A stretch of 64,000 nucleotides of DNA from NCBI GenBank assembly GCA_041395565.1, contig JAWLAI010000007.1, positions 270,967 through 334,966 of the forward strand, read 5' to 3'. The notes under the pieces are model-generated. The model worked only from the letters and a program-made list of their open reading frames with translations, made no database searches and was not told where the DNA came from. Shown here piece after piece: positions 1 through 64,000 of the stretch (position 1 is its first letter; each line of letters starts with the position of its first letter). Made by a program: the position numbers and the translations under genes. The DNA comes from Pseudomonadota bacterium. GTDB taxonomy: Bacteria; Pseudomonadota; Gammaproteobacteria; UBA9214.

Positions 1-104
1 TTTGCTAAACATTCTCTTTTGTCAGAAAGATTCGCACCGTGCTAACGTTATAGCATTGTTAATCCAAACTCCGGTATCCGCATTACCGGGACGGAGAGAA
101 TGCG

Positions 105-350
105 ATGGACGAAGCACACCGGACTCTGCCGGGAAAGACACTGATCAATCGAAAGACACTGCTGGCCATGATCCCGCTGTCGGAACGCGCCATTTTCAAC
201 ATGGAGAAGCGCGGAGATTTCCCACGCCGAATCGCACTCACGAGCCGAAACGTTGCGTGGGATCTGGCTGAAGTGGAGGAATGGATCGAATCGCGAAAGC
301 GATCCGGAGAACAGGCCGACCGCCCTGGCGTTACCGCCGTTGCCCGTTAG
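105..350 (+). CDS. alpA: AlpA-family phage/island transcriptional regulator (excisionase-like HTH)
   Basis: 81-aa ORF; region LINRKTLLAMIPLSERAIFNMEKRGDFPRRIALTSRNVAWDLAEVEEWI fits the Phage_AlpA HTH pattern; GGAGAGAA RBS about 6 nt before the ATG; the 3' end overlaps the integrase 3' end by 20 nt (convergent). Confidence 0.75.
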   Translation: MDEAHRTLPGKTLINRKTLLAMIPLSERAIFNMEKRGDFPRRIALTSRNVAWDLAEVEEWIESRKRSGEQADRPGVTAVAR

Positions 351-1530
351 TCCACTCGTCAATCATGTCTGCCCAGTCTTGCAACATCGCCGTACGCTGC
401 TCTCGGTACTCGGCCTTGTTATAGATGGCTCTCACCCCCTTCTGCTCATGAGCAAGACATTTCTCGATCCAGTCCGTGTTGTAGCCGGCCTCATGCAGTA
501 GCGTGCTGGCCGTACGGCGAAGATCATGCGGGCCGAATTTGGAGAGTGGTTCACCTTTCTTCTGGGCAGCCTGATACGTCAACGTCATGACTCGATTCAA
601 CGTTGCGGCGCTCATAGGCACGTCCGAATCGTATCGTGACGGAAGCACGAATTCAGATCCACCCGCAAAGGTCTTGAGCGCGATGAAAATATCGAGCGCC
701 TGACGAGACAGGTACACCAGATGCGGGTTCCTCCGTTTCATCCGTTCTTTCGGGATAGTCCAAAGTGCCTCGCTGAAATTAACCTCGGACCATGTTGCAT
801 TGGACAGCTCCGATTTTCGAACCATCGTTAGCAATAACAGCTTTATCGCCGCTCGGTATTGGGGCGATGTCCCCACCCGATCCATGTACCGGTACATCAA
901 GCCAATCTCGGCCGGTGTTAACGCGCGATCGCGCGGCTCGAATCGGGCGATGCTTGTCGGGCGCACCATCTCGGCAGGGTTCTCCACCTTCTGCCCGCGT
1001 TCGATTGCCCAACGATAGACCTGCAACACCACTTCGCGAGCATGCACCGCCGTTGCTGGCGCGCCTCTTTCGACGATGGCATCGGTCAATGCACGCAGAT
1101 CTTCATGCGTGATTTCGGCGAGCTTCTGACTACCAAATTGCTTTTTCAATTCTCGTGTATAAACCGACTTGCGCATGTCGCGCGTCGAGTCAGCCATCTG
1201 ATAGCCACGCAGCCACTTTTCAGCCCATGCACCGAACGTCTCGGCATCTTTCACGCGCGCCTTGTCACGCGCCTTTTCCCTGGCAGGTGATTTCCCGGCT
1301 GCCACCATCTTCTTCGCTTCGTTCAATCGTTCCCGCGCTTCCGAAAGCGTGATGCCACCCGTTCCATACCGGCCTATCGTCAGCGTCTCCTGACGCCCGT
1401 TGACCGAGTAGTTATATCTGAAGGAGATGGCTCCTGCCGGCGTCACCGCTGCATAGAGCCCATCGCGGTCGTTCACCTTGTAGAGCTTGTCTCCAGGCTT
1501 CAAGTTACGCAGCTTGGTATCCGTCAGCAT
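331..1530 (-). CDS. int: tyrosine site-specific integrase, P4/CP4-57-like
   Basis: 399-aa ORF with an N-terminal arm-binding-like region (LYAAVTPAGAISFRYNY) and a C-terminal catalytic region (HDLRRTASTLL...LAHE..YN); ATG confirmed at 1530. Confidence 0.9.
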   Translation of the reverse strand: MLTDTKLRNLKPGDKLYKVNDRDGLYAAVTPAGAISFRYNYSVNGRQETLTIGRYGTGGITLSEARERLNEAKKMVAAGKSPAREKARDKARVKDAETFGAWAEKWLRGYQMADSTRDMRKSVYTRELKKQFGSQKLAEITHEDLRALTDAIVERGAPATAVHAREVVLQVYRWAIERGQKVENPAEMVRPTSIARFEPRDRALTPAEIGLMYRYMDRVGTSPQYRAAIKLLLLTMVRKSELSNATWSEVNFSEALWTIPKERMKRRNPHLVYLSRQALDIFIALKTFAGGSEFVLPSRYDSDVPMSAATLNRVMTLTYQAAQKKGEPLSKFGPHDLRRTASTLLHEAGYNTDWIEKCLAHEQKGVRAIYNKAEYREQRTAMLQDWADMIDEWTNGQRR

Positions 1531-1545
1531 GACAATGTCCTCCCT

Positions 1546-1708
1546 TGGGTATAAATACCATGATTCGGTACAGCGTGTTTTTCGATTAAAAACACTTTAA
1601 TATCAATATGATGTAAATTTTCGATACCATGAACTTCCAGAAAAACATGGTATGGTATTTTGTCGCGATCATGGTATGAGATATGACGATACCATCAAAC
1701 ATACCATT
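1546..1708. promoter_or_regulatory. cluster of at least 6 ATACCAT/ATGGTAT heptamer repeats (candidate integrase arm-type binding sites / int promoter region), plus hairpin GTGTTTTT-cgatt-AAAAACAC at about 1566-1586
   Basis: Read directly from the sequence: ataccatg at about 1546, 1624, 1689, 1701; catggtat at about 1647, 1654, 1671; local AT content far above the window average. Confidence 0.4.
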
Positions 1709-1763
1709 AAAAAAGGCTGCTTGAGCGTGCTCGCCAGTGCCGGCAAGTGCCAGACACAAACAC

Positions 1764-1800
1764 AAAAAAGCCCGCTATTACGCGGGCTTAGGTGTGTTTT
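1764..1800 (-). terminator. rho-independent terminator of guaA (GCCCGC-tattac-GCGGGC followed by a T-run on the minus strand)
   Basis: Perfect 6-bp GC stem with a 6-nt loop; on the minus strand it is followed by TTTTTTGTGTTTG, 35-70 nt downstream of the guaA stop. Confidence 0.65.
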
Positions 1801-1836
1801 GATGCCTTCAGGTGCCAGTGGGTGCTGGACGCCGGA

Positions 1837-3417
1837 TCATTCCCACTCGATGGTCGCAGGCGGCTTGCCGGAGATATCGTAGGCGACGCGCGAGATATGC
1901 GGCACCTCGTTGATGATGCGGCGCGAGACGGTATCGAGAAACTCGTATGGCAGGTGCGCCCAGCGCGCGGTCATGAAGTCGATGGTCTCCACGGCGCGCA
2001 ACGCCACCACCCAGGAGTAGCGCCGCCCGTCGCCGGTCACGCCGACCGAGCGCACCGGCAAGAACACCGTGAAGGCCTGACTGACCGCGTCATAGAGCTG
2101 GTGCCGGCGCAGTTCCTCGATGAAGATGTGATCGGCCAGGCGCAGGCAGTCGGCGTATTCCTTCTTCACCTCGCCCAGGATGCGCACGCCCAGCCCCGGC
2201 CCCGGGAACGGATGGCGGTAGACCATGTCGTAGGGCAGGCCGAGCTCGATACCGAGCTTGCGCACCTCGTCCTTGAACAGCTCGCGCAGCGGCTCGAGCA
2301 GTTTCAGTTTCATGTCCTCCGGCAGACCGCCGACGTTGTGGTGCGACTTGATCAGGTGCGCCTTGCCGGTCTTGGCGCCGGCGGATTCGATCACGTCGGG
2401 ATAGATCGTGCCCTGCGCCAGCCACTGGGTGTCGGCACTGAGCCGCGCGGCCTCCTCCTCGAAGACCTCGATGAACAGGTTGCCGATGATCTTGCGCTTG
2501 CGCTCCGGATCGCTCACGCCGTCGAGCGCGGCGAGAAAACGCGCCTCGGCGTCGACGCGGATCACGCGCACGCCCATGTGTTCGGCGAAGGTCGCCATCA
2601 CCTGGTCACCCTCGCGGTAGCGCAGCAGGCCATTGTCGACGAACACGCACACCAGCTGGTCGCCGATCGCCTTGTGCAGCAGCGCCGCAACCACCGAGGA
2701 ATCCACGCCGCCCGACAGGCCCAGCAGCACCCGCTCGCCGCCGACCCGCGCACGGATGTCGCGGATGCTGCTCTCGACGATGTGGTCCGGGGTCCACAGG
2801 GCGTCGCAGGCGCAGATATCGATGACGAAGCGCTGCAGGATGCGCCCGCCCTGGCGGGTGTGGGTCACCTCGGGATGGAACTGGATGCCATAGTAGCCGC
2901 GCTCGTCGTCGGCCATGCCGGCGATCGGCGCGCTGTCGGTCTCGGCGATCACCCGGAACCCGTCCGGCAGCGCGATCACGCGGTCACCGTGACTCATCCA
3001 CACGTCGAGCAGACCGTAGCCGGCCTCCGACATGTGATCCTCGATGTCGGTCAGCAGGCGCGAGTGACCGCGTGCGCGCACCTGGGCATAGCCGTACTCG
3101 TGGTGGTCGGCATTTTCCACGCGTCCGCCGAGTTGCGCCGCCATGGTCTGCATGCCGTAACAGATACCGAGCACCGGCAGGCCGGACTCGAACACCACGG
3201 CCGGCGCACGCGGCGAGGTCGCTGCCGTGACCGTCTCGGGTCCGCCGGAAAGAATGATGCCGCGCGCCCCGAATTCAGCGATCTGCCCGACCTCGGCATC
3301 CCAGGGGAAGATCTCGCAGTACACCCCCAGCTCGCGCACGCGGCGCGCGATCAGCTGGGTGTACTGGGAACCGAAATCCAGGATCAGGATGCGATGGGCA
3401 TGGATGTTATCGGTCAT
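1837..3417 (-). CDS. guaA: GMP synthase (glutamine-hydrolysing)
   Basis: 526 aa; N-terminal GATase ([27 protein letters not shown]), ATP-PPase SGGVDSSV motif, C-terminal ...PATIEWE. Confidence 0.95.
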
Positions 3418-3536
3418 CAGGCAATTCCGGTAGCGAGGGTGTCAGCACCTGCTTCCACCTGCGAAGCGCGCGCCGTGGAAAACAAACGGGAAATGGGTAC
3501 GACCTGAATGGTACTTCCACAGGCCGATGATCCTGT

Positions 3537-3622
3537 CATTCCGGACGCAGCGCAGTGTAGATCCGGAATCCAGTTCGACCGGTTCCCGCACATTCTGGAT
3601 TCCCGCCTGCGCGGGAATGACG
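3537..3622. repeat. REP/BIME-like paired hairpin repeats (ATTCCGGA..TCCGGAAT and ATTCCCGC-CTGC-GCGGGAAT-GACG) in the guaA-guaB spacer
   Basis: Same hairpin family as at 19272-19343; the ORF-track peptides containing IPACAGMT (3527..3718, 19140..19454) are translations of this repeat. Confidence 0.5.
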
Positions 3623-3680
3623 GCACACAAAGCAAATAATTCTTACGCAAGCGCCATCCGGCAATGTACCTGTTGGGACA

Positions 3681-5141
3681 TCAGGTATCGAGCCGGTAGT
3701 TGGGCGCTTCCTTGGTGATGGTCACGTCGTGGACGTGGCTCTCGCGCATGCCGGCATTGGTCACGCGGATGAATTCCGGCCGTGTGCGCATTTCATCGAT
3801 ACTGGCGCATCCCGTGTAGCCCATGCTGGAACGCAGGCCGCCCATGAGCTGGTTCAGGATGCCGATCATCGAGCCCTTGTACGGGACGCGGCCCTCGATA
3901 CCCTCGGGCACCAGCTTGTCCGGTTCGCCGCCCTCCTGGAAATAGCGGTCGCTGGAACCTTCCTTCATGGCGCCCAGTGAACCCATGCCGCGATAGGCCT
4001 TGTAGGAGCGGCCCTGGTAGAGCTCGACCTCGCCCGGCGCCTCCTCGGTACCGGCCAGCATGCTGCCGATCATCACCGACCACGCGCCGGCAGCCAGTGC
4101 CTTGGCGATATCGCCGGAATAGCGGATGCCGCCGTCCGCGATCAGCGGAATGCCGTCCCGGCGCAGTTCCTCGGCGACGTTGGCGACCGCGGATATCTGC
4201 GGCACGCCGATGCCGGAAACGATACGAGTGGTACAGATCGAGCCGGGACCGATGCCGACCTTGACCGCGTCCGCGCCCGCCTCGACCAGCGCGCGCGCCG
4301 CCGCCGCGGTGGCGATGTTGCCGCCGATCACCTGCAGGTCGGGATAGTGCTGCTTCACCCAGCGCACGCGGTTGAGCACGCCCTGGGAATGGCCGTGCGC
4401 GGTATCGACCACCACCACGTCGACCTCGGCCGCCGCCAGCGCCTCGATACGGGCCTCGCTGTCGCCGCCGGTGCCGACCGCCGCGCCGACCCGCAGGCGG
4501 CCATACTCGTCCTTGCAGGCGCTGGGGAAGTCCGTGGATTTCTGTATGTCCTTGACCGTGATCATGCCGCGCAGCTTGAAATCGTCGTTGATGACCAGCA
4601 CGCGCTCGATGCGGTGCTTGTGCAGCAGCGCGATCACCTCATCCTTGGAGGCACCCTCGTGCACGGTCACCAACCGGTCCTTCGGCGTCATCACGCTGGA
4701 GACCGGATTGTCGAGGTTGGTCTCGAAGCGGCGGTCACGGCTGGTGACGATGCCGACCAAGTCGTCGCCGTCGACCACCGGCACGCCGGAGATGTTGTTG
4801 GCGCGGGTCAGCGCGATCACGTCGCGGATGCTGGTACTCGGCGCGACCGTGATCGGGTCCTTGATGACCCCGCTCTCGAACTTCTTGACCCTGCGCACCT
4901 CAGCCGCCTGACCTTCGATGGGCAGGTTCTTGTGGATGATGCCGATGCCGCCTTCCTGCGCGAGGGTGATGGCGAGGCGCGACTCGGTGACGGTATCCAT
5001 GGCCGCCGAGAGCAGCGGGATCTGCAGGCGGATATCGCGGGTCAGCTGGCTGTGCAGACTGACGTCGCGCGGCAGTACGTTCGAATGTGCGGGCAGCAGC
5101 AGGACGTCATCGAAGGTAAGGGCTTCCTGCACAATGCGCAT
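3681..5141 (-). CDS. guaB: IMP dehydrogenase
   Basis: 486 aa; [24 protein letters not shown]..., CBS pair, catalytic [11 protein letters not shown]. Confidence 0.95.
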
Positions 5142-5260
5142 GGGTATTCGGTTCCCGCCGGTGACTGGTGGCCGCCCATTATAGGGACTGGAACGACGCC
5201 GGTAAACCGCGCCCCGACGGGATCCGCAGACAGCCCCGGATTCGGGTATGCTCTGCGATC

Positions 5261-6634
5261 ATGCCCGCGCTGACGACTCCGACGGACTCTCCGCCCCCGG
5301 CACGCGACGTGTTCACCGTCGCGCGCCTGAACCTGGCGGCACGCACCCTGCTGGAACAGGGTTTCCCGCGCATCTGGATCGAGGGCGAGCTGTCCAACGT
5401 CTCCCGACCCGCCTCGGGGCACCTGTATTTCACCCTCAAGGACAGCCAGGCCCAAGTGCGCGGCGCCATGTTCCGCAACCGCAACCAGCTGCTGCGCTTC
5501 CGCCCGGAGGAAGGCATGCAGGTACTGGTACGGGCGAAGGTCAGCCTGTATGAACCCCGCGGCGACTACCAGCTGATCGCCGAGACGATGGAAGCGGCCG
5601 GCGACGGCGCGCTGCGGGCCGCCTTCGACGCGCTCAAGCACCGGCTCGAGCGCGAGGGCCTGTTCGACGCCGCACACAAGCAGCCGCTGCCGGCGCTGCC
5701 CGCCCGCATCGGCGTGATCACCTCGCCCACCGGCGCGGCATTGCGCGACGTGCTGAGCGTGCTGCGCCGGCGCTTTCCGGCCATTCCGGTCCTGGTGTAC
5801 CCGGTTCCCGTCCAGGGCCGCGAGGCCGGGCGCGAGATCGCCGCCATGCTGGCCAGCGCAGACCGCCGCAACGACTGTGACGTCCTCATACTGACCCGTG
5901 GCGGCGGCTCGCTCGAGGACCTGTGGGCCTTCAACGAGGAGGTCGTCGCCCGCGCCATCCATGCCTGTCACATCCCGGTCATCAGCGCCGTGGGACACGA
6001 AATCGACTTCACCATCGCCGACTTCGCGGCCGACCGACGCGCCCCGACGCCCTCGGCGGCGGCCGAACTGGTCAGTCCCGACCAGGCGGAGTGGCTGGCA
6101 CGGGCGGACGCCCTGCAGGCCCGCGCGGTCAGGCGCATGCAGGGCCAGCTCGAAGCCCGCCGCCGCCAGCTCGGCTGGCTCGAACAGCGCCTGGCCCTGC
6201 GCCATCCAGGCCAGATACTGCGCCGCCATGCCCAGCGCCTGGACGAGCTGGAGAGCCGCTCCCGCCTCACTATCCGCTCTTATTTCAGCAGATTGGATTC
6301 TTATGTTCATAAGTTGCATGCAGTTCTGCAACAACAGACCCCGCGCCACCGCATCCACCGCACCGAAGCGCTGCGCCAGGCCCTGGCCGCCCGTCTGCAG
6401 GTCGCCATCGACGCCGTGCTCGCGCACCGGCAGCGCCGCCTGGCACTGGCCTGCAAGGCACTCGACACCGTCAGCCCGCTGGCCACGCTGGAGCGCGGCT
6501 ATGCCATCGTCCGCCGCGCCGGCGCACGAGAGATCCTGCGCCGGGCCGCTGCTGTCCGGCCGGGCGAGCGGGTGACCGCGCGCCTCGCGCACGGCAGCCT
6601 GCAATGCACGGTCGACGCCGTCGAACCGGACTAG
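5261..6634 (+). CDS. xseA: exodeoxyribonuclease VII large subunit
   Basis: OB-fold N-terminus (FTVARLNLAARTLLEQGFPRIWIEGELSNV..GHLYFTLKD) and a long coiled-coil C-terminus; divergent from guaB as in E. coli; ATG at 5261 chosen (the ORF-track start at 5168 is an upstream extension). Confidence 0.9.
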   Translation: MPALTTPTDSPPPARDVFTVARLNLAARTLLEQGFPRIWIEGELSNVSRPASGHLYFTLKDSQAQVRGAMFRNRNQLLRFRPEEGMQVLVRAKVSLYEPRGDYQLIAETMEAAGDGALRAAFDALKHRLEREGLFDAAHKQPLPALPARIGVITSPTGAALRDVLSVLRRRFPAIPVLVYPVPVQGREAGREIAAMLASADRRNDCDVLILTRGGGSLEDLWAFNEEVVARAIHACHIPVISAVGHEIDFTIADFAADRRAPTPSAAAELVSPDQAEWLARADALQARAVRRMQGQLEARRRQLGWLEQRLALRHPGQILRRHAQRLDELESRSRLTIRSYFSRLDSYVHKLHAVLQQQTPRHRIHRTEALRQALAARLQVAIDAVLAHRQRRLALACKALDTVSPLATLERGYAIVRRAGAREILRRAAAVRPGERVTARLAHGSLQCTVDAVEPD

Positions 6635-6705
6635 CGCCGTCTTGGCGCGGCGGGAACCGCGCGTTAGAGTCAATCGCAGCACCGTCACGGGAGGAACCGA
6701 CCCAC

Positions 6706-7560
6706 ATGCCCAGCCGCCGCCTCGCAGCCCTGTTCGCCGCCCTCGCCTGCCACAGCCTGGCCCACGCCCTGCCGTCGGATACCACGCCCGTGCCCGGCGG
6801 CATCGCCGTCCTGCGCCTGCCCGCGGATGCGGATGCCGGCACGCTGCGCTACAACGGCCGCAAGGTGCTGGTGACCCGGCTCGAGGGCGCCGACCATGCC
6901 GTGATCGGGCTGGCGCTGGGAACCAAGCCCGGACGCTACCAGCTGCAGGGCAAGACCACGCAGGGCCAGGCATTCAAACTCGCCTTCGAGGTCGCGGCCA
7001 AGCAATACGAGGAACAGCGCATCACCATCAAGGACAAGCGCAAGGTGAACCCGGAACCACGCGACCTGGAACGCATCGGGCGCGAGAAGAAACAGATCGA
7101 TGCGGCGCTGGAGCACTGGTCCGACCGCGACGGGGTCGTGGTCGACTTCCACCCCCCGGTCGCGGGCCCGACCAGCAGCCCGTTCGGGCTGCGCCGCTAT
7201 TTCAACGACCAGCCACGCAGCCCGCACAGCGGCCTGGACATCGCCGCCGCCGAGGGCACGCCGATCCATGCCCCGGCCCCGGGCACCGTCATAGAGACCG
7301 GCGATTTCTTCTTCAACGGCAAGACGGTGCTGATCGACCACGGCCAGGGCCTGGTTACCATGTACTGCCACATGAGCAGCATCGACGTGACACCCGGCAC
7401 CACGCTCGCGACCGGCGCGGTCATCGGCAAGGTCGGGATGACCGGCCGCGTCACCGGTCCGCACCTGCACTGGGGCGTCAGCCTGAACGACGCGCGGATC
7501 GACCCGACGCTGTTCCTGGCGCCGGATTACACCGCGGATCCTGCGCCGGGCGGTGAATAA
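6706..7560 (+). CDS. M23-family (LytM-like) metallopeptidase, secreted
   Basis: Signal peptide MPSRRLAALFAALACHSLAHA; M23 motifs HSGLDIAA..GTPIHA, LIDHGQG..MYCHMS, GPHLHWGV; GGGAGGAA RBS before the ATG at 6706. Confidence 0.8.
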   Translation: MPSRRLAALFAALACHSLAHALPSDTTPVPGGIAVLRLPADADAGTLRYNGRKVLVTRLEGADHAVIGLALGTKPGRYQLQGKTTQGQAFKLAFEVAAKQYEEQRITIKDKRKVNPEPRDLERIGREKKQIDAALEHWSDRDGVVVDFHPPVAGPTSSPFGLRRYFNDQPRSPHSGLDIAAAEGTPIHAPAPGTVIETGDFFFNGKTVLIDHGQGLVTMYCHMSSIDVTPGTTLATGAVIGKVGMTGRVTGPHLHWGVSLNDARIDPTLFLAPDYTADPAPGGE

Positions 7561-7604
7561 GGCGGTCGCAGCGGTACGCCGGCAGCGCCGCATGCGGGCA
7601 CCGA

Positions 7605-7620
7605 CTTGACCGTGGTCAAG
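7605..7620. promoter_or_regulatory. perfect palindrome CTTGACC-g-TGGTCAAG upstream of the yceI-like gene (candidate operator)
   Basis: 7+1+7 palindrome read from the sequence, about 65 nt upstream of the yceI-like start. Confidence 0.25.
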
Positions 7621-7684
7621 TGCAACCAGCCGGCGCGGGCATAAGCTCTAGAAACATAATGCCTGTCCAGCACCGTCTCGCCGC

Positions 7685-8350
7685 ATGCAACTCACCCGCC
7701 TCATTCACCTGATCCTGACCGCGCTGCTGGCGCTGGCGGCCGGCAACGCCCGGGCTGCCGAACCCTGCACGCCCTTCGAAGGCGGGCGCGTGGACGCGAA
7801 ACTGCTCGCGGAGATGCGCGCGGCCGCGCACGAGGGACGGCTGTACCGGGTCGTGCCCGGACACTCGAAGGTGGGATTCTGCGTGCGCTACTTTCCGTTC
7901 CAGGAGTTCCGCGGCGAGTTCACCAACGTCGTCGGCGGACTGACGCTGCCGCCCGATACGGAGCGTCATGGCCAGGCCCTGCTGCTGATCCACACCACCG
8001 CCATGGAATCCAGCAATCCGGATCTCGATCCACTCGTCCAGGGCCACGAATTCATGGACGTCGAGCATTATCCCGAAATCCTGTACGTAGGCCGTGCCTT
8101 CCAGTGGTACAACCCGCTGCAGGCCTACATCTATGGCGACATCACCCTGCGCGGAATCACGCAACCCGTGGTGTTCAATATCGAGATCGACGCACCGGAG
8201 CGGGACGCGGAAGGCAATCCCGAAACCATCCATCTGCGCGGCACCAGCGAGGTCAACCGCACGCAATTCGACATGCGCACCCATCGCATCATGATCAGCG
8301 AGACCGTGCGACTGTGTCTGTCCGTGGAACTGGTACGCTGGGAGCCCTGA
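7685..8350 (+). CDS. YceI-like periplasmic polyisoprenoid-binding protein
   Basis: Signal peptide; YceI-family motifs (HSKVGFCVRYFPFQEFRGEF, GDITLRGITQPVVF, NRTQFDM). Confidence 0.8.
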   Translation: MQLTRLIHLILTALLALAAGNARAAEPCTPFEGGRVDAKLLAEMRAAAHEGRLYRVVPGHSKVGFCVRYFPFQEFRGEFTNVVGGLTLPPDTERHGQALLLIHTTAMESSNPDLDPLVQGHEFMDVEHYPEILYVGRAFQWYNPLQAYIYGDITLRGITQPVVFNIEIDAPERDAEGNPETIHLRGTSEVNRTQFDMRTHRIMISETVRLCLSVELVRWEP

Positions 8351-8375
8351 GCCGCGCCGCGGCCGGCACACCGGT

Positions 8376-9491
8376 TCAGCGCGCGATCCGGACCGGGACG
8401 CGGCGCCCGCCGAAGGCGCCCTGGTAATCGCCGAAACGGCCGGCCAGCGCGGTGTTGCAGTCGGGACAACGGCCATCCGCACTCACCCGGTATTCCAGGA
8501 TGTCGTACCAATCGCGCACGATCAGCGCCCGGTGACAGCCGGGGCAGTAGGTGGTGCCGCCATCGCGGTCGTGCACGTTGCCGGTGTAGACGTAATGGAG
8601 GCCCGCCTCCAGCGCGATCCGGCGGGCGCGGGCGAGCGTCTCCGGCGGCGTGGCCGGCACGTCGCGCATGCGGAAATCGGGATGGAAGGCGGTGAAATGC
8701 AGCGGCACCTCCGGCCCCAGTTCCGCCATGATCCAGCGGCTCATGCGCCGGATCTCGTCGTCGCCGTCGTTATGGCCCGGGATCAGCAGCGTGGTGATTT
8801 CCGTCCAGACCTGTGTCTCGTGGTGCAGGTAGACCAGGGTGTCGAGCACCGGCTGCAGGTGGGCCCCGGTCAGCCGGTAGTAGAAGTCGTCGGTGAAGGC
8901 CTTGAGGTCCACGTTGGCCGCATCCATGACGGCGAAGAATTCGCGGCGCGGCTCGGGATGGATGTAGCCCGCCGTCACCGCGACGGTCTGGAGCCCCAGC
9001 GCATGGCAGGCCCTGGCCGTGTCGATGGCGTATTCGGCGAATATCACCGGGTCGTTGTAGGTGAATGCCACGCTCCTGCTGCCCGATTGCTGCGCCGCCT
9101 GCGCAATCGCCTCCGGGCTGGCCTGGTCCATGAGCCGGTCCATGTCCCGCGACTTGCTGATATCCCAGTTCTGGCAGAACTTGCAGGCCAGGTTGCAGCC
9201 GGCGGTGCCGAACGACAGCACTGCGGAGCCCGGGTAGAAATGGTTGAGCGGCTTCTTCTCGATCGGGTCGACGCAGAATCCGGACGAGCGGCCGTAGGTC
9301 GTGAGCACCATGCGCTCGCCCTCGCGCATGCGCACGAAGCAGGCGCCGCGCTGGCCCGCATGCAGCCTGCAGTCGCGCGGACACAGGTCGCACTGGATGC
9401 GACCGTCCGGCAGCGCGTGCCACCAGCGTGCCGGGTACAGCGCGGTTGCAGCGCTCGCCTTCATGCCGCCCCGCGCTCGGGTTCGCGCCAC
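8376..9491 (-). CDS. AmmeMemoRadiSam system radical SAM enzyme (amrS-type; pyruvate-formate-lyase-activase-like)
   Basis: 371 aa; CxxxCxxC cluster motif GCNLACKFCQNWDIS, a C-terminal extra Cys pair (CPGC, CPDC); third gene of the memo-ammecr1-rSAM operon. Confidence 0.85.
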   Translation of the reverse strand: MARTRARGGMKASAATALYPARWWHALPDGRIQCDLCPRDCRLHAGQRGACFVRMREGERMVLTTYGRSSGFCVDPIEKKPLNHFYPGSAVLSFGTAGCNLACKFCQNWDISKSRDMDRLMDQASPEAIAQAAQQSGSRSVAFTYNDPVIFAEYAIDTARACHALGLQTVAVTAGYIHPEPRREFFAVMDAANVDLKAFTDDFYYRLTGAHLQPVLDTLVYLHHETQVWTEITTLLIPGHNDGDDEIRRMSRWIMAELGPEVPLHFTAFHPDFRMRDVPATPPETLARARRIALEAGLHYVYTGNVHDRDGGTTYCPGCHRALIVRDWYDILEYRVSADGRCPDCNTALAGRFGDYQGAFGGRRVPVRIAR

Positions 9492-10057
9492 TTGCGCACG
9501 CGATAACGTGCCAGGCGGATACCGTCATCCCAGAAACCGGGCGGCAGTCCGGCCTTGCGCTTGAGCTGGGCCAGGAATTCCTCCGGGCTTGGCAGGGCAT
9601 CCCACACTTGCGGCAGAAAGGTGCCGCGGGCCTGGCCATAGGTCAGGACCACGCCGTCGACACCGGGACGCAGCCGGGCGATGGCATCGGCCTGCGAGGT
9701 GAACTCCATGGCCTCGGGCACGGACAGCAGCGAAACCTCGATGCACGTGGCATCCAGCTCCTGTACGCGCAAAGGCGGGAAACGCGGATCGCGCACGGCC
9801 GCGGCGACGGCATTCGCGCGCACGTCCTCCAGCAGCTGCCGGTAGGCCTCGAGACTGCCGATGCAGCCGCGCAGGTCGCCGTTCAGGGTCAGCGTCACGA
9901 AGCTAGCGCCCGGCTCCAGCAGCCAGGCGGCCGGCGTGTAGGCGACTCCCGCCGCGCCCAGGCGGCGCGCGATCGCGTCGCGCGCCACCGCCAGCAGCGT
10001 GGGATCGTCCGCCGCGGGCTGCAGCCCGGGCTCGGTCAATTCGGGCAACGGCTTCAT
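9461..10057 (-). CDS. AMMECR1-domain protein (AmmeMemoRadiSam system protein A)
   Basis: 198 aa; AMMECR1 signatures LRGCIGSL and RGTFLPQVW; overlaps neighbouring genes at both ends (operon). Confidence 0.85.
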   Translation of the reverse strand: MKPLPELTEPGLQPAADDPTLLAVARDAIARRLGAAGVAYTPAAWLLEPGASFVTLTLNGDLRGCIGSLEAYRQLLEDVRANAVAAAVRDPRFPPLRVQELDATCIEVSLLSVPEAMEFTSQADAIARLRPGVDGVVLTYGQARGTFLPQVWDALPSPEEFLAQLKRKAGLPPGFWDDGIRLARYRVRKWREPERGAA

Positions 10058-10863
10058 GCCGCCTTCGCCTCGTAGAAGGCGATCGCGCAGTAGCCGACCA
10101 CGCGCGCATGATCACCGGCGGTGTCACCCGAATTGCGCAGATCCAGCACCTCGGCCGTGAGACCGCGGTCGGCGGCGAAGGCCAGCAGGCCGTTGACCGG
10201 CGTGGCGCCACAGGCCTCGTCGTGGTCTATGTCCGCCCGCAGTTCCAGGATGCGCTGTACCGTCTCTTCATCCACGCGGCGTGCCGCCCGGTACGGCAGG
10301 TAATGCGAGAGATCGGAGCTGATCACGACCAGCGTCTCGGCACCGCCCCAGACGCGGTCCAGCACGGCAGCGACCTCCGCCTGGGTGGCATCGCCGACGG
10401 CCAGGGGCAGCAGGGTGAAATCGCCCAGCACGGTCTGCAGGAACGGCAGGTGCACTTCCAGCGAATGCTCCTGGGCGTGCACGGCATCGTTCACCGTCAC
10501 TGCCGGGAGCTTGCGCAGTGCCGCCATCGCCGCCGTGTCCAGCGGCACCTCGCCCAGGGGCGTGGTGAACGCGGTGGCTGCGGGCAACGCCAGGCCGCGC
10601 ACCGGTATCCGGTGCACCGGACCCAGCAGCACGACGCGGCGGATACGGCCGGCCAGCGGTGCCAGCCGGGCATAGGCGCTGGCGGCGACCGGTCCCGAAT
10701 AGACATACCCGGCATGGGGCACGATCAGGGCCTTGGGAGGACGCAGCGCGCCGCCGTCCGGCACCGCGGCGAGCAGCGCGCGCACCTGCGCGGACAGCTC
10801 GGAGCGGCTCGATGGATAGAACAGGCCCGCCACGGCAGGCGCACGCGATGAATTCATGGACAC
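10054..10863 (-). CDS. MEMO1-family protein (AmmeMemoRadiSam system protein B)
   Basis: 269 aa; Memo-like motifs (LIVPHAGYVYSG, VVLLGPVH, ISSDLSHY). Confidence 0.85.
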   Translation of the reverse strand: MSMNSSRAPAVAGLFYPSSRSELSAQVRALLAAVPDGGALRPPKALIVPHAGYVYSGPVAASAYARLAPLAGRIRRVVLLGPVHRIPVRGLALPAATAFTTPLGEVPLDTAAMAALRKLPAVTVNDAVHAQEHSLEVHLPFLQTVLGDFTLLPLAVGDATQAEVAAVLDRVWGGAETLVVISSDLSHYLPYRAARRVDEETVQRILELRADIDHDEACGATPVNGLLAFAADRGLTAEVLDLRNSGDTAGDHARVVGYCAIAFYEAKAA

Positions 10864-10951
10864 CTCGATCTCACTTACCTCTTACATGTGGCCGCGGCCG
10901 GCAAACACAAGCGCGGCCGGAGTGACAAATCGCCGCACCCGCCGGCGGGCT

Positions 10952-11449
10952 TCAGTCCGGCTGCCCCAGCGCGGCACGGTAGAGCGCGGCATCCGCGTCG
11001 CTGTAGCAGCAGGCGATGAGACGCTCGAAGCGCGACTCGTACTCGCGCAGCGCCGTCAGTGCGATGCGCGCTGCCTCCGCCCGCGGGAAACCGTACACGC
11101 CGGTACTGATGGCGGGAAAGGCGATACTGTGTACATCGTTCTGCAGTGCCAGCTCACAGCTGTTGCGGTAGCAGGCCCGCAGCAATGCCGCCTCGTAGTT
11201 CGTGCCGCCCTGCCATACGGGTCCGACGGTGTGGATCACGCGCCGCGCCGGCAGTCCGAAACCGGGGCTGATCTTGGCCTCGCCCGTACGGCAACCGCCC
11301 AGCGTCCGGCAGAACTGCGCAAGCAATGGGCCGGCCGCGCGGTGAATGGCGCCATCCACCCCGCCGCCCCCGAGCAGACTGCTGTTCGCCGCATTGACGA
11401 TCGCGTCGAGTGCGAGGGTGGTGATATCCGCGGTAACGATCTCGATCAC
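10952..11449 (-). CDS. ymdB: macro-domain protein (YmdB-like O-acetyl-ADP-ribose deacetylase)
   Basis: Near-identical core to E. coli YmdB: [48 protein letters not shown] start at 11449 inferred (gives [12 protein letters not shown]...); the ORF-track ATG at 11623 would overlap the divergent gene, so the start is uncertain. Confidence 0.7.
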
Positions 11450-11561
11450 GTCCGGTTGCCAGGGTTTGCGCTGCTGCGAGTATAGCAGCCCGGCGCGGAT
11501 TGCCTCTTCTTGCCGTTGCGTTATAGTGTTATGGCACGAACCGCGGGGGGACCGGAACGGG

Positions 11562-13055
11562 ATGCTGCCAAACTTGATCACGTTGTCGCGTGCTGCGCGC
11601 CTGGTCGGCGTCAAGCGCGGCACCCTGCAGAAACAGATCCAGCGTGGTGAACTGCGTACCTTCGAGGGCGAGCTGCTGCTGTCCGACCTGCTGCACGCCT
11701 ATCCGCAGACCGAAATCGAAGACAGCACCATGCTGGAACGGGTCGGCGCTATCAAGGAACAGGCCGTCAACAAGATCATCCGTGCGGAAGTGGACAAGCC
11801 GGATGTCGATACACTCTACGCGCGCGTGCTCTCGCTCGGCCGGGAACTGGCTGCGGCGCGCGCGCAGGCACGCCGCAGCGAGGGCCTGGTCGAAAGCCTG
11901 AAGCGGAAATTCGGCGAGCCAGCGGCCGGCGCGGCAGACGAGCGCACGCTGGCGGCAGCCTACACCGGCCTGCGCGACTGGTTCTTCCAGACGCTGGAGG
12001 CGGCCGAATCACCGGATGATTCCAGCGGTTTCTTCGCACGGGAGGCGTTTCTCAGGGTCATGGCTGCTCAGGTCAGAATCGTGCCCAGTGGGCACGAGTT
12101 TTTCATCGAGGGTTCCGATTCCCTGCTGGAGGCCGGGTTACGCGGCGGCCTGGCGCTCGATTACGGCTGCAGCAACGGCAACTGCGGCATGTGCAAATGC
12201 CGGGTGGTATCGGGCGAGGTCAAGAAGATAGCGCCGCATGACTACGCGCTCTCCGAAACGGAAAAGGGTCTCGGCTACATCCTCGCCTGCTCCTATACCG
12301 CGGTGACGGACGTGGTCCTGGAAGCCAACGAGGCACACGGCGCGGGCGACATCCCGCAACAGGAGATCGAGATCAGGATCAGGAAACTGGAACAGCCCGA
12401 TGACCGGGTGGTCATTCTGCATGCGAGAACCCCGCGCACCCGGCGCCTGCGCTTCCTCGCCGGCCAGTTCCTGACGCTCGGCCGCGACGACCTGCCGGCC
12501 CGCGAGTGCGCCATCGCCAGCTGCCCATGCGATGACATGAACCTGCAGTTCCATATTCCGGTCACGGCCGGCGACCCGTTCAGTGACTGGCTCGGCACGC
12601 TGAAGCCCAACGTCGGACTGACCATCCGCGGGCCAAACGGCGACTTCACGCTCGACGAGGATTCGCCGCGTTCGCTGGTATTCATCGCCGTCAACGCCGG
12701 CTTCGGCCCGGTGAAGAGCCTGATCGAGCATGCCATGGCCCTCGATATCGCCGAGACCATCGACCTGTTCTGGATCATCACACCCGGGAACAGTCATTAC
12801 CTGGGCAACCTGTGCCGGTCCTGGGACGATGCGCTCGACAATTTCACCTATCACCCGCTCGCGGCAAGCGCGACGCAGCCGGTCGAGACGCTGTTGCCCG
12901 CCATCCTGGGGCGACTGGAAGACGCCGGCAGCCGGGACTTTTACGTCTGCACGCCGTCGCCGCTGCTCGATGCGCTTGAGGGTTTCCTGCGCACCAGCGG
13001 CATCCCGGCGCCGCAGATCCGCATGGAACCGGTGCGCCAGGGCACGTCGACCTGA
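11562..13055 (+). CDS. fusion protein: N-terminal HTH (excisionase/MerR-like) + coiled-coil + 2Fe-2S plant-type ferredoxin domain + FNR-like FAD/NAD(P)-binding reductase domain
   Basis: 498 aa from ATG 11562. HTH-like [27 protein letters not shown]; Fer2 Cys pattern [16 protein letters not shown]...C; FAD-binding [25 protein letters not shown]; NAD-binding [16 protein letters not shown]; single continuous frame. Confidence 0.75.
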
Positions 13056-13097
13056 TCCCTGTCAGGCACCGCTTTTACTCGCAGACGCGGTCCGCGC

Positions 13098-13475
13098 CTA
13101 CTTGACGATCTTGAGAGAGGGACGTTTGCCGGATGGCGGTTCGCTTGGCGACGGGGAACTGCCACCATCGTGGTCACTGAACACCATGCCGCGACCGTTC
13201 TCCTTGGCGTAGATGGCCAGCACCGCGTCGACCGGCACATACACATCCGTCGCGATGCCGCCGAAACGCGCCCGGAAGGCGATGGCGTCGTTACCCAAGG
13301 TCAGGCCCTCGACGGCGGCCGGGCTGATATTGAGCACGATCTTGCCGTTCTGCCCGTGCTGGGCCGGGATATCGACCCCTTCACCCTCGATATCCACCAG
13401 CAGGTGCGGGGTCATTTCATTGTCCAGGATCCATTCGTGGATGGCACGGACAAGGTAGGGACGACTGCTGTTCAT
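13098..13475 (-). CDS. sspB: ClpXP protease specificity-enhancing factor SspB
   Basis: 125 aa; MNSSRPYLVRAIHEWILDNEMTPHLLVD...ARFGGIATDVYVPVDAVLAIYAKENG; C-terminal KRPSLKIVK ClpX-binding tail. Confidence 0.9.
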   Translation of the reverse strand: MNSSRPYLVRAIHEWILDNEMTPHLLVDIEGEGVDIPAQHGQNGKIVLNISPAAVEGLTLGNDAIAFRARFGGIATDVYVPVDAVLAIYAKENGRGMVFSDHDGGSSPSPSEPPSGKRPSLKIVK

Positions 13476-13600
13476 GGGCAAGACAATACTAGAACCCATG
13501 CCATTATGCCACGCGGCCCGCGCGGCATAACGGTGCAGGCAACCGCTGACCAGCCCGGTTAGCGTGCGGCGGCACGCACGGGCCGGGCGCGCAGCGTCGT

Positions 13601-14224
13601 TCAGTCGCGCATTTCCCGCTCGACCTCGGACAGGCTTTCCTTGAACGATTCGCGTGCGAACATCCGTTCTGCATAGTCGAGCACGGGCTTGGCCTGGCGC
13701 GGGAGGTCGATCCCGTAATGCTTGATACGCCACAGGATCGGCAGGATGCTCGCGTCCACCAGCGAGAATTCGTCGCTCAGGAAATACGGCTTCGCGGCAA
13801 ACACCTCGGCGCTCGAGGTCAGGCTGTCGCGCAGCTGCTTGCGTGCCTTGGCCGCGGTCTTCTCGCCCTTGGACTCCAGCGCCGGCACCAGGCCGTACCA
13901 GTCCTGCTCGATGCGGTACAGCGCCAGCCGGGTACGCGCGCGTGACACCGGATCGACCGGCATCAGCGGCGGATGCGGAAAGCGCTCGTCGAGGTACTCC
14001 ATGATCGCGCGCGGGTCGTAGAGGACCAGTTCGCGATCGACCAGGGTCGGCACGGTGTTGTAGGGATTCAGGTCGATCAGGTCCTCGGGCTTGTTGTTGT
14101 CGACCTCGACGATCTCGACGGTAATGCCCTTCTCGGCCAGCACCACGCGAACCCGGTGACTCTGCGGACAGCTGGCAGACGAAAAAAGACTCATCACGGA
14201 ACGCCGGTTCGCTACGAGTGCCAT
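13601..14224 (-). CDS. sspA: stringent starvation protein A (GST-like)
   Basis: 207 aa from MALVANRRSVMSLFSS..., collinear with E. coli SspA; AAGGGGA RBS. Confidence 0.9.
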   Translation of the reverse strand: MALVANRRSVMSLFSSASCPQSHRVRVVLAEKGITVEIVEVDNNKPEDLIDLNPYNTVPTLVDRELVLYDPRAIMEYLDERFPHPPLMPVDPVSRARTRLALYRIEQDWYGLVPALESKGEKTAAKARKQLRDSLTSSAEVFAAKPYFLSDEFSLVDASILPILWRIKHYGIDLPRQAKPVLDYAERMFARESFKESLSEVEREMRD

Positions 14225-14268
14225 ATTGTGTATCCCCTTGAAAATGGAGTCACCCTCGCTTGCGTGGC

Positions 14269-15006
14269 TCAATGCACGTCTTTCCAGAATTCACGCTTCA
14301 TCAGGTAGGCCAGCACCAGGAAGAGCAGCAGGAACATGATGACCTTCACGCCCAGCGTCTTGCGCTCATGCTTGGCGGGCTCACCCATGTAGTCGAGGAA
14401 GTTGACCAGATCGCGGATCGCGCGGTCGTATTCCTTGGGCGTCAGCTTACCCGGTTCGACGAGTTCGAGCGTGACATCCTTGGTCTCGGTACCGTCCTCG
14501 TTCTTGACGGTGTGGATCTTGGCCTCCTGCCAGCCCTGCAGCTCCCACAGCACGTGCGGCATGCCGACATCCGGAAACACCAGGTTGTTGACGCCGGTGA
14601 TCTTCGTCTTGTCGAGATAGAAGCTGCGCATGTAACTGTACAGCCAGTCCACCCCGCGCGATCGCGCGATCACGCTGAGGTCCGGCGGCACGGTGCCGAA
14701 CCACTCCTTTTCGTCTTCCGGGTGGGTCGCAACCGTCATCAGCTCGCCCACCTTGCCGCCGTTGAAGACCAGGTTCTCGGCCACCAGCTTCTCCTTGATG
14801 CCGAGGTCCTTGCCGATGCGCTCGAAGCGCATCAGGGCCGCCGAATGGCAGCTCAGGCAGTAGTTCACGAACAGACGCGCACCGCGCTGCAGCGAGGCGG
14901 TGTTGTTCGGATCGATGTTTGCCTCTTCCAGATGGGCGTGCTCCGCAGCCATCGCGGCCCAGGCCGGCGCCAGCAGTAACAGTACGGCAATCAGTTGCTT
15001 TTTCAT
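14269..15006 (-). CDS. petC: cytochrome c1 of the ubiquinol-cytochrome c reductase (bc1) complex
   Basis: Signal peptide; CLSCHS haem motif; C-terminal TM anchor. Confidence 0.9.
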   Translation of the reverse strand: MKKQLIAVLLLLAPAWAAMAAEHAHLEEANIDPNNTASLQRGARLFVNYCLSCHSAALMRFERIGKDLGIKEKLVAENLVFNGGKVGELMTVATHPEDEKEWFGTVPPDLSVIARSRGVDWLYSYMRSFYLDKTKITGVNNLVFPDVGMPHVLWELQGWQEAKIHTVKNEDGTETKDVTLELVEPGKLTPKEYDRAIRDLVNFLDYMGEPAKHERKTLGVKVIMFLLLFLVLAYLMKREFWKDVH

Positions 15007-16253
15007 GATGTCACCCTGTCAGGTACCGGTTTGGTCTTGTCCATTTTCGTGTAAATGGGCATCAGGAAGAAGAACGCGAAGTACACGATCGTGCAGATCC
15101 GCGCAATCAGGGTCTTCACTTCCGAGGGCTGTTCCATACCGAGCCAGCCCAGGATGACGAAGCTGACCACGAACAGCGCGAGCCAGACCTTGTAGACCGT
15201 ACCGCGATAGCGGATCGACTTGACCGGGCTGCGGTCCAGCCAGGGCATGAAGAACAGCACCACGATGGCAACGCCCATGGCCAGCACGCCCGGGAAGGCG
15301 GAACCGCCGACCGAGGGCACCGCGCGCAGGATGGCGTAGAACGGGGTGAAATACCACAGCGGCGCGATGTGCTCGGGTGTCTTGAGCGGGTCGGCCGGGA
15401 TGAAGTTGTTCGCCTCCAGGAAGTAACCGTTCATCTCCGGCAGGAAGAACACCACGATGGAGAAGAAGATCAGGAACACGACCACGCCCACGATATCCTT
15501 GACCGTGTAGTAGGGATGGAACGGTATGCCGTCCAGCGGAATGCCGTTGGCATCCTTGTTCTGCTTGATCTCGACACCGTCCGGATTGTTGGAGCCGACC
15601 TCGTGCAGCGCCAGGATATGCAGCACGACCAGCGCCAGCAGCACGATCGGCACCGCAATCACGTGGAAGGCGAAAAAGCGGTTCAGGGTGGCGTCGGCGA
15701 CGACGTAGTCACCGCGGATCCACAGGGCGACGGATTCGCCGATGCCCGGGATGGCGCCGAACAGGTTGATGATCACCTGCGCACCCCAGTAGGACATCTG
15801 ACCCCAGGGCAGCAGGTAGCCCATGAAGGCCTCGGCCATCAGGGCGACGTAGATGATCATGCCGAAGATCCAGATCAGTTCGCGCGGCTTCTTGTAGGAA
15901 CCGTAGATCAGGCCGCGGAACATATGCAGGTACACCACGACGAAGAAGGCCGAGGCGCCGGTCGAGTGCATGTAGCGGATCAGCCAGCCCCAGTTCACGT
16001 CGCGCATGATGTACTCGACGGAGTTGAAGGCCAGGTTTGCGTCGGGCTTGTAGTTCATGGTCAGCCAGATGCCGGTCAGGATCTGCATCACCAGCACCAT
16101 CAGCGCCAGCGAACCGAAGAAGTACCAGAAGTTGAAGTTCTTCGGTGCGTAATACCGGGCCAGGTGGTCGTACCACATGCTGCTGAGCGGGAAACGCGCA
16201 TCGATCCAGCCCAGCAGGCCGCCCTGCCATTTTTCACTCGTATTGCCAGCCAT
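15003..16253 (-). CDS. petB: cytochrome b of the bc1 complex
   Basis: 416 aa polytopic protein, FFGSLALMVLVMQILTGIWLTMNY... Confidence 0.95.
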   Translation of the reverse strand: MAGNTSEKWQGGLLGWIDARFPLSSMWYDHLARYYAPKNFNFWYFFGSLALMVLVMQILTGIWLTMNYKPDANLAFNSVEYIMRDVNWGWLIRYMHSTGASAFFVVVYLHMFRGLIYGSYKKPRELIWIFGMIIYVALMAEAFMGYLLPWGQMSYWGAQVIINLFGAIPGIGESVALWIRGDYVVADATLNRFFAFHVIAVPIVLLALVVLHILALHEVGSNNPDGVEIKQNKDANGIPLDGIPFHPYYTVKDIVGVVVFLIFFSIVVFFLPEMNGYFLEANNFIPADPLKTPEHIAPLWYFTPFYAILRAVPSVGGSAFPGVLAMGVAIVVLFFMPWLDRSPVKSIRYRGTVYKVWLALFVVSFVILGWLGMEQPSEVKTLIARICTIVYFAFFFLMPIYTKMDKTKPVPDRVTS

Positions 16254-16846
16254 TATGCGGTCTCCTCGTCTTCACCGATCAGGATTTCGGTTTCACTCAG
16301 GTAACGGTAGGGCGGGACCGGCAGGTTCTTCGGCGCCGGCATGCCCTTGAACACGCGTCCGGCGAAATCGAAACGGGAACCATGACACGGACAGAAGAAC
16401 CCGCCCGGCCAGTCCGGACCCAGGTCGGCCGGCGCCACGTCGGGACGGTAGGTCGGCGAGCAGCCCAGGTGGGTACAGATACCGATCAGCACCAGGTATT
16501 CCGGCTTGATCGAACGCCATTCATTCTGCGCGTAAGCCGGCTGCTGCGGCAGCTCCGAGGCAGGATCGGCCAGCCGGGAATCCAGACTCGGCAGCCGGTC
16601 GAGGTCCGCCTGGGTGCGGTTGACGATCCACACCGGCTTGCCGCGCCACTTGACGCGGATCATCTGGCCCGGTTCCAGCTTGCTGATATCGGCCCGGACC
16701 GGGGCGCCGGCCGCGCGCGCCTTCGCACTGGGCTGCATGGAGGAAATGAAAGGTACCAGTACAAAGCCGGTCCCCACCGCACCCACGACCGTGGTGGCCG
16801 CGGTCAGGAATCGACGCCTGCCGGAATTGGTGTCCTCGCCACTCAT
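16253..16846 (-). CDS. petA: Rieske iron-sulfur subunit of the bc1 complex
   Basis: Tat-like [10 protein letters not shown]; Rieske boxes CTHLGC and CPCHGS. Confidence 0.9.
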
Positions 16847-16931
16847 AGGGGCATTCTCCAGAGTTTTAATAAATTCAGTGAGTTATCTGCACCCTGCGGC
16901 CCGACGCCGGCACAGGACGCACAACAATCAT

Positions 16932-16947
16932 TTCGGAATATTCTGAA
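16932..16947. promoter_or_regulatory. near-palindrome TTCGGAATATTCTGAA upstream of petA (candidate regulator binding site)
   Basis: Read from the sequence about 85 nt upstream of the petA start; one mismatch from perfect dyad symmetry. Confidence 0.2.
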
Positions 16948-17062
16948 TTGTTTCAGGCAGATTCCAAGGGCCGTATAGGATGGTCGAAGTACCTGCCAAG
17001 GTCAAGCGGAATGCGGGCCAGTAACGCTGGCGCAGCCCCTGGGCAAGCGCCCCCCTGCCCGG

Positions 17063-17821
17063 TCAGACGGGGTTGTCGATATCGATGAACCGGTGGTGCA
17101 GACCGAACCGCCCGGCCAGGTGTTCACCCAGCGCGCAGGCGCCGAAACGTTCCGTGGCATGATGCCCGGCCGCGAAGTAGTGGATCCCCGTCTCGCGCGC
17201 CACATGCACGGTCTGCTCGGAGACCTCGCCGCTGACGAAGGCGTCCAGTCCGCGCGCGGCCGCGGCCGTGATGTAGGACTGGGCCGCGCCGGTACACCAG
17301 CCGATGCGCTCGATCTGCGGCGCGCTGCCCGCGATGTGCAGGGGCGAGCGTCCGAGCGAGCTCTCCAGGTATTCGCAGAAGCCGGCGGCGTCCAGCGGCC
17401 GCGCCAGGCTGCCGTACTGCGCCAGCTGCAGTCCGCCGTCGTCACCGAAGCAACCTGCCGGCTCCAGGCCCAGCACCCGCGCCAGCTGGGTGTTGTTGCC
17501 GAACTCCGGATGCGCATCGAGCGGCAGGTGATAGGCCAGCAGGCTGATGTCGGCGTCGAGCAGCAGCTTGAGCCGGCGCCGCAGCATGCCGGTCACGCAG
17601 GGCGAGTCACCTTTCCAGAACCAGCCATGGTGCACCAGCAGGGCATCCGCCCCGGCTGCAGCTGCCGCCTCGATCAGCGCGAGGCTGGCGCTCACCCCGC
17701 TCACCAGCAGGCCCACCTCTGCCCTGCCCTCCACCTGCAGACCGTTCGGGCAATAGTCCGTGAAGCTGGTCACGTTCAGCAGTTCGTTCGTATAATCAAC
17801 CAGTTCTTTCAGTGCTACCAT
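17063..17821 (-). CDS. Nif3-family dinuclear-metal-centre protein (YbgI/YqfO-like; GTP cyclohydrolase 1 type 2 homologue)
   Basis: 252 aa, collinear with E. coli YbgI (NGLQVEG..., LVHHGWFWKG, HLPLDAHPE.GNN, AAGHHATERFG). Only the C-terminal third of the 688-aa track ORF is real; ATG at 17821. Confidence 0.85.
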   Translation of the reverse strand: MVALKELVDYTNELLNVTSFTDYCPNGLQVEGRAEVGLLVSGVSASLALIEAAAAAGADALLVHHGWFWKGDSPCVTGMLRRRLKLLLDADISLLAYHLPLDAHPEFGNNTQLARVLGLEPAGCFGDDGGLQLAQYGSLARPLDAAGFCEYLESSLGRSPLHIAGSAPQIERIGWCTGAAQSYITAAAARGLDAFVSGEVSEQTVHVARETGIHYFAAGHHATERFGACALGEHLAGRFGLHHRFIDIDNPV

Positions 17822-17887
17822 CGTGATATGTCCCGTACCGGGGGCCGGCCTGTGTTGAGCGACATGCCGGCCAAGGGTAACCGACCT

Positions 17888-19084
17888 ATGCCATTTCGCA
17901 AGAGCGCCCAGTTCATCCTGCAGACCGTCGTCATCGGGCTGGCGGCCGCGTTCGTCTATGTCCTGCTGATCGAGCCGCAGCTGCTCAAACACGACGCCAA
18001 TGTGGTGGAGGTCACCGAGACCCCGGCGACGCCGGCCCAGCTGCAGCCGCTGCCGGGCGCCGGCAGCGCCGGCCTGGGCTCCGGACCGGTCTCGTACGCG
18101 GACGCGGTCGCGCGGGCGGCACCGGCCGTGGTCAACGTCCACACCGCCAAGATCATCACCCGCAAGGTACACCCGCTGCTCGAAGACCCGATCTTCCAGC
18201 AGTTCTTCGGCGATCGATTCACGCAATCGCGCCGGGAGATCCAGACCAGCCTCGGTTCCGGCGTGCTGATCAGCAAGCAGGGTTACATCCTGACCAACAA
18301 CCATGTGATCGAGGGCGCCGACGAGATTCAGGTGCTGCTTGCGGACGGACGCCGCATGCAGGCCACGGTGGTCGGCACCGATGCCGACACTGACGTGGCC
18401 GTGCTGCACATCAGCGCCGACAACCTGCCGGCCATCGTCATCGGCGATTCCAGACGCCTGCGCGTGGGCGACGTGGCGCTGGCCATCGGCAATCCCTTCG
18501 GCGTCGGCCAGACCGTGACCTTCGGCATCATCAGCGCGACCGGCCGCGACCACCTCGGCATCAACGCCTACGAGGAATTCATCCAGACCGACGCAGCGAT
18601 CAATCCCGGCAACTCGGGCGGCGCGCTGATCAATGCCAGCGGCGAGCTGATCGGCATCAATTCCGCCATCTACAGCCGCACGGGCGGATCGCAGGGCATC
18701 GGCTTCGCCATCCCCATCAGCCTTGCCAAGGGCGTCATGACGCAGATCATCGAGCAGGGCCATGTCGTGCGCGGCTGGCTGGGTATCGAGGCACAGGACC
18801 TGACCGAACAGCTGGCGGAATCCTTCGGCCTGTCCAGCCTGCAGGGTGTGCTGATCTCCGGCGTGCTGCGCGATGGCCCGGCAGACCAGGCCGGCCTGCT
18901 CCCCGGCGATGTCGTGACCACCATCAACGGCCGCGCGGTCAACGACAGCAGCGCGGCGATGAAGGTCATCTCCGAACAGCAGCCGGACTCGGTGATCGTG
19001 CTGGGCGGCGTGCGCGAGGGCAAGCCCGTCTATCTCAAGGTACGGGTGCAGCAGCGCCCGCGCCAGGCGGGGCTGGGCAACTAG
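17888..19084 (+). CDS. degS: DegS/AlgW-type periplasmic serine endoprotease (trypsin domain + single PDZ)
   Basis: N-terminal TM anchor; GSGVLIS..GYILTNNHV, GNSGGAL catalytic triad context; one PDZ; start at ATG 17888 preferred (alternatives at 17864 and 17828). Confidence 0.85.
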   Translation: MPFRKSAQFILQTVVIGLAAAFVYVLLIEPQLLKHDANVVEVTETPATPAQLQPLPGAGSAGLGSGPVSYADAVARAAPAVVNVHTAKIITRKVHPLLEDPIFQQFFGDRFTQSRREIQTSLGSGVLISKQGYILTNNHVIEGADEIQVLLADGRRMQATVVGTDADTDVAVLHISADNLPAIVIGDSRRLRVGDVALAIGNPFGVGQTVTFGIISATGRDHLGINAYEEFIQTDAAINPGNSGGALINASGELIGINSAIYSRTGGSQGIGFAIPISLAKGVMTQIIEQGHVVRGWLGIEAQDLTEQLAESFGLSSLQGVLISGVLRDGPADQAGLLPGDVVTTINGRAVNDSSAAMKVISEQQPDSVIVLGGVREGKPVYLKVRVQQRPRQAGLGN

Positions 19085-19271
19085 CGCACCGACGTCGACA
19101 GCGCAGACAACAAGCCTGTCTCGCGCCACGACGACAGGGATGCAGGAGGCAGCGCAATGCAGGGAGCCATTGCAGAAGACGCATTGGCGCGGACGAAACC
19201 CGTGCCACGGACGGCACAGAGAACACGGTGTTTTTAGAACCTATCTCAAAATTGGCACAAGTGTTCTTACA

Positions 19272-19343
19272 TCGTCATGCCCGCGCAGGCGGGCATCCAG
19301 AAACCACGCGAAATACGGGATTCCGGCCTGCGCCGGAATGACG
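19272..19343. repeat. REP/BIME-like pair of hairpins (ATGCCCGC-gcag-GCGGGCAT and ATTCCGGC-ctgc-GCCGGAAT-GACG) between the convergent degS and hisC
   Basis: Same family as 3599-3622; the units differ by compensatory C/G swaps that keep the stem intact. Confidence 0.5.
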
Positions 19344-19586
19344 ACAAACATGGTCGCCGCAGGATTTTCCAATTTTGAGAGAGGTTCTAATATATTTGCC
19401 GCGGCGCCTCATGCCGGCAGCACCGGCAAATCTCATGAAGTTGCCCGGCCTTGAAAAATTGCTGGTGCGCTGCCGTGTTCCCGGACGGACCTGAATTGAC
19501 ACTGTGTTGTCTCTGCCCTCTGTGGCGAATATATATTCATTTTCTTCGCGCCTTTGCGTCCTGGCGCGCACAGGCTTTTTCTGCTG

Positions 19587-20666
19587 TCACAGCAACCCGC
19601 CGAGCGCGGCGAGGAAGGCCGCGTTCTCCTCCGGCCGGCCCACGGTCACGCGCAGGCAGTCGCGCAGTGCGGGCGCCGAACCGTCCAGGTTCTTGATCAG
19701 GATCCCGGCCTGTTGCAGGCCTGTAAAGACGGCGCCGGCACGTCCGGCCGGTACACGGAACAGGATGAAGTTGGCCTCGCTCGGATACACCGTCAGCGCC
19801 GCAAAACCGTGCAAGCCGGCTGCGAGTTCCGCACGCGCGGCGCGGATCTGCGCGGCCTGCGCGTCGAACACGTCGCGGTGCGCCAGGGCCAGTGCGCCGG
19901 TCGCCTGGTTCAGCGTACCGATGTTGTATGGCAGGCGGGTCTTGTCGATTTGCGCGATCCATTCCGGATGACCGGCCAGCAGGCCCAGCCGCAGACCGGC
20001 GAGCCCGAGCTTGGAGACGGTGCGCAGTACCAGCAGGTTGTCATGGCGGCCGAGTTCCGCCATGAAGCTCGCGCTGGTAAACGGGGCGTAGGCCTCGTCC
20101 ACCACGACCAGCCCGGTGGCGGTCTCGAGTAGCGCGCGGATGACGGCGGCATCGAACAGGTTGCCGGTCGGATTGTTGGGGTAGGCCAGGAAGGTCACCG
20201 CCGGCTGCAGCGTCGCGACAGCATCCAGGACCGCTTCCCGGGCCAGCGCGAAGTCTGGCGCCAGCGGCACGCCACTGAATTCCAGTCCCGCCACGGTCGC
20301 GATCTGCCGGTACATGACGAAGGTCGGTTCCGGCGCCAGGATGACGCGGCCCGGCCCTGCCACGGTCTGGACGATCATCTGGATCAGCTCATCCGAACCG
20401 TTGCCGAGCATGACCCCGGCCGTTGCCGGCACCCCCATGGCGGCACGCAGCGCGGCCTGCAGCTCCCCCGCCGCGGGATCGGGGTAGCGGTTCAGCTCGA
20501 GGTCGCGCAATGCGTCGAGCCACGCCGCGCGCAGTTCGTCCGGCCATGGCCACGGGTTTTCCATGGCGTCGAGCTTGATCATGCCCGTCGCCGGTGGCAC
20601 GTGGTAGGCGTGCATGGCCTGGATTTCCGGACGTACCAGTCTGGTTATCTTGTCTTGAAGGGACAC
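19587..20666 (-). CDS. hisC: histidinol-phosphate aminotransferase
   Basis: 359 aa, class-II aminotransferase (SK lysine motif TVSKLGLAGLRLG). Confidence 0.9.
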   Translation of the reverse strand: MSLQDKITRLVRPEIQAMHAYHVPPATGMIKLDAMENPWPWPDELRAAWLDALRDLELNRYPDPAAGELQAALRAAMGVPATAGVMLGNGSDELIQMIVQTVAGPGRVILAPEPTFVMYRQIATVAGLEFSGVPLAPDFALAREAVLDAVATLQPAVTFLAYPNNPTGNLFDAAVIRALLETATGLVVVDEAYAPFTSASFMAELGRHDNLLVLRTVSKLGLAGLRLGLLAGHPEWIAQIDKTRLPYNIGTLNQATGALALAHRDVFDAQAAQIRAARAELAAGLHGFAALTVYPSEANFILFRVPAGRAGAVFTGLQQAGILIKNLDGSAPALRDCLRVTVGRPEENAAFLAALGGLL

Positions 20667-20720
20667 AGTTAGTTTCTCGATCGATCAGTATTATCTAAAT
20701 TTCAATTCTTGAATTCTCAT

Positions 20721-21211
20721 TTCGCCCTGTCGGGCGAGATACTTTCTCTTGCGTGCCCAAGAGAAAGTACCCAAAGAGAAGGGCACCCGCTGGCCGCGCC
20801 GGCTGTGCCGGTGCCCTGCGTTCCTCGCCCGGCCGGGGCGTGCACAACTCGGAGCCGGAGCGGGATGTTGATCCCGCTCCGGCTTGCCTCGGACAGGGTG
20901 CGCGCCAATATCCCGGCCGGGCTGCGGTACTCGGCGCGGCCGACGGGACCGGGGTGGCAGTAACAGCCCCGTCAGGCGTAGCCGAGCAGCGCAACCGGTT
21001 CGGGATTGAGCGAGCCGCCGTGTCGAGCTGGATTTGCGAGCCGGCAGGCGCGGCAAATCCTGCGAGTTCGGCGAGCGCCCGAACCGGCGAGCAGCGCAGG
21101 TAACCCGGTAAGTCAGCAAAGCTGACTTACCGGGCAAGCCTCCGGGCCGCCTTTCTTTTGGGTACTTTTCTTTGGCGGCGCAAAGAAAAGTACCTCGCCC
21201 GACAGGGCGAA
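20721..21211. mobile_element. MITE-like non-coding element of about 490 bp with about 62-bp imperfect terminal inverted repeats, inserted between hisD and hisC
   Basis: Left arm 20721-20782 is nearly identical to the reverse complement of 21150-21211; each arm is itself hairpin-forming; two perfect internal stem-loops (20855-20882, 11-bp stem; 21104-21134, 14-bp stem); no credible ORF. Confidence 0.45.
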
Positions 21212-21286
21212 ACCTGGCAGACATCCGGAATTCTGGACTGTGAACAGGGATCTTGTCAGCCAGGATTCCCTGTTCGACAATTTTAA

Positions 21287-22588
<1,302 letters not shown>

Positions 22589-22589
22589 G

Positions 22590-23240
22590 TCAGCGCCCGT
22601 CGGCCCCGACTGCGGCGCGCAGGCGCCTGATGAAATCGCTGATACGCCCATGCTTCATCTTCATGGATGCCTTGTTCACGACCAGCCGCGAGCTGATGTC
22701 CGCGATGTGCTCCAGCGGAACCAGACCGTTCGCCTTGAGGGTATTGCCGGTATCCACCACATCGACGATGCGGTCGGCCAGACCCACCAACGGCGCCAGT
22801 TCCATGGAACCATAGAGCTTGATGATCTCCACCTGTTCCTGGCGGTCGGCGTAGAAGCGGCGCGTACTGTGCACGTACTTGGTGGCGATGCGCATGCGCC
22901 GGCGCGCCGGGCCGGCCCCGGTCGGCCCCGCGACCATCAGCCGGCAGCGTGCGATCCGGAGATCGAGCGGCTCGTACAGGCCATCGCCGCCATGCTCCAT
23001 GAGCACGTCCTTGCCGGCCACCCCCATGTCGGCGGCGCCGTAACCGACGTAGGTCGGTACGTCCGCGGCGCGGATGATCACCAGCTTCACGTCGTCCTGG
23101 TTGGTGTCCAGGATGAGCTTGCGGCTGGTCTCCGGATCGTCGACCGGCACCACGCCTGCCGCTTCCAGCAGCGGCAGGGTTTCCTTGAAGATGCGCCCCT
23201 TGGACAGGGCGATGGTCAGCGCGGTATTCATGGATGGCAA
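22590..23240 (-). CDS. hisG: ATP phosphoribosyltransferase (short form)
   Basis: About 213 aa; TIALSKGRI...; the start is either ATG 23240 or the in-frame ATG at 23231. Confidence 0.9.
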
Positions 23241-23293
23241 GTTTCCGGCAGTTACGGCCGGTTTACAAGCGCAGCGGCGGCAGCAGCCGCGGT

Positions 23294-24818
<1,525 letters not shown>

Positions 24819-24890
24819 GACTGCTACCCCGTTGAATGACTACCAAACCGCGGCGCGGGCGCACGGCTGCCGCCCGCTCCGTCCATCCTG

Positions 24891-25193
24891 CTAATGCGAA
24901 AGCGGGAGTATTTCTTCCAGCCCGCATACGCGGGCGATCAGCATCAGCTGCTCGGGCACGTTGACGAAACTGATGCTCGCCCCTGCGCGCTCCGCCCGGC
25001 GCAGCCACTCCAGCAGCAGCGCCAAACCCGCGCTGTCCGCGCGGGTCACGCCCGCGAGGTCCACCCGGATCGCGCCGCTGCCCGCGGTCCAGGTCCGCGC
25101 ACGCGCGAGGACCTCGGGCACGGTGGTGAAATCCAGCTCGCCCTGCAGCAGCCAGTCGCCGCCGCCACGTTCGGTAAACTCCGCCGCCGGCAT
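24891..25193 (-). CDS. mlaB: STAS-domain phospholipid ABC transporter accessory protein MlaB
   Basis: 100 aa; STAS/anti-sigma-antagonist fold at the end of the mla operon. Confidence 0.75.
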   Translation of the reverse strand: MPAAEFTERGGGDWLLQGELDFTTVPEVLARARTWTAGSGAIRVDLAGVTRADSAGLALLLEWLRRAERAGASISFVNVPEQLMLIARVCGLEEILPLSH

Positions 25194-25194
25194 G

Positions 25195-25815
25195 TCAGGA
25201 GCTGTTCTTCCGCGCCAGCTGGTCGATCAGGCTGTCCATCCCCTGTTCGCGGATGATGTTGCCGAACGAGGAACGGTAGTTGGTGACCAGGCTGACCCCG
25301 CTGATGGCGACATCGTAGACCTTCCAGCCGTCCCGGCTGCGGTACATGGAATACGAGATGGGGATGGTCGAGCCGGCCTGCTCGATCTCGGTCCGCACCG
25401 TCACGGTCGGCGCGGAGACGTCGCCCGCGAACGGCAGGTATACGATCTTTTCATCCGCGTAATCCAGCAGGGCCTGGCCGTAGGTACGCACGAGCAGGTT
25501 GCGGAACTGCTCCACGAAACGCGTGCGCTGGTCGGGCGTCGCCGTGCGCCAGTTCTTGCCCAGCACCCACTGGCTCATGCGCTCGAAATCGAAGTACGGC
25601 AGCACGATGGTGGACACCAGGTCGTACAGGCGTCCCGAGTCCCTGCTGATGGTGGGGCGCTCGCTTTTCAGGGCTGCCAGCATGCGTGAGGAGGTGTCCT
25701 CCACCAGCTCCTGGGGCGTGATGTCGCTCCCCGCGACTGCCTGGGCGCAGCCCAGCACGGCGCCAAGCAGCGCCAGCAGCAGACCCGAACGCTTCACTGT
25801 GAATGAATGATGCAT
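25195..25815 (-). CDS. mlaC: periplasmic phospholipid-binding protein MlaC (Ttg2D)
   Basis: 206 aa with a signal peptide; Tol-tolerance MlaC-family sequence. Confidence 0.85.
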   Translation of the reverse strand: MHHSFTVKRSGLLLALLGAVLGCAQAVAGSDITPQELVEDTSSRMLAALKSERPTISRDSGRLYDLVSTIVLPYFDFERMSQWVLGKNWRTATPDQRTRFVEQFRNLLVRTYGQALLDYADEKIVYLPFAGDVSAPTVTVRTEIEQAGSTIPISYSMYRSRDGWKVYDVAISGVSLVTNYRSSFGNIIREQGMDSLIDQLARKNSS

Positions 25816-25816
25816 G

Positions 25817-26341
25817 TCACTTCGACTCCGCGGCCGGGGCCGGGTTCAGCTGCGGCTCCGGCTGGGCGGCCGCCTGTTCGGGCTTTTTCCCCGCCGCATT
25901 GTACAGGAACTGGCCGATTATCTGCTCCATGACGAGCGCGGACTGGGTCAGCTGGATGCGGCTGCCATCCTCCAGGTTGGTCATGGAGCCGCCCGGCTCC
26001 AGGGCAACGTACTGCTCTCCCAGCAGGCCGGCGGTGAAGATGCTGGCCGAGGTGTCTTCCGGAAATCCGTTGTAGCGCGCCTCGATCTTGAGGGATACCA
26101 CGGCCTCGAAGGTTTGGAAGTCGTAGTCGATGCCCTCGACCCGGCCGACCCGCACCCCGGATACCGTGACCGGGGCGCGCACCTTGAGACCGCCGATATT
26201 CTGGAAGCTGGCCGTGACCACATAGCCGTCGTTGTTACCGAGCGTGCTGAGATTGCTGACCTGCATGGCCAGCATGAACAGGGCCGCCATGCCGCAGGCG
26301 ACGAACAACCCGACGCCGATCTCTACAGTTCTGGTATTCAC
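25817..26341 (-). CDS. mlaD: MCE-domain protein MlaD
   Basis: GTG start at 26341 inferred (MNTRTVEIGVGLF... aligns to E. coli MlaD MQTKKNEIWVGIF), 5 nt after the mlaE stop. Confidence 0.8.
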   Translation of the reverse strand: MNTRTVEIGVGLFVACGMAALFMLAMQVSNLSTLGNNDGYVVTASFQNIGGLKVRAPVTVSGVRVGRVEGIDYDFQTFEAVVSLKIEARYNGFPEDTSASIFTAGLLGEQYVALEPGGSMTNLEDGSRIQLTQSALVMEQIIGQFLYNAAGKKPEQAAAQPEPQLNPAPAAESK

Positions 26342-26346
26342 TTCAT

Positions 26347-27126
26347 CTAGTCTCCAAACATCAGTGCGGTCAGCACGAAGTCCAGCCCCAGCACGGCCAG
26401 CGCCGTATGCACCACCGTGCGGGTCGTCGCGCCGCTCACGCCTTCCGCCGTCGGCACGGCATCGTAACCTTCGAACAGGGCGATCCAGCCGGCGATGAAG
26501 CCGAACACGATACTCTTGATGACACCGTTGAGGATGTCGTCGTATACATCCACCTTGTCCTGCATCTGCGACCAGAACGCGCCGTCGTCTACGCCCAGCA
26601 GTCCGACACCGACGAAATGGCCGCCATAGACACCGACCGCGCTGAAGATCGCCGCGAGCAGGGGCATGCACAGGAACGTCGCCAGGAAGCGCGGCGCGAT
26701 CACGCGCTGCACCGGGTCGACCGCCATCATCTCCATGCCGGACAGCTGCTCGGTGGCCTTCATCAGGCCGATCTCCGCCGCCAGCGCCGAACCGGCGCGC
26801 CCGGCGAACAGCAGCGCGGCCACCACCGGGCCGAGTTCGCGCACCAGCGACAGGGCCACGAGCACACCGAGCGACTCCTCGGCTCCGAAATCGACCAGGG
26901 TATTATAACCCTGCAATCCCATGACCATACCCACGAACAGTCCGGAGACCACGATGATCACCAGGGTGAGTACGCCGACGGAATACATCTGTTTCACCAG
27001 CAGCACCGGACGCAGCAGCATGCCCGGCATGCTGGCCAGGATCTGCAGCAGGAACAGGTGCCCGCGGCCGAGGCGCTCGAAGAAGCCCAGCGTCCGGTGA
27101 CCCAGCCGTTGCAGCGATTTCAGCAT
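26347..27126 (-). CDS. mlaE: phospholipid ABC transporter permease MlaE
   Basis: 259 aa from [11 protein letters not shown]..., collinear with E. coli MlaE; the start overlaps the mlaF stop (ATGA). Confidence 0.9.
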
Positions 27127-27932
27127 CAGGCCTGCCCTCCGCCGATCAGGTCCTCGCGGAAGCCCGGTGCAGGATAATGGAATGCCACCGGCCCGTCCGG
27201 TTCGCCATGCAGGAACTGCCGGGTCCATTCGGATTGCGATTGCCACAGGTCGTCCGGCCTGCCGTGGTCCATCACCCGGCCGTTTGAAAGCAGGTAGGCG
27301 TAGTCGGCAATGGCGCTGGTCTCGCGAACGTCGTGCGAGACCACGATACTGGTCAGGCCGAGTGCGTCGTTGAGTTCACGGATCAGCTTGACGAGGATGC
27401 CCATGGAAATCGGATCCTGGCCGGTAAAGGGTTCATCGTACATGACCATCAGCGGATCCAGCGCGATCGCGCGCGCCAGGGCCACGCGGCGCGCCATGCC
27501 GCCCGAAAGTTCGCTGGGCATGAGCCCGGCCGCACCGCGCAGGCCGACCGCCTGCAGCTTCATCAGCACCAGGTCGCGCACCAACGCCTCGGGCAGTCGG
27601 GTATGCTCGCGGATCGGGAATGCGACGTTGTCGAACACGCTGATGTCCGTCAGCAGCGCCCCGGTCTGGAACAGCATGCCCATGCGCTTGCGCAGACGAT
27701 AGAGTTCGGGACGGCCGAGGGCCGCCACCTCCAGGCCCTGCACGCGAATGGAACCCGACAGCGGCTGCAACTGCCCGCCGATCAGCTTCAGCAACGTGGT
27801 TTTGCCGGTGCCGCTCGGTCCCATGATGGCGGTGACGGTGCCCGGCCGGATGTCGAGGTCCACGCCGTCGAAGATCATCCGTGCGCCACGGGCAAAGCGC
27901 AGACCGCGTATCTGGACAACTGGCTCCGACAT
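27126..27932 (-). CDS. mlaF: phospholipid ABC transporter ATPase MlaF
   Basis: Walker [13 protein letters not shown] signature [14 protein letters not shown], Walker B LMVMYDEP. Confidence 0.9.
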
Positions 27933-28121
27933 GGTTCCTGTTCCGTGCTCGGATAAAAGGTCGACATTATGTACAGGCAGGTCGCCGGATTACAAACCGA
28001 GATTCCTGCCGCCTGCCACGGTGTGTATCATCACGGGTCTTCGCCCAACAGGTCCCCCGTCTGATGAAGCACGCATTATCGGCCCGCCCGCGGGATACCC
28101 GCAAGCAGATTCCGGGGCCCT

Positions 28122-29126
28122 GTGCGCCGCAGCATCGACCCGCGTCAGGTAACCGTTGTGTGGACTGAACTGCTCGCCATCGTGGCCGGCTTCGGCCTGC
28201 TGGGCTGGAGCGCGGGGCGGCTCGTCGAGGGCGCCAGCGCGATCGCGTGGCATCTGGATATCCCGCCGCTGGTGATCGGTCTGACCGTGGTCAGCATCGG
28301 CACCTCGGCCCCGGAGATCGTGTTTTCCGGCATCGCGGCCTGGCAGGGCAACGCCGGCCTCGCGGTGGGCAATGCGCTGGGCTCGAATATCGTCAACACC
28401 ACCCTGATTCTCGGCGCCGGCGCACTCATCCAGCCCCTGCGCGTGCATTCCAGCATCATCCGCCGCGAACTGCCGGTCATGGTGCTGGTCATGGGCTACA
28501 CCTACGCCCTGCTCGTCGACGGCGTGCTCGGCCGCCTCGACGGCGTGGCGTTGCTGACCGGTATGGTCGTCATGCTGTACTGGATCGTCCGTGTCGGCAT
28601 GCGCGGTCAGGCCGCGCGCGACCCGATCGGCAGCGAGTACGCCCATGAGCTGCCGACGGATATCGGGCGCGGGCGGGCGGTGCTGCTGGTGACGGTCGGT
28701 CTGCTGGTGCTGCTCGGGAGTTCGCGCCTGCTGGTCTGGGGTGCGGCCGCGCTGGCGACGCGCTTCGGCGTCAGTGACCTGATCATCGGCCTGACGATCG
28801 CCGCGCTCGGCACCAGCCTGCCGGAACTGGCCGCCACGGTGATGAGCGCGCTCAGGAACGAGCACGACATCGCACTCGGCAACATCATCGGTTCCAATAT
28901 ATTCAACCTGCTCGCGGTACTCGGCCTCGCCGGGCTGATCCGGCCGGAACCGCTCGAGACCGCGGTGCTGACACGCGATTATCCCTGCATGGTGGGCACG
29001 ACGCTCGCCATGTTCTTCATGGCCTACGGTTTTCGCGGTCCCGGCCGGCTCAGCCGGGCCGAAGGCGTGCTGCTGCTGTGCGCCTATGGCGCCTACCAGA
29101 CCCTGTTATACTTCACCGGAACCTGA
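28122..29126 (+). CDS. yrbG: Na+/Ca2+ exchanger-family inner-membrane protein (YrbG)
   Basis: Two alpha-repeat GTSAPE / GTSLPE motifs; the true start is probably the internal GTG at about 28158 (AGGT SD upstream). Confidence 0.8.
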   Translation: MRRSIDPRQVTVVWTELLAIVAGFGLLGWSAGRLVEGASAIAWHLDIPPLVIGLTVVSIGTSAPEIVFSGIAAWQGNAGLAVGNALGSNIVNTTLILGAGALIQPLRVHSSIIRRELPVMVLVMGYTYALLVDGVLGRLDGVALLTGMVVMLYWIVRVGMRGQAARDPIGSEYAHELPTDIGRGRAVLLVTVGLLVLLGSSRLLVWGAAALATRFGVSDLIIGLTIAALGTSLPELAATVMSALRNEHDIALGNIIGSNIFNLLAVLGLAGLIRPEPLETAVLTRDYPCMVGTTLAMFFMAYGFRGPGRLSRAEGVLLLCAYGAYQTLLYFTGT

Positions 29127-29154
29127 ACCGGACGCGCGGGACGCCCTGGCACCC

Positions 29155-30129
29155 ATGAACGACAACAAGCTGCAGGATCTCGCCCTGGCGGTGATCGACA
29201 CCGAGGCACGCGCCATTGAGCGGCTCGGCGAGGAAATCCGCAAGCCCTCGTTCACACAGGCCTGTCACCTGATGCTCGAATGCCACGGGCGGGTCGTGGT
29301 CACCGGCATGGGCAAATCCGGCCACATCGCCGGCAAGATCGCGGCGACCCTGGCCAGCACCGGCACGCCCGCCTTCTTCGTGCATCCCGGCGAAGCCAGC
29401 CACGGCGACCTGGGCATGATCACCACCAGCGACGTGGTACTGGCGCTGTCCAACTCCGGCGAAACCGCCGAGATCGTCACCATTCTGCCGCTGATCAAAC
29501 GCCTCCAGGTGCCGCTGATCGCCATGACCGGCAACCCGCACTCGACCCTGGCGCTCGCCGCCACCGCCAGCATCAACGTGAGCGTGGAAAAGGAGGCCTG
29601 CCCGCTCGGCCTGGCGCCGACCGCCAGCACCACCGCGGCGCTGGCCATGGGCGACGCACTCGCGGTCGCGTTGCTGGAGACGCGCGGCTTCACCGCGGAG
29701 GACTTCGCGCGCTCGCATCCCGGCGGGACCCTGGGCCGGCGCCTGCTGCTGCTGATCGACGACCTGATGCACACCGGCGACGCCATCCCGCGCGTCACCG
29801 CGGACACCCTGCTCAGCGACGCACTGGTGGAAATGACCCGCAAGGGTCTGGGCATGACCGCAGTGGTGGACGCCGCCGGCAAGCTGCTCGGGGTGTTCAC
29901 CGACGGCGACCTGCGCCGCACCATCGACCACCGCATCGACGTGCATAGCGCCCGGGTCAGCGAGGTCATGACCGCCCGCTGCAAGGCGGTGCACCCCGGC
30001 ATGCTCGCCGCCGAGGCGCTGCAGATCATGGACGCGACCAAGATCAATGCCCTGCCCGTCATCAACGACGACCATGAACTGGTCGGCGCGCTCAACATGC
30101 ACGACCTGCTGCGCGCCGGCGTGGTATAA
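29155..30129 (+). CDS. kdsD: arabinose-5-phosphate isomerase (SIS + CBS pair)
   Basis: 324 aa from MNDNKLQDL...; SIS VVTGMGKSGHIAGKIAATL; ATG 29155. Confidence 0.9.
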   Translation: MNDNKLQDLALAVIDTEARAIERLGEEIRKPSFTQACHLMLECHGRVVVTGMGKSGHIAGKIAATLASTGTPAFFVHPGEASHGDLGMITTSDVVLALSNSGETAEIVTILPLIKRLQVPLIAMTGNPHSTLALAATASINVSVEKEACPLGLAPTASTTAALAMGDALAVALLETRGFTAEDFARSHPGGTLGRRLLLLIDDLMHTGDAIPRVTADTLLSDALVEMTRKGLGMTAVVDAAGKLLGVFTDGDLRRTIDHRIDVHSARVSEVMTARCKAVHPGMLAAEALQIMDATKINALPVINDDHELVGALNMHDLLRAGVV

Positions 30130-30138
30130 ATTGACCGC

Positions 30139-30660
30139 ATGAAAGACATACTCGAAAAAGCCGCGCACGTCCGGCTCCTGATCTTCGACGTGGATGGCGT
30201 GCTCACCGACGGCACCCTGTTCGTCGGCGACGATGGCCAGGAATACAAGGCATTCCACTCGCGCGATGGCCACGGCATCAAGATGCTGCAGAAGCACGGG
30301 GTGATCGTCGGCATCATCACCGGCCGCACCTCGAAAGTCGTCGAGCACCGCATGGCGAACCTGGGCATCACCCACGTCTACCAGGGCAAGCTGGACAAGC
30401 TGCCGGCCTACGAGGAGCTGATCGACAAGCTGGGCATCAGCCCGCACGAGACGGCCTATGTCGGTGACGACGTGGTCGACCTCCCGGTCATGCGCCGCGT
30501 GGGACTGGCCATCGCCGTGCAGGATGCGCATCCGCTGGTGGTACGCCACTGTCACTGGCAGACACCCAGTGGCGGCGGGCGCGGCGCGGCGCGCGATGTC
30601 TGCGAGATGCTGCTGGAGGCACGTGGCGTGCTCAAACAGGAACTGGACAGCTACCTGTGA
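30139..30660 (+). CDS. kdsC: 3-deoxy-D-manno-octulosonate 8-phosphate phosphatase
   Basis: HAD motif LLIFDVDGVLTDG. Confidence 0.9.
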   Translation: MKDILEKAAHVRLLIFDVDGVLTDGTLFVGDDGQEYKAFHSRDGHGIKMLQKHGVIVGIITGRTSKVVEHRMANLGITHVYQGKLDKLPAYEELIDKLGISPHETAYVGDDVVDLPVMRRVGLAIAVQDAHPLVVRHCHWQTPSGGGRGAARDVCEMLLEARGVLKQELDSYL

Positions 30661-31220
30661 GCAGCGTCCGCAAGCTCATCCTGCTGCTGGTCGCGGTGCT
30701 CGTCATCGCCACCACCTGGCTCACCCGCCAGCAGGACGCCGGCGACGAGACGGCAGTGCGGACCGATCGCGGCCCGGACGCCTACGCCGACGACGTCCGC
30801 ATCCAGGTCATGGACACGAACGGCCTGCCGGCCTACCACCTGCGTGCCGAGCATATCGCCTGGTATCCTGACAACGATCAACTGGCGCTGCAGCGCCCGC
30901 GCCTCGACGTCCACAGACCCGACGGCGCTCACTGGGAACTGCGCGCCGAACAGGGGCTGACAGGACGCGCCGGCGATCCGGTTTCCCTGACCGGCACTGT
31001 TATCATTCAGAAAGTTGCGGCCAATTCCGGCAGCGCTCTCAAGATCACGACCGCCGACGTCACCGTCATGTCAGACGCCCGCCTGGCACTGACCGAAGCG
31101 CCCGCCCTGGTGGAAGGTGCGGGCTACCGCTTCGAGGCGACGGGGCTGACGGCGGACTTCCGCGAGAACAGGCTGGAACTGCGTTCACAGGTACGGGGCC
31201 GGATCGATGCGCGCAGCTAA
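30657..31220 (+). CDS. lptC: LPS export protein LptC
   Basis: GTG start overlapping the kdsC stop; N-terminal TM anchor; conserved position. Confidence 0.8.
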   Translation: MSSVRKLILLLVAVLVIATTWLTRQQDAGDETAVRTDRGPDAYADDVRIQVMDTNGLPAYHLRAEHIAWYPDNDQLALQRPRLDVHRPDGAHWELRAEQGLTGRAGDPVSLTGTVIIQKVAANSGSALKITTADVTVMSDARLALTEAPALVEGAGYRFEATGLTADFRENRLELRSQVRGRIDARS

Positions 31221-31743
31221 TGCGACCCTGCGCGCCTGTGTCTGGCTGCTGACCCTGATGCCCTGCCTGGCCTGGGCGCTGGCCAGCGACCGCAACCAGC
31301 CGATCCAGATCGAGGCGGACCGCGCCACCCTGGACGAGAAGGCAGGACTGAGCGTCTACGAAGGCAACGTGGTCATGCAGCAGGGCACGCTGAAACTGCG
31401 CGGCAGGCGCATGGCCGTGCAGGTCCGCGACAATCAGGTGGAGAGCATCACCCTCGACGGTGCGCCGGCCAGTTTCATGCAGCGGCCCGACGGCGGCGCT
31501 ACCGACCAGCATGCAGAGGCGGATCATATCGAGTACATCACCGCCGACCAGCAGCTGATCCTGCGCGGAAACGCCCAGATCCGCCAGTCCGACAAGGAAC
31601 GGTTCAGCAGCAACCGCATCATCATCAACCTGCGCGACAACACGGTCAGCGCCGGCGGCAGCAGCAGCGGCAGCCGCGTGCGCATCACCCTGCAACCGGA
31701 AGCCGTCCCACCCGCGGCCCCGCCGGCGGACCCGGCGCAGTGA
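31207..31743 (+). CDS. lptA: LPS transport periplasmic protein LptA
   Basis: Signal peptide; OstA-like jellyroll ([32 protein letters not shown]). Confidence 0.85.
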
Positions 31744-32465
31744 GCGTGCTGCAGACCTTCAGCCTGGGCAAGAACTACCAGTCGCGACGCGTCGTCGATG
31801 ACGTCTCGCTCACCGTTGGCAGCGGCCAGGTCATCGGCCTGCTGGGGCCGAACGGCGCCGGCAAGACGACCTGCTTCTACATGATCGTGGGGATCATCCC
31901 CTGCAGCGAGGGCCGCATCGAACTCGACGGGACGGATCTGACCGGTCAGCCCATGCATGTCCGCGCACAGCACGGTCTCGGCTATCTGCCACAGGAGGCC
32001 TCGGTGTTCAGAAAGCTGTCGGTGGCGGATAACATCATGTCCATACTCGAGATCCGCAAGGACCTGGACGGACACGAACGCGGCGAGCAGCTGGAATCCC
32101 TGATGCACGAACTCCATATCGGCCATCTCGCCGAACAGCCCGGCATCAGCCTTTCCGGCGGGGAACGCCGCCGCGTGGAGATCGCACGCGCCCTGGCCGC
32201 GAATCCGCGTTTCGTCCTGCTCGACGAACCGTTCGCCGGCGTCGATCCGATCTCGGTCATCGATATCCAGCACATCATCGAGCATCTGTGCAGCCGCGAC
32301 ATCGGCGTGCTGATTACCGACCATAACGTGCGCGAGACCCTGGGCATCTGCGACCAGGCCTACATCCTGAGCGAAGGCCGGGTGATCTCGGCCGGCAGCC
32401 CGCAGAGCGTGCTGGCCGACCAGCGGGTACGCGAAGTCTATCTCGGCACCGAATTCCGCCTGTGA
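31740..32465 (+). CDS. lptB: LPS export ABC transporter ATPase LptB
   Basis: Walker [25 protein letters not shown], Walker B; GTG start overlapping the lptA stop. Confidence 0.95.
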
Positions 32466-32605
32466 GCCTTCCCCTGTCCAACTGCCCGTCCTGCGGGCGG
32501 GCGGTGCCGGTGCCGCACCCGTCTGCAAGACCCCGCAACCGGTTGCCACGGTTACGTCAATTTGGCAGGTCGGCAGGCGCCGCGGCACGCTGGATATTGC
32601 CGGCA

Positions 32606-32629
32606 TGGCATGGATCATGCACTATAATG
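32606..32629 (+). promoter_or_regulatory. candidate promoter region for rpoN: sigma-54-like -24/-12 element TGGCATggatcATGCA immediately followed by TATAAT
   Basis: GG and GC are spaced as in the TGGCAC-N5-TTGCA consensus (2 mismatches); it lies inside an unusually long 364-bp lptB-rpoN spacer. Confidence 0.3.
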
Positions 32630-32829
32630 ATTCATAAAGGACCGGTATCACCGCGTGGCGACAAAACCGGAAAATCCATACCGGACTGCCCTTGTAAAAT
32701 GCCAACAAAGACAAATGCTTGCACGCGATCATGGCCGCCCCAGCGCGGCGGGCGCAATGGACCCGTGCGGCGCTGGCAGCAGCAATCCTCCTGCAGGTAC
32801 ATGACAAAAGCGCAGTGCCCTGACAATTC

Positions 32830-34284
32830 ATGAAGCAGTCCCTGCAACTCAAACTCGGCCAGAATCTGACCATGACCCCCCAGCTGCAGCAGGCTATCCG
32901 CCTGCTGCAGCTGTCCACGCTGGAACTGCAGACCGAGGTGCAGATGGCGCTGGAATCCAATCCGATGCTCGAACAGGACGATGGCAGCGGCGGCAGCGGC
33001 GACCTCGGCGAGCCGGTTACCGAATCCGGCAGTGCCGAGCACGAAACCACGGCGGGGAGCAACGGCGAGGCGGATGCCATCCCGGAAGAACTGCCGGTCG
33101 ACAGTAACTGGGAGGACATCTTCGATACCGGTGCCACCAGCTACAGCGCCCCCGACACCAGTAACCGCGACTACTTGGATACGGTGACCGTCAGCGGTGA
33201 GAACCTCCACGACCACCTGCTCTGGCAACTGGAACTGTCCAGCTTTTCCGATACCGACCTGGCGATTGCCCACACCGTCATCGACGCTATCAACGAGGAC
33301 GGCTACCTCAGCATCGGCGCCGAAGACATCCGCAAGTCGCTAGGCGCCGATTTCGAGGTGGATACGGACGAAATCGAGGCCGTCATCCACCGCGTCCAGC
33401 AGTTCGATCCGCTCGGGGTGGGTGCCCGGGACCTGCAGGAAAGCCTGCTGCTGCAGCTGCAGCAGTTCGCCGATGGCACCCCCTGGCTGCGCGAGGCACG
33501 CCTGCTGGTGCGCGATCATTTCGGCCTGTTGAGCAACCGTGACTACAACCGCATCAGCAGCAAGCTGAAACTGGGCAAGGACGACCTGCAGCAGGTGATC
33601 CAGCTGATCCAGTCACTGAATCCGCGGCCCGGCGCCGGCTACACGACGGCGGCGCCCGAATACATCGTCCCGGACGTGTACGTGTTCCGCAAGGACGGCA
33701 GCTGGCAGGTCGAACTGAATCCCGATTCGATCCCCAAGCTGCGCATCAATTCGATGTACGCGAACATGATCAAGCGCGGCAGCAACAGCTCGGACAACAA
33801 CTACCTCAGGGACAACCTCCAGGAAGCACGCTGGTTCCTGAAAAGCCTGCAGAGTCGCCACGAAACCCTGCTCAAGGTCGCCAACTGCATCGTCGAGCGC
33901 CAGCACGGTTTTCTCGAGCATGGCGACGAGGCCATGCGTCCCATGGTGCTGCGCAGCATAGCCGAGGCCATCGGCATGCACGAGTCGACCGTTTCGCGCG
34001 TCACCACGCGCAAATACATGCATACTCCGCGCGGCATCTACGAATTCAAGTATTTCTTCTCCAGCCACGTCACCACGGAAACCGGCGGAGAATGTTCGGC
34101 CACGGCCATCCGGGCAATCATCAAGAAGCTGGTGGCCGCGGAAAACCCGGCGAAACCGCTCAGCGACAGCAAGATGGCCAGCGTCCTGGCCGATCAGGGT
34201 ATCAACGTCGCCCGCCGCACCATTGCCAAGTACCGGGAATCGCTCTCGATATCGCCGTCCAACGAACGCAAACGCCTCACCTAG
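32830..34284 (+). CDS. rpoN: RNA polymerase sigma-54 factor
   Basis: 484 aa; N-terminal Gln/Leu-rich region I, C-terminal RpoN box (ARRTIAKYRE). Confidence 0.95.
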   Translation: MKQSLQLKLGQNLTMTPQLQQAIRLLQLSTLELQTEVQMALESNPMLEQDDGSGGSGDLGEPVTESGSAEHETTAGSNGEADAIPEELPVDSNWEDIFDTGATSYSAPDTSNRDYLDTVTVSGENLHDHLLWQLELSSFSDTDLAIAHTVIDAINEDGYLSIGAEDIRKSLGADFEVDTDEIEAVIHRVQQFDPLGVGARDLQESLLLQLQQFADGTPWLREARLLVRDHFGLLSNRDYNRISSKLKLGKDDLQQVIQLIQSLNPRPGAGYTTAAPEYIVPDVYVFRKDGSWQVELNPDSIPKLRINSMYANMIKRGSNSSDNNYLRDNLQEARWFLKSLQSRHETLLKVANCIVERQHGFLEHGDEAMRPMVLRSIAEAIGMHESTVSRVTTRKYMHTPRGIYEFKYFFSSHVTTETGGECSATAIRAIIKKLVAAENPAKPLSDSKMASVLADQGINVARRTIAKYRESLSISPSNERKRLT

Positions 34285-34309
34285 GCTCTACCGAACAAGG
34301 AGTGCAGTC

Positions 34310-34630
34310 ATGCAAATCAGCCTGACCGGAAACCACGTCGAACTGACCGACCCCCTGCGCGAATACGTCAACACCAAGATGGAACGCCTCGAGCGCCATT
34401 TCGATATCGTGCGCGAAATCCACGTCGTCTTGAGCGTGGAAAAGCTGCGTCACAAGGCCGAAGCGACGGTGCACATCAACGGCAACAACCTGTTCGCCGA
34501 CTCGGTCCAGGAGGATATGTACGCGGCCATCGACGCCCTGACCGACAAGCTCGACCGCCAGGTGAAAAAGCACAAGGAAAAGATGACCGATCATCATCGC
34601 AGCGAAGGCTCGATCTCCAAGGACCTGTAG
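34310..34630 (+). CDS. hpf: ribosome hibernation promoting factor
   Basis: 106 aa from MQISLTGNHVELTD; AAGGAG RBS; conserved position after rpoN. Confidence 0.9.
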   Translation: MQISLTGNHVELTDPLREYVNTKMERLERHFDIVREIHVVLSVEKLRHKAEATVHINGNNLFADSVQEDMYAAIDALTDKLDRQVKKHKEKMTDHHRSEGSISKDL

Positions 34631-34693
34631 TGTAACCGTGCACGCGCGCCATGACCGGGCAGACCGCCTGTCACACCCGACTCCCACACGATC

Positions 34694-35164
34694 ATGAACA
34701 TTACTTCCCTATTGACACCGGAACGCGTCGTCTGCTGTGACAACATCGCAAGCAAGAAGCGGCTGCTGGAACACCTGAGCGAACTGCTCGGCAACAGCGC
34801 GCCGCACCTGTCGCAGCAGGCGATCTTCGACGCGCTGGTAAACCGCGAGAAACTCGGCAGCACCGGACTCGGACGGGGTGTCGCCATCCCGCATGGCCGC
34901 ATGGCCATGCTCGAGGAACCGGTATGCGCCTTCATCAAGGTGGAAAAGCCGGTCGATTTCGATGCCGCAGATGACCAGCCCGTGGATCTGGTGTTCTGCC
35001 TGCTGGTGCCGGAGGACTCGACCGAGGAACACCTGCAGGTCCTGTCCACGATCGCGGAAATCTTCAGCAACCCCGCCATGTGCAGCGCGCTGCGCGAATG
35101 CGACAGCGGTGAATGCATAATGCAGCAACTCTACCAGTGGGAACGCCAGCGCATTTCCGCATGA
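34694..35164 (+). CDS. ptsN: PTS IIA-Ntr (nitrogen regulatory EIIA)
   Basis: 156 aa; phosphorylatable His context GVAIPHGRM. Confidence 0.9.
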   Translation: MNITSLLTPERVVCCDNIASKKRLLEHLSELLGNSAPHLSQQAIFDALVNREKLGSTGLGRGVAIPHGRMAMLEEPVCAFIKVEKPVDFDAADDQPVDLVFCLLVPEDSTEEHLQVLSTIAEIFSNPAMCSALRECDSGECIMQQLYQWERQRISA

Positions 35165-36105
35165 GCACAACGCTTGATGTCCGGACGCTGTATGACGACC
35201 TGGAGGAGAAGCTCGGGCTGAGATGGATTTGCGGCGCCGAATTCGAGCACAAGATCATTCACGCCAGCAGGACCCCGGCCACCGAGGTTTCCCTGGTCGG
35301 CCAGCTCAACCTCATCAACCCCCATGTCATCCAGATCCTCGGCAGGAAGGAACTCGAGTATTTCGACAAGCTGAGACAGAACTCGCGCAAGGACGCCATC
35401 GCCCAGCTCTATGCCGGCGAGTCGACGCTGGTAATCCTCGCCGGCAGGCTCGAGGCGCCGGAAGATCTGCAGGCAGCGGCGCAGGCGCGGCAGACGCCGC
35501 TGCTGTCCTCGCAGCTGAAGAGCCAGGAGACGATTGAGAACCTGCAGTACTACCTGACCAACTATTTCGCCGAGAAAATCACTCTGCACGGCGTGTTCCT
35601 GGAAGTCATGGGCACCGGCGTGCTGATCACCGGGGAATCGAGCATCGGCAAGAGCGAGCTGGCGCTGGAGCTGCTGACCCGCGGACATCGCCTGATCGCG
35701 GATGACGCGCCGGAATTCGCCCGCGTCGCGCCGGATACGCTGATCGGCACCTGCCCGGAAATGCTGCGCGAGTTTCTCGAGGTGCGCGGGCTCGGCATCC
35801 TCAACGTCCGCGCCATGTTCGGTGCCAGCGCCATCAAGCAAAGCCGCAACCTGCGGCTGATCATCCGGCTGCAGGACATGGACGAGGCGGTGAAGATGGA
35901 CCGCCTGCACGGCAGCCGGCACCTGCGCACCATCCAGGACGTCGAGATCCCCGAGGTCACCCTGCCGGTCGGACCCGGCCGCAACCTCTCGGTGCTGGTT
36001 GAAGCCGCGGTACGCAACCACATCCTCATCAGCAAGGGTTACGATGCCAGCGAGGCCTTCATCGAGCGGCAGAAGAAACGCCTGGAAAAGGCCCACGAGC
36101 CCTGA
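35161..36105 (+). CDS. hprK: HPr kinase/phosphorylase
   Basis: 314 aa; P-loop GESSIGKSE; ATG overlaps the ptsN stop (ATGA). Confidence 0.9.
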   Translation: MSTTLDVRTLYDDLEEKLGLRWICGAEFEHKIIHASRTPATEVSLVGQLNLINPHVIQILGRKELEYFDKLRQNSRKDAIAQLYAGESTLVILAGRLEAPEDLQAAAQARQTPLLSSQLKSQETIENLQYYLTNYFAEKITLHGVFLEVMGTGVLITGESSIGKSELALELLTRGHRLIADDAPEFARVAPDTLIGTCPEMLREFLEVRGLGILNVRAMFGASAIKQSRNLRLIIRLQDMDEAVKMDRLHGSRHLRTIQDVEIPEVTLPVGPGRNLSVLVEAAVRNHILISKGYDASEAFIERQKKRLEKAHEP

Positions 36106-36110
36106 CTGCC

Positions 36111-36980
36111 ATGGCGCGCATGAACCTGGTCATCATCAGCGGACTGTCGGGCTCCGGCAAGAGCGTGGCCCTGCACGCCCTCGAAGACATGGACTTCTAC
36201 TGCATCGACAATCTGCCGATCGGCCTGCTGGCCGCGTTTGCCAGCGATTTCCAGGAGCACGATCTCGCGCAAACCGGCAAGGTGGCCGTCGGCATCGATG
36301 CACGCAACCGGGGCGATTGGCTGGAGCGGTTTCCGGAAATCATCGACGGGCTGCGCGCACGCGGCTTCGAATGCCGGATCCTGTTTCTCCAGGCCGATGA
36401 TCCCACGCTGCTGAAACGCTTCAGCGAAACGCGTCGCAAGCACCCGCTCAGCAACAGCCGTACGCCGCTGTCCGACGCGATCGTGCGCGAACGCGCCTTG
36501 CTGGAACCGATCGCCGCCAATGCCGACCTCTTCATCGATACCAGCCGCACCAACGTTCACCAGCTGCGCGAGCTCATCATGGAAAGCATCGGCAAGACCC
36601 ACGGCAAGGGTTTTGCGCTGCTGCTGCGCTCGTTCGGCTACAAGCACGGCATACCGGCCGATGCCGATTTCGTGTTCGATGCGCGCTGCCTGCCGAATCC
36701 GCACTGGCAGCCGGACTTGCGTAACCGGACCGGACTTGATAAAGAAGTGGCTGACTACCTTGAATCGCAGCCGGTTGTAGCCGAATACCTGGAACAGCTC
36801 GCGCAGTTCCTGCAGCGCTGGATCCCGAAATTCATGGCTGACAACCGCAGCTATCTCAGTATCGCGATCGGCTGCACGGGAGGCCAGCACCGTTCCGTCT
36901 ACCTGGTCGACCGGCTGGCCGCACAACTGGGCAATACAGTAGGCGAGGTCCTGACCCGCCACCGGGAGCTGCAGGCATGA
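36111..36980 (+). CDS. rapZ: RNase adapter protein RapZ (YhbJ)
   Basis: Walker A GLSGSGKS; conserved in the rpoN cluster. Confidence 0.9.
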   Translation: MARMNLVIISGLSGSGKSVALHALEDMDFYCIDNLPIGLLAAFASDFQEHDLAQTGKVAVGIDARNRGDWLERFPEIIDGLRARGFECRILFLQADDPTLLKRFSETRRKHPLSNSRTPLSDAIVRERALLEPIAANADLFIDTSRTNVHQLRELIMESIGKTHGKGFALLLRSFGYKHGIPADADFVFDARCLPNPHWQPDLRNRTGLDKEVADYLESQPVVAEYLEQLAQFLQRWIPKFMADNRSYLSIAIGCTGGQHRSVYLVDRLAAQLGNTVGEVLTRHRELQA

Positions 36981-37375
36981 GCGGAGTGTTACTGATAACC
37001 CACGGCAATATCGGGCAGGACATGCTGGATACGGTCACCGCCATCCTGGGCGGCTGCCCGCTGGATGCACTGGCACTTGGCGTCGCTTCCGATTGCGATC
37101 CCGATGCCATCTACGCGACCGCTCGCGAGAGCTGCGCGTCGCTGGACGACGGCAGCGGTGTACTGGTGCTGACCGATCTTTTCGGCAGCACCCCCAGCAA
37201 TATCGCCAATCGCCTGCTCGATAGCAACAACGTCACGGTGGTGGCCGGCATCAACATGCCGATGCTGCTGCGCGTCATGAATTATCCCGACCGCGAGCTC
37301 GCCGAGCTCGCGGAATGCGCCGCCAGCGGCGCGCGTAACGGCATCGTACTCACGCAGACAAGGCAGGCATCCTGA
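36977..37375 (+). CDS. PTS EIIA component, mannose/fructose family
   Basis: 132 aa; LLITHGNIG N-terminus typical of EIIA-Man. Confidence 0.8.
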   Translation: MSGVLLITHGNIGQDMLDTVTAILGGCPLDALALGVASDCDPDAIYATARESCASLDDGSGVLVLTDLFGSTPSNIANRLLDSNNVTVVAGINMPMLLRVMNYPDRELAELAECAASGARNGIVLTQTRQAS

Positions 37376-37376
37376 G

Positions 37377-37646
37377 ATGCAGGAACGTTCAGTCACCATC
37401 GTCAACAAGCTCGGCCTGCACGCCCGCGCGGCGGCCAAGTTCGTCACCACCGCCTCGGGTTTCGCCAGCAGCATCGATGTCGCGAAAAACGGTCAGCGGG
37501 TCAACGGCAAGAGCATCATGGGGGTCATGATGCTGGCAGCATCGCGCGGCACCGAGCTGATCATCATCACGTCGGGCACTGACGAACAGGAAGCGGCAGA
37601 AAGTCTCGTGCAGCTGATCCAGGACAAATTCGGGGAAAACGAATAA
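37377..37646 (+). CDS. ptsH: phosphocarrier protein HPr/NPr
   Basis: 89 aa; active-site GLHARAA; Ser-46 region GKSIMGVM (HprK target). Confidence 0.9.
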   Translation: MQERSVTIVNKLGLHARAAAKFVTTASGFASSIDVAKNGQRVNGKSIMGVMMLAASRGTELIIITSGTDEQEAAESLVQLIQDKFGENE

Positions 37647-37706
37647 GACAGGCGTGCAGGCTGGCGTCAGCGCCGCCTCCGCCGGCACCAGGGGGCGACA
37701 GGCACC

Positions 37707-39446
37707 ATGAGCCTGATGTTATCCGGCATCGGTATCTCGCGCGGCATTGCCATCGGCAAGGCCCACTTCATGCGCAACAGCATCGAGGTTCAGCAGCGGA
37801 GCATTCCGGCGCCGCTGCTGGAACGCGAGAGCGCGCGTTTTCTCGCCGCCGTCGAGCTCGCGCGCAGCCAGCTGCGCGCGATCCGCGAGCGGATCCCGAC
37901 GGAAACCAGCGTCGATATCACCGCGTTCATCGACACCCACCTGCTGATGCTCGACGATGCCACGCTGGTCACTTCGCCGCTGGAATTGATCCGGGAGCTG
38001 GGCTGCAACGCCGAGTGGGCACTCAAGCAGCAGCGCGATGCCGTCATCAGCGTGTTCGAGAAAATGGACGATCCCTACCTGCGCACCCGCAGCGACGACG
38101 TCGACCATGTCGTCAACCGCATCCTGCGCATCCTGGTCGACTGCGAGCACAACGACGGGACGGCCGAACCGGGCCAGCTGGCGGACGCCATCGTGCTGGC
38201 CGACGAACTGACTCCCGCGGAGACCGTCCTGCTCAAGCACCAGGGCATGACGGCCTTCGCCACGGAATTCGGCGGCCCGCTCTCGCACACCGCGATCCTC
38301 TCGCGCAGCATGCAGATACCGGCCGTGGTTGGCGTGCACGGCATCCTGCGCTACCTGCGCGACGGTGAAACACTCATCCTGGACGGCCTGCAGGGTATCG
38401 TCATCGCCGACCCCGACTCCGGCACCCTCGCCCACTACCAGCAGCGCCAGCGGGACGAATGGCGCCGGCAACAGGACCTGGCGCGCCTGGCCAGCCGCCC
38501 GGCGATCACCCTGGATCGGCAGCCGGTGCGGCTGCTGGCCAACATCGAGCTGCCCGAGGATATCGAGGCCGTCGGCGTCACCAATGTCGATGGCGTCGGA
38601 CTGTACCGGACGGAATTCCTGTTCATGAACCGCCAGCTCCCGCCCGACGAACAGGAGCAGTTCGAAACCTACCTGGCCGTGCTCGACGCGCTCAAGGGCA
38701 AACCGCTCACGATCCGCACCCTGGACATGGGCGCCGACAAACAGGTGGACAGCGGCAAGGGCCGCTGCGCCAGCAACCCGGCCCTGGGGCTGCGCGCCGT
38801 GCGCCTGTGCCTCAAGGATCTGTCGCTGTTCCGGCCGCAACTGCGCGCCATCCTGCGCGCCTCCGCGCATGGCCCGGTGCGCATGATGATTCCCATGCTC
38901 ACCAATACCCAGGAACTCCACCAGGTACTGGCGCTGGTCAGCGAGACCCGCAACGCGCTGCAGCGCGAGGGCCTGGCATTCGATCCACACATGCAGATCG
39001 GCGGCATGATCGAGATCCCGGCGGCGGCGCTGTCGGCACGCGAATTCGCCCGCCACCTGGACTTCCTGTCCATCGGCACCAATGACCTCATCCAGTACAC
39101 CCTCGCGATCGACCGCGTCGACGACGAGGTCAACTACCTGTACGACCCGCTGCATCCCGCGGTTCTGCGCCTGATCCAGATGACCATAGAGGCCGGTCGG
39201 GCGGCCGGCATTCCCGTGGCCATGTGCGGCGAGATGGCGGGCGATCCCCGCTATACCCGGCTGCTGCTCGGCATGGGACTGACCGAGTTCAGCATGCATC
39301 ACACCTCGCTGCAGGAAGTGAAGAGCGTCATCAACAGCAGCCACGTCGCCACACTGCGTCCGCTGGTCGAGGAACTCGTCAGCCACACGACCGCCGGCCA
39401 GATCCATGCCCGCGTCGAATCCCTGAACAGCAACCTTACCGAATGA
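37707..39446 (+). CDS. ptsI: phosphoenolpyruvate-protein phosphotransferase (Enzyme I; no GAF domain)
   Basis: 579 aa; PEP-utilising enzyme domains; catalytic-His region GGPLSHTAILSRSMQIPAVVG. Confidence 0.9.
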   Translation: MSLMLSGIGISRGIAIGKAHFMRNSIEVQQRSIPAPLLERESARFLAAVELARSQLRAIRERIPTETSVDITAFIDTHLLMLDDATLVTSPLELIRELGCNAEWALKQQRDAVISVFEKMDDPYLRTRSDDVDHVVNRILRILVDCEHNDGTAEPGQLADAIVLADELTPAETVLLKHQGMTAFATEFGGPLSHTAILSRSMQIPAVVGVHGILRYLRDGETLILDGLQGIVIADPDSGTLAHYQQRQRDEWRRQQDLARLASRPAITLDRQPVRLLANIELPEDIEAVGVTNVDGVGLYRTEFLFMNRQLPPDEQEQFETYLAVLDALKGKPLTIRTLDMGADKQVDSGKGRCASNPALGLRAVRLCLKDLSLFRPQLRAILRASAHGPVRMMIPMLTNTQELHQVLALVSETRNALQREGLAFDPHMQIGGMIEIPAAALSAREFARHLDFLSIGTNDLIQYTLAIDRVDDEVNYLYDPLHPAVLRLIQMTIEAGRAAGIPVAMCGEMAGDPRYTRLLLGMGLTEFSMHHTSLQEVKSVINSSHVATLRPLVEELVSHTTAGQIHARVESLNSNLTE

Positions 39447-39516
39447 GCGGTGTGCTACACTGCCCTTGCCGGCGCTGGCGGGGGGACCGTTTGCGCGTCC
39501 GGGAAACGACACGGCC

Positions 39517-40875
39517 ATGAACGAAACCACGACCACAAAAATAAGCGAGAGCCGGCTGGAGCGCCTGACGCGGGCGCTGGACTCCGGAGCGGCCGGGCAG
39601 GTGCGCTACCTGCTGACCAATCTGCACGCGGCCGAGATCGCCGAACTGCTGGAGTCCTTCCCGCACGGACCGCGCGAGATCCTGTGGGAACTGGTTGACC
39701 CGGATGACCGCGGTGAGATCCTGGTCCACCTCAACGAGGAGGTCCGCGCCGGCCTGATCCGGGAGATGGAGACCCACGACCTGGTCGCCGCGACCGAGGG
39801 GCTCGATCCGGACGACCTGGTGGACCTGCTGCAGGATCTGCCGGACGCGGTGACCCGGGAGATCATGCGCGTCATGGACAAGCAGAATCGCGTGCGGCTG
39901 GAAGCGATTCTGCATTACCCGGAGGACTCTGCCGGCGGCCTGATGAACGTCGACGTCATCACCGTGCGCGCCGACGTGACGCTGGACGTGGTGCTGCGCT
40001 ACCTGCGCCTGCACAAGGAGATGCCGGAGACCACGGATACGCTGTTCGTGGTCGACCGCAACGACCGCTACCGTGGCTCGCTGCCGCTGACCAGCCTGCT
40101 CACCAACGACCCCGACCTGATGGTGGCGGCGGTCATGCACCGCGAGGTCAAACCCATCCTCGCCAGTACGCCGGACGTCGAGGTCGCGCGGCTGTTCGAA
40201 AACCACGACCTGGTCACCGCGCCGGTGGTCAACGACGACAACAAGCTGCTCGGTCGCATCACCATCGATGACGTCGTGGACGTGATTCGCGATGACGCCG
40301 AGCATTCCCTGCTGAGCATGGCCGGCCTCGACGAAGAGGACGACACCTTCGCCCCCATCGTCAAGAGCGCGCGGCGGCGCGCCGTCTGGCTCGGCATCAA
40401 CCTGGCAACCGCCTTTCTCGCGTCCTGGGTGATCGGCCGTTTTCAGGCCACCATCGAGCAGGTGGTCGCGCTCGCCGTACTGATGCCCATCGTCGCCAGC
40501 ATGGGCGGCATCGCCGGCAGCCAGACCCTCATTATCGTGATCCGCGGCCTGGCGCTGGGCCAGCTCGGCGCCAGCAACGCACGCTGGCTGATGTACAAGG
40601 AGCTGTCGGTCGCCATCATCAACGGTATCGGCTGGGCACTGGTGGTGGCGGTGATCTCGGCGCTGTGGTTCCACAACACCAATATCGGCGTCATCATCGC
40701 CGTGGCACTGATCGTCAACCTGTTCTGCGCCGCACTGGCCGGCCTGTCCATTCCCTTCTTCCTCAAGCGTGTCAACATCGATCCGGCGCATGCCGGCTCC
40801 GTGATCCTGACCACGGTCACCGACGTGGTCGGTTTCCTGGTGTTCCTGGGGCTGGGGACGCTGTTTCTGCTGTAA
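39517..40875 (+). CDS. mgtE: magnesium transporter MgtE (CBS pair + TM channel domain)
   Basis: 452 aa from MNETTTTKI...; MgtE N-domain, 2 CBS, 5 TM. Confidence 0.9.
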   Translation: MNETTTTKISESRLERLTRALDSGAAGQVRYLLTNLHAAEIAELLESFPHGPREILWELVDPDDRGEILVHLNEEVRAGLIREMETHDLVAATEGLDPDDLVDLLQDLPDAVTREIMRVMDKQNRVRLEAILHYPEDSAGGLMNVDVITVRADVTLDVVLRYLRLHKEMPETTDTLFVVDRNDRYRGSLPLTSLLTNDPDLMVAAVMHREVKPILASTPDVEVARLFENHDLVTAPVVNDDNKLLGRITIDDVVDVIRDDAEHSLLSMAGLDEEDDTFAPIVKSARRRAVWLGINLATAFLASWVIGRFQATIEQVVALAVLMPIVASMGGIAGSQTLIIVIRGLALGQLGASNARWLMYKELSVAIINGIGWALVVAVISALWFHNTNIGVIIAVALIVNLFCAALAGLSIPFFLKRVNIDPAHAGSVILTTVTDVVGFLVFLGLGTLFLL

Positions 40876-41124
40876 ATCCCGCTCTGTGGCAAGACGCAAG
40901 GCCGCCAGGCACAAGGCGCGCCCGCGCAATACACCGGATTTTCGCTCCCGCCGGTGCCACTGCTGGTACCGGCGGTGGCACCGGCGCTGCAGGCATTGAT
41001 CAGAGCCGCGCGCCGTCTGCGGCACTGTTCCAATCGGTATCCGGTGGTATAGACTGCAGGAATGACCGGGACAAACCACCATCAACCGGTCGGCTGGCAT
41101 TAACAATAACTATCTGGGGGAAGC

Positions 41125-41469
41125 ATGAAAATCCACGCTATCATTCCGGCACTGATGCTGGCCTGTCCGCCGGTGTATGCGAACGAGGTAAGCACGCAAC
41201 TCGAAGCCATGCCTGCGCCGGAGCGGGCCAATGCCCTGGCCGGCGTCCTGCGGCAGAGTGGCAGGGATTGCAGCAACGTCTTTCGTATTTTTCTGCAGGG
41301 CCACGACAGCGGGGATGTCGCGTTCTGGAATGTCACGTGCAGCAACGGCAAATCCTATAACATTCTGGTTAACCCGGACCCGGATGCGCAGACCGCCATC
41401 ATCGATTGCAGCGATATGCGGGCCATTGCGGGGATAGACTGCTTCGAGCAATTCATAACTGCCGACTGA
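41125..41469 (+). CDS. small secreted hypothetical protein with four Cys in repeated D/T-C-S/F contexts
   Basis: 114 aa; signal peptide MKIHAIIPALMLACPPVYA; GGGGGAAG RBS; local GC about 55% versus about 67% surrounding. Confidence 0.55.
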   Translation: MKIHAIIPALMLACPPVYANEVSTQLEAMPAPERANALAGVLRQSGRDCSNVFRIFLQGHDSGDVAFWNVTCSNGKSYNILVNPDPDAQTAIIDCSDMRAIAGIDCFEQFITAD

Positions 41470-41706
41470 TGAGCGCGCTGCAATTCGCCAGCATGCTCGG
41501 CAATGCTGCAACACACACAATTGCAGGCACCCTGGCGCCTGGCACGCTGGCTGGATAATATCCGGCCCGCCTCGCGGCAACTGCATTCCTCGCGTTGCCC
41601 CGGTACCGGCACCCTGCCGCACCCAGCCCCGTACGCGTATCGCCCACATCCCGGAAGCCGCGTGTGCGGCAGGTTCACATGGCGATTATGCGCACGACGG
41701 ATCTGG

Positions 41707-43065
41707 TCACGACCCCGCGATGGTCAGGTGATCGATCAGGACCGACCCGGTGCGGATGTTGCCGCGCGGATCGACGTCGCTACCCACCGCGGCGATACCC
41801 ATGAAGATATCCCTGAGATTGCCGGCCACGGTGATCTCATCGACCGGATAGGCGATTGCGCCGTTCTCGACCCAGAAGCCGGCGGCCCCGCGCGAATAGT
41901 CTCCGGTGACGATGTTCACGCCGAAACCGATGAACTCGGTCACCAGCAGGCCGGTGCCCATCTCGCGCAGCAGACCGTCCAGGTCGTGCGTGCCTGGCTC
42001 GACGATCAGGTTATGCACACCGCCGGCGTTGCCGGTGGTGTGCATGCCGAGCTTGCGCGCCGCGTAGCTGTTCAGCACGTAGCCCTGCAGGATGCCGTCA
42101 CGCACGATGTCACGTGCCTGCGTCGCCACCCCTTCCGCGTCGTACGGTGCGCTGCCCAGCGCCTTGGGCAGGTGCGGCTGCTCGTGGATATGCATGAAGT
42201 GCGGAAATACCGGTTTGCCGAGGTGGTCGAGCAAGAAGCTGGATTTGCGGTACAGGTTGCTGCCGCTGATGGCATTGATGAAATGCCCGAACAGGCTGGC
42301 GGCACTTTCCGCGGCAACGACGACCGGCGCGGTGCGCGTGGTCAGGCGCCGCGTACCCAGACGCCGCGCGGTACGCGCTCCGGCCCGGCGACCCACGGCG
42401 GCCGGTGCTTCCAGATCGGCGCGGTCGCGGGCCGCGGTCGACCAGTAATCACGCTGCATCTCATCGCCCTGGCGCCCGATCACCGCACAACTGATGCTGT
42501 GATAGCTGCTGCGGTAGCATCCCCGGAAGCCCAGACTGTTGGCCTTGACCCGCAGACTCACATAACTGGCAACCGTCGCACCCTCGGAATTCTCGATGCG
42601 CGGATCCACCGCCCGGGCGGCATCCTCGCATTCCCGGGCCAGCACGATGGCCTGCTCGGCCCCGGGTTCCCAGGGATGGTACAGGTCGAGGTCGGGAATG
42701 TCCGTGGCGAGCCGGTCGGCATCGGCCAGCCCGGCGTAGGGATCCTTGCTCGTATAGCGCGCGATATCGCAGGCGGACTGCACCGTCGCCGCGACGGCGT
42801 CCGGCCCGAAGTCCGCGGTCGTGGCCGTGCCCTTGCGCTGATCGAAATAGACCGTCAGCCCCAGCACGCGGTCGCGGTTGAATTCCAGCGTCTCGGTCTC
42901 GCCCAGGCGCACGGTCACCGCCAGGCCGGCGTCGATGCTGACCCCCGCCTCCACCTGGTCGGCACCGGCGGACCGGGCCCGGGCAATGACATCCTGCACC
43001 AGCGCCTCCAGCTGCGCGGCCTCCGGCAGCGGTGCGGTCGGATCGGTGATCTGGCTGGCTGGCAT
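41707..43065 (-). CDS. pmbA: metalloprotease PmbA (TldE)
   Basis: 452 aa, TldD/PmbA family; paired divergently with yjgA as in E. coli. Confidence 0.9.
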   Translation of the reverse strand: MPASQITDPTAPLPEAAQLEALVQDVIARARSAGADQVEAGVSIDAGLAVTVRLGETETLEFNRDRVLGLTVYFDQRKGTATTADFGPDAVAATVQSACDIARYTSKDPYAGLADADRLATDIPDLDLYHPWEPGAEQAIVLARECEDAARAVDPRIENSEGATVASYVSLRVKANSLGFRGCYRSSYHSISCAVIGRQGDEMQRDYWSTAARDRADLEAPAAVGRRAGARTARRLGTRRLTTRTAPVVVAAESAASLFGHFINAISGSNLYRKSSFLLDHLGKPVFPHFMHIHEQPHLPKALGSAPYDAEGVATQARDIVRDGILQGYVLNSYAARKLGMHTTGNAGGVHNLIVEPGTHDLDGLLREMGTGLLVTEFIGFGVNIVTGDYSRGAAGFWVENGAIAYPVDEITVAGNLRDIFMGIAAVGSDVDPRGNIRTGSVLIDHLTIAGS

Positions 43066-43151
43066 GGTCGTCCCTCGGGCTGAAAGGACGGATTCTACCG
43101 GCCCGCAGGGTACCGGACAAACCCGGGGAAAACGACTATCCTTGCACCCGT

Positions 43152-43655
43152 ATGACAGACCGCGACCACGAAGCCATCAGCAAGTCACAGCGCAAACGCG
43201 ACCTGGGCGAACTCAAGGAACTGGGCCTGAAACTCCTGGCCTTCAGCGAGGACAGCCTGCGCCGGCTGGACCTGCCGGAGCCGCTGCTGGAAGCGGTGCT
43301 GGAGGGCAAGCGCATCACCTCGCACGTGGCACGCAAGCGCCAGCTGCAGTACATCGGCAAACTGATGAAGGAATTCGACGCCGAACCGGTACGCGCGGCT
43401 GTCGCCGCGCGCGAACATCAGCACGACACGTCCACCCGTGAATTCCATGAACTCGAGGCACTGCGCGAACGCCTGCTCGCGGAAGGCGACGCGGCCATCC
43501 CCGCGGTACTCGGACTGTTTCCGCAATCCGATCGCCAGCACTTGCGCAAGCTGGTCCGCCAGGCCCGCCAGCAGCAGCTAACCGGCCAGCCGGCCGGTGC
43601 GGCGCGCGCCCTGTTCCGCTACCTAAGAGAACTGCAGGATGCAGCGGAGTCTTAA
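43152..43655 (+). CDS. yjgA: ribosome-associated protein YjgA/DarP (DUF615)
   Basis: 167 aa; SKSQRKRD N-terminus; conserved divergent partner of pmbA. Confidence 0.85.
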   Translation: MTDRDHEAISKSQRKRDLGELKELGLKLLAFSEDSLRRLDLPEPLLEAVLEGKRITSHVARKRQLQYIGKLMKEFDAEPVRAAVAAREHQHDTSTREFHELEALRERLLAEGDAAIPAVLGLFPQSDRQHLRKLVRQARQQQLTGQPAGAARALFRYLRELQDAAES

Positions 43656-43902
43656 GTACCCCGCGCGCAGCCGCAAAGCTTGAAAAACCGATTTACCGCA
43701 GAGCACACAGCGGAACTGCTTGCTAGCGTTTCTGGCACCGAACTCATGATTCCGCGCGAACCGCGTTGCTGACCGCATCACCACTCCCGGGATCCGCATC
43801 TTGGTAGATCTTCCCCGCCGCCGGTTGGCATATGCAATGCATGCGCAAGCTCTGCACACGCTGTGGCGTTGCTTTGCTAGACGTCCTGGCGGCTTGGCGA
43901 GA

Positions 43903-44880
43903 CTATCCTTCCAGCGCCGCCGCGAAATCCGCCACGATCTCCGCCACCGGCTGCACGGAATCGATGCCCGCAACGCTTTTGCCGGCCTGGTAGATATCCC
44001 GGTAGCCCATCCCGTGCAGAGCGGCGCGCTTCAGCTTCCAGATCGACTGCAGCGCATAGAGCGTGCGCATCCAGTGCTTGGTGCGCCGGCCGCGCAGCAT
44101 CCACCGCGCCAGGGGACCGGCATGCACGCCCATGCGTTCGACCCAGGGCGTGCGAATGATCGACACCGGTACACCGGTGATCCGTTCTGACAGCACGATA
44201 TCCTGCTCAGTGGCGGCGACGATGGCCTGCTTGTAGTCGGCATGCGCCGAACATTCGCTGCTGGCGATGAAGCGCGTACCGAGCTGCGCACCGGCATAGC
44301 CCAGACGCAGCGCCGCGGCGAATTCCGCCGGCGTACCGATCCCGCCGGCGCAGACCAGCGGCTTGCCCAGCGGGCCGATCTCGTCCAGGAGCCGGGCTGC
44401 CGAGAATGTACCGGCATGTCCGCCGGCACGGTTGTTCACGCAGATGAAGCCGTCGACCCCGCCGTCGAGCGCCTTCTCCGCCCAGCGTCGCGCCGTCACG
44501 TCGTGGTAGACTGTGACGCCCGCCGCTTGTGCACGCGCCACCACCCATGCAGGGTTGCCCAGCGCCGTCACCAGGAACGGCACGCCCTCCTCCAGCGCGA
44601 TATCCAGCCAGGCCTGCACGCGTTGCAGGTAGCGCTGCGAACTGCGCTCTATGATCAGGTTCACGCCGACGGGACGGTCGGTCAGGCGGCGGATGTAACG
44701 CAGGCCGTCACGGAAGTCGTAGCCGTGGACGTAGGTCAGGCTGAGCGGCTGGACGATACCGATCGCGCCCGCGGCGGACACCGCCGCGACCAGCTCCGGG
44801 TTGGAACACGGATACATCGCGCCACAGATCAATGGCACCTCGATGCCGAGCGCGGCGCTGAGCGCGGTCTGCCGGATCAC
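43903..44880 (-). CDS. nitronate monooxygenase / NMO-family FMN oxidoreductase
   Basis: GTG start at 44880 inferred (MIRQTALSAALGIEVPLICGAMY); TIM-barrel FMN motifs; the ORF-track N-terminal 43 aa are GC-rich extension. Confidence 0.8.
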   Translation of the reverse strand: MIRQTALSAALGIEVPLICGAMYPCSNPELVAAVSAAGAIGIVQPLSLTYVHGYDFRDGLRYIRRLTDRPVGVNLIIERSSQRYLQRVQAWLDIALEEGVPFLVTALGNPAWVVARAQAAGVTVYHDVTARRWAEKALDGGVDGFICVNNRAGGHAGTFSAARLLDEIGPLGKPLVCAGGIGTPAEFAAALRLGYAGAQLGTRFIASSECSAHADYKQAIVAATEQDIVLSERITGVPVSIIRTPWVERMGVHAGPLARWMLRGRRTKHWMRTLYALQSIWKLKRAALHGMGYRDIYQAGKSVAGIDSVQPVAEIVADFAAALEG

Positions 44881-45356
44881 GCCGCGCGCTCCGGACCGAG
44901 CTGCCAGCTCGCACTGACGCGCGCCACGACCTCCGCCGCGGCATTGCGGATCTCGCCGTCCACCTGCCAGGCCTGCGCGGCGACAGCGGCCGGCACCGCG
45001 CAACGGCATTCGGCGTGCAGACAGCCCCGGGCCTTCTTCAGGTAGTCGATGCGATAGCCGGTGAGAATACCGCGCATGCCTTGCGGCAGCCCGCTCAGCA
45101 GTGCCAGCCCGGTGGCCAGTTCCCCCAGGTTGGCCAGCGCCATGGCGTGGACGGAATGCAGGTGGTTGCGCACGCGGCGCCGGTCGCGCAGGGTCACGAT
45201 GCAGTGTCCCGGCTCCAGCAGCTGCACACGCGCACCGAGTGTGCCTGTGTACGGGACGCTGCGTGCCAGGCCCAGGCTGAACAGCCAGCGACCGCCGCGA
45301 CTGCCGCCCAGCAGCTGCCAGCGCCGCCGCAGGCGGGGGCCGATGGAACTCGACAT
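44877..45356 (-). CDS. DUF4442 hot-dog-fold (thioesterase-like) protein
   Basis: TLRDRRRVRNHLHSVHAMALANLGELATG..GYRIDYLKKARG is the characteristic DUF4442/YiiD C-terminal pattern; start at ATG 45356 assumed. Confidence 0.65.
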   Translation of the reverse strand: MSSSIGPRLRRRWQLLGGSRGGRWLFSLGLARSVPYTGTLGARVQLLEPGHCIVTLRDRRRVRNHLHSVHAMALANLGELATGLALLSGLPQGMRGILTGYRIDYLKKARGCLHAECRCAVPAAVAAQAWQVDGEIRNAAAEVVARVSASWQLGPERAA

Positions 45357-45405
45357 TAGCTCACTCCTGCCGCAGCGCGGCATCATCCTGTTTAGCGTCG
45401 CGGTG

Positions 45406-45774
45406 TCACCGTTTCCAGCGCCGACGCAGCAGCGTGCCATAGACACCGCCGTTGACGACGAGCACGATACCGGCCAGTACGTGCTGCACGCCCGGCAGCA
45501 GCCCCGCGGGATAGATCAGGGGCAGCAGATAGTGCGGGATGAAGCCGCCGCTGTAGCCGGTCTCCCCCGCAGCCGCGCGCAGCTGCTGCTCCCATGGCGT
45601 CAGCGGACAGTACCAGCCGTTCAGTTCCAGCAGCACCGCCCATAGCACGGCCGGCAGATGCAGCAGTGCGCACCGTGGCCAGCGCCACGCCAGCAGCCCG
45701 CCGCACAGCACGAACACGATAAACGCGAAATGGAATACGACCAGGGCGTCAGCGGCGAAGCGGTACAGCTGCAC
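45406..45774 (-). CDS. DUF2784 membrane protein
   Basis: 122 aa; 3-4 TM; WYCPLTPWE motif. Confidence 0.6.
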   Translation of the reverse strand: MQLYRFAADALVVFHFAFIVFVLCGGLLAWRWPRCALLHLPAVLWAVLLELNGWYCPLTPWEQQLRAAAGETGYSGGFIPHYLLPLIYPAGLLPGVQHVLAGIVLVVNGGVYGTLLRRRWKR

Positions 45775-45833
45775 GCGTCGCGCCGCCGGCGCTCAACCGC
45801 CGGGTTGCAGATTCGACCGGCGGCGGTGCCGCA

Positions 45834-46238
45834 TCAGTCCGGCCGCAGCGCGTAGCGGCCGCTGCCCAGAAACGCGATGGCCAGTCCCCCGAACAGGTAG
45901 AACATCTGCAGCTCCAGGCGGTAGCCGCCATGTTCGCCGAGACTGAACAGGTCGCCCGTGTGCATCAGCACGATGGCAAACAGCATGTTGATGACGATGA
46001 TCAGTCCGCTGATCCGCGTAAACAGACCCGCGATCAGCAGCAGCGGCGCAACGATCTCGCCCGCATAAACGCCGTAGGCGACGGCATCGGGCAAACCCAT
46101 TGCGGTGAGACGACCCGTGATGAATTCGAGCGACCCTTGCGAGGTTACCTTGGACAGACCGTGGAACAGCAGCAGGATGCCCACCGTCAGCCGCACGATC
46201 AGCTTGCCTACCGCATCACTCTTATTGAGATCGAACAT
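45834..46238 (-). CDS. DoxX-family membrane protein
   Basis: 4-TM DoxX pattern; start at ATG 46238 (MFDLNKSD) preferred over 46271. Confidence 0.7.
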   Translation of the reverse strand: MFDLNKSDAVGKLIVRLTVGILLLFHGLSKVTSQGSLEFITGRLTAMGLPDAVAYGVYAGEIVAPLLLIAGLFTRISGLIIVINMLFAIVLMHTGDLFSLGEHGGYRLELQMFYLFGGLAIAFLGSGRYALRPD

Positions 46239-46319
46239 GGTGCCCCCCTGGACCGTTGTTTCGATGACCACAGCTACAGCTCACGCTGTGCTAACTATAT
46301 CAGCACCCGGCGGCCGGGA

Positions 46320-47102
46320 TCACTGTCCCGCAGCGGGCTCCTCCCCGCCGAGATACACCAGGGCCCAGCACAGGGTCGCGGTCCAGCAGATGGCCAGCGA
46401 GATCAGGTCATGGCTGAGAAAATGGGCACCGCGCAGTTCCTGGGTCAGCGCGAACACGCCACCCAGCAACAGCGGGAAGAGCAGCGCGGGCCTGCGCCAG
46501 CGACTGCCCGCGGCCAGCAGCAGGAAATAGGGACCGAACCAGGCAAAGCCCCCGCTGGCATGCCCGCCCGGGAAGGCGTGGCCGGGCAGGCTGCCCGCCG
46601 GCGCGCCGTCGAAGAGACGGACATAGGGCATGTCACCGCCGAAGCGGGCCAGGCTCCAGGGGGTGTAAATATGCGTCGTGCTCTTCAGCAGGCTGACGAT
46701 GGCCGGTCCGGTCGCCGCGGTGAGCAGCGTGAAAATCAGGGCCCGGCGGTAGGGGGCGAGTGCGCGCAAGCGGTAGCTGGCCAGCAGCAACAGCAGTGTC
46801 GTCAGCCCGAGCAGCACGACAAAGTGACGTCCGCCGGTATGCAGCACGGTGCTCGTGAGCACGAGTGAGCGGTAGGGCCAGCTGCCCGTGGCCGGCTCGT
46901 AGACCAGGCCGGCCAGATACAGGTCCAGGCCGGAGTATTCGCAGCCAATCGCCAGCAGGGTGACGACGACGCCCGCGAGCAGCGCCCCGCGCGCCTGCCG
47001 TGGCGCGAGCCGCGCGCGGCCGGACCAGGGCGACAGCGCCGCGCCCGATCCGGTAGCAGGAGCACTGCCGCCCTGCCCTGCCTGTCCGTCGCGCCTGCCC
47101 AT
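46320..47102 (-). CDS. PAP2-superfamily phosphatase (membrane)
   Basis: PAP2 motifs PGGHASG (PSGH-like) and LRGAHFLSHD (SRx5Hx3D-like); multiple TM; the N-terminal 40 aa may be over-extended. Confidence 0.7.
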   Translation of the reverse strand: MGRRDGQAGQGGSAPATGSGAALSPWSGRARLAPRQARGALLAGVVVTLLAIGCEYSGLDLYLAGLVYEPATGSWPYRSLVLTSTVLHTGGRHFVVLLGLTTLLLLLASYRLRALAPYRRALIFTLLTAATGPAIVSLLKSTTHIYTPWSLARFGGDMPYVRLFDGAPAGSLPGHAFPGGHASGGFAWFGPYFLLLAAGSRWRRPALLFPLLLGGVFALTQELRGAHFLSHDLISLAICWTATLCWALVYLGGEEPAAGQ

Positions 47103-47307
47103 GCCGTCTGGATAACCCGCCCGGCTTAAGCCTGGCTTAGGCCGGGCCGCGCCCCGCCTGCGAAGCGCTTCACAGATCCGCGCACAGGCCGGGTTGTAAG
47201 CTGCGTCGTCCTAAAGCTCGGGGTCATAGGTGTCGTTATATAAGCAAGTTCTAATTTATTAACTTATTTACATACTGATTGTCAGGTATCAACCAAGGAG
47301 GTTCACC

Positions 47308-47415
47308 ATGTACTGGGACGCACTGACGGCAACCGGTGTCTACATCTCGCTGCTGCTGGCGGCGAGCATGATCTATCTCGTCATCCGCGATGAGCCGGGC
47401 GCGCCGCGCGACTGA
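47308..47415 (+). CDS. putative 35-aa single-TM peptide (MYWDALTATGVYISLLLAASMIYLVIRDEPGAPRD)
   Basis: Perfect AAGGAGG SD 6 nt before the ATG; AT-rich promoter-like region upstream; below the size cut-off of the ORF track; no recognisable family. Confidence 0.4.
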   Translation: MYWDALTATGVYISLLLAASMIYLVIRDEPGAPRD

Positions 47416-47455
47416 GGCCGGACTGCACCGCCCCGCGCCAGCGGGGCGGTCAGGC

Positions 47456-47794
47456 CTACCCGGCGCTGCGGCCACGGCCGGCCTCTAACTGCGCGAGATC
47501 GTGCTGCACCCGCTCGACCGTGTCCACGATATCCAGGAAGCGCCGGCCGAATTCGGTAAAGCGGTACTCGACGCGCGGCGGCGATTCGGGATAAACGAGC
47601 TTCTCCACGATGCCGTAACGCAGTAGCTTGTTGAGCCGCTCGTTCAGCACCTTCGTCGTCAGCCCATCGATTTCGCGCTGCATGGCGCCCGGGCGGTTCA
47701 CGCCGTTGCGCAACAGTCGGATCACCGACAGCGACCACTTGCAGCCGATGATCGACTCGACCATGTGTGCGACGTTGTGTTCTGTTGCTGTCAT
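47456..47794 (-). CDS. HxlR-family winged-helix transcriptional regulator
   Basis: 112 aa; CKWSLSVIRLL..RPGAMQREIDGLTTKVLNERLNKL HxlR signature. Confidence 0.8.
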   Translation of the reverse strand: MTATEHNVAHMVESIIGCKWSLSVIRLLRNGVNRPGAMQREIDGLTTKVLNERLNKLLRYGIVEKLVYPESPPRVEYRFTEFGRRFLDIVDTVERVQHDLAQLEAGRGRSAG

Positions 47795-47944
47795 GAAAAA
47801 AGTTTGTCCCGCCGATCAGCATCATGTACCGGAAAGTACCTGACATACCGGCTGGTGCGTACTGTTCTTCACATCCGGCTTCCACTCTAATCGAGCCCTG
47901 CCTGCCATGCAATGCAGGCAATACAACCCGAATCGGAGGCCGAC

Positions 47945-48418
47945 ATGTCACAACCAACCACGCGATCACTACTCCTTGCCGCAATGTTCGCAGCGGCCCA
48001 GACGGCGGCAGCCGTCGACTATCCCGCCGACTATCGCGGCTGGACCCACGTCAAGACGCTTACCCTGCACGCGGACCATCCCCTCGCCGACCCGTTCGCC
48101 GGCATCCACCACGTCTATGCCAATCCGGCGGCGGTGACCGGATTGCATGGCGGACACTACCCGGATGGCGCGGTGCTCGTCTTCGATCTGCACGAAGCGG
48201 TGGCAGGCGACCGCGCCACGGCGGAAGGCAAGCGCATCCTGCTCGGCGTGATGCAAAAGGATCGCGCACGCTACAGCACAACGGGTGGCTGGGGATTCGA
48301 CGCCTGGGCCGGCGACAGTCACACGGAACGGCTGGTGCAGGACGGCGGCAAGGCCTGCTTTGGCTGCCACACCGAGCAACAGGAACACGACTACGTCTTC
48401 AGCCGCTGGCGCGAGTGA
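47945..48418 (+). CDS. cytochrome P460-family periplasmic haem protein
   Basis: Signal peptide; C-terminal CFGCH haem motif; GGAGG RBS; divergent from hxlR. Confidence 0.8.
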   Translation: MSQPTTRSLLLAAMFAAAQTAAAVDYPADYRGWTHVKTLTLHADHPLADPFAGIHHVYANPAAVTGLHGGHYPDGAVLVFDLHEAVAGDRATAEGKRILLGVMQKDRARYSTTGGWGFDAWAGDSHTERLVQDGGKACFGCHTEQQEHDYVFSRWRE

Positions 48419-48464
48419 TCCGCCACGGGCATGAGCGAGGCTTGCAGCGCGCGGCCGCCCGCCC

Positions 48465-49913
48465 TCAGCCGGCGCTGGTACCGCCGACGGTGAGTTCGTC
48501 GATCAGCATGGTCGGCTGGCCGACCCCGACCGGCACGCTCTGGCCTTCCTTGCCGCAGGTACCGACACCGCTATCGAGCTGCAGATCGTTGCCGAGCAGG
48601 GAGACATGCTTGAGCACCTCGGGACCGTTGCCGATGAGGGTCGCGCCCTTGACCGGCCGCGTCACCCGGCCCTGTTCGATCAGGTAGGCCTCGCTGGCGC
48701 TGAACACGAACTTGCCGGAGGTGATGTCGACCTGGCCACCGCCGAAGTTGACGGCATACAGTCCCTTCTGCACCGAACGGATGATGTCCTGCGGATCGCT
48801 GTCGCCGGCGAGCATGTAGGTGTTGGTCATGCGCGGCATCGGCAGGTGGGCATAGGATTCGCGCCGGCCGTTGCCGGTCGGCGCCACCCCCATCAGGCCG
48901 GCATTCATGCGGTCCTGCATATAGCCCTTGAGGATGCCCCGCTCGATCAGGACCGTGCGCTGCGTCGGCGTGCCCTCGTCGTCCACATTGAGCGAGCCGC
49001 GCCGGCCCGGCAGCGAGCCGTCGTCAACCACGGTGCACAGCGGTGATGCCACCTGCTGACCGACCCGGCCGGCGAATGCCGAGGTCCCCTTGCGGTTGAA
49101 ATCGCCTTCCAGGCCGTGTCCGATCGCCTCGTGCAGCAGGATGCCCGGCCAGCCCGAACCCAACACCACCGGCATGGTGCCGGCGGGTGCGTCGACCGCC
49201 TCGAGATTGACCAGCGCCTGGCGTACGGCCTCGCGCGCGTAGCCCGTGGCACGCCCGTGCTCGAGGAAGAAACTGTAGTCGGTGCGTCCGCCCCCGCCGG
49301 CGGTGCCCTGCTCGCGGCGTCCGCCCTGCTCGACGATGGCGGTGACATTGCAACGCACCAGCGGACGCACGTCGGCGGCCAGCGTGCCGTCACTCACCGC
49401 GACCAGCATCACCTCGTGTACGCCGGCCAGACTGACCACGACCTCCTTCACCCGCGGATCCTGACGCCGCGCCTCGGTATCGAGCTCGCGCAACAGCGCA
49501 ACCTTGGCATCCGCCGACAGCCGGTCGAGCGGGTCGATGGCAGCGTACAGCTGCTGCTCGCCACGGGCATGCCAGGCCTGCAGCCGGCCGGCCTGGCCGC
49601 GGCCGGCGATGGCACGCGCCGCACCGGACGCCTGCAGCAGTGCCGGCATGACGATCTCGTCGGAATAGGCGAAGCCGGTCTTGTCGCCGCTGATGGCGCG
49701 CACGCCTGCGCCCTGCTCGATGTTGTGGCTGCCTTCCTTGACGATGCCGTCCTCCAGCACCCACGATTCGTAGCGCGTGGACTGGAAGTACACGTCACCG
49801 CCGTCGACCGCGCGCCCCAACAGCCGGCCGAACACCGACTCGAGGTCGTGCTCGTCGATGTTGGCGGGCGTCAACAGCCGCGCCCGGGCTATGTCGAGAC
49901 TGGTCTCAGGCAC
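48465..49913 (-). CDS. tldD: metalloprotease TldD
   Basis: 482 aa, collinear with E. coli TldD ([44 protein letters not shown]). Confidence 0.9.
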
Positions 49914-50733
49914 GATTCAGGCATTGCAGGCGGCGATGCGCGATGCTGGGAAAATTGCGCCGCGCACTCTGCAGGCGCGCCAGATCGACATCGGCGCACA
50001 CCACACCGGGTCCGCGCGCGAGCGAGTTGAGCACCGTTCCCCACGGATCCACGATCATGCTGTGCCCGTAGGTCTCGCGGCCGTTCAGGTGATAGCCGCC
50101 CTGGTCCGGCGCGATGACGTAACACAGGTTTTCGATGGCACGGGCACGCACCAGCACCTCCCAGTGCGCGCGTCCGGTAATGGCGGTGAAGGCCGACGGC
50201 AGCACGACGATTTCCAGCCCGGCATCGAGCTGTTGGCGGAACAGTTCCGGAAAGCGCAGATCGTAGCAGACCGCGATACCCATGCGCCCGAACGGGCTTT
50301 CGATCACCACCACCTCGTTGCCGGGCTCGATGGTATCCGACTCGGTGTACTGCTCCCCGGAATCGACCAGCGCCACGTCGAACAGGTGGATCTTGTCGTA
50401 GCGTGCGACCTGCCGGCCCGTGTTGTCGTACACCAGACAGGCCGCGCGCACCTTGTTGTCGGCCTCGGCCACCAGCGGGATGGTGCCGCCGACCAGCCAG
50501 ATCCCGTGCAGGGCCGCCTGCTCCGCCAGGAAGGTCTGGATGGCGCCGCTGCCCGGCTGCTCGCGCACCGCAACCTTGTCGTGCTCCGACTTGCCCATCA
50601 GGGCGAAATTCTCGGGCAACACCACCAGCTGCGCCTGCTGGCTCACCGCCTCCGCGATCAGGCGCTCGGCCTCGAGCAGATTGGCGCCGATGTTCGGGCT
50701 CGAGGCCATTTGTACGCAGGCAACCACACTCAT
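49906..50733 (-). CDS. carbon-nitrogen hydrolase (nitrilase superfamily, YhcX/Nit-like)
   Basis: Catalytic E (LVVLPENF), K, C ([13 protein letters not shown]) triad. Confidence 0.85.
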
Positions 50734-50816
50734 CGCTTCACGCCATCCTCTTGTTTGCAGCGGGCTAGGGAGAATACCACAGAAAACCGGATGCGCAGTG
50801 CGCGCTGCCGGAGGGG

Positions 50817-53800
50817 CTAGCGGAAGAAGCCATCGGCGTCCAGCGCCGGGTCATGCCGCACGGGTGCCGGTTCCGGCACATTCAGCGGCTGCACGACCGG
50901 GTTCGACCACGGCCCGGTGACCTCGTACTGTTTGCGGGCGAGCTCGTTGAGCCGGAGCTTGCTCTCCAGGAGCTTCTCCGCGACGATGACCGCCGCGCCG
51001 ACCGCGGGCCCTCCGGCGATCGCACCGGCCAGCGGCAGGCTGGAGCTGAGGTACGGGGTTACGGTGACCAGCTCGTCGTAATCCTGCGCCACCAGACCGA
51101 CCCGCCCGGAGATCTCGATCTTCGCCGCTGGCCCGTCAATCACCATCTTTTCGGTATAGGCATCGCCGTTGTCGAGCACGAAATCACCCTCGATGCGGTC
51201 GAAGCTGAAGCCCGCACCGAACAGATCGTTGAAATCGAGCGTCAGTCGCTTGGGCAGCTTGGTCAGGCTCAGCAGGCCCAGCGCCCGCCCGGTCGCACCG
51301 GGTTCGACATCGAGCAGCTGGCCATCCTTGATCAGGGCGTGGAAGCGGCCGTCGATGATTTCCGTCCTGGCCTCCCAGGGCGCACCGCGCCAGCTCGCCT
51401 TGAGCTGCCCCGAAGGCCGCCCGGCCTTCATGAGCTTCTGGTAACCCAGGGCGTCGAGCAGCGCGCCGATATTCCCGCCCGTCACCTCGACGTCGGCATG
51501 ACTGACCTGATCGACGCCCTGCCGGCGCCAGTCGCCGGAAAGTTGCACGGACAACAGTTTGGATGCCAGCGAGAGTCGCTCGATCCGGTAGCCGCCGCCG
51601 GCCGGGCGGCTGGTCTGCAGCTGCAGCCGGCCGAAATCAATGTCCTGGTAACGCAGCTTCGCGGCATTGATCTGCAACAGCGGAAAGCTGTCCGGCTGGG
51701 CGGGCTGCGCCGGCGCGGTGGTTTCTGCCGCCAGCGGTTCGAGCACGAGCTGCTGCAGGTCCAGACTGACCTCGTCGATCACGCCGGCACGCTGCACCAG
51801 CTGCCCCTCGCCTGCCACCGAGGGACCGATCGCCTTGAGCGTCCAGCCGGTGCCGGATTCGACCAGCTCGACACCGGTGTCGTGCAGGCGGTAACCGTAG
51901 ATATCCAGCGCGGCAACCTGCAGCGATATCCGCAGCGGCGGCCCGGCGGTGCCCGTTGCGGCGCCCGCCAGATGCGGCTGCCAGTCCGCCAGCCGGAAGT
52001 GCTCGAGCCTGCCGCTGAGCAGCAGCTGCGGTATCTGCGGCGCGACCGGTGCGGCGTCGCCGATGACGATGTTGCCACGCCGCAGCGCCCAGCCGCGGCC
52101 GTCGCCGCCGAGCACCAGTACCGCACGCAGGGCATCGCCATAGCGTGCCTGCAGGTAGCGTTCGCTGCGCGTGAGCGCGGCGATATCGATCGTCAGCGGG
52201 CGCGCCATTGCCGCGGGTTTGCCGAACGGTGCCGGTAGGTCGATCGCCATACCCGCCAGCGTGCTGCTGATGCCGAGCCCGATCTCGACGGATTTGTCGC
52301 GCGCCGGCTTGCCCGCGACCGTCAGTTCCAGGTGCCAGTCGGGATCGCCGTGCAGGGCGTTCCGCAGCGGTGCGGACGCGGCCAGTACCTGCTCGTGCAG
52401 GGCCAGTTTGCCGTCCAGGGTGACATGCGTCACCGGCTTGCCCGTATCCGTCCAGACCCGGGCGGCCGCCTGCCGCCCGAACAGCTCGGCCTGCAGGCCG
52501 TCACTCCTGATCCCGGCGGCGTCGAACGCAAGCCGGCCACGAATGCGCTTGAGCACGATGTCGGTACCGGCGACCTGCAGGGTGTTGTCGTGCAGTCCGA
52601 TCCGGCCGGCGACGGTGATCTCGCTGCCGTCATGCGCCAGCGGGATGACGATATCCAGCGCCAGATCGTTGTGTCCGGTCGTGGTCACATGATCGACCAG
52701 ACCGCCGTAGGTCGATCCGAGCGGGCTGCTGCCCAGTTCCGCCAGCATGACCGGCAGCTCGCCCTGCACCTTGCCTGCGATGGTCAGATGCGGTCGGGCG
52801 AGGTCGCGGATCTGCGCGTGCACCTGGTCCAGCGCGGCCGTGCGAATGAAACCCCGGCTGGAGCGGATGTCCATCTGCCGGCCACTGAACTCGACCAGTG
52901 CGTCCAGCTGCGTGATCGGTGACCAGTGTTCATCGAACGCCAGCGTCGCATCGCTCACCGGCAGGCGCACTTCCAGGCGCCCCTCGCCGTGGTCGAAAGG
53001 CAAGCGGTCGAGGGGCCCCTGGATGAGCACGCTGCCGTCATGGACCATGCCGCCCGCGAGCGCGCGGTCCAGCCAGGCCACACTGGTCGCCGGCATCACC
53101 TGGGCCGGCAGATAAGCGCCGGTATGCGCCACAGCGAACTCGTGCACCTGAATACGGGTATCGCTTGTCGCCGCGCCGCCGGCGCGGGGAATCTCGAGCT
53201 GCAGGTTGGCCGTCAGTGCGAGCTGCGGGTTGACGAGTGTCAGCGCCGGACTGCTCAACGCCAGCGTCGTCTCCCGCAGCTGCCAGGACAATGCACCGCC
53301 GGCCTTGTCGAACTGCAACGGCGCACGGAACAGGCGCCCATCCTCTACGACCAGCCGGTCGCTGCCGAGCAACACGGTACCACCCTGCGCAACGCCGTCG
53401 ATGCTGCCATCCAGGCCGGCCAGGCGCGGCAAGGCACCGTACTGCAGCATCCCCAGCCCGGTGAAACGGGCGGCAATCCGGTCCAGCACCGCGCCGGTCG
53501 CAGTGCGCGTGAACGTGCACCGTAAATCCTCGATCAGCCCGGTCGGCTGCACGCTGACCAGCAGGTCGCGCAAGCGGGTATCCAACGCCGGCAGCAGCGG
53601 CACCAGGCCGGTGATCTCGTCGAGGTCGAGGCGTGCCGTCGCCAGCTGCAGCTGCAGGCCGTCCGCCTGCGGGGTCGCGGCCACCAGCAGATGACCGGTG
53701 TTCCATTGCCGCCCGGGACGCGTGACCTGCAGCTGCTGCAGCACAGCGCGCCAGCCCTGGTCGAACTGCCGCCAACCAAACGTGGCCTGCAGCTTGTCCG

Positions 53801-54665
53801 CCGCGAACGCGGACTGATGCCCGCCGGCGGCATACGACATGTCCAGGTCATCGACCTGCAGTTCTCCGCTCACCGCCGTGATGCGGGATGCCGCCAGCTG
53901 CGCCCACAGGCGCAGGTCGGCTGTACCCTGCACGCGGTGTGACGGTTCCAGGGTGGGGGCGAGCAGGCTCGACAGGGTGAGTCCCTGGCCCTTGAAATAG
54001 GCACGGCCGCGCCAGTCGGAGGGGCGCGCGATGTCACCGCGCAGGCGGGCCACGATCTCGATGCGGTCGCCCAGCTGCCCCGGCAGCTGGGCATGGCCGC
54101 TCATGTAGTGTTCGTTGCCGTCGTTGGTGAGCGTGAGGTTGACCGCCGAAAAATGCTGCGCACCGGCACCGCGGGGGATATCGGTGACGGTGACTTCGGT
54201 ATCGTGAATGGACAGTCGCGACATCGCGGCCAGCGCACCGAACTGCAGGTCCGTCCCGGCCCTGCCGGCGAACTCCTGGACGATCACGCGACCGTCGGCA
54301 TCGCGTGCCAGGGTCAGCGTGGCGCCGATGATGTCGATGCCCGAAAAGCGCAGCTCGCGCGCACGCAGCAGCTGTATGACATCGATACTGACCTGGATCT
54401 CGCTCACGCCGAGCGAGCGGACCGGCTGCGTGCCGGCAATGACGACGTTGCGCAGCCTGAACACCGGCTGCAGCCCGCGCCAGGTCGCCTCGACATGGCC
54501 GATCGAGACCGGCCGCTGCAACGCCGCGCTCGCGGCCGTCTCGATATCCTGCCGGTAGGCACCGAGCGACGGGGCCCACACGCGCGCGACGGTAAGCACG
54601 ACCGCGATCAGGAACAGACCCGCGGCGAGCGCGCTCCAGGCCAGCTGCAGTACGCGTCTCAGCAT
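50817..54665 (-). CDS. yhdP: YhdP-family (AsmA-like) giant envelope protein
   Basis: 1282 aa; N-terminal TM anchor; conserved position upstream of rng-maf as in E. coli. Confidence 0.85.
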   Translation of the reverse strand: MLRRVLQLAWSALAAGLFLIAVVLTVARVWAPSLGAYRQDIETAASAALQRPVSIGHVEATWRGLQPVFRLRNVVIAGTQPVRSLGVSEIQVSIDVIQLLRARELRFSGIDIIGATLTLARDADGRVIVQEFAGRAGTDLQFGALAAMSRLSIHDTEVTVTDIPRGAGAQHFSAVNLTLTNDGNEHYMSGHAQLPGQLGDRIEIVARLRGDIARPSDWRGRAYFKGQGLTLSSLLAPTLEPSHRVQGTADLRLWAQLAASRITAVSGELQVDDLDMSYAAGGHQSAFAADKLQATFGWRQFDQGWRAVLQQLQVTRPGRQWNTGHLLVAATPQADGLQLQLATARLDLDEITGLVPLLPALDTRLRDLLVSVQPTGLIEDLRCTFTRTATGAVLDRIAARFTGLGMLQYGALPRLAGLDGSIDGVAQGGTVLLGSDRLVVEDGRLFRAPLQFDKAGGALSWQLRETTLALSSPALTLVNPQLALTANLQLEIPRAGGAATSDTRIQVHEFAVAHTGAYLPAQVMPATSVAWLDRALAGGMVHDGSVLIQGPLDRLPFDHGEGRLEVRLPVSDATLAFDEHWSPITQLDALVEFSGRQMDIRSSRGFIRTAALDQVHAQIRDLARPHLTIAGKVQGELPVMLAELGSSPLGSTYGGLVDHVTTTGHNDLALDIVIPLAHDGSEITVAGRIGLHDNTLQVAGTDIVLKRIRGRLAFDAAGIRSDGLQAELFGRQAAARVWTDTGKPVTHVTLDGKLALHEQVLAASAPLRNALHGDPDWHLELTVAGKPARDKSVEIGLGISSTLAGMAIDLPAPFGKPAAMARPLTIDIAALTRSERYLQARYGDALRAVLVLGGDGRGWALRRGNIVIGDAAPVAPQIPQLLLSGRLEHFRLADWQPHLAGAATGTAGPPLRISLQVAALDIYGYRLHDTGVELVESGTGWTLKAIGPSVAGEGQLVQRAGVIDEVSLDLQQLVLEPLAAETTAPAQPAQPDSFPLLQINAAKLRYQDIDFGRLQLQTSRPAGGGYRIERLSLASKLLSVQLSGDWRRQGVDQVSHADVEVTGGNIGALLDALGYQKLMKAGRPSGQLKASWRGAPWEARTEIIDGRFHALIKDGQLLDVEPGATGRALGLLSLTKLPKRLTLDFNDLFGAGFSFDRIEGDFVLDNGDAYTEKMVIDGPAAKIEISGRVGLVAQDYDELVTVTPYLSSSLPLAGAIAGGPAVGAAVIVAEKLLESKLRLNELARKQYEVTGPWSNPVVQPLNVPEPAPVRHDPALDADGFFR

Positions 54666-54704
54666 GCGCTGACCGTCACCGGCAGGCGCCCGCCGTCGAG
54701 TGCG

Positions 54705-56177
54705 CTACATGGGGACGACGTCATACTGCTCCTGGGTATACAGGGACTCCACCTGGAAACGGATGGGCTTGCCGATGAACACCTCCAGCTCGGCCAGGCT
54801 CGAGGACTCCTCGTCCAGCAGCAGGTCGACCACCTCCTGCGAGGCCAGCACCAGCAGCTGTTTGACGTCGAACTGGCGCGAGGCGCGCATGATCTCGCGG
54901 AAGATCTCGTAGCAGGTGGTCTCGGCGGTCTTGAGCGAGGCACGGCCGTTGCAGGTCGGACAGACCTCGCACAGGACATGCTCCAGGCTCTCGCTAGTGC
55001 GCTTGCGCGTCATCTCAACCAGACCCAGCGTCGACACCTCGCTGATATGAGTCTTGGCGTGATCCTTTTCCAGGCTCTTCTCGAGCATGCGCAGTACCTG
55101 GCGCTTGTGCTCCTCGTCCTGCATATCGATGAAATCGATGATGATGATGCCGCCCAGGTTGCGCAGGCGCAGCTGGCGCGCGATGGTCTGCGCCGCTTCC
55201 AGGTTGGTCTTGAAGATGGTCTCTTCCAGGTTGCGGTGACCGACATAGCCGCCGGTATTGACGTCGACCGTGGTCATGGCCTCGGTCTGGTCGATGATGA
55301 GATAGCCCCCGGACTTGAGCTGCACCTTGCGTTCCAGCGCCCGCTTGATCTCGTCCTCGATAGCATAGATGTCGAAGATGGGCCGCTCGCCCGGATAGTA
55401 CTCGAGCTGGGTCTGCATACCCGGCATGAAGCGTTCGCAGAATTCGAGCGCGCGCTGGTGACTCTCGCGCGAGTCGATGCGTACGCGTTCGATGTTGTCA
55501 CCCAGCATGTCGCGCATCACGCGTATGGTCAGCGGCAGGTCGCCGTAGACAAGGTCGCCGGCCCGGCTTGCGGCCAGCGTCTCGGAGGTCGACAGCCACA
55601 GCTTGCGCAGGAACAGCATGTCCGCGCGCAGGGCCTCGGCGCTGGCGCCCTCGGCGGCGGTGCGCGCGATATAGCCGCCCCCGTTCTGCTCGGACATGAA
55701 CAGCTGGATGATGTCACGCAGGCGTACGCGTTCGGTTTCGGTCTCGATCTTCTGCGAGATACCGACATTGTCCACGTCCGGGATGAACACCAGGTAGCGG
55801 GAAGGTATGGTGATCTGCGTGGTCAGCCGCGCACCCTTGGTGCCGAGCGGATCCTTGATGACCTGCACGCAGATCTCCTGCCCTTCGTGCAGCAGGTCAC
55901 CAATGTCGCGGCTGGCGCTGCCGCCTACGTCGGCCGCGGCGGCATCCTCGCGCCGCCCGATATCGGACGCGTGCAGGAAGGCCGCGCGCTCCAGGCCGAT
56001 GTCCACGAATGCGGCCTGCATGCCGGGCAGCACGCGGCACACCTTGCCCTTGTAGATGTTACCCACCAGGCCGCGCCGGCGCGCACGCTCGATGAAGATC
56101 TCCTGCAGCACGCCGTTTTCCACGAGCGCCACCCGGGTCTCGCGCGGCGTGACATTGATCAGAATTTCCTCGCTCAT
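54705..56177 (-). CDS. rng: ribonuclease G
   Basis: 490 aa from MSEEILINVTP; S1 domain + RNase E/G catalytic domain. Confidence 0.9.
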   Translation of the reverse strand: MSEEILINVTPRETRVALVENGVLQEIFIERARRRGLVGNIYKGKVCRVLPGMQAAFVDIGLERAAFLHASDIGRREDAAAADVGGSASRDIGDLLHEGQEICVQVIKDPLGTKGARLTTQITIPSRYLVFIPDVDNVGISQKIETETERVRLRDIIQLFMSEQNGGGYIARTAAEGASAEALRADMLFLRKLWLSTSETLAASRAGDLVYGDLPLTIRVMRDMLGDNIERVRIDSRESHQRALEFCERFMPGMQTQLEYYPGERPIFDIYAIEDEIKRALERKVQLKSGGYLIIDQTEAMTTVDVNTGGYVGHRNLEETIFKTNLEAAQTIARQLRLRNLGGIIIIDFIDMQDEEHKRQVLRMLEKSLEKDHAKTHISEVSTLGLVEMTRKRTSESLEHVLCEVCPTCNGRASLKTAETTCYEIFREIMRASRQFDVKQLLVLASQEVVDLLLDEESSSLAELEVFIGKPIRFQVESLYTQEQYDVVPM

Positions 56178-56277
56178 GCTGCCTGCCCAGACTTGTTGTT
56201 GGGTACGCCACGCGGTGTGCGCAGCCACGGGAGCTGCGCGCCGCCAGCGCCGGTCTGCGACTCCCGCGGGAGTCGCC

Positions 56278-56865
56278 CTAGAGTACCGTTATCCCGTATT
56301 CTTTCAACAACTCCGCGGTTTCATACAGCGGCAGTCCCATGACCCCGGAATAGCTGCCCTCGATGCGCGTGATGAACGCCGCGGCCAGACCCTGGACCGC
56401 GTAGGCGCCCGCCTTGTCGGCGGGCTCGCCCGTAGCCCAGTATGCCGCGCATTCCCGCGCCGTGAGCGTGCGGAAAGTCACGCGGCTGCTGCTGACGCGC
56501 ACCGCCTCGCCGGCAGCCCCGGCCATGGCCACCGCACTCAGGACCTCGTGCGTGGTGCCGGACAGGCACGCCAGCATGGCCAGTCCGGCGTCGCGGCCGG
56601 CCGGTTTACCCAGCACCTCGCCCGCGCAGACCACGCTGGTATCGGCCGCGAGCACCGGCTGTGTATGCGCGCGACCGAGCAGGCCGCGTCCGGCGCGCGC
56701 CTTGTCCAGCGCGACGCGCGCCACATAGGCTTGCGGCGCCTCCCCGGACCGCCGCGTCTCGTCGACCGCGACCTTGAGCACCGCATGAGAGACCCCGATC
56801 TGGTGCAGCAGTTCACGCCGCCGCGGCGACTGCGAAGCCAGGTAGATGCGGGGATTGCCGCTCAT
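56278..56865 (-). CDS. maf: Maf-like nucleoside-triphosphate pyrophosphatase
   Basis: 195 aa from MSGNPRIYLASQSPRRRELL. Confidence 0.85.
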   Translation of the reverse strand: MSGNPRIYLASQSPRRRELLHQIGVSHAVLKVAVDETRRSGEAPQAYVARVALDKARAGRGLLGRAHTQPVLAADTSVVCAGEVLGKPAGRDAGLAMLACLSGTTHEVLSAVAMAGAAGEAVRVSSSRVTFRTLTARECAAYWATGEPADKAGAYAVQGLAAAFITRIEGSYSGVMGLPLYETAELLKEYGITVL

Positions 56866-57332
56866 GCTCGGTGATAGGGATGGCCGCTGACCAGCGTCCA
56901 GGCGCGGTAGAGCTGCTCGGCCAGCACCACGCGCACCAGGGCATGGGGCAAGGTGAGCGGCGACAGCGACCAGCGGGTATCGGCGCGCGCCAGACACGCC
57001 GGCGCCAGGCCATCGGGCCCACCCACCAGCAGCGCGACGTCGCGTCCCGCGCCGAGCCAGCCCTGCAGTCGGCCGGCTAGCACCTCGGTGTTCCAGGCCT
57101 GGCCGGTCACGTCGAGCGCGATCACGTGGCAGTCCCGGGGCACTGCCGCCAGCATGTGCCGGCCCTCCGCCGTGCGCGCCCGTTCCGCGTTACCCGATCC
57201 GCCGCGCCGGCCGGTCGCGATCTCGACCAGCTGCAGACTGCATTCACGCGGCAACCGCCTGGCGTAGTCCTGGTAGCCGGTGGCGATCCAGGCCGGCATG
57301 CGCGTGCCGACTGCGATCAGGTGGATGCGCAT
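56862..57332 (-). CDS. rlmH: 23S rRNA (pseudouridine1915-N3)-methyltransferase RlmH
   Basis: 156 aa SPOUT; MRIHLIAVGTRMPAW... Confidence 0.9.
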   Translation of the reverse strand: MRIHLIAVGTRMPAWIATGYQDYARRLPRECSLQLVEIATGRRGGSGNAERARTAEGRHMLAAVPRDCHVIALDVTGQAWNTEVLAGRLQGWLGAGRDVALLVGGPDGLAPACLARADTRWSLSPLTLPHALVRVVLAEQLYRAWTLVSGHPYHRA

Positions 57333-57359
57333 GTGCGCCAGCGACCGGACCGGTAACGC

Positions 57360-57755
57360 TCAGCGTTCGCGCTCCGCGGCGCTGCGCTGCTCGCCGCCGA
57401 CGGACCACAGCTTCTCCAGCGCATAGAAGGCACGCACCTCCGGCATCATCACGTGCACCACCACATCGCCGAGATCGATCAGGATCCACTCCGCCCCCTT
57501 CTCGCCTTCCACGCCCAGCGCTCGTACGCCGATCTGCTTCGCCTCCAGCGCGACATGATCGGCCACGGCCTTGACATGTCGGGTGGAGGTACCGCTGGCG
57601 ATGACCATGATGTCGGTGATCGAGGTCATTTCGCGCACGTCGATGACGCGGATGTCGACCGCCTTCATGTCCTCCAGCGCGCGCAAGGTGACCGCGAGCA
57701 GGTGCTGCGTACGTTGTTCCGGATCCTGTTGCCGTGTCTCTGTCTCTCTGTCCAT
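57360..57755 (-). CDS. rsfS: ribosomal silencing factor RsfS (Iojap/YbeB)
   Basis: Iojap-domain core KAVDIRVIDVREMTSITDIMVIASGTSTRHV. Confidence 0.85.
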   Translation of the reverse strand: MDRETETRQQDPEQRTQHLLAVTLRALEDMKAVDIRVIDVREMTSITDIMVIASGTSTRHVKAVADHVALEAKQIGVRALGVEGEKGAEWILIDLGDVVVHVMMPEVRAFYALEKLWSVGGEQRSAAERER

Positions 57756-58391
57756 TCAAACGCCTGCCGTGTACAAGTCCTGTTTCCGGATGAGCCGCAG
57801 CACGCCGTCCGGCATGAGGAAGTCCGCCGCCGCACGGCGCGCCAGCAGCGCCCGGATGCGGGTACCCGATATCTCCAGCTGGGTCACTTCCTGGAAATAC
57901 AACAACCCCGCTGCCTGACTGCGCAGCGCATCCGCATCCGGCACCCGGTGCAGCCCGATGAAGTCGCCGAGTTCGCCGTGCTCCGGAAACACCGCGCCCG
58001 GTCGCGTCATCACCACGATGTGGCAGTACTCGATCAGCTCATGCCAGCGGTGCCAGGTGGTCAGACCGCGAAAGGCATCCATACCGAGGAGCAGGCACAG
58101 GTCCCGGCCCCTGCTGTCAGCACGCAGCGACTGCAACGTGTCCAGGGTATAGGACGGACCCTCCCGCTCCAGTTCGCGCCGGTCGATCACGAAGCCGTCA
58201 TGCCCGGCGATCGCCGCCTCCAGCATGGCCAGCCGCAGCTGTGCCGAGGCGATCGGCTGCGGCCGGTGCGGTGGCTGATGGCAGGGTATCAGGCGGATCT
58301 CGTCCAGTCCGAGCGCCTCGCGCACATCCAGCGCCGGGCGCAGGTGGCCGTAATGCACCGGATCGAAGGTGCCGCCGAGGATGCCGATCAT
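57756..58391 (-). CDS. nadD: nicotinate-nucleotide adenylyltransferase
   Basis: GGTFDPVHYGH nucleotidyltransferase motif. Confidence 0.9.
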   Translation of the reverse strand: MIGILGGTFDPVHYGHLRPALDVREALGLDEIRLIPCHQPPHRPQPIASAQLRLAMLEAAIAGHDGFVIDRRELEREGPSYTLDTLQSLRADSRGRDLCLLLGMDAFRGLTTWHRWHELIEYCHIVVMTRPGAVFPEHGELGDFIGLHRVPDADALRSQAAGLLYFQEVTQLEISGTRIRALLARRAAADFLMPDGVLRLIRKQDLYTAGV

Positions 58392-58458
58392 GCCCGTGAC
58401 GCCCCGCTGCTGCGCGCGCCCGGCGTCTGCGGCTGGTGTACGACTGCGCGCGGCTGCA

Positions 58459-59742
58459 TCAGGTGCGGATGTGCCCGTCGCCGATGACGATGAATTTCAG
58501 CGTGGTCAGGCCTTCCAGCCCGACCGGGCCGCGCGCGTGCAGCTTGTCGGTGCTGATGCCGATCTCGGCGCCGAGCCCGTACTCGAAGCCGTCCGCAAAG
58601 CGGCTCGAGGCGTTGACCATGACCGAGCTGGAATCCACCTCGCGCAGGAAACGCTGCGCGCGCCCCAGCGACTCGGTGATGATCGCGTCGGTGTGGTTGG
58701 AGCCGTGGGCTGCGATATGCTCGATGGCGGCGTCGAGGCCGTCGACCACGCGTATCGCCAGGATCGGCGCCAGGTATTCCTCGTCCCAGTCGGCTGCCGT
58801 GGCGGCGTTGATATCGGGCAGCACGGCCCGGGTGCGATCGCAGCCGCGCAGCTCGACGCCGGCCTGGCGGTACTGTTCGGCCAGCGGGGGCAGTACACGC
58901 GCCGCGATCTCACGGTCCACCAGCAGGGTCTCCATGGTGTTGCAGGTACCGTAGCGCTGGGTCTTGGCGTTGTAGGCGACCCTGATCGCCTTGTCCAGAT
59001 CGGCAGCGGCATCGATGTAGGTGTGGCATACCCCGTGCAGATGCTTGATCACCGGCACGCGCGCCTCGGCGCTGATACGCTCGATCAGCCCCTTGCCACC
59101 GCGCGGCACGATCACGTCCACGTATTCCTGCATCCGGATCAGCTCGCCGACCGCGGCCCGGTCGGTGGTCTCCACCACCTGCACCGCTTCGGCCGGCAGG
59201 CCGGCCTCGGCCAGCCCTGCCTGGATGCAGCGCGCGATCGCCTGGTTGGAATGCATGGCCTCCGACCCGCCACGCAGGATGGCGGCATTGCCGGCCTTGA
59301 GACACAGCCCGGCGGCATCCGCCGTGACGTTGGGACGCGATTCGTAAATGATGCCGATCACCCCGAGCGGCACGCGCATGCGCCCGACTTGGATACCGGA
59401 CGGACGGTACTTCATGTCGCTGATGCTGCCGACCGGGTCTGGCAGCAGCGCGATCTCGCGCAATCCCTCCGCCATGGCGGCGATGCGCGCGGCGTTGAGT
59501 GCCAGGCGGTCGAGCAGCGCGGCGTCCAGCCCGTGTGCACGCCCGGCCTCGAGATCCTGCGCATTTGCGGCCTGCAGGGCGGCGCTCGCCGCCTCGATGG
59601 CCCCGGCAATGGCAAGCAGCGCGGCATCCTTGTGCCCGGTTTCCGCCCGACTCATGGCGCGCGCCGCGGCACGTGCGCGCTGCCCGACCGTGCGCATGTA
59701 ACCGCCGACGTCGAAGCCCATGGTTTCTGCCTTAGCACTCAT
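58459..59742 (-). CDS. proA: gamma-glutamyl phosphate reductase
   Basis: Aldehyde-dehydrogenase fold with catalytic Cys GTCNTMET; the true start is possibly the internal ATG 21 nt downstream ([13 protein letters not shown]). Confidence 0.9.
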
Positions 59743-59754
59743 GCTTGGATGCCT

Positions 59755-60798
59755 TCACCCTGCCTGTTCCAGTGGGGACGGACCGGCCAGCGCCGGCTGA
59801 CCCGCCAGTTGCAGGATCAATTGTAACAGTTCGTCCCAGGGGTTGCCCGGGGCCCGGCCCTTGCAGACGCGGTCGACGGCGGCGCACTGCCGTAGCAGGC
59901 GCGCGCAGGCCGCTGCCGGCAGCCGCTGCAGGGCGCGCCCGACCAGGTCGCGCCGGTTGTTCCAGACCCGGTAGCGGGCCAATACCCCTCCCGGCGCCTG
60001 GCCCTGCCGCAGTTCCGCCGCCATGGCCGCGAGCTGGCGCAGTTCCCGGGCCAGCGCCCACAGCACCACCGGCGGCGCGACGCCCTCGGCCTGCAGGCCG
60101 TTGAGCACGCGCACGCCGCGGGCCGCGTTGCCGGCCAGCGCGGCATCGACCAGGGTATAGACATCGAAACGGGCGTGATCCGCCACCAGACCCGTAACGG
60201 CCGCGGCATCGACGGGGCCGGCACCGCGCAGCAGGTAGAGCTTGTCGATCTCCTGTACGCAGGCCAGCAGGTTGCCCTCCACCCGTTCGGCCAGCAGCTG
60301 CACGGCCTCGTCAGCGGGCTGCAGGCCGCGCCGGCGCATGCGTGCGCGCACCCAGGCGTTGAGCTCCTGCGGCGCGAGTGGCCACACGAACACCAGCGCG
60401 CCGGCCTGCTCCAGGGCCTGCACCCACTTGCTCTTGCGTGCGGCCGGATCGAGCTTGCCCGCGGTCACCAGCAGCAGGGTATCCTCCGGCGGCCGCGCCG
60501 CGAATTCCCGCAATGCGGCCGCCCCGGCGTCCCCGGGCTTGCCGGACGGCAGGCGCAGGTCGATGATGCGGCGTTCCGCGAACAGCGACAGGTTGCCGGC
60601 CTCGGTCAGCAGGCTGTTCCAGTCGAAGCCGGCCTGCACGGTCAGCACCTCGCGTTCCGTGTAGCCCCGCGCGCGCGCCGCCGCGCGCACCGCGTCGGCC
60701 GCCTCCAGCACCCGCAGCGGTTCGTCGCCGCTGATGCAATACACGGGCAGCAGGGTCTGCTGCAGGTGGGTCTCGAGCTGTTCGGGCTTGAGCTGCAC
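59755..60798 (-). CDS. holA: DNA polymerase III delta subunit
   Basis: GTG start at 60798 inferred (VQLKPEQLETHL aligns to E. coli MIRLYPEQLRAQL); collinear with HolA; 10 nt after the lptE stop. Confidence 0.8.
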   Translation of the reverse strand: MQLKPEQLETHLQQTLLPVYCISGDEPLRVLEAADAVRAAARARGYTEREVLTVQAGFDWNSLLTEAGNLSLFAERRIIDLRLPSGKPGDAGAAALREFAARPPEDTLLLVTAGKLDPAARKSKWVQALEQAGALVFVWPLAPQELNAWVRARMRRRGLQPADEAVQLLAERVEGNLLACVQEIDKLYLLRGAGPVDAAAVTGLVADHARFDVYTLVDAALAGNAARGVRVLNGLQAEGVAPPVVLWALARELRQLAAMAAELRQGQAPGGVLARYRVWNNRRDLVGRALQRLPAAACARLLRQCAAVDRVCKGRAPGNPWDELLQLILQLAGQPALAGPSPLEQAG

Positions 60799-60808
60799 CG
60801 CGCCGATC

Positions 60809-61368
60809 TCAGCGTGCCGCGGCGGCGATGCGCAGCATGGCCATACCGACCAGGTTTTCCTGCAGGGTCGCCCGCACCACCTGTTCCTCGCGCTGCTTGC
60901 CGAGGACATCGGTGCTGCTGAAAATGTAATCGCGGCTCAGCGCCACGCTCTGCTCGGGCACCACCGTGGTTCCGTCCGCCGCCGTCACCGCGAAGCGGAT
61001 GGTCTGGCGCAGCTCGTATTCCAGCACGTTGCCGTGTATATCGACCGACAGCACGTCCTTGTCGGTGCGGTCCTCGATGATCTGCAGCAGCGCCGTGGCC
61101 AGGTGCGCGCGGTCGGTCACCTTGACGCCGCGCAGGCGCAGGGCCGCGCTGAAATCGTCGGCCAGCGTCCCGAACGGCCGGATGCCCTGGATATGGGTCA
61201 CCGCCATGGCCGGCGGCAGGTCGGCGCTGCCGCGCAGGTGAAAGCCGCAGCCGGCCAGCAGCACGGCCACGAGCAGCAGCAGGATAAACGGGGACAGACG
61301 ACGGTTTCCGCCCGCTGGTATGGCGGAAGCGATGCAGCCTGCCCGGGAAAGGTGGTCTGTCCCCATCA

Positions 61369-61369
<1 letters not shown>
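60809..61369 (-). CDS. lptE: LPS-assembly lipoprotein LptE
   Basis: Lipobox LLAGC; conserved leuS-lptE-holA order; the ATG overlaps the leuS stop (ATGA) but the N-terminus looks over-long, so the start is uncertain. Confidence 0.75.
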
Positions 61370-63999
<2,630 letters not shown>

Positions 64000-64000
64000 C

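Follow-up and report, generated by a model that had tools for sequence, protein, structure and literature searches.

The gene at positions 11562..13055 (plus strand) of the window, i.e. of the whole 64,000-nt stretch of DNA that was analysed, encodes a member of a widespread, unnamed protein family, here termed X, in which a head of the DNA-binding type is fused to an iron-sulfur domain and a reductase-like body. Based on sequence comparisons and structure prediction, we tentatively propose, at slightly less than an even chance, that X is a cytoplasmic iron-sulfur signalling protein of an undescribed family, most likely a transcription regulator, that is built on an oxygenase-reductase scaffold of the BenC/T4moF type. 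In many related bacteria X lies beside sulfur-oxidation genes of the dsr (reverse dissimilatory sulfite reductase) type, and it is therefore a candidate regulator. The X family represents a concrete candidate for the switch that turns dsr genes on and off in sulfur-oxidising bacteria, and, as the cultured species Sulfuricella denitrificans skB26 carries it, it is amenable to genetic testing.

Integrity of the gene and extent of the family

The ORF translation runs without interruption from the ATG at 11562 to the TGA at 13053-13055 and comprises 497 codons (497 aa), confirming the first-pass annotation, which had described a single open frame spanning an N-terminal region and a ferredoxin-FNR part. 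The frame is also open upstream, back to 11346. However, a longer ORF starting there was rejected, because the homologues begin at the methionine encoded at 11562, with the pattern M-(L)-P-x-L-I-T-L-S, and because the upstream DNA represents a promoter and the overlap with a divergent macro-domain gene. The promoter is sigma-70-like (TTGCCT-16 nt-TATAGT, 11500..11527, plus strand) and lies about 35 nt 5′ of the X start codon. It is the sole promoter-like site between 11350 and 13250, where 0.2 are expected by chance, and its −10 block is conserved when the upstream regions of about 40 related loci are aligned. No operator-like dyad was detected in the intergenic DNA (11450-11561) or in the equivalent regions elsewhere, and a search for perfect dyads ahead of X, ahead of the kinase gene described below, and in the dsrC-sseB spacer yielded nothing that the groups share. 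An Rfam scan of 10800-13400 yielded no match. A terminator-like hairpin inside the X gene (12079-12097) was discarded, because it results from the coding of the peptide (I/L)-P-S-G-H-E-F-F; the structure is lost in distant loci.

Homologues of full length that have this architecture number more than 300 and come from independent assemblies. Relatives are encoded in 154 species-genome stretches, with identities down to 47%, and in more than 538 metagenome stretches; among the matches listed, at least 120 clusters have an identity of 65% or higher and a coverage of 98-100% with X. Using the N-terminal module as the query retrieved 338 clusters at 50% identity, mostly proteins of about 480-505 aa in which the module comprises residues 1-170. 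This 170-residue module occurs almost exclusively in the context of proteins of about 495 aa, and the shorter matches are truncated copies or gene calls.

These data bear on the possibility that the fusion is an artefact, produced by a frameshift, by an overlooked stop codon or by the chimeric assembly of a small HTH gene and a ferredoxin-FNR gene. Two observations favour such an explanation: on one MAG contig the X homologue is present in two pieces (P0278, 107 aa, and P0279, 358 aa), and in P0243 the N-terminal module runs on into an ABC ATPase. In contrast, the more than 300 homologues of full length show no interruption, nor does the gene in the complete S. denitrificans skB26 genome (AP013066.1, within 2095219-2110712), and the module is essentially never found alone. 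The comparative data thus refute a frameshift or assembly artefact, which we regard as extremely improbable; a search for split orthologues in relatives, as had been suggested, instead revealed a conserved one-gene architecture.

An exact-sequence look-up of the window protein returned no record. No Pfam or NCBIfam family model covers the X family, and full-text literature searches found no paper describing it, in line with the earlier remark that the protein was not recognised as a described family. Nor is the family mentioned in those dsr papers that were searched, among them a 2024 paper on dsr evolution that was examined by term search.

Head, ferredoxin domain and FNR-like body

The N-terminus of X is predicted to adopt a DNA-binding-type winged-HTH fold. 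The domain is of the excisionase/MerR (HTH_17) type and comprises residues 5-46 (11574..11699, plus strand). In the AlphaFold model, it has the order beta-alpha-alpha-beta-beta-alpha (E5-7, H8-15, H19-27, E32-33/37-39, H40-46), with pLDDT values of 74-91. HTH_17 is matched with E < 0.1 by 33 of 49 diverse members, with a best E-value of 2e-05, and all of these matches are under the Pfam gathering score. The window protein itself has a sub-threshold match to HTH_17 (PF12728, E 0.028), and it scores 15-17 bits versus a cut-off of 27 with the HTH_17/excisionase models (PF12728, TIGR01764). A Foldseek search of BFVD retrieved small MerR-like, excisionase, HTH and PrtN phage proteins (probability 0.96-1.0, TM 0.55-0.73) with weak E-values of 0.05-0.19. 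The excisionase/MerR-like HTH noticed at first is thus supported as a predicted fold by the AlphaFold, HTH_17 and Foldseek results, with matches that lie below the curated thresholds. A profile search of the N-terminal module against PDB sequences returned chance coiled-coil matches only.

The HTH is the most conserved part of X. Residues A12, R19, Q23 and G36 are invariant, and R19 and Q23 are located within the predicted second (recognition) helix, residues 19-27. X shares the pattern L-S-x-x-x-A-A-x-L-x-G-V-x-R-x-x-L-x-x-x-I-x-x-G-x-L and a predicted b-a-a-b-b topology with Xis, AlpA, PrtN and MerR-like phage HTH proteins. In contrast to excisionase/HTH_17 proteins, X is neither small nor stand-alone, its matches stay under the curated thresholds, and no integrase or other mobile element is present near X.

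The HTH is followed by a segment of about 35 residues (47-81), modelled with low confidence, and then by two helices of amphipathic character (residues 82-118 and 127-148; 11805..12005, plus strand), which were predicted by AlphaFold. Their hydrophobic periodicity is 3.4-3.7 residues in both cases and exceeds that of shuffled sequences (p 0.009 and 0.0005, respectively), and the helices could represent a dimerisation or linker module. The earlier suggestion of a coiled coil is therefore retained in part: the stretch in question lies within the predicted 37-residue helix 82-118, which is amphipathic (p ~0.009), whereas a coiled coil is not proven. The N-terminal extension had been estimated at about 205 residues; this value has to be corrected to about 170 residues before the ferredoxin fold, as residue 203 is already the first cluster cysteine.

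The plant-type [2Fe-2S] ferredoxin domain comprises residues 168-255 (12063..12326, plus strand) and is recognised by Pfam Fer2 (residues 175-245, E 1.4e-12). The ligands C203, C208, C211 and C243 (codons at 12168, 12183, 12192 and 12288, plus strand) are invariant in 65 diverse representatives, and the pattern C-X4-C-X2-C-X25-35-C is present in 313 of the 315 full-length homologues.

The C-terminal body consists of a FAD-binding-type beta-barrel (residues 267-362; 12360..12647, plus strand), supported by Foldseek (E about 1e-23 to 1e-24) and by profile alignment to T4moF, BenC and GcoB, and a NAD(P)H-binding-type Rossmann domain (residues 368-490; 12663..13031, plus strand), supported by NCBIfam, profile alignment and AlphaFold. 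With an alignment of 65 diverse sequences, the AlphaFold model of X reaches a pLDDT of 88 and a pTM of 0.80, versus a pLDDT of 56.8 with a shallow alignment. Structural matches from Foldseek include T4moF (4WQM, E 1.8e-24), BenC (1KRH, E 6.3e-23), CarAd and GcoB; the family profile matches T4moF with E 8.5e-40 and BenC with E 2.6e-37. NCBIfam models of BenC/MmoC-type ferredoxin-FNR proteins match residues 180-490 with scores far under their cut-offs (BenC, 111.9 bits versus 430; MmoC, 88 versus 500), and Pfam FAD_binding_6 gives a weak match to the window protein (residues 283-362, E 0.015). The Sulfuricella branch still matches Pfam NAD_binding_1 and FAD_binding_6. The Rossmann domain carries two family-specific blocks of 11 and 13 residues.

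The cofactor motifs of the body deviate from those of typical reductases. The beta-barrel ends with a conserved G-P-x-G-x-F and is devoid of the R-x-Y-S flavin signature, which BenC/T4moF-type reductases have on barrel strand 4: R-x-[YFW]-[ST] occurs in none of the 313 homologues that carry the ASCPC motif (see below), and the window protein has R-E-C-A at this position. Among the 65 representatives, the aligned positions are occupied by R in 7, Y in 17 and S in 11 cases, and never by all three together. Conservation is low for the Arg/Lys on the following strand and for the G-x-x-S motif. In place of GGTGxxP stands the degenerate x-x-G-F-A-P in the family (V-N-A-G-F-G-P in the window protein), and C-G-P is replaced, mostly by A-G-P in the family and by C-T-P in the window protein. 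Immediately C-terminal to the site at which R-x-Y-S is missing lies the family-specific motif A-S-C321-P-C323-D-D-x-N-L-x-F-H331 (12516..12554, plus strand). All 65 representatives have C321 and C323, and 56 have H331; the motif A-S-C-P-C...F-H is found in 313 of the 315 full-length homologues.

The lack of R-x-Y-S, the low conservation of the Arg/Lys on the next strand and the replacement of GGTGxxP make a canonical FNR activity unlikely, as judged from these motifs. At the same time, conservation of the FNR-like module is strong, and G-P-x-G-x-F and part of the NAD motif are retained, so that a non-canonical cofactor or catalytic role is possible. Of the "flavo-iron-sulfur protein" in the first-pass annotation, the iron-sulfur half stands, with four invariant [2Fe-2S] ligands, whereas the flavin motif is missing and coupling to NAD(P)H is unsupported.

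X shares its domain order (ferredoxin, FAD-type barrel, NAD-type Rossmann domain), the four cluster cysteines, G-P-x-G-x-F, and fold and profile similarity with class IB/III oxygenase reductases (BenC 1KRH, T4moF 4WQM, CarAd 7C3A, GcoB 5OGX, and MmoC). It differs from them by the additional 170-residue HTH-helical N-terminus, the invariant A-S-C-P-C...F-H motif, the absence of R-x-Y-S, the degenerate GGTGxxP, scores far below the cut-offs and the absence of an oxygenase partner nearby; no oxygenase or hydroxylase partner gene was found in any of the annotated X neighbourhoods.

Gene neighbourhoods and the link to dsr genes

Outside the clade of the window, dsr or siroheme-synthesis genes adjoin X at 59 of the 126 loci, in at least five arrangements. 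When only the non-clade loci with at least 6 kb of flanking sequence are considered, the fraction with a Dsr/siroheme-synthesis neighbour is 49 of 84. In one clade, X is located at the end of the dsr operon between the gene for a NarX/Q-like histidine kinase (HK) and that for a NarL-like response regulator (RR). The arrangement dsr(L)JOPNR-HK-X-RR is present at 23 species loci, where 4 nt separate the stop codon of the kinase gene from the start of X. According to its translation, this kinase has a short loop between two membrane helices, and no Pfam sensor domain was matched; the response regulator has a GerE HTH of its own. Loci of the Sulfuricella type have dsrC next to sseB-like-X-GGDEF, a further arrangement is dsrLJOPN-DUF4202-cysG-X, and in several clades X directly follows dsrN/dsrR.

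In the clade of the window, X is monocistronic, has its own promoter, and is located between the macro-domain gene and sspB-sspA-petCBA. A dsr neighbour was found at none of the 42 loci of this clade, and homologues of dsr, sox, kinase and regulator genes are absent from the 64-kb window. Most family members, including that of the window, have no adjoining kinase or response regulator gene.

The adjacency to dsr genes in many lineages indicates that the ancestral role of the X family was probably the control of Dsr-based sulfur oxidation; carrying this link over to the gene of the window is an extrapolation. The position of X directly after dsrN/dsrR resembles that of the 3′-end dsr genes of Allochromatium vinosum, DsrR and DsrS. 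[quoted passage not shown] 2010). The two proteins are different: DsrR is small and IscA-like, whereas X is a 55-kDa HTH-ferredoxin-FNR-like protein.

Proposed role and alternatives

In the signalling function that we tentatively favour, the [2Fe-2S] cluster, and possibly also the C-P-C dithiol, would signal the cellular redox or sulfur-carrier state. The role of the FNR-like body would be sensing or partner binding and not that of a NAD(P)H:flavin reductase, and the signal would travel via the helical linker to the HTH, which would then bind DNA or, alternatively, a conserved partner. The coupling of redox state to transcription that had been suggested earlier is plausible. By analogy with SoxR, the cluster is likely to be a redox sensor. 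Like SoxR and other MerR-family Fe-S or metal sensors, X has at its N-terminus a predicted winged HTH from this superfamily, with a long helix behind it. In SoxR, the cluster is bound by a short loop near the C-terminus (C-X2-C-X-C-X5-C); in X, an entire ferredoxin domain takes this place, together with the FNR-like body, and the HTH and long helix of X are parted by the low-confidence segment. MerR-type operators have a dyad inside a 19-20-bp promoter spacer; in contrast, the promoter of X has a 16-nt spacer and no conserved dyad. The sub-threshold HTH matches, the weak structural E-values and the lack of a shared operator dyad speak against a regulator. If the proposal is correct, an oxygenase-reductase enzyme scaffold has been recruited as a sensory module, and X extends the small set of Fe-S-based regulators by a new architecture.

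Alternatively, X could be a functional NAD(P)H-dependent electron-transfer reductase that has a flavin site of a non-canonical kind and acts for the Dsr/siroheme system (e.g. DsrAB, DsrC or siroheme maturation), with the N-terminal module having a docking or autoregulatory function. The profile similarity to T4moF and BenC and the Foldseek matches (E ~1e-24) are compatible with this, as are the conservation of G-P-x-G-x-F and x-x-G-F-A-P, the Pfam matches of the Sulfuricella branch, and the cofactor-biosynthesis genes cysG and dsrN among the neighbours. However, R-x-[YFW]-[ST] is uniformly absent, the next-strand Arg/Lys and G-x-x-S are poorly conserved, the highest conservation resides in the HTH, X lies between a kinase and a response regulator in one clade, and no metabolic partner is found near X in the clade of the window; we consider such a reductase unlikely. 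The HK-X-RR operon with its 4-nt gap at 23 species loci would fit an accessory sensor of a two-component system without DNA binding of its own. Here, the HTH-like head would bind to the kinase, to the response regulator or to RNA polymerase, and phosphotransfer would be modulated by the Fe-S cluster. The short inter-helix loop of the kinase, to which no Pfam sensor domain was matched, the GerE HTH supplied by the response regulator and the lack of a detected operator point in the same direction. Yet most members, including that of the window, lack an adjoining kinase or regulator, and R19 and Q23 are invariant in the predicted recognition helix, as would be expected for base contacts; we consider an accessory sensor unlikely as well.

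A more far-reaching version of the regulator proposal, which we regard as doubtful, is that X is the founding member of a novel class of transcription factors that sense sulfur or redox state. In this case, flavin would have been lost, and the [2Fe-2S] cluster and C-P-C would read the DsrC/persulfide relay or the electron-carrier pool; the C-P-C dithiol could either accept a persulfide or a trisulfide or serve as a second site for metal binding. X would then be the regulator of reverse-Dsr sulfur oxidation, alone or together with a NarXL-type two-component system.

The family also exposes a systematic mis-annotation in databases, where its members are labelled "CDP-4-dehydro-6-deoxyglucose reductase" or plain "ferredoxin". 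The first name refers to AscD/E3, which is likewise an iron-sulfur flavoprotein of the ferredoxin-FNR type, and it was given to the X family in many JGI records by automatic pipelines. In contrast to AscD, X has an extra HTH module and lacks the flavin motif, and deoxysugar genes are not found near X. The AscD/E3 label on the X family is almost certainly a mis-annotation.

Extent and architecture of the family

Protein X, the 497-aa product of window positions 11562-13055, is encoded by one open frame of 497 codons on the plus strand, from the ATG at 11562 to the TGA at 13053-13055. The frame is open further upstream, as far as 11346; a longer protein starting there was ruled out, because homologues begin at the methionine at 11562.

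Among 5.8 billion proteins, at least 120 clusters match X at ≥65% identity over 98-100% of the length, nearly all of them 490-500 aa long. A scan with one genome per species retrieved 154 stretches that encode a relative. The best 80 of these reach down to 47% identity and nearly all align from residue 1-6 to past residue 485; their hosts are Gammaproteobacteria MAGs, Acidiferrobacterales, and Sulfuricella. An exhaustive search of 1.84 billion representatives with just the N-terminal 172 residues matched 338 clusters (177 at E ≤1e-10), mostly proteins of 480-505 aa with the N-module at positions 1-170, and the shorter matches are truncated forms of this architecture. A metagenome scan added more than 538 stretches, and Sulfuricella denitrificans skB26 and Sulfuricella sp. 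T08 are cultured carriers. An artefact was rejected because the full-length architecture recurs across clusters, species genomes, metagenomes, and cultured carriers. The observation made in the first-pass annotation, i.e. an HTH, a ferredoxin, and a reductase-like part in a single polypeptide, is therefore confirmed, whereas the interpretation attached to it is only partly supported.

A split into two genes in relatives, which had been named as a possible sign of an artefact, is not the rule: the one-gene form prevails, and a single protein in two pieces (P0278, 107 aa, and P0279, 358 aa) lies on a 179-kb MAG contig. The sole apparent alternative architecture is P0243, a gene call in which the N-module is fused to an oligopeptide ABC ATPase. 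Both cases look like sequencing or gene-calling errors and were rejected as alternative architectures. Contigs titled Halobacteria archaeon or Haliangium show proteobacterial synteny, with the order macro-domain gene, X, sspB-sspA-petCB in three loci (L010, L014, L039) and a dsr/kinase context in a fourth (L066). Together with contigs titled Polaribacter (L068) and Nitrospiraceae (L078), they are probably mis-binned.

An AlphaFold model was built from an alignment of 65 sequences with 36-67% identity (pLDDT 88, pTM 0.80). It predicts a winged HTH at residues 5-46 (strand-helix-helix-hairpin-helix, pLDDT 74-91), followed by a low-confidence segment at residues 47-81 (pLDDT mostly ~50). Residues 6-33 match HTH_17 of Pfam weakly, and 33 of 49 diverse N-modules match HTH_17 and 28 match HTH_8, every one below threshold. 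Right-sized matches in a viral structure library were confined to small MerR-like, HTH, and PrtN proteins, covering 53-64 columns with TM 0.55-0.73 and probabilities of 0.96-1.0, at E values of just 0.05-0.19. Conservation within X is highest in the HTH, where A12, R19, Q23, and G36 are invariant; R19 and Q23 are placed in the predicted second helix (19-27). The DNA-binding fold proposed earlier for the N-terminus thus gains support from the prediction and the sub-threshold matches.

Three further helices are predicted at residues 82-118, 127-148, and 155-167. The first, which is long, and the second are amphipathic, with a hydrophobic periodicity of 3.4-3.7 residues that exceeds shuffled sequences (p 0.009 and 0.0005, respectively), while the third has no significant periodicity. 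The modelled helices at 82-118 and 127-148 are compatible with a role in packing or dimerisation and do not prove a coiled coil. Of the coiled coil suggested previously, the amphipathic helix is retained; the coiled coil itself goes beyond this evidence. The extension before the ferredoxin fold comprises ~170 residues rather than the ~205 stated at first.

The ferredoxin domain and the FNR-like module

Pfam assigns residues 175-245 to a 2Fe-2S ferredoxin domain (E 1.4e-12), and in the model the domain spans residues ~168-255 (pLDDT mostly >92); its four cysteines, C203, C208, C211, and C243, are invariant. A two-domain FNR-like module follows at residues ~267-490, with pLDDT >90 except for three 10-residue blocks, and FAD_binding_6 weakly matches residues 283-362. 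By fold, the C-terminal two thirds of X are nearest to the BenC/T4moF-type reductases (T4moF, CarAd, GcoB, BenC; E ~1e-23 to 1e-24), and a profile match to the same group has an E value of 8.5e-40. Residues 180-490 are also hit by the NCBIfam models for BenC, MmoC, AntC, and related ferredoxin-FNR reductases, with scores far under the curated cut-offs (e.g. 112 bits versus 430 for BenC).

In contrast to these reductases, X fails the defining flavin motif, the pyridine-nucleotide motifs, and the family scores. Profile alignments to BenC and GcoB place the three defined residues of R-x-Y-S at positions 314, 316, and 317; among 65 representatives, 7 have the R, 17 the Y, and 11 the S there, never all three together. 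None of 313 full-length homologues carrying the family motif contains R-x-[YFW]-[ST], and just 15 contain x-x-[YFW]-[ST]. Conservation is weak for the basic residue on the following strand and for G-x-x-S, the GGTGxxP position reads x-x-G-F-A-P-(I/V)-K-S-L-(I/V)-E-H-A, and C-G-P is mostly changed to A-G-P. Directly after the R-x-Y-S position, the family has the invariant motif (I/V/L)-A-S-C321-P-C323-(D/E)-x-x-x-L-x-F-H331, and 58 of the 65 also have C418, which lies within the block N-L-C-R-(A/S)-W-x-D-A-L-D-N-F. The module is a derived, strongly conserved FNR fold, and its cofactor motifs suggest that it is non-canonical and probably flavin-free; the former reading as a flavoprotein is not upheld.

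Gene neighbourhoods and promoters

In the window, as in the 41 loci closest to it, X has a divergent macro-domain gene upstream and, downstream, convergent sspB-sspA-petC-petB-petA, followed by NIF3, degP-like, hisCDG, and murA genes. In this clade X looks monocistronic in a housekeeping region, and the 64-kb window contains no dsr, sox, kinase, or regulator homologues. The macro-domain gene (10952-11449, minus strand) most likely starts at the GTG at 11447-11449. Ahead of it, the closest relatives alone retain MEMO (10054-10863), AMMECR1 (9461-10057), and radical-SAM (8376-9491) genes, all on the minus strand in the window, an AmmeMemoRadiSam-type triad.

Upstream of X, the DNA carries a conserved promoter as well as the 5' end of the macro-domain gene. 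The sole sigma-70-like site of the region, TTGCCT-16-TATAGT (11500-11527, plus strand), has a -10 block that is kept across ~40 related loci. A conserved intergenic (C/G)AGTATAG block (11478-11485) reads TATACT on the minus strand, ~30 nt before the macro-domain gene begins, and is probably the -10 element of that gene, which would place divergent promoters within the 112-bp spacer. No shared operator-like dyad was found upstream of X and of X operons. Within the gene, where the N-module meets the ferredoxin domain, a terminator-like hairpin with a T-run (12079-12097, plus strand) arises from the I-V-P-S-G-H-E-F-F codons. Relatives keep only its 5-bp core and distant loci lack it, so it was rejected as a functional element and regarded as a coding by-product.

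Outside the window's clade, at least five different Dsr-linked arrangements recur. In 23 species loci, dsrL-J-O-P-N is followed by an IscA-like dsrR, then by a NarX/Q-like histidine kinase, X, and lastly a NarL-like response regulator, often with soxB close by. In one of them (L055), the kinase stop and the X start are 4 nt apart. As read from its translation, the kinase (L055 6326-7984) has a pair of membrane helices joined by a very short external loop, and it matched none of the sensor domains of Pfam; ~200 residues ahead of its HisKA_3 domain match no family. In Sulfuricella-type loci, including the complete skB26 genome, X lies between an SseB-like gene and an 83-aa ORF, the latter being followed by the gene for a GAF-GGDEF protein; a dsrC/tusE-like gene is divergent upstream. 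A further clade carries dsrLJOPN-DUF4202-cysG-X-297 aa-ankyrin-75 aa-143 aa-(GBBH-like)-Mrp. In variants, dsrC and X are immediate same-strand neighbours (L107, L153), cysG is divergent from X (L145, L149, L158), or the 75-aa ORF follows X after 6-21 nt with dsrC ~4 kb off.

Two small ORFs without a family match accompany X in two different arrangements (L082 8912-9580; just downstream of X in L155, L160, L162, L164, L165, and L166). The 75-aa ORF, which often begins 6-21 nt past X, has no cysteine, and the 143-aa ORF has several. Both could be partners of X; the window contains neither. Other contexts comprise unrelated genes and, in a distant member on a 1.17-Mb contig (L081 8001-11961), a divergent glnD followed by X and, after 30 nt, rpoZ and spoT. 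With sspA-sspB in the window, this is the second stringent-response neighbourhood, which may be coincidence.

Among the 126 loci outside the window's clade, 51 have a Dsr gene, 17 have cysG/DUF4202, and 59 have either; for the 84 with at least 6 kb of flank, the value is 49. None of the 42 loci of the window's clade has any of these genes. The loci are phylogenetically related, so these counts do not represent independent events. The dsr cluster makes up an estimated fraction of well under 1% of such genomes. This small fraction, the recurring arrangements, and the counts together argue that the family is functionally linked to Dsr-based sulfur oxidation.

Candidate function and relation to known systems

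A BenC-class enzyme is unlikely, because it needs both a flavin site and an oxygenase partner, and both are missing, the latter from every neighbourhood annotated. Their absence, the strongest conservation in a DNA-binding-type head, the two-component operon in one clade, and the dsr, dsrC, and siroheme genes in many favour a reading of X as an Fe-S-based signalling protein, most likely a transcription regulator. The ferredoxin cluster would sense the redox or sulfur-carrier state, perhaps joined by the C-P-C dithiol; how such sensing would lead to an output is inferred. There are two main rivals. X could be a non-canonical reductase serving the Dsr/siroheme system, with the conserved FNR fold for it and the absent flavin motif against it. 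It could also be an accessory sensor of the kinase-regulator pair that does not bind DNA, with the two-component operon for it and the invariant R19 and Q23 of the HTH against it. As a regulator, the family would be a testable candidate for the control of dsr sulfur oxidation, which is its chief source of interest.

X combines features of two established groups, the Fe-S regulators and the Fd-FNR proteins. In its logic it would resemble SoxR (MerR-type HTH plus [2Fe-2S]), but its cluster lies in a full ferredoxin domain and its promoter geometry is not MerR-like. The earlier impression of an undescribed family holds for Pfam and NCBIfam, where no model covers it, and for the full-text literature searched, which mostly lacks subscription journals, so that a description may exist; a term search of a recent paper on dsr evolution gave none. 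Database names are “2Fe-2S iron-sulfur cluster-binding protein”, “ferredoxin”, and “CDP-4-dehydro-6-deoxyglucose reductase”, the last of which is almost certainly wrong.

Follow-up and report, generated by a model that had tools for sequence, protein, structure and literature searches.

An insert between hisD and hisC

The 64-kb stretch of DNA analysed here, hereafter the window, carries hisC (19587-20666, minus strand) and hisD (21287-22651, minus strand), and raises the question of what fills the 620 bp between them. Both genes were confirmed by NCBIfam: hisC is an equivalog match to TIGR01141 (E 2.7e-95), and hisD matches TIGR00069 (E 2.2e-159). The HisC of the window is 100% identical to a MAG Pseudomonadota protein. 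A first-pass annotation had given the gap as about 620 bp, in agreement with our measurement; its premise that hisD and hisC are normally adjacent or overlapping needs correction, as relatives free of the insert show a gap of 96-170 bp and no overlap.

The limits of the insert were set by comparison with a solo-hairpin orthologue (L125/L126) and two filled orthologues (L124 and L148). So delimited, the element measures 493 bp (20720-21212) and consists, in coordinate order, of an outer hairpin, a B arm, a multi-domain interior, an A arm and another outer hairpin, the two his genes lying outside. Folding of either strand gives a z-score of between -13 and -15. The core is bounded by inverted repeats, as previously proposed, with arms of 75 nt each (20720-20794 and 21138-21212). 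Their identity is 76% over the 75 nt and 79% over the 62 nt considered earlier, lower than the 85-90% originally claimed. The outermost 19 nt (TTTCGCCCTGTCGGGCGAG) are the same at both ends, against a chance expectation of 0.01 matches. Several details of the first description were borne out: each arm is itself a hairpin (perfect stems 20740-20751/20758-20769 and 21161-21174/21181-21194), two perfect internal stem-loops have 14-bp stems (20853-20884 and 21104-21134), the short direct repeat CGAGCAGCGCA is present in two copies, and an AT-rich flank is found on the hisC side.

Neither a second copy of the element nor remnants beyond the two arms were detected in the 64-kb window, covariance-model search included, and no solo outer hairpins were found there as a separate repeat family. 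A match of 10.9 bits lies at 545-598 of the window.

The ends are predicted to form triple-helix pseudoknots

Each end of the element is a motif of about 60 nt with three blocks, Py-N3-Py-N6-Pu (U1, U2 and U3). Comparison of arms shows a motif that would fold as an H-type pseudoknot on the strand running outward in the 5' to 3' direction. The pyrimidine strand U2 pairs with the purine strand U3 in a hairpin of 14 bp (S2), and a 4-bp helix (S1) pairs the hairpin loop with sequence 5' of the motif, clamping the hairpin. Because of this pseudoknot helix, the U1 pyrimidine tract is predicted to lie in the major groove of the hairpin, parallel to the purine strand, and to form 8 T·A-T / C+·G-C triples.

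The columns of the alignment display three-way covariation, (T,T,A)<->(C,C,G), among 117-157 arms, which is the signature predicted for an intramolecular Py·Pu-Py triple helix. The two rules U1 = reverse(U2) and U3 = complement(U2) are both obeyed by about 123 of 131 arms, in six mirror types, under a search pattern that left the mirror positions unconstrained and did not contain U3 at all. In the S2 hairpin 98.8% of cells are paired, with 6 compensatory pairs, and in the S1 helix 96.8%, with compensatory changes in three of the four pairs. The parallel U1·U3 columns are T·A or C·G in 99.8% of cases and include 114 double changes; agreement drops to 50-87% once the partner columns are slid. 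An unbiased mutual-information scan returns exactly the same pairs and triples. At the his locus itself, S1 of the A arm is CCGC/GCGG in the window and TCGC/GCGA in L148, a compensatory change. One stem position bears a T.G or G.T wobble in 64 of 117 arms (55%), and the arm fold is therefore strand-specific.

The arms combine the three mirror blocks with short loops of BoxC/PIT-type repeats (blocks of 10-11 nt, loops of 6 and 3 nt) with the crossing S1/S2 helices and parallel U1·U3 strands of an H-type triplex pseudoknot, the latter supported by covariation. What is conserved at the ends is, on these comparative grounds, a putative triple-helix/pseudoknot fold and not a protein-site-like sequence. 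The loop was also considered as a d(GCGAAGC) mini-hairpin, a reading rejected on account of its covariation with the upstream strand.

In the window, the A arm (21141-21201; covariance-model match of 76.7 bits, E 4e-21) is predicted to fold on the plus strand. Its parts are, from 5' to 3', pseudoknot strand a (CCGC, 21147-21150), third strand U1 (TTTCTTTT, 21152-21159), the 5' strand of the hairpin (GGT-AC-TTTTCTTT-G, 21161-21174), a' (GCGG, 21175-21178) and the 3' strand of the hairpin (C-AAAGAAAA-GT-ACC, 21181-21194). The B arm (20731-20791; 73.2 bits) would fold on the minus strand, which is the his sense strand, with pseudoknot strand a at 20782-20785 (TGCC), U1 at 20773-20780 (TTCTCTTT), the hairpin strands at 20758-20771 (5') and 20738-20751 (3'), and a' at 20754-20757 (GGCA). 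Its mirror type differs from that of the A arm. The outer hairpin on the A side (21194-21212, plus strand) reads CTCGCCC-GACA-GGGCGAAA; its loop is GNRA-like when read on the strand of the arm itself, and the hairpin often precedes CCYG, in the window CCTG (21213-21216). On the B side, the outer hairpin (20720-20738) reads CTCGCCCGACAGGGCGAAA on the minus strand.

The interior is a polar set of hairpin domains

Between the arms, the interior (20795-21137, described on the minus strand) consists of local hairpin domains within a closing helix and carries conserved blocks, which include CTGCG(A/C)TGCTCGGC, GCGCCGAGTACCGCAGCC, GGCGCGCACCCTGTCCGAGGCA, CCGAGTTGTGC.CG.CCCCGG and GGCGAGGAACGCAGGG. 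RNAalifold analysis of an interior alignment made of 14 copies from different loci yielded 123 pairs, among which 24 show compensatory changes; structural covariance within the interior, a check proposed in the initial annotation, was detected. Among the pairs common to both strand predictions, those of G.U type number 18 on the his-sense strand against 2 of A.C type, a weak hint as to which strand folds.

Certain hairpins of the interior appear to be exchangeable. The one at 20853-20884 has a perfect 14-bp stem in the window, and unrelated hairpins, some with GACA or GATA loops, occupy this position in other copies. A second variable hairpin (21104-21134), also with a perfect 14-bp stem, adjoins the A arm, and its length and sequence vary among copies. 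The central hairpin (21027-21063, GGATTTGC...GCAAATCC) is found in most copies of the subfamily and is about 95% conserved among his-locus orthologues. Altogether, the alignment shows what is predicted to be a conserved, polar, multi-domain fold with swappable hairpins. The early suggestion of a large structured nucleic acid is therefore strongly supported, as both ends and interior covary in the manner of a folded single strand.

A dispersed family of repeats

The end motif was found in at least 120 genome stretches of Beta- and Gammaproteobacteria, at many unrelated intergenic sites; the family is multicopy, as the first-pass annotation expected of a MITE. Ralstonia megaplasmids carry it at 4-20 places each, one replicon has 12 places similar enough for megablast to match (roughly 85% identity is required), and copy number varies about 5-fold among Ralstonia lineages. 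Within Ralstonia, counts of 2-9 copies stand beside counts of 19-20. Culturable carriers include Ralstonia pseudosolanacearum GMI1000, Variovorax, Polaromonas JS666 and Aeromonas salmonicida. The window's own subfamily is represented by 30 metagenome stretches from sediment, with at least 20 different flanks or loci. A link to phages was considered and rejected, viral contigs contributing just 11 stretches among 2.9 million.

Most elements measure 400-600 bp, with arms of about 60-90 nt. Shortened or altered forms are common: deletion derivatives that measure 188-540 bp, copies with nested insertions, and remnants with a single arm. The ends are heterotypic, one of type A and the other of type B, in 12 of 12 typed subfamily copies and in 15 of 17 pairs family-wide; because the two ends differ, pairing of one with the other is weakened and the local fold is favoured. 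Copies lie either way round with respect to adjacent genes. Of the genes lying outside an arm, 63% are directed toward the element, a figure obtained with a loose arm detector that picks up noise and with gene calls from a home-made GC-frame heuristic. Positions downstream of genes are mildly in excess, and polarity relative to genes is not fixed.

Rfam searches gave chance-level matches alone in the window (E up to 10), and nothing reached the gathering score in 18 loci. Literature searches with the motif letters returned nothing relevant, and those by topic returned BoxC/PIT and REPIN papers alone. The element of the window is one copy of a widespread, dispersed and apparently previously undescribed family of bacterial repeats.

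An old insertion in the his operon

At the orthologous hisD-hisC site, the window, L124 and L148 are filled, while L125/L126 keep a single copy of the outer hairpin reading CTCGCCCGACAGGGCGAAA and nothing else of the element. A presence/absence difference at this site, for which the first-pass annotation had suggested looking, is real. The solo hairpin fits slippage between 6-bp direct repeats, GGGCGA. Across lineages whose HisC proteins are about 83% identical, the his-locus copy has been vertically inherited, and these comparisons indicate that the insertion is ancient and not a recent hop. Among his-locus orthologues the interior blocks are about 90% conserved, against about 55% for the flanking spacers. 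Conservation so far above the flanks looks like selection for a function, beyond selfish persistence.

Positions within operons are conserved across lineages in two cases: hisD-hisC, and a site between two ABC-ATPase genes in three Comamonadaceae genera. Copies located inside operons must be transcribed. In Ralstonia, where a second empty site was sought, other records contained no match to the sequences flanking L001 and L073.

Target sites and candidate partners

If the element were a typical MITE, a target-site duplication would be expected. No flanking direct repeats were found in about 15 full copies. The element is instead flanked by CRGG on one side and CCYG on the other, at times inverted-complementary. 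Neither an autonomous partner nor a recurrent transposase lies beside about 125 loci, no cognate autonomous IS with the same ends was found among about 170 loci, and no RAYT gene adjoins any of about 125 sampled loci. The recurrent neighbours of arms belong to ordinary large paralogous families (GGDEF, LysR, TctC, SDR, ABC and similar) in a survey of about one locus per genome.

In five loci (L078, L084, L089, L113 and L091) the arms are 1.5-2.4 kb apart. The DNA between them contains an HNH homing endonuclease and unrelated genes, glycine-zipper or small hydrophobic/membrane ORFs, or nothing recognisable. We considered this content as a candidate autonomous partner and rejected it: no transposase is present, and we read it as nested cargo.

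Comparison with known repeats and folded nucleic acids

The closest known relatives of the element are the BoxC/PIT intrastrand-triplex repeats of E. coli and the REPINs. BoxC/PIT repeats of E. coli and other bacteria were reportedly described by Hoyne and Maher in 2000. In vitro, the block architecture of BoxC/PIT/TM_ECO yields a DNA triplex (Holder et al. 2015, PMC4666352). Like the element arms, these repeats have three one-strand blocks, Py-N3-6-Pu-N3-Pu (on the other strand Py-N3-Py-N3-6-Pu), in which like blocks are mirror-symmetric (PMC4666352). They are also intergenic and multicopy, show no strand bias and commonly occur as solo units; inverted pairs have their purine blocks inward and always combine two types (A and B); and no function or linked transposase is known for them, as for the element in the loci sampled. 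The element differs in several ways. The arms are A/T-rich (CTTTTCTTTG-type) and unrelated to CCCTCNCCC/GGGNGAGGG sequence, with no similarity to the BoxC consensus CCCTCNCCC-N3-6-GGGNGAGGG-N3-GGGNGAGGG, and the favoured triplex is therefore of the T·A-T pyrimidine type at neutral pH. The extra 4-bp pseudoknot helix, the 3-bp hairpin extension and the outer GC hairpin are absent from the hrpB-mrcB BoxC pair, and the inverted units are about 350 bp apart, around a conserved structured interior, instead of 17 bp. The arms are an analogue or a new variant of BoxC/PIT, not a member by sequence.

REPINs are not known to leave a target duplication. They consist of two REP units in inverted order and are moved by RAYT tyrosine transposases (PMC3116915, PMC3337134), and they resemble the element in being non-autonomous and non-coding, in their intergenic dispersal and solo remnants, and in having inverted units that make a long hairpin of the single strand. 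Two inverted units forming a hairpin, dispersal and solo units are indeed all found in our family. The sizes differ: REP units measure about 20-35 nt and doublets about 100 nt, whereas the arms are about 60-90 nt and the whole element, which has a conserved interior of several domains, is longer than a REPIN by a factor of four to six. Its ends are putative triplex pseudoknots, whereas REP units are simple palindromes.

Correia/CREE, ERIC and RUP are small inverted-repeat elements that are co-transcribed and whose RNA hairpins can affect mRNA processing or stability. They differ in having target duplications (TA for Correia) and IS-like ends, and we know of none with mirror-repeat triplex ends.

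H-type pseudoknots with major-groove triples occur in telomerase RNA and in the SAM-II/SAM-V and PreQ1-II riboswitches, and triple helices in ENE/MALAT1. Among these comparisons is the SAM-V riboswitch (PMC6061858). The likeness lies in S1, in a loop 1 placed in the major groove of S2 (U·A-U / C+·G-C) and in a short loop 3, and a series of 8 triples in succession can be compared to ENE-type helices. Such RNAs are, however, single-copy functional molecules with known ligands or partners, while ours is a repeated, two-strand genomic element whose RNA form is putative.

Integron attC sites, the ends of IS200/IS605 and the single-strand origins of rolling-circle plasmids are folded single-stranded DNA sites. 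With them the element shares structure conserved over sequence, absence of target duplication and, as proposed, strand-specific recognition. They lack inverted pairs around a conserved interior, and to our knowledge none uses a triple helix.

How the element may act and spread

The explanation we favour, to which we give an even chance, is that the element is a non-autonomous, structure-defined mobile or selfish repeat acting through a single-stranded form. It would spread, or be maintained, via a single-stranded intermediate, in our view more probably DNA exposed at replication or repair; REPINs, attC sites and the ends of IS200/IS605 offer the analogy. Recognition of the folded ends would take place in trans, and insertion would proceed without target duplication; palindromic targets may be preferred. 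Slippage across the base of the hairpin would account for loss, one outer hairpin being left behind. Within the his operon, the element would be an old, tolerated, transcribed spacer with no part in histidine biosynthesis. Several observations weigh against this explanation. Neither the mobilising enzyme nor an autonomous copy was found in about 125-170 loci, and the 64 kb of the window's own genome contain one copy and no recent, near-identical pair. The vertical inheritance of the his-locus copy, with interior blocks far better conserved than the spacers around it, looks like selection for a function, and the RNA-like features considered next, as well as the transcription of copies inside operons, also count against it.

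It is possible, if somewhat doubtful, that the element acts mainly as RNA. Whichever its orientation, a transcript through the element would end in a triplex pseudoknot and then a stable hairpin, which could form a mechanical roadblock that halts 3'-to-5' exonucleases (or else Rho, or ribosomes); alternatively, the multi-domain RNA of about 450 nt could itself be a functional ncRNA. In the roadblock version, upstream mRNA would be stabilised or insulated, and the two-ended symmetry would make the function orientation-independent. Several traits are more typical of RNA than of DNA, namely an H-type pseudoknot, loops resembling GNRA, wobbles of the G.U type at high frequency and an interior of several domains whose junctions are conserved. 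Tolerance of a wobble in 55% of arms, the location of the GNRA-like loops on the arm's own strand, the junction blocks, swappable hairpins and compensatory pairs of the interior, its G.U excess on the his-sense strand, its conservation far above the flanking spacers, the intra-operon positions kept across lineages and the tendency of outside genes to point at the element are all in line with an RNA. However, the mirror and pseudoknot constraints are kept in full by both arms, each on a different strand; therefore, any one transcript carries one arm merely as a complement, and RNA does not form the purine-type triplex that the complement arm would require (PMC4666352). There is no fixed orientation relative to genes, no promoter was detected within the element, no Rfam family matches, and the spread of copies is left unexplained by an RNA function. 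E. coli PIT elements showed neither promoter nor terminator activity (PMC4666352). In addition, each end read inward resembles a weak terminator, an outer hairpin followed by ACTTTTCTTT or ACTTTCTCTT, which would oppose read-through; G.U pairs are required for the stem, the tract is not continuous, and the element is tolerated inside operons.

A more specific proposal, which we regard as unlikely, is that the active form is an RNA of about 450 nt made from either strand, with a 3' pseudoknot of 8 U·A-U/C+·G-C triples that would be the bacterial equivalent of the triple-helix stability elements of eukaryotes and viruses. Such an RNA would be a host-domesticated, orientation-independent 3' protector or insulator, or else a self-copying template or guide, the latter being the more radical option.

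We find it improbable that the element is a passive BoxC/PIT-like DNA motif that stalls replication, causes local rearrangement and spreads by recombination or gene conversion, with no dedicated function. It has the block architecture and inverted A plus B pairing of E. coli TM_ECO, whose loci are hypervariable and show no link to mobile elements (PMC4666352); deletion derivatives, nested insertions and one-armed remnants, as well as a solo hairpin explicable by slippage between GGGCGA repeats, would be natural outcomes. Against this stands the presence of the same polar sequence of roughly 450 bp at dozens of unrelated loci, for which a copying mechanism is needed, together with the 5-fold spread of copy number among Ralstonia lineages. 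That three structural features covary so finely, and that blocks of the interior are conserved, also argues for selection on the fold, beyond mere tolerance.

The annotation had called the element typical of a MITE or another small non-autonomous element. Small, non-coding, inverted-repeat-bounded and multicopy it is; "typical MITE" does not hold, as about 15 copies show no target-site duplication. The ends are two different types (A plus B) and not homogenised copies. That the element is a classical MITE, a deletion derivative of a DDE-transposase IS moved by cut-and-paste through its terminal inverted repeats, would suit the 75-nt repeats, the 493-bp size, the multiple copies and the intergenic location, but is in our judgement very improbable: target duplications are lacking in the 15 or so copies, no full-length relative with a transposase between such ends was found among about 170 loci, the ends are heterotypic, and covariation between the repeated blocks is mirror, not direct, so that a protein binding three copies of one site cannot explain them.

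Finally, the possibility that the insert is a protein-coding gene is effectively refuted: the statement that it holds no credible ORF needs qualifying, for a 199-codon frame on the his strand (20691-21290, minus) covers the whole spacer, is equalled in length by 24 of 2000 shuffles and has a 202-codon counterpart in L148, but that frame is flat in GC1/2/3 (0.65/0.60/0.61), matches no Pfam or NCBIfam family, suffers 1- and 2-nt indels among orthologues and has no long equivalent in L124.

Significance

BoxC/PIT repeats have been known for 25 years, and we know of no function or mechanism of spread for them, nor of triplex evidence other than in vitro. The family described here adds hundreds of diverged copies with three-strand covariation, evolutionary evidence suggesting that such a triplex forms and is selected in cells, and further adds a pseudoknot that positions the third strand, a polar conserved interior and heterotypic ends. 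The triplex question can now be tested with a 61-nt oligonucleotide and mutants of the mirror rule, and the covariance model of the family provides a means to look for the partner enzyme in genomes. Should the fold act as RNA, we know of no earlier long triple-helix 3' module in bacteria. For annotation, the family explains unusually long non-coding spacers in operons of many Proteobacteria, and warns that spurious ORFs running through such elements are liable to be called genes.

The hisD–hisC spacer

The genes for histidinol dehydrogenase (hisD, 21287–22651, − strand) and histidinol-phosphate transaminase (hisC, 19587–20666, − strand) are separated by 620 bp, in agreement with the first-pass annotation. 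The coordinates proposed there for an inserted element were also correct. A repeat search of the spacer detected inverted arms of 75 nt (20720–20794 and 21138–21212, 76% complementary). The arm identity of 85–90% given previously was, however, too high, the actual figure being 76–79%. The outermost 19 nt are the same at both ends (0.01 matches expected by chance), each arm contains a perfect hairpin, and two perfect 14-bp stem-loops lie in the interior. The earlier statement that the spacer holds no credible ORF must be amended: a 199-codon ORF does span the insert, but is judged non-coding. Its GC1/2/3 values are 0.65/0.60/0.61, compared with 0.73/0.47–0.51/0.84–0.85 in hisC and hisD; 1- and 2-nt indels separate orthologous elements; and searches of Pfam and NCBIfam gave no match. 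Outside the element, the stop codon of hisD is followed directly by an inverted repeat of 9 bp (GAACAGGGA...TCCCTGTTC, 21243–21276) that is not conserved in the his loci L124, L125 or L148 of relatives.

A dispersed family of elements

In plasmid and chromid records, BLAST matched the right arm only (~60 nt), in Ralstonia, Aeromonas and Pasteurella. The elements at these loci measure 410–490 bp, and have the same ends and quite different interiors. A scan for the pattern CCTTYYYTTTGNNNACTTTYYYTTGG, covering a single genome of each species, found matches in at least 120 genome stretches; those listed include Comamonadaceae, Ralstonia, Burkholderia, Thiobacillus, Dechloromonas, Lysobacterales, Pseudomonas, Aeromonas, methanotrophs and a few other phyla. 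The elements are mostly 400–600 bp long, and for many arms no second arm lies within 1.5 kb. In the viral contigs scanned, the motif is rare. Each megaplasmid of Ralstonia sp. RRA.1 and R. wenshanensis has 19–20 places, while megaplasmids of the R. solanacearum complex usually have 4 (range 2–9). The element belongs to a multicopy dispersed family; in the RRA.1 replicon, 12 places were matched by megablast, which needs roughly 85% identity. The whole 64-kb window contains one element only. A weak arm-model match at 545–598 (+ strand; 10.9 bits, E 0.15) could be a decayed arm or chance.

Covariation in the arms

Read on the strand with its 3′ end outward, the arm consensus is GGG-TCGC-C[TTTTCTTT]G-GTT-AC[TTTCTTTT]G-GCGA-AG-C[AAAAGAAA]GT-AAC; an outer hairpin rich in GC comes next. 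The consensus contains two pyrimidine blocks (U1 and U2) and a purine block (U3). U2, U3 and three flanking pairs make a 14-bp hairpin, S2 (98.8% of cells paired, compensatory changes at six pairs). The 4 nt preceding U1 pair with the first 4 nt of the hairpin loop to make helix S1 (TCGC/GCGA, TGCC/GGCA, TGGC/GCCA and CCGC/GCGG are among the pairs seen), with 96.8% of cells paired and compensatory changes in three of four pairs. Because S1 crosses S2 the fold is a pseudoknot, and from these pairings we infer a putative H-type topology.

U1 mirrors U2 and does not repeat it directly. Both this mirror rule and the complementarity of U2 with U3 are kept in ~123 of 131 arms, and six mirror types exist. 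When U1 and U3 are scored in parallel, T*A or C*G occupies 99.8% of cells and double changes number 114; the score falls to 50–87% if the partner columns are shifted. This signal was not made by ascertainment, since the search pattern lacked U3 and left the variable U1 and U2 positions as free pyrimidines. In an unbiased mutual-information scan of 157 arms, the top signals were exactly the hairpin, pseudoknot and mirror relations, and three-way columns switched jointly between (T,T,A) and (C,C,G).

By established triplex chemistry, mirror covariation linking two pyrimidine tracts to a single purine tract is predicted for a pyrimidine-motif triple helix, whose third strand lies parallel to the purine strand in T*A-T and C+*G-C triples. 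Three copies of a single protein-binding site would be expected to resemble one another directly, not as mirror images. Two further traits fit a triplex: adjacent cytosines in the tract occur in no arm, and a T.G or G.T wobble is found at one stem position in 64 of 117 arms. As the wobble would be a mismatch on the complementary strand, the fold is strand-specific. S1 would fix the third strand to the hairpin's loop end and lead it down the major groove for eight triples; a single nucleotide would then have to span the remaining 5 bp of the hairpin, which is predicted to be feasible from the analogous loop 1 in RNA pseudoknots. At the level of sequence, the covariation shows selection on the ends for strand-specific folding into a predicted triplex pseudoknot.

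Heterotypic ends and a hairpin-rich interior

The A arm of the window element (21141–21201) carries TTTCTTTT/TTTTCTTT with S1 CCGC/GCGG and folds on the + strand, while the B arm (20731–20791) carries TTCTCTTT/TTTCTCTT with S1 TGCC/GGCA and folds on the − strand. In the subfamily (metagenome copies sharing the window's arm and outer-hairpin sequence), 12 full copies were typed and every one combines an A with a B end; ends are heterotypic in 15 of 17 pairs family-wide. Structural constraint is hence internal to each arm, and inter-arm pairing at the triplex blocks is weakened.

A metagenome scan with the window's own arm and outer-hairpin sequence yielded 30 stretches, all from sediments, and at least 20 of the flanks differ from one another. 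Sizes range from deletion derivatives of 188 bp to full copies of ~540 bp, and 14 full copies align with clear polarity. Strongly conserved blocks, including CTGCGATGCTCGGC, GCGCCGAGTACCGCAGCC, GGCGCGCACCCTGTCCGAGGCA, CCGAGTTGTGCGCGCCCCCGG and GGCGAGGAACGCAGGG, alternate with hairpins that are swapped for unrelated hairpins at the same position (20853–20884 in the window). The element is shown to be dispersed, non-coding and polar. RNAalifold predicts a closing helix enclosing five local hairpin domains; the covariance check suggested for the interior gave a positive result, with compensatory changes in 24 of 123 pairs. Folding of the single window sequence gives z = −13 to −15 on either strand. 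Judged from alignment and folding, the interior is shown to be selected to fold as several predicted hairpin domains. For pairs shared by the predictions of both strands, G.U stands at 18 against 2 for A.C on the B-sense (his sense) strand, a weak hint of strand preference given that the sequences are related. The interior of the L160 copy contains a REP-like palindromic insertion (GTAGGTCGGATTAGCGAC...TAATCCGACCTAC, alignment columns 340–450).

History at the his locus and at a second site

The window derives from a metagenome-assembled Pseudomonadota genome, and five comparisons at the his locus were made with relatives whose HisC is 79–83% identical. L124 and L148 carry an orthologous element at the same position and share an interior insertion absent from the window, so that the element is inherited vertically. 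Between the window and L124, interior blocks are ~90% identical, compared with ~55% for flanking spacers, and both sides of S1 in the A arm differ between the window and L148 (CCGC/GCGG to TCGC/GCGA). L125/L126, whose flanks are closest to L148, have only TTTCGCCCTGTCGGGCGAAA where others have TTTCGCCCTGTCGGGCGAG[core]CTCGCCCGACAGGGCGAAA. The loops of the two outer hairpins are reverse-complementary (TGTC and GACA), so that the hairpins form a genuine inverted repeat and not a target duplication. Secondary loss is the most plausible reading of the solo hairpin, and might occur, for example, by slippage between direct GGGCGA repeats at the palindrome base; the four bases after this hairpin also differ. 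L127 and L129 have unrelated spacers. Another repeat family, with CCACGGAA-type repeats, GCGTTTTACGCACC palindromes and tandem heptamers GTGAGAC and GTGAAAG, occupies his-region spacers of relatives (L124 4080–4604, L127 1833–2423, L129 2830–3000).

The family occupies another site within an operon: Variovorax, Hydrogenophaga and Acidovorax (L019 6458–7004, L053 6305–6578, L040 1–72) all have an element in the spacer that separates two branched-chain/urea-type ABC ATPase genes. Variovorax and Hydrogenophaga have almost the same 50 nt inside the 3′ arm there.

Mobility features and nested sequences

Target-site duplications, a sign of mobility that the first-pass annotation had proposed to look for, are absent from the flanks of ~15 full copies, which read CRGG|TTTCGCCC...GGGCGAAA|CCYG. 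Beyond the element, flanks are inverted complements in copies L146 (10 nt) and L161 (7 nt), which hints at insertion into palindromes. Elements occur in both orientations relative to genes; by heuristic gene calls, the outside gene is directed toward the element in 63% of cases. Each end, read inward, resembles a weak intrinsic terminator. No recurrent mobility gene adjoins the arms among ~125 sampled loci, and larger arm-bounded stretches, considered as autonomous partners, contained nested cargo and no transposase.

Nested sequences are of several kinds. In L078 (2827–5151) the interior carries an HNH endonuclease with homing-endonuclease repeats (3085–4026; PF18780, PF01844) and further small genes, and is partly duplicated on both sides of the HNH gene; we read it as a nested mobile cassette. 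In L091 (1–1500), two inverted ends, of which the left one is truncated where the contig stops, lie 1.5 kb apart and are 98% identical over 151 nt; the AT-rich segment between them contains two hydrophobic small ORFs, of 148 and 140 aa. An insert of ~75–95 nt with three or four mini-hairpins (...CCAATTCGCCGGGAGCGAATTGG GACATCCGCAGGATG GCCCGCAGGGC GAAGTCCAGGGACGGACTTCGCAT) recurs in at least six copies, always at the same point of an A-arm or B-arm purine block (L124 ~2480–2560, in the A arm; L145, L149, L150, L157, L160, L167). It may be a second small element targeting the arm hairpin, or an arm variant. In L002 (2560–2700), an IS5-like terminal sequence (GGGAAAGTGCGAACAAGTATC...) at the expected left half of the Aeromonas caviae element suggests truncation by an IS.

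Comparison with known elements

Rfam gave no family match for the window and 18 loci, and no description of this family was found in the open-access literature. REPINs resemble the family in their inverted doublets and solo remnants and are not known to make a target duplication; the family differs in its much larger size, and no RAYT was seen in the ~125 loci. Of the elements already described, those that come closest are the BoxC/PIT/TM_ECO intrastrand-triplex repeats, of pattern CCCTCNCCC-N3-6-GGGNGAGGG-N3-GGGNGAGGG, which are intergenic and multicopy, form a DNA triplex in vitro, showed neither promoter or terminator activity nor a link to mobile elements, and are associated with local genome instability; E. 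coli K-12 has five inverted BoxC/PIT pairs, always type A plus type B (PMC4666352). In the hrpB-mrcB pair, whose sequence we read directly, block order and inward-facing purine blocks are as in the window element; however, its halves lie 17 bp apart and lack the pseudoknot helix and the outer hairpin. The family is not BoxC by sequence, but an elaborated A/T-rich variant by architecture. G/C-rich BoxC-like triplex motifs (e.g. CCCCTCTCCC-TCC-GGGGGAGGG-CTA-GGGTGGGGG) are found 50–200 bp from A/T-type arms in L078 (2740–2775, a betaproteobacterial MAG) and L002 (3221–3255, Aeromonas caviae).

DNA or RNA

We infer that the element is non-autonomous, selfish or mobile, and active in a single-stranded form. 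That this form is DNA is the reading we favour, with about even confidence, because each arm maintains its whole constraint although the two fold on opposite strands, elements may lie either way round relative to genes, the copies need some means of spreading, and the BoxC precedent is a DNA triplex. Action as RNA is a serious rival that we consider less likely: pseudoknot-triplex topology, GNRA-like loops, wobble tolerance and an interior of several domains are RNA-like, copies within operons have to be transcribed, and the element is conserved over the long term above surrounding spacers. The DNA and RNA readings are not mutually exclusive. This class of elements is poorly understood, and the family, which is real, adds to it a new variant that is unusually informative.
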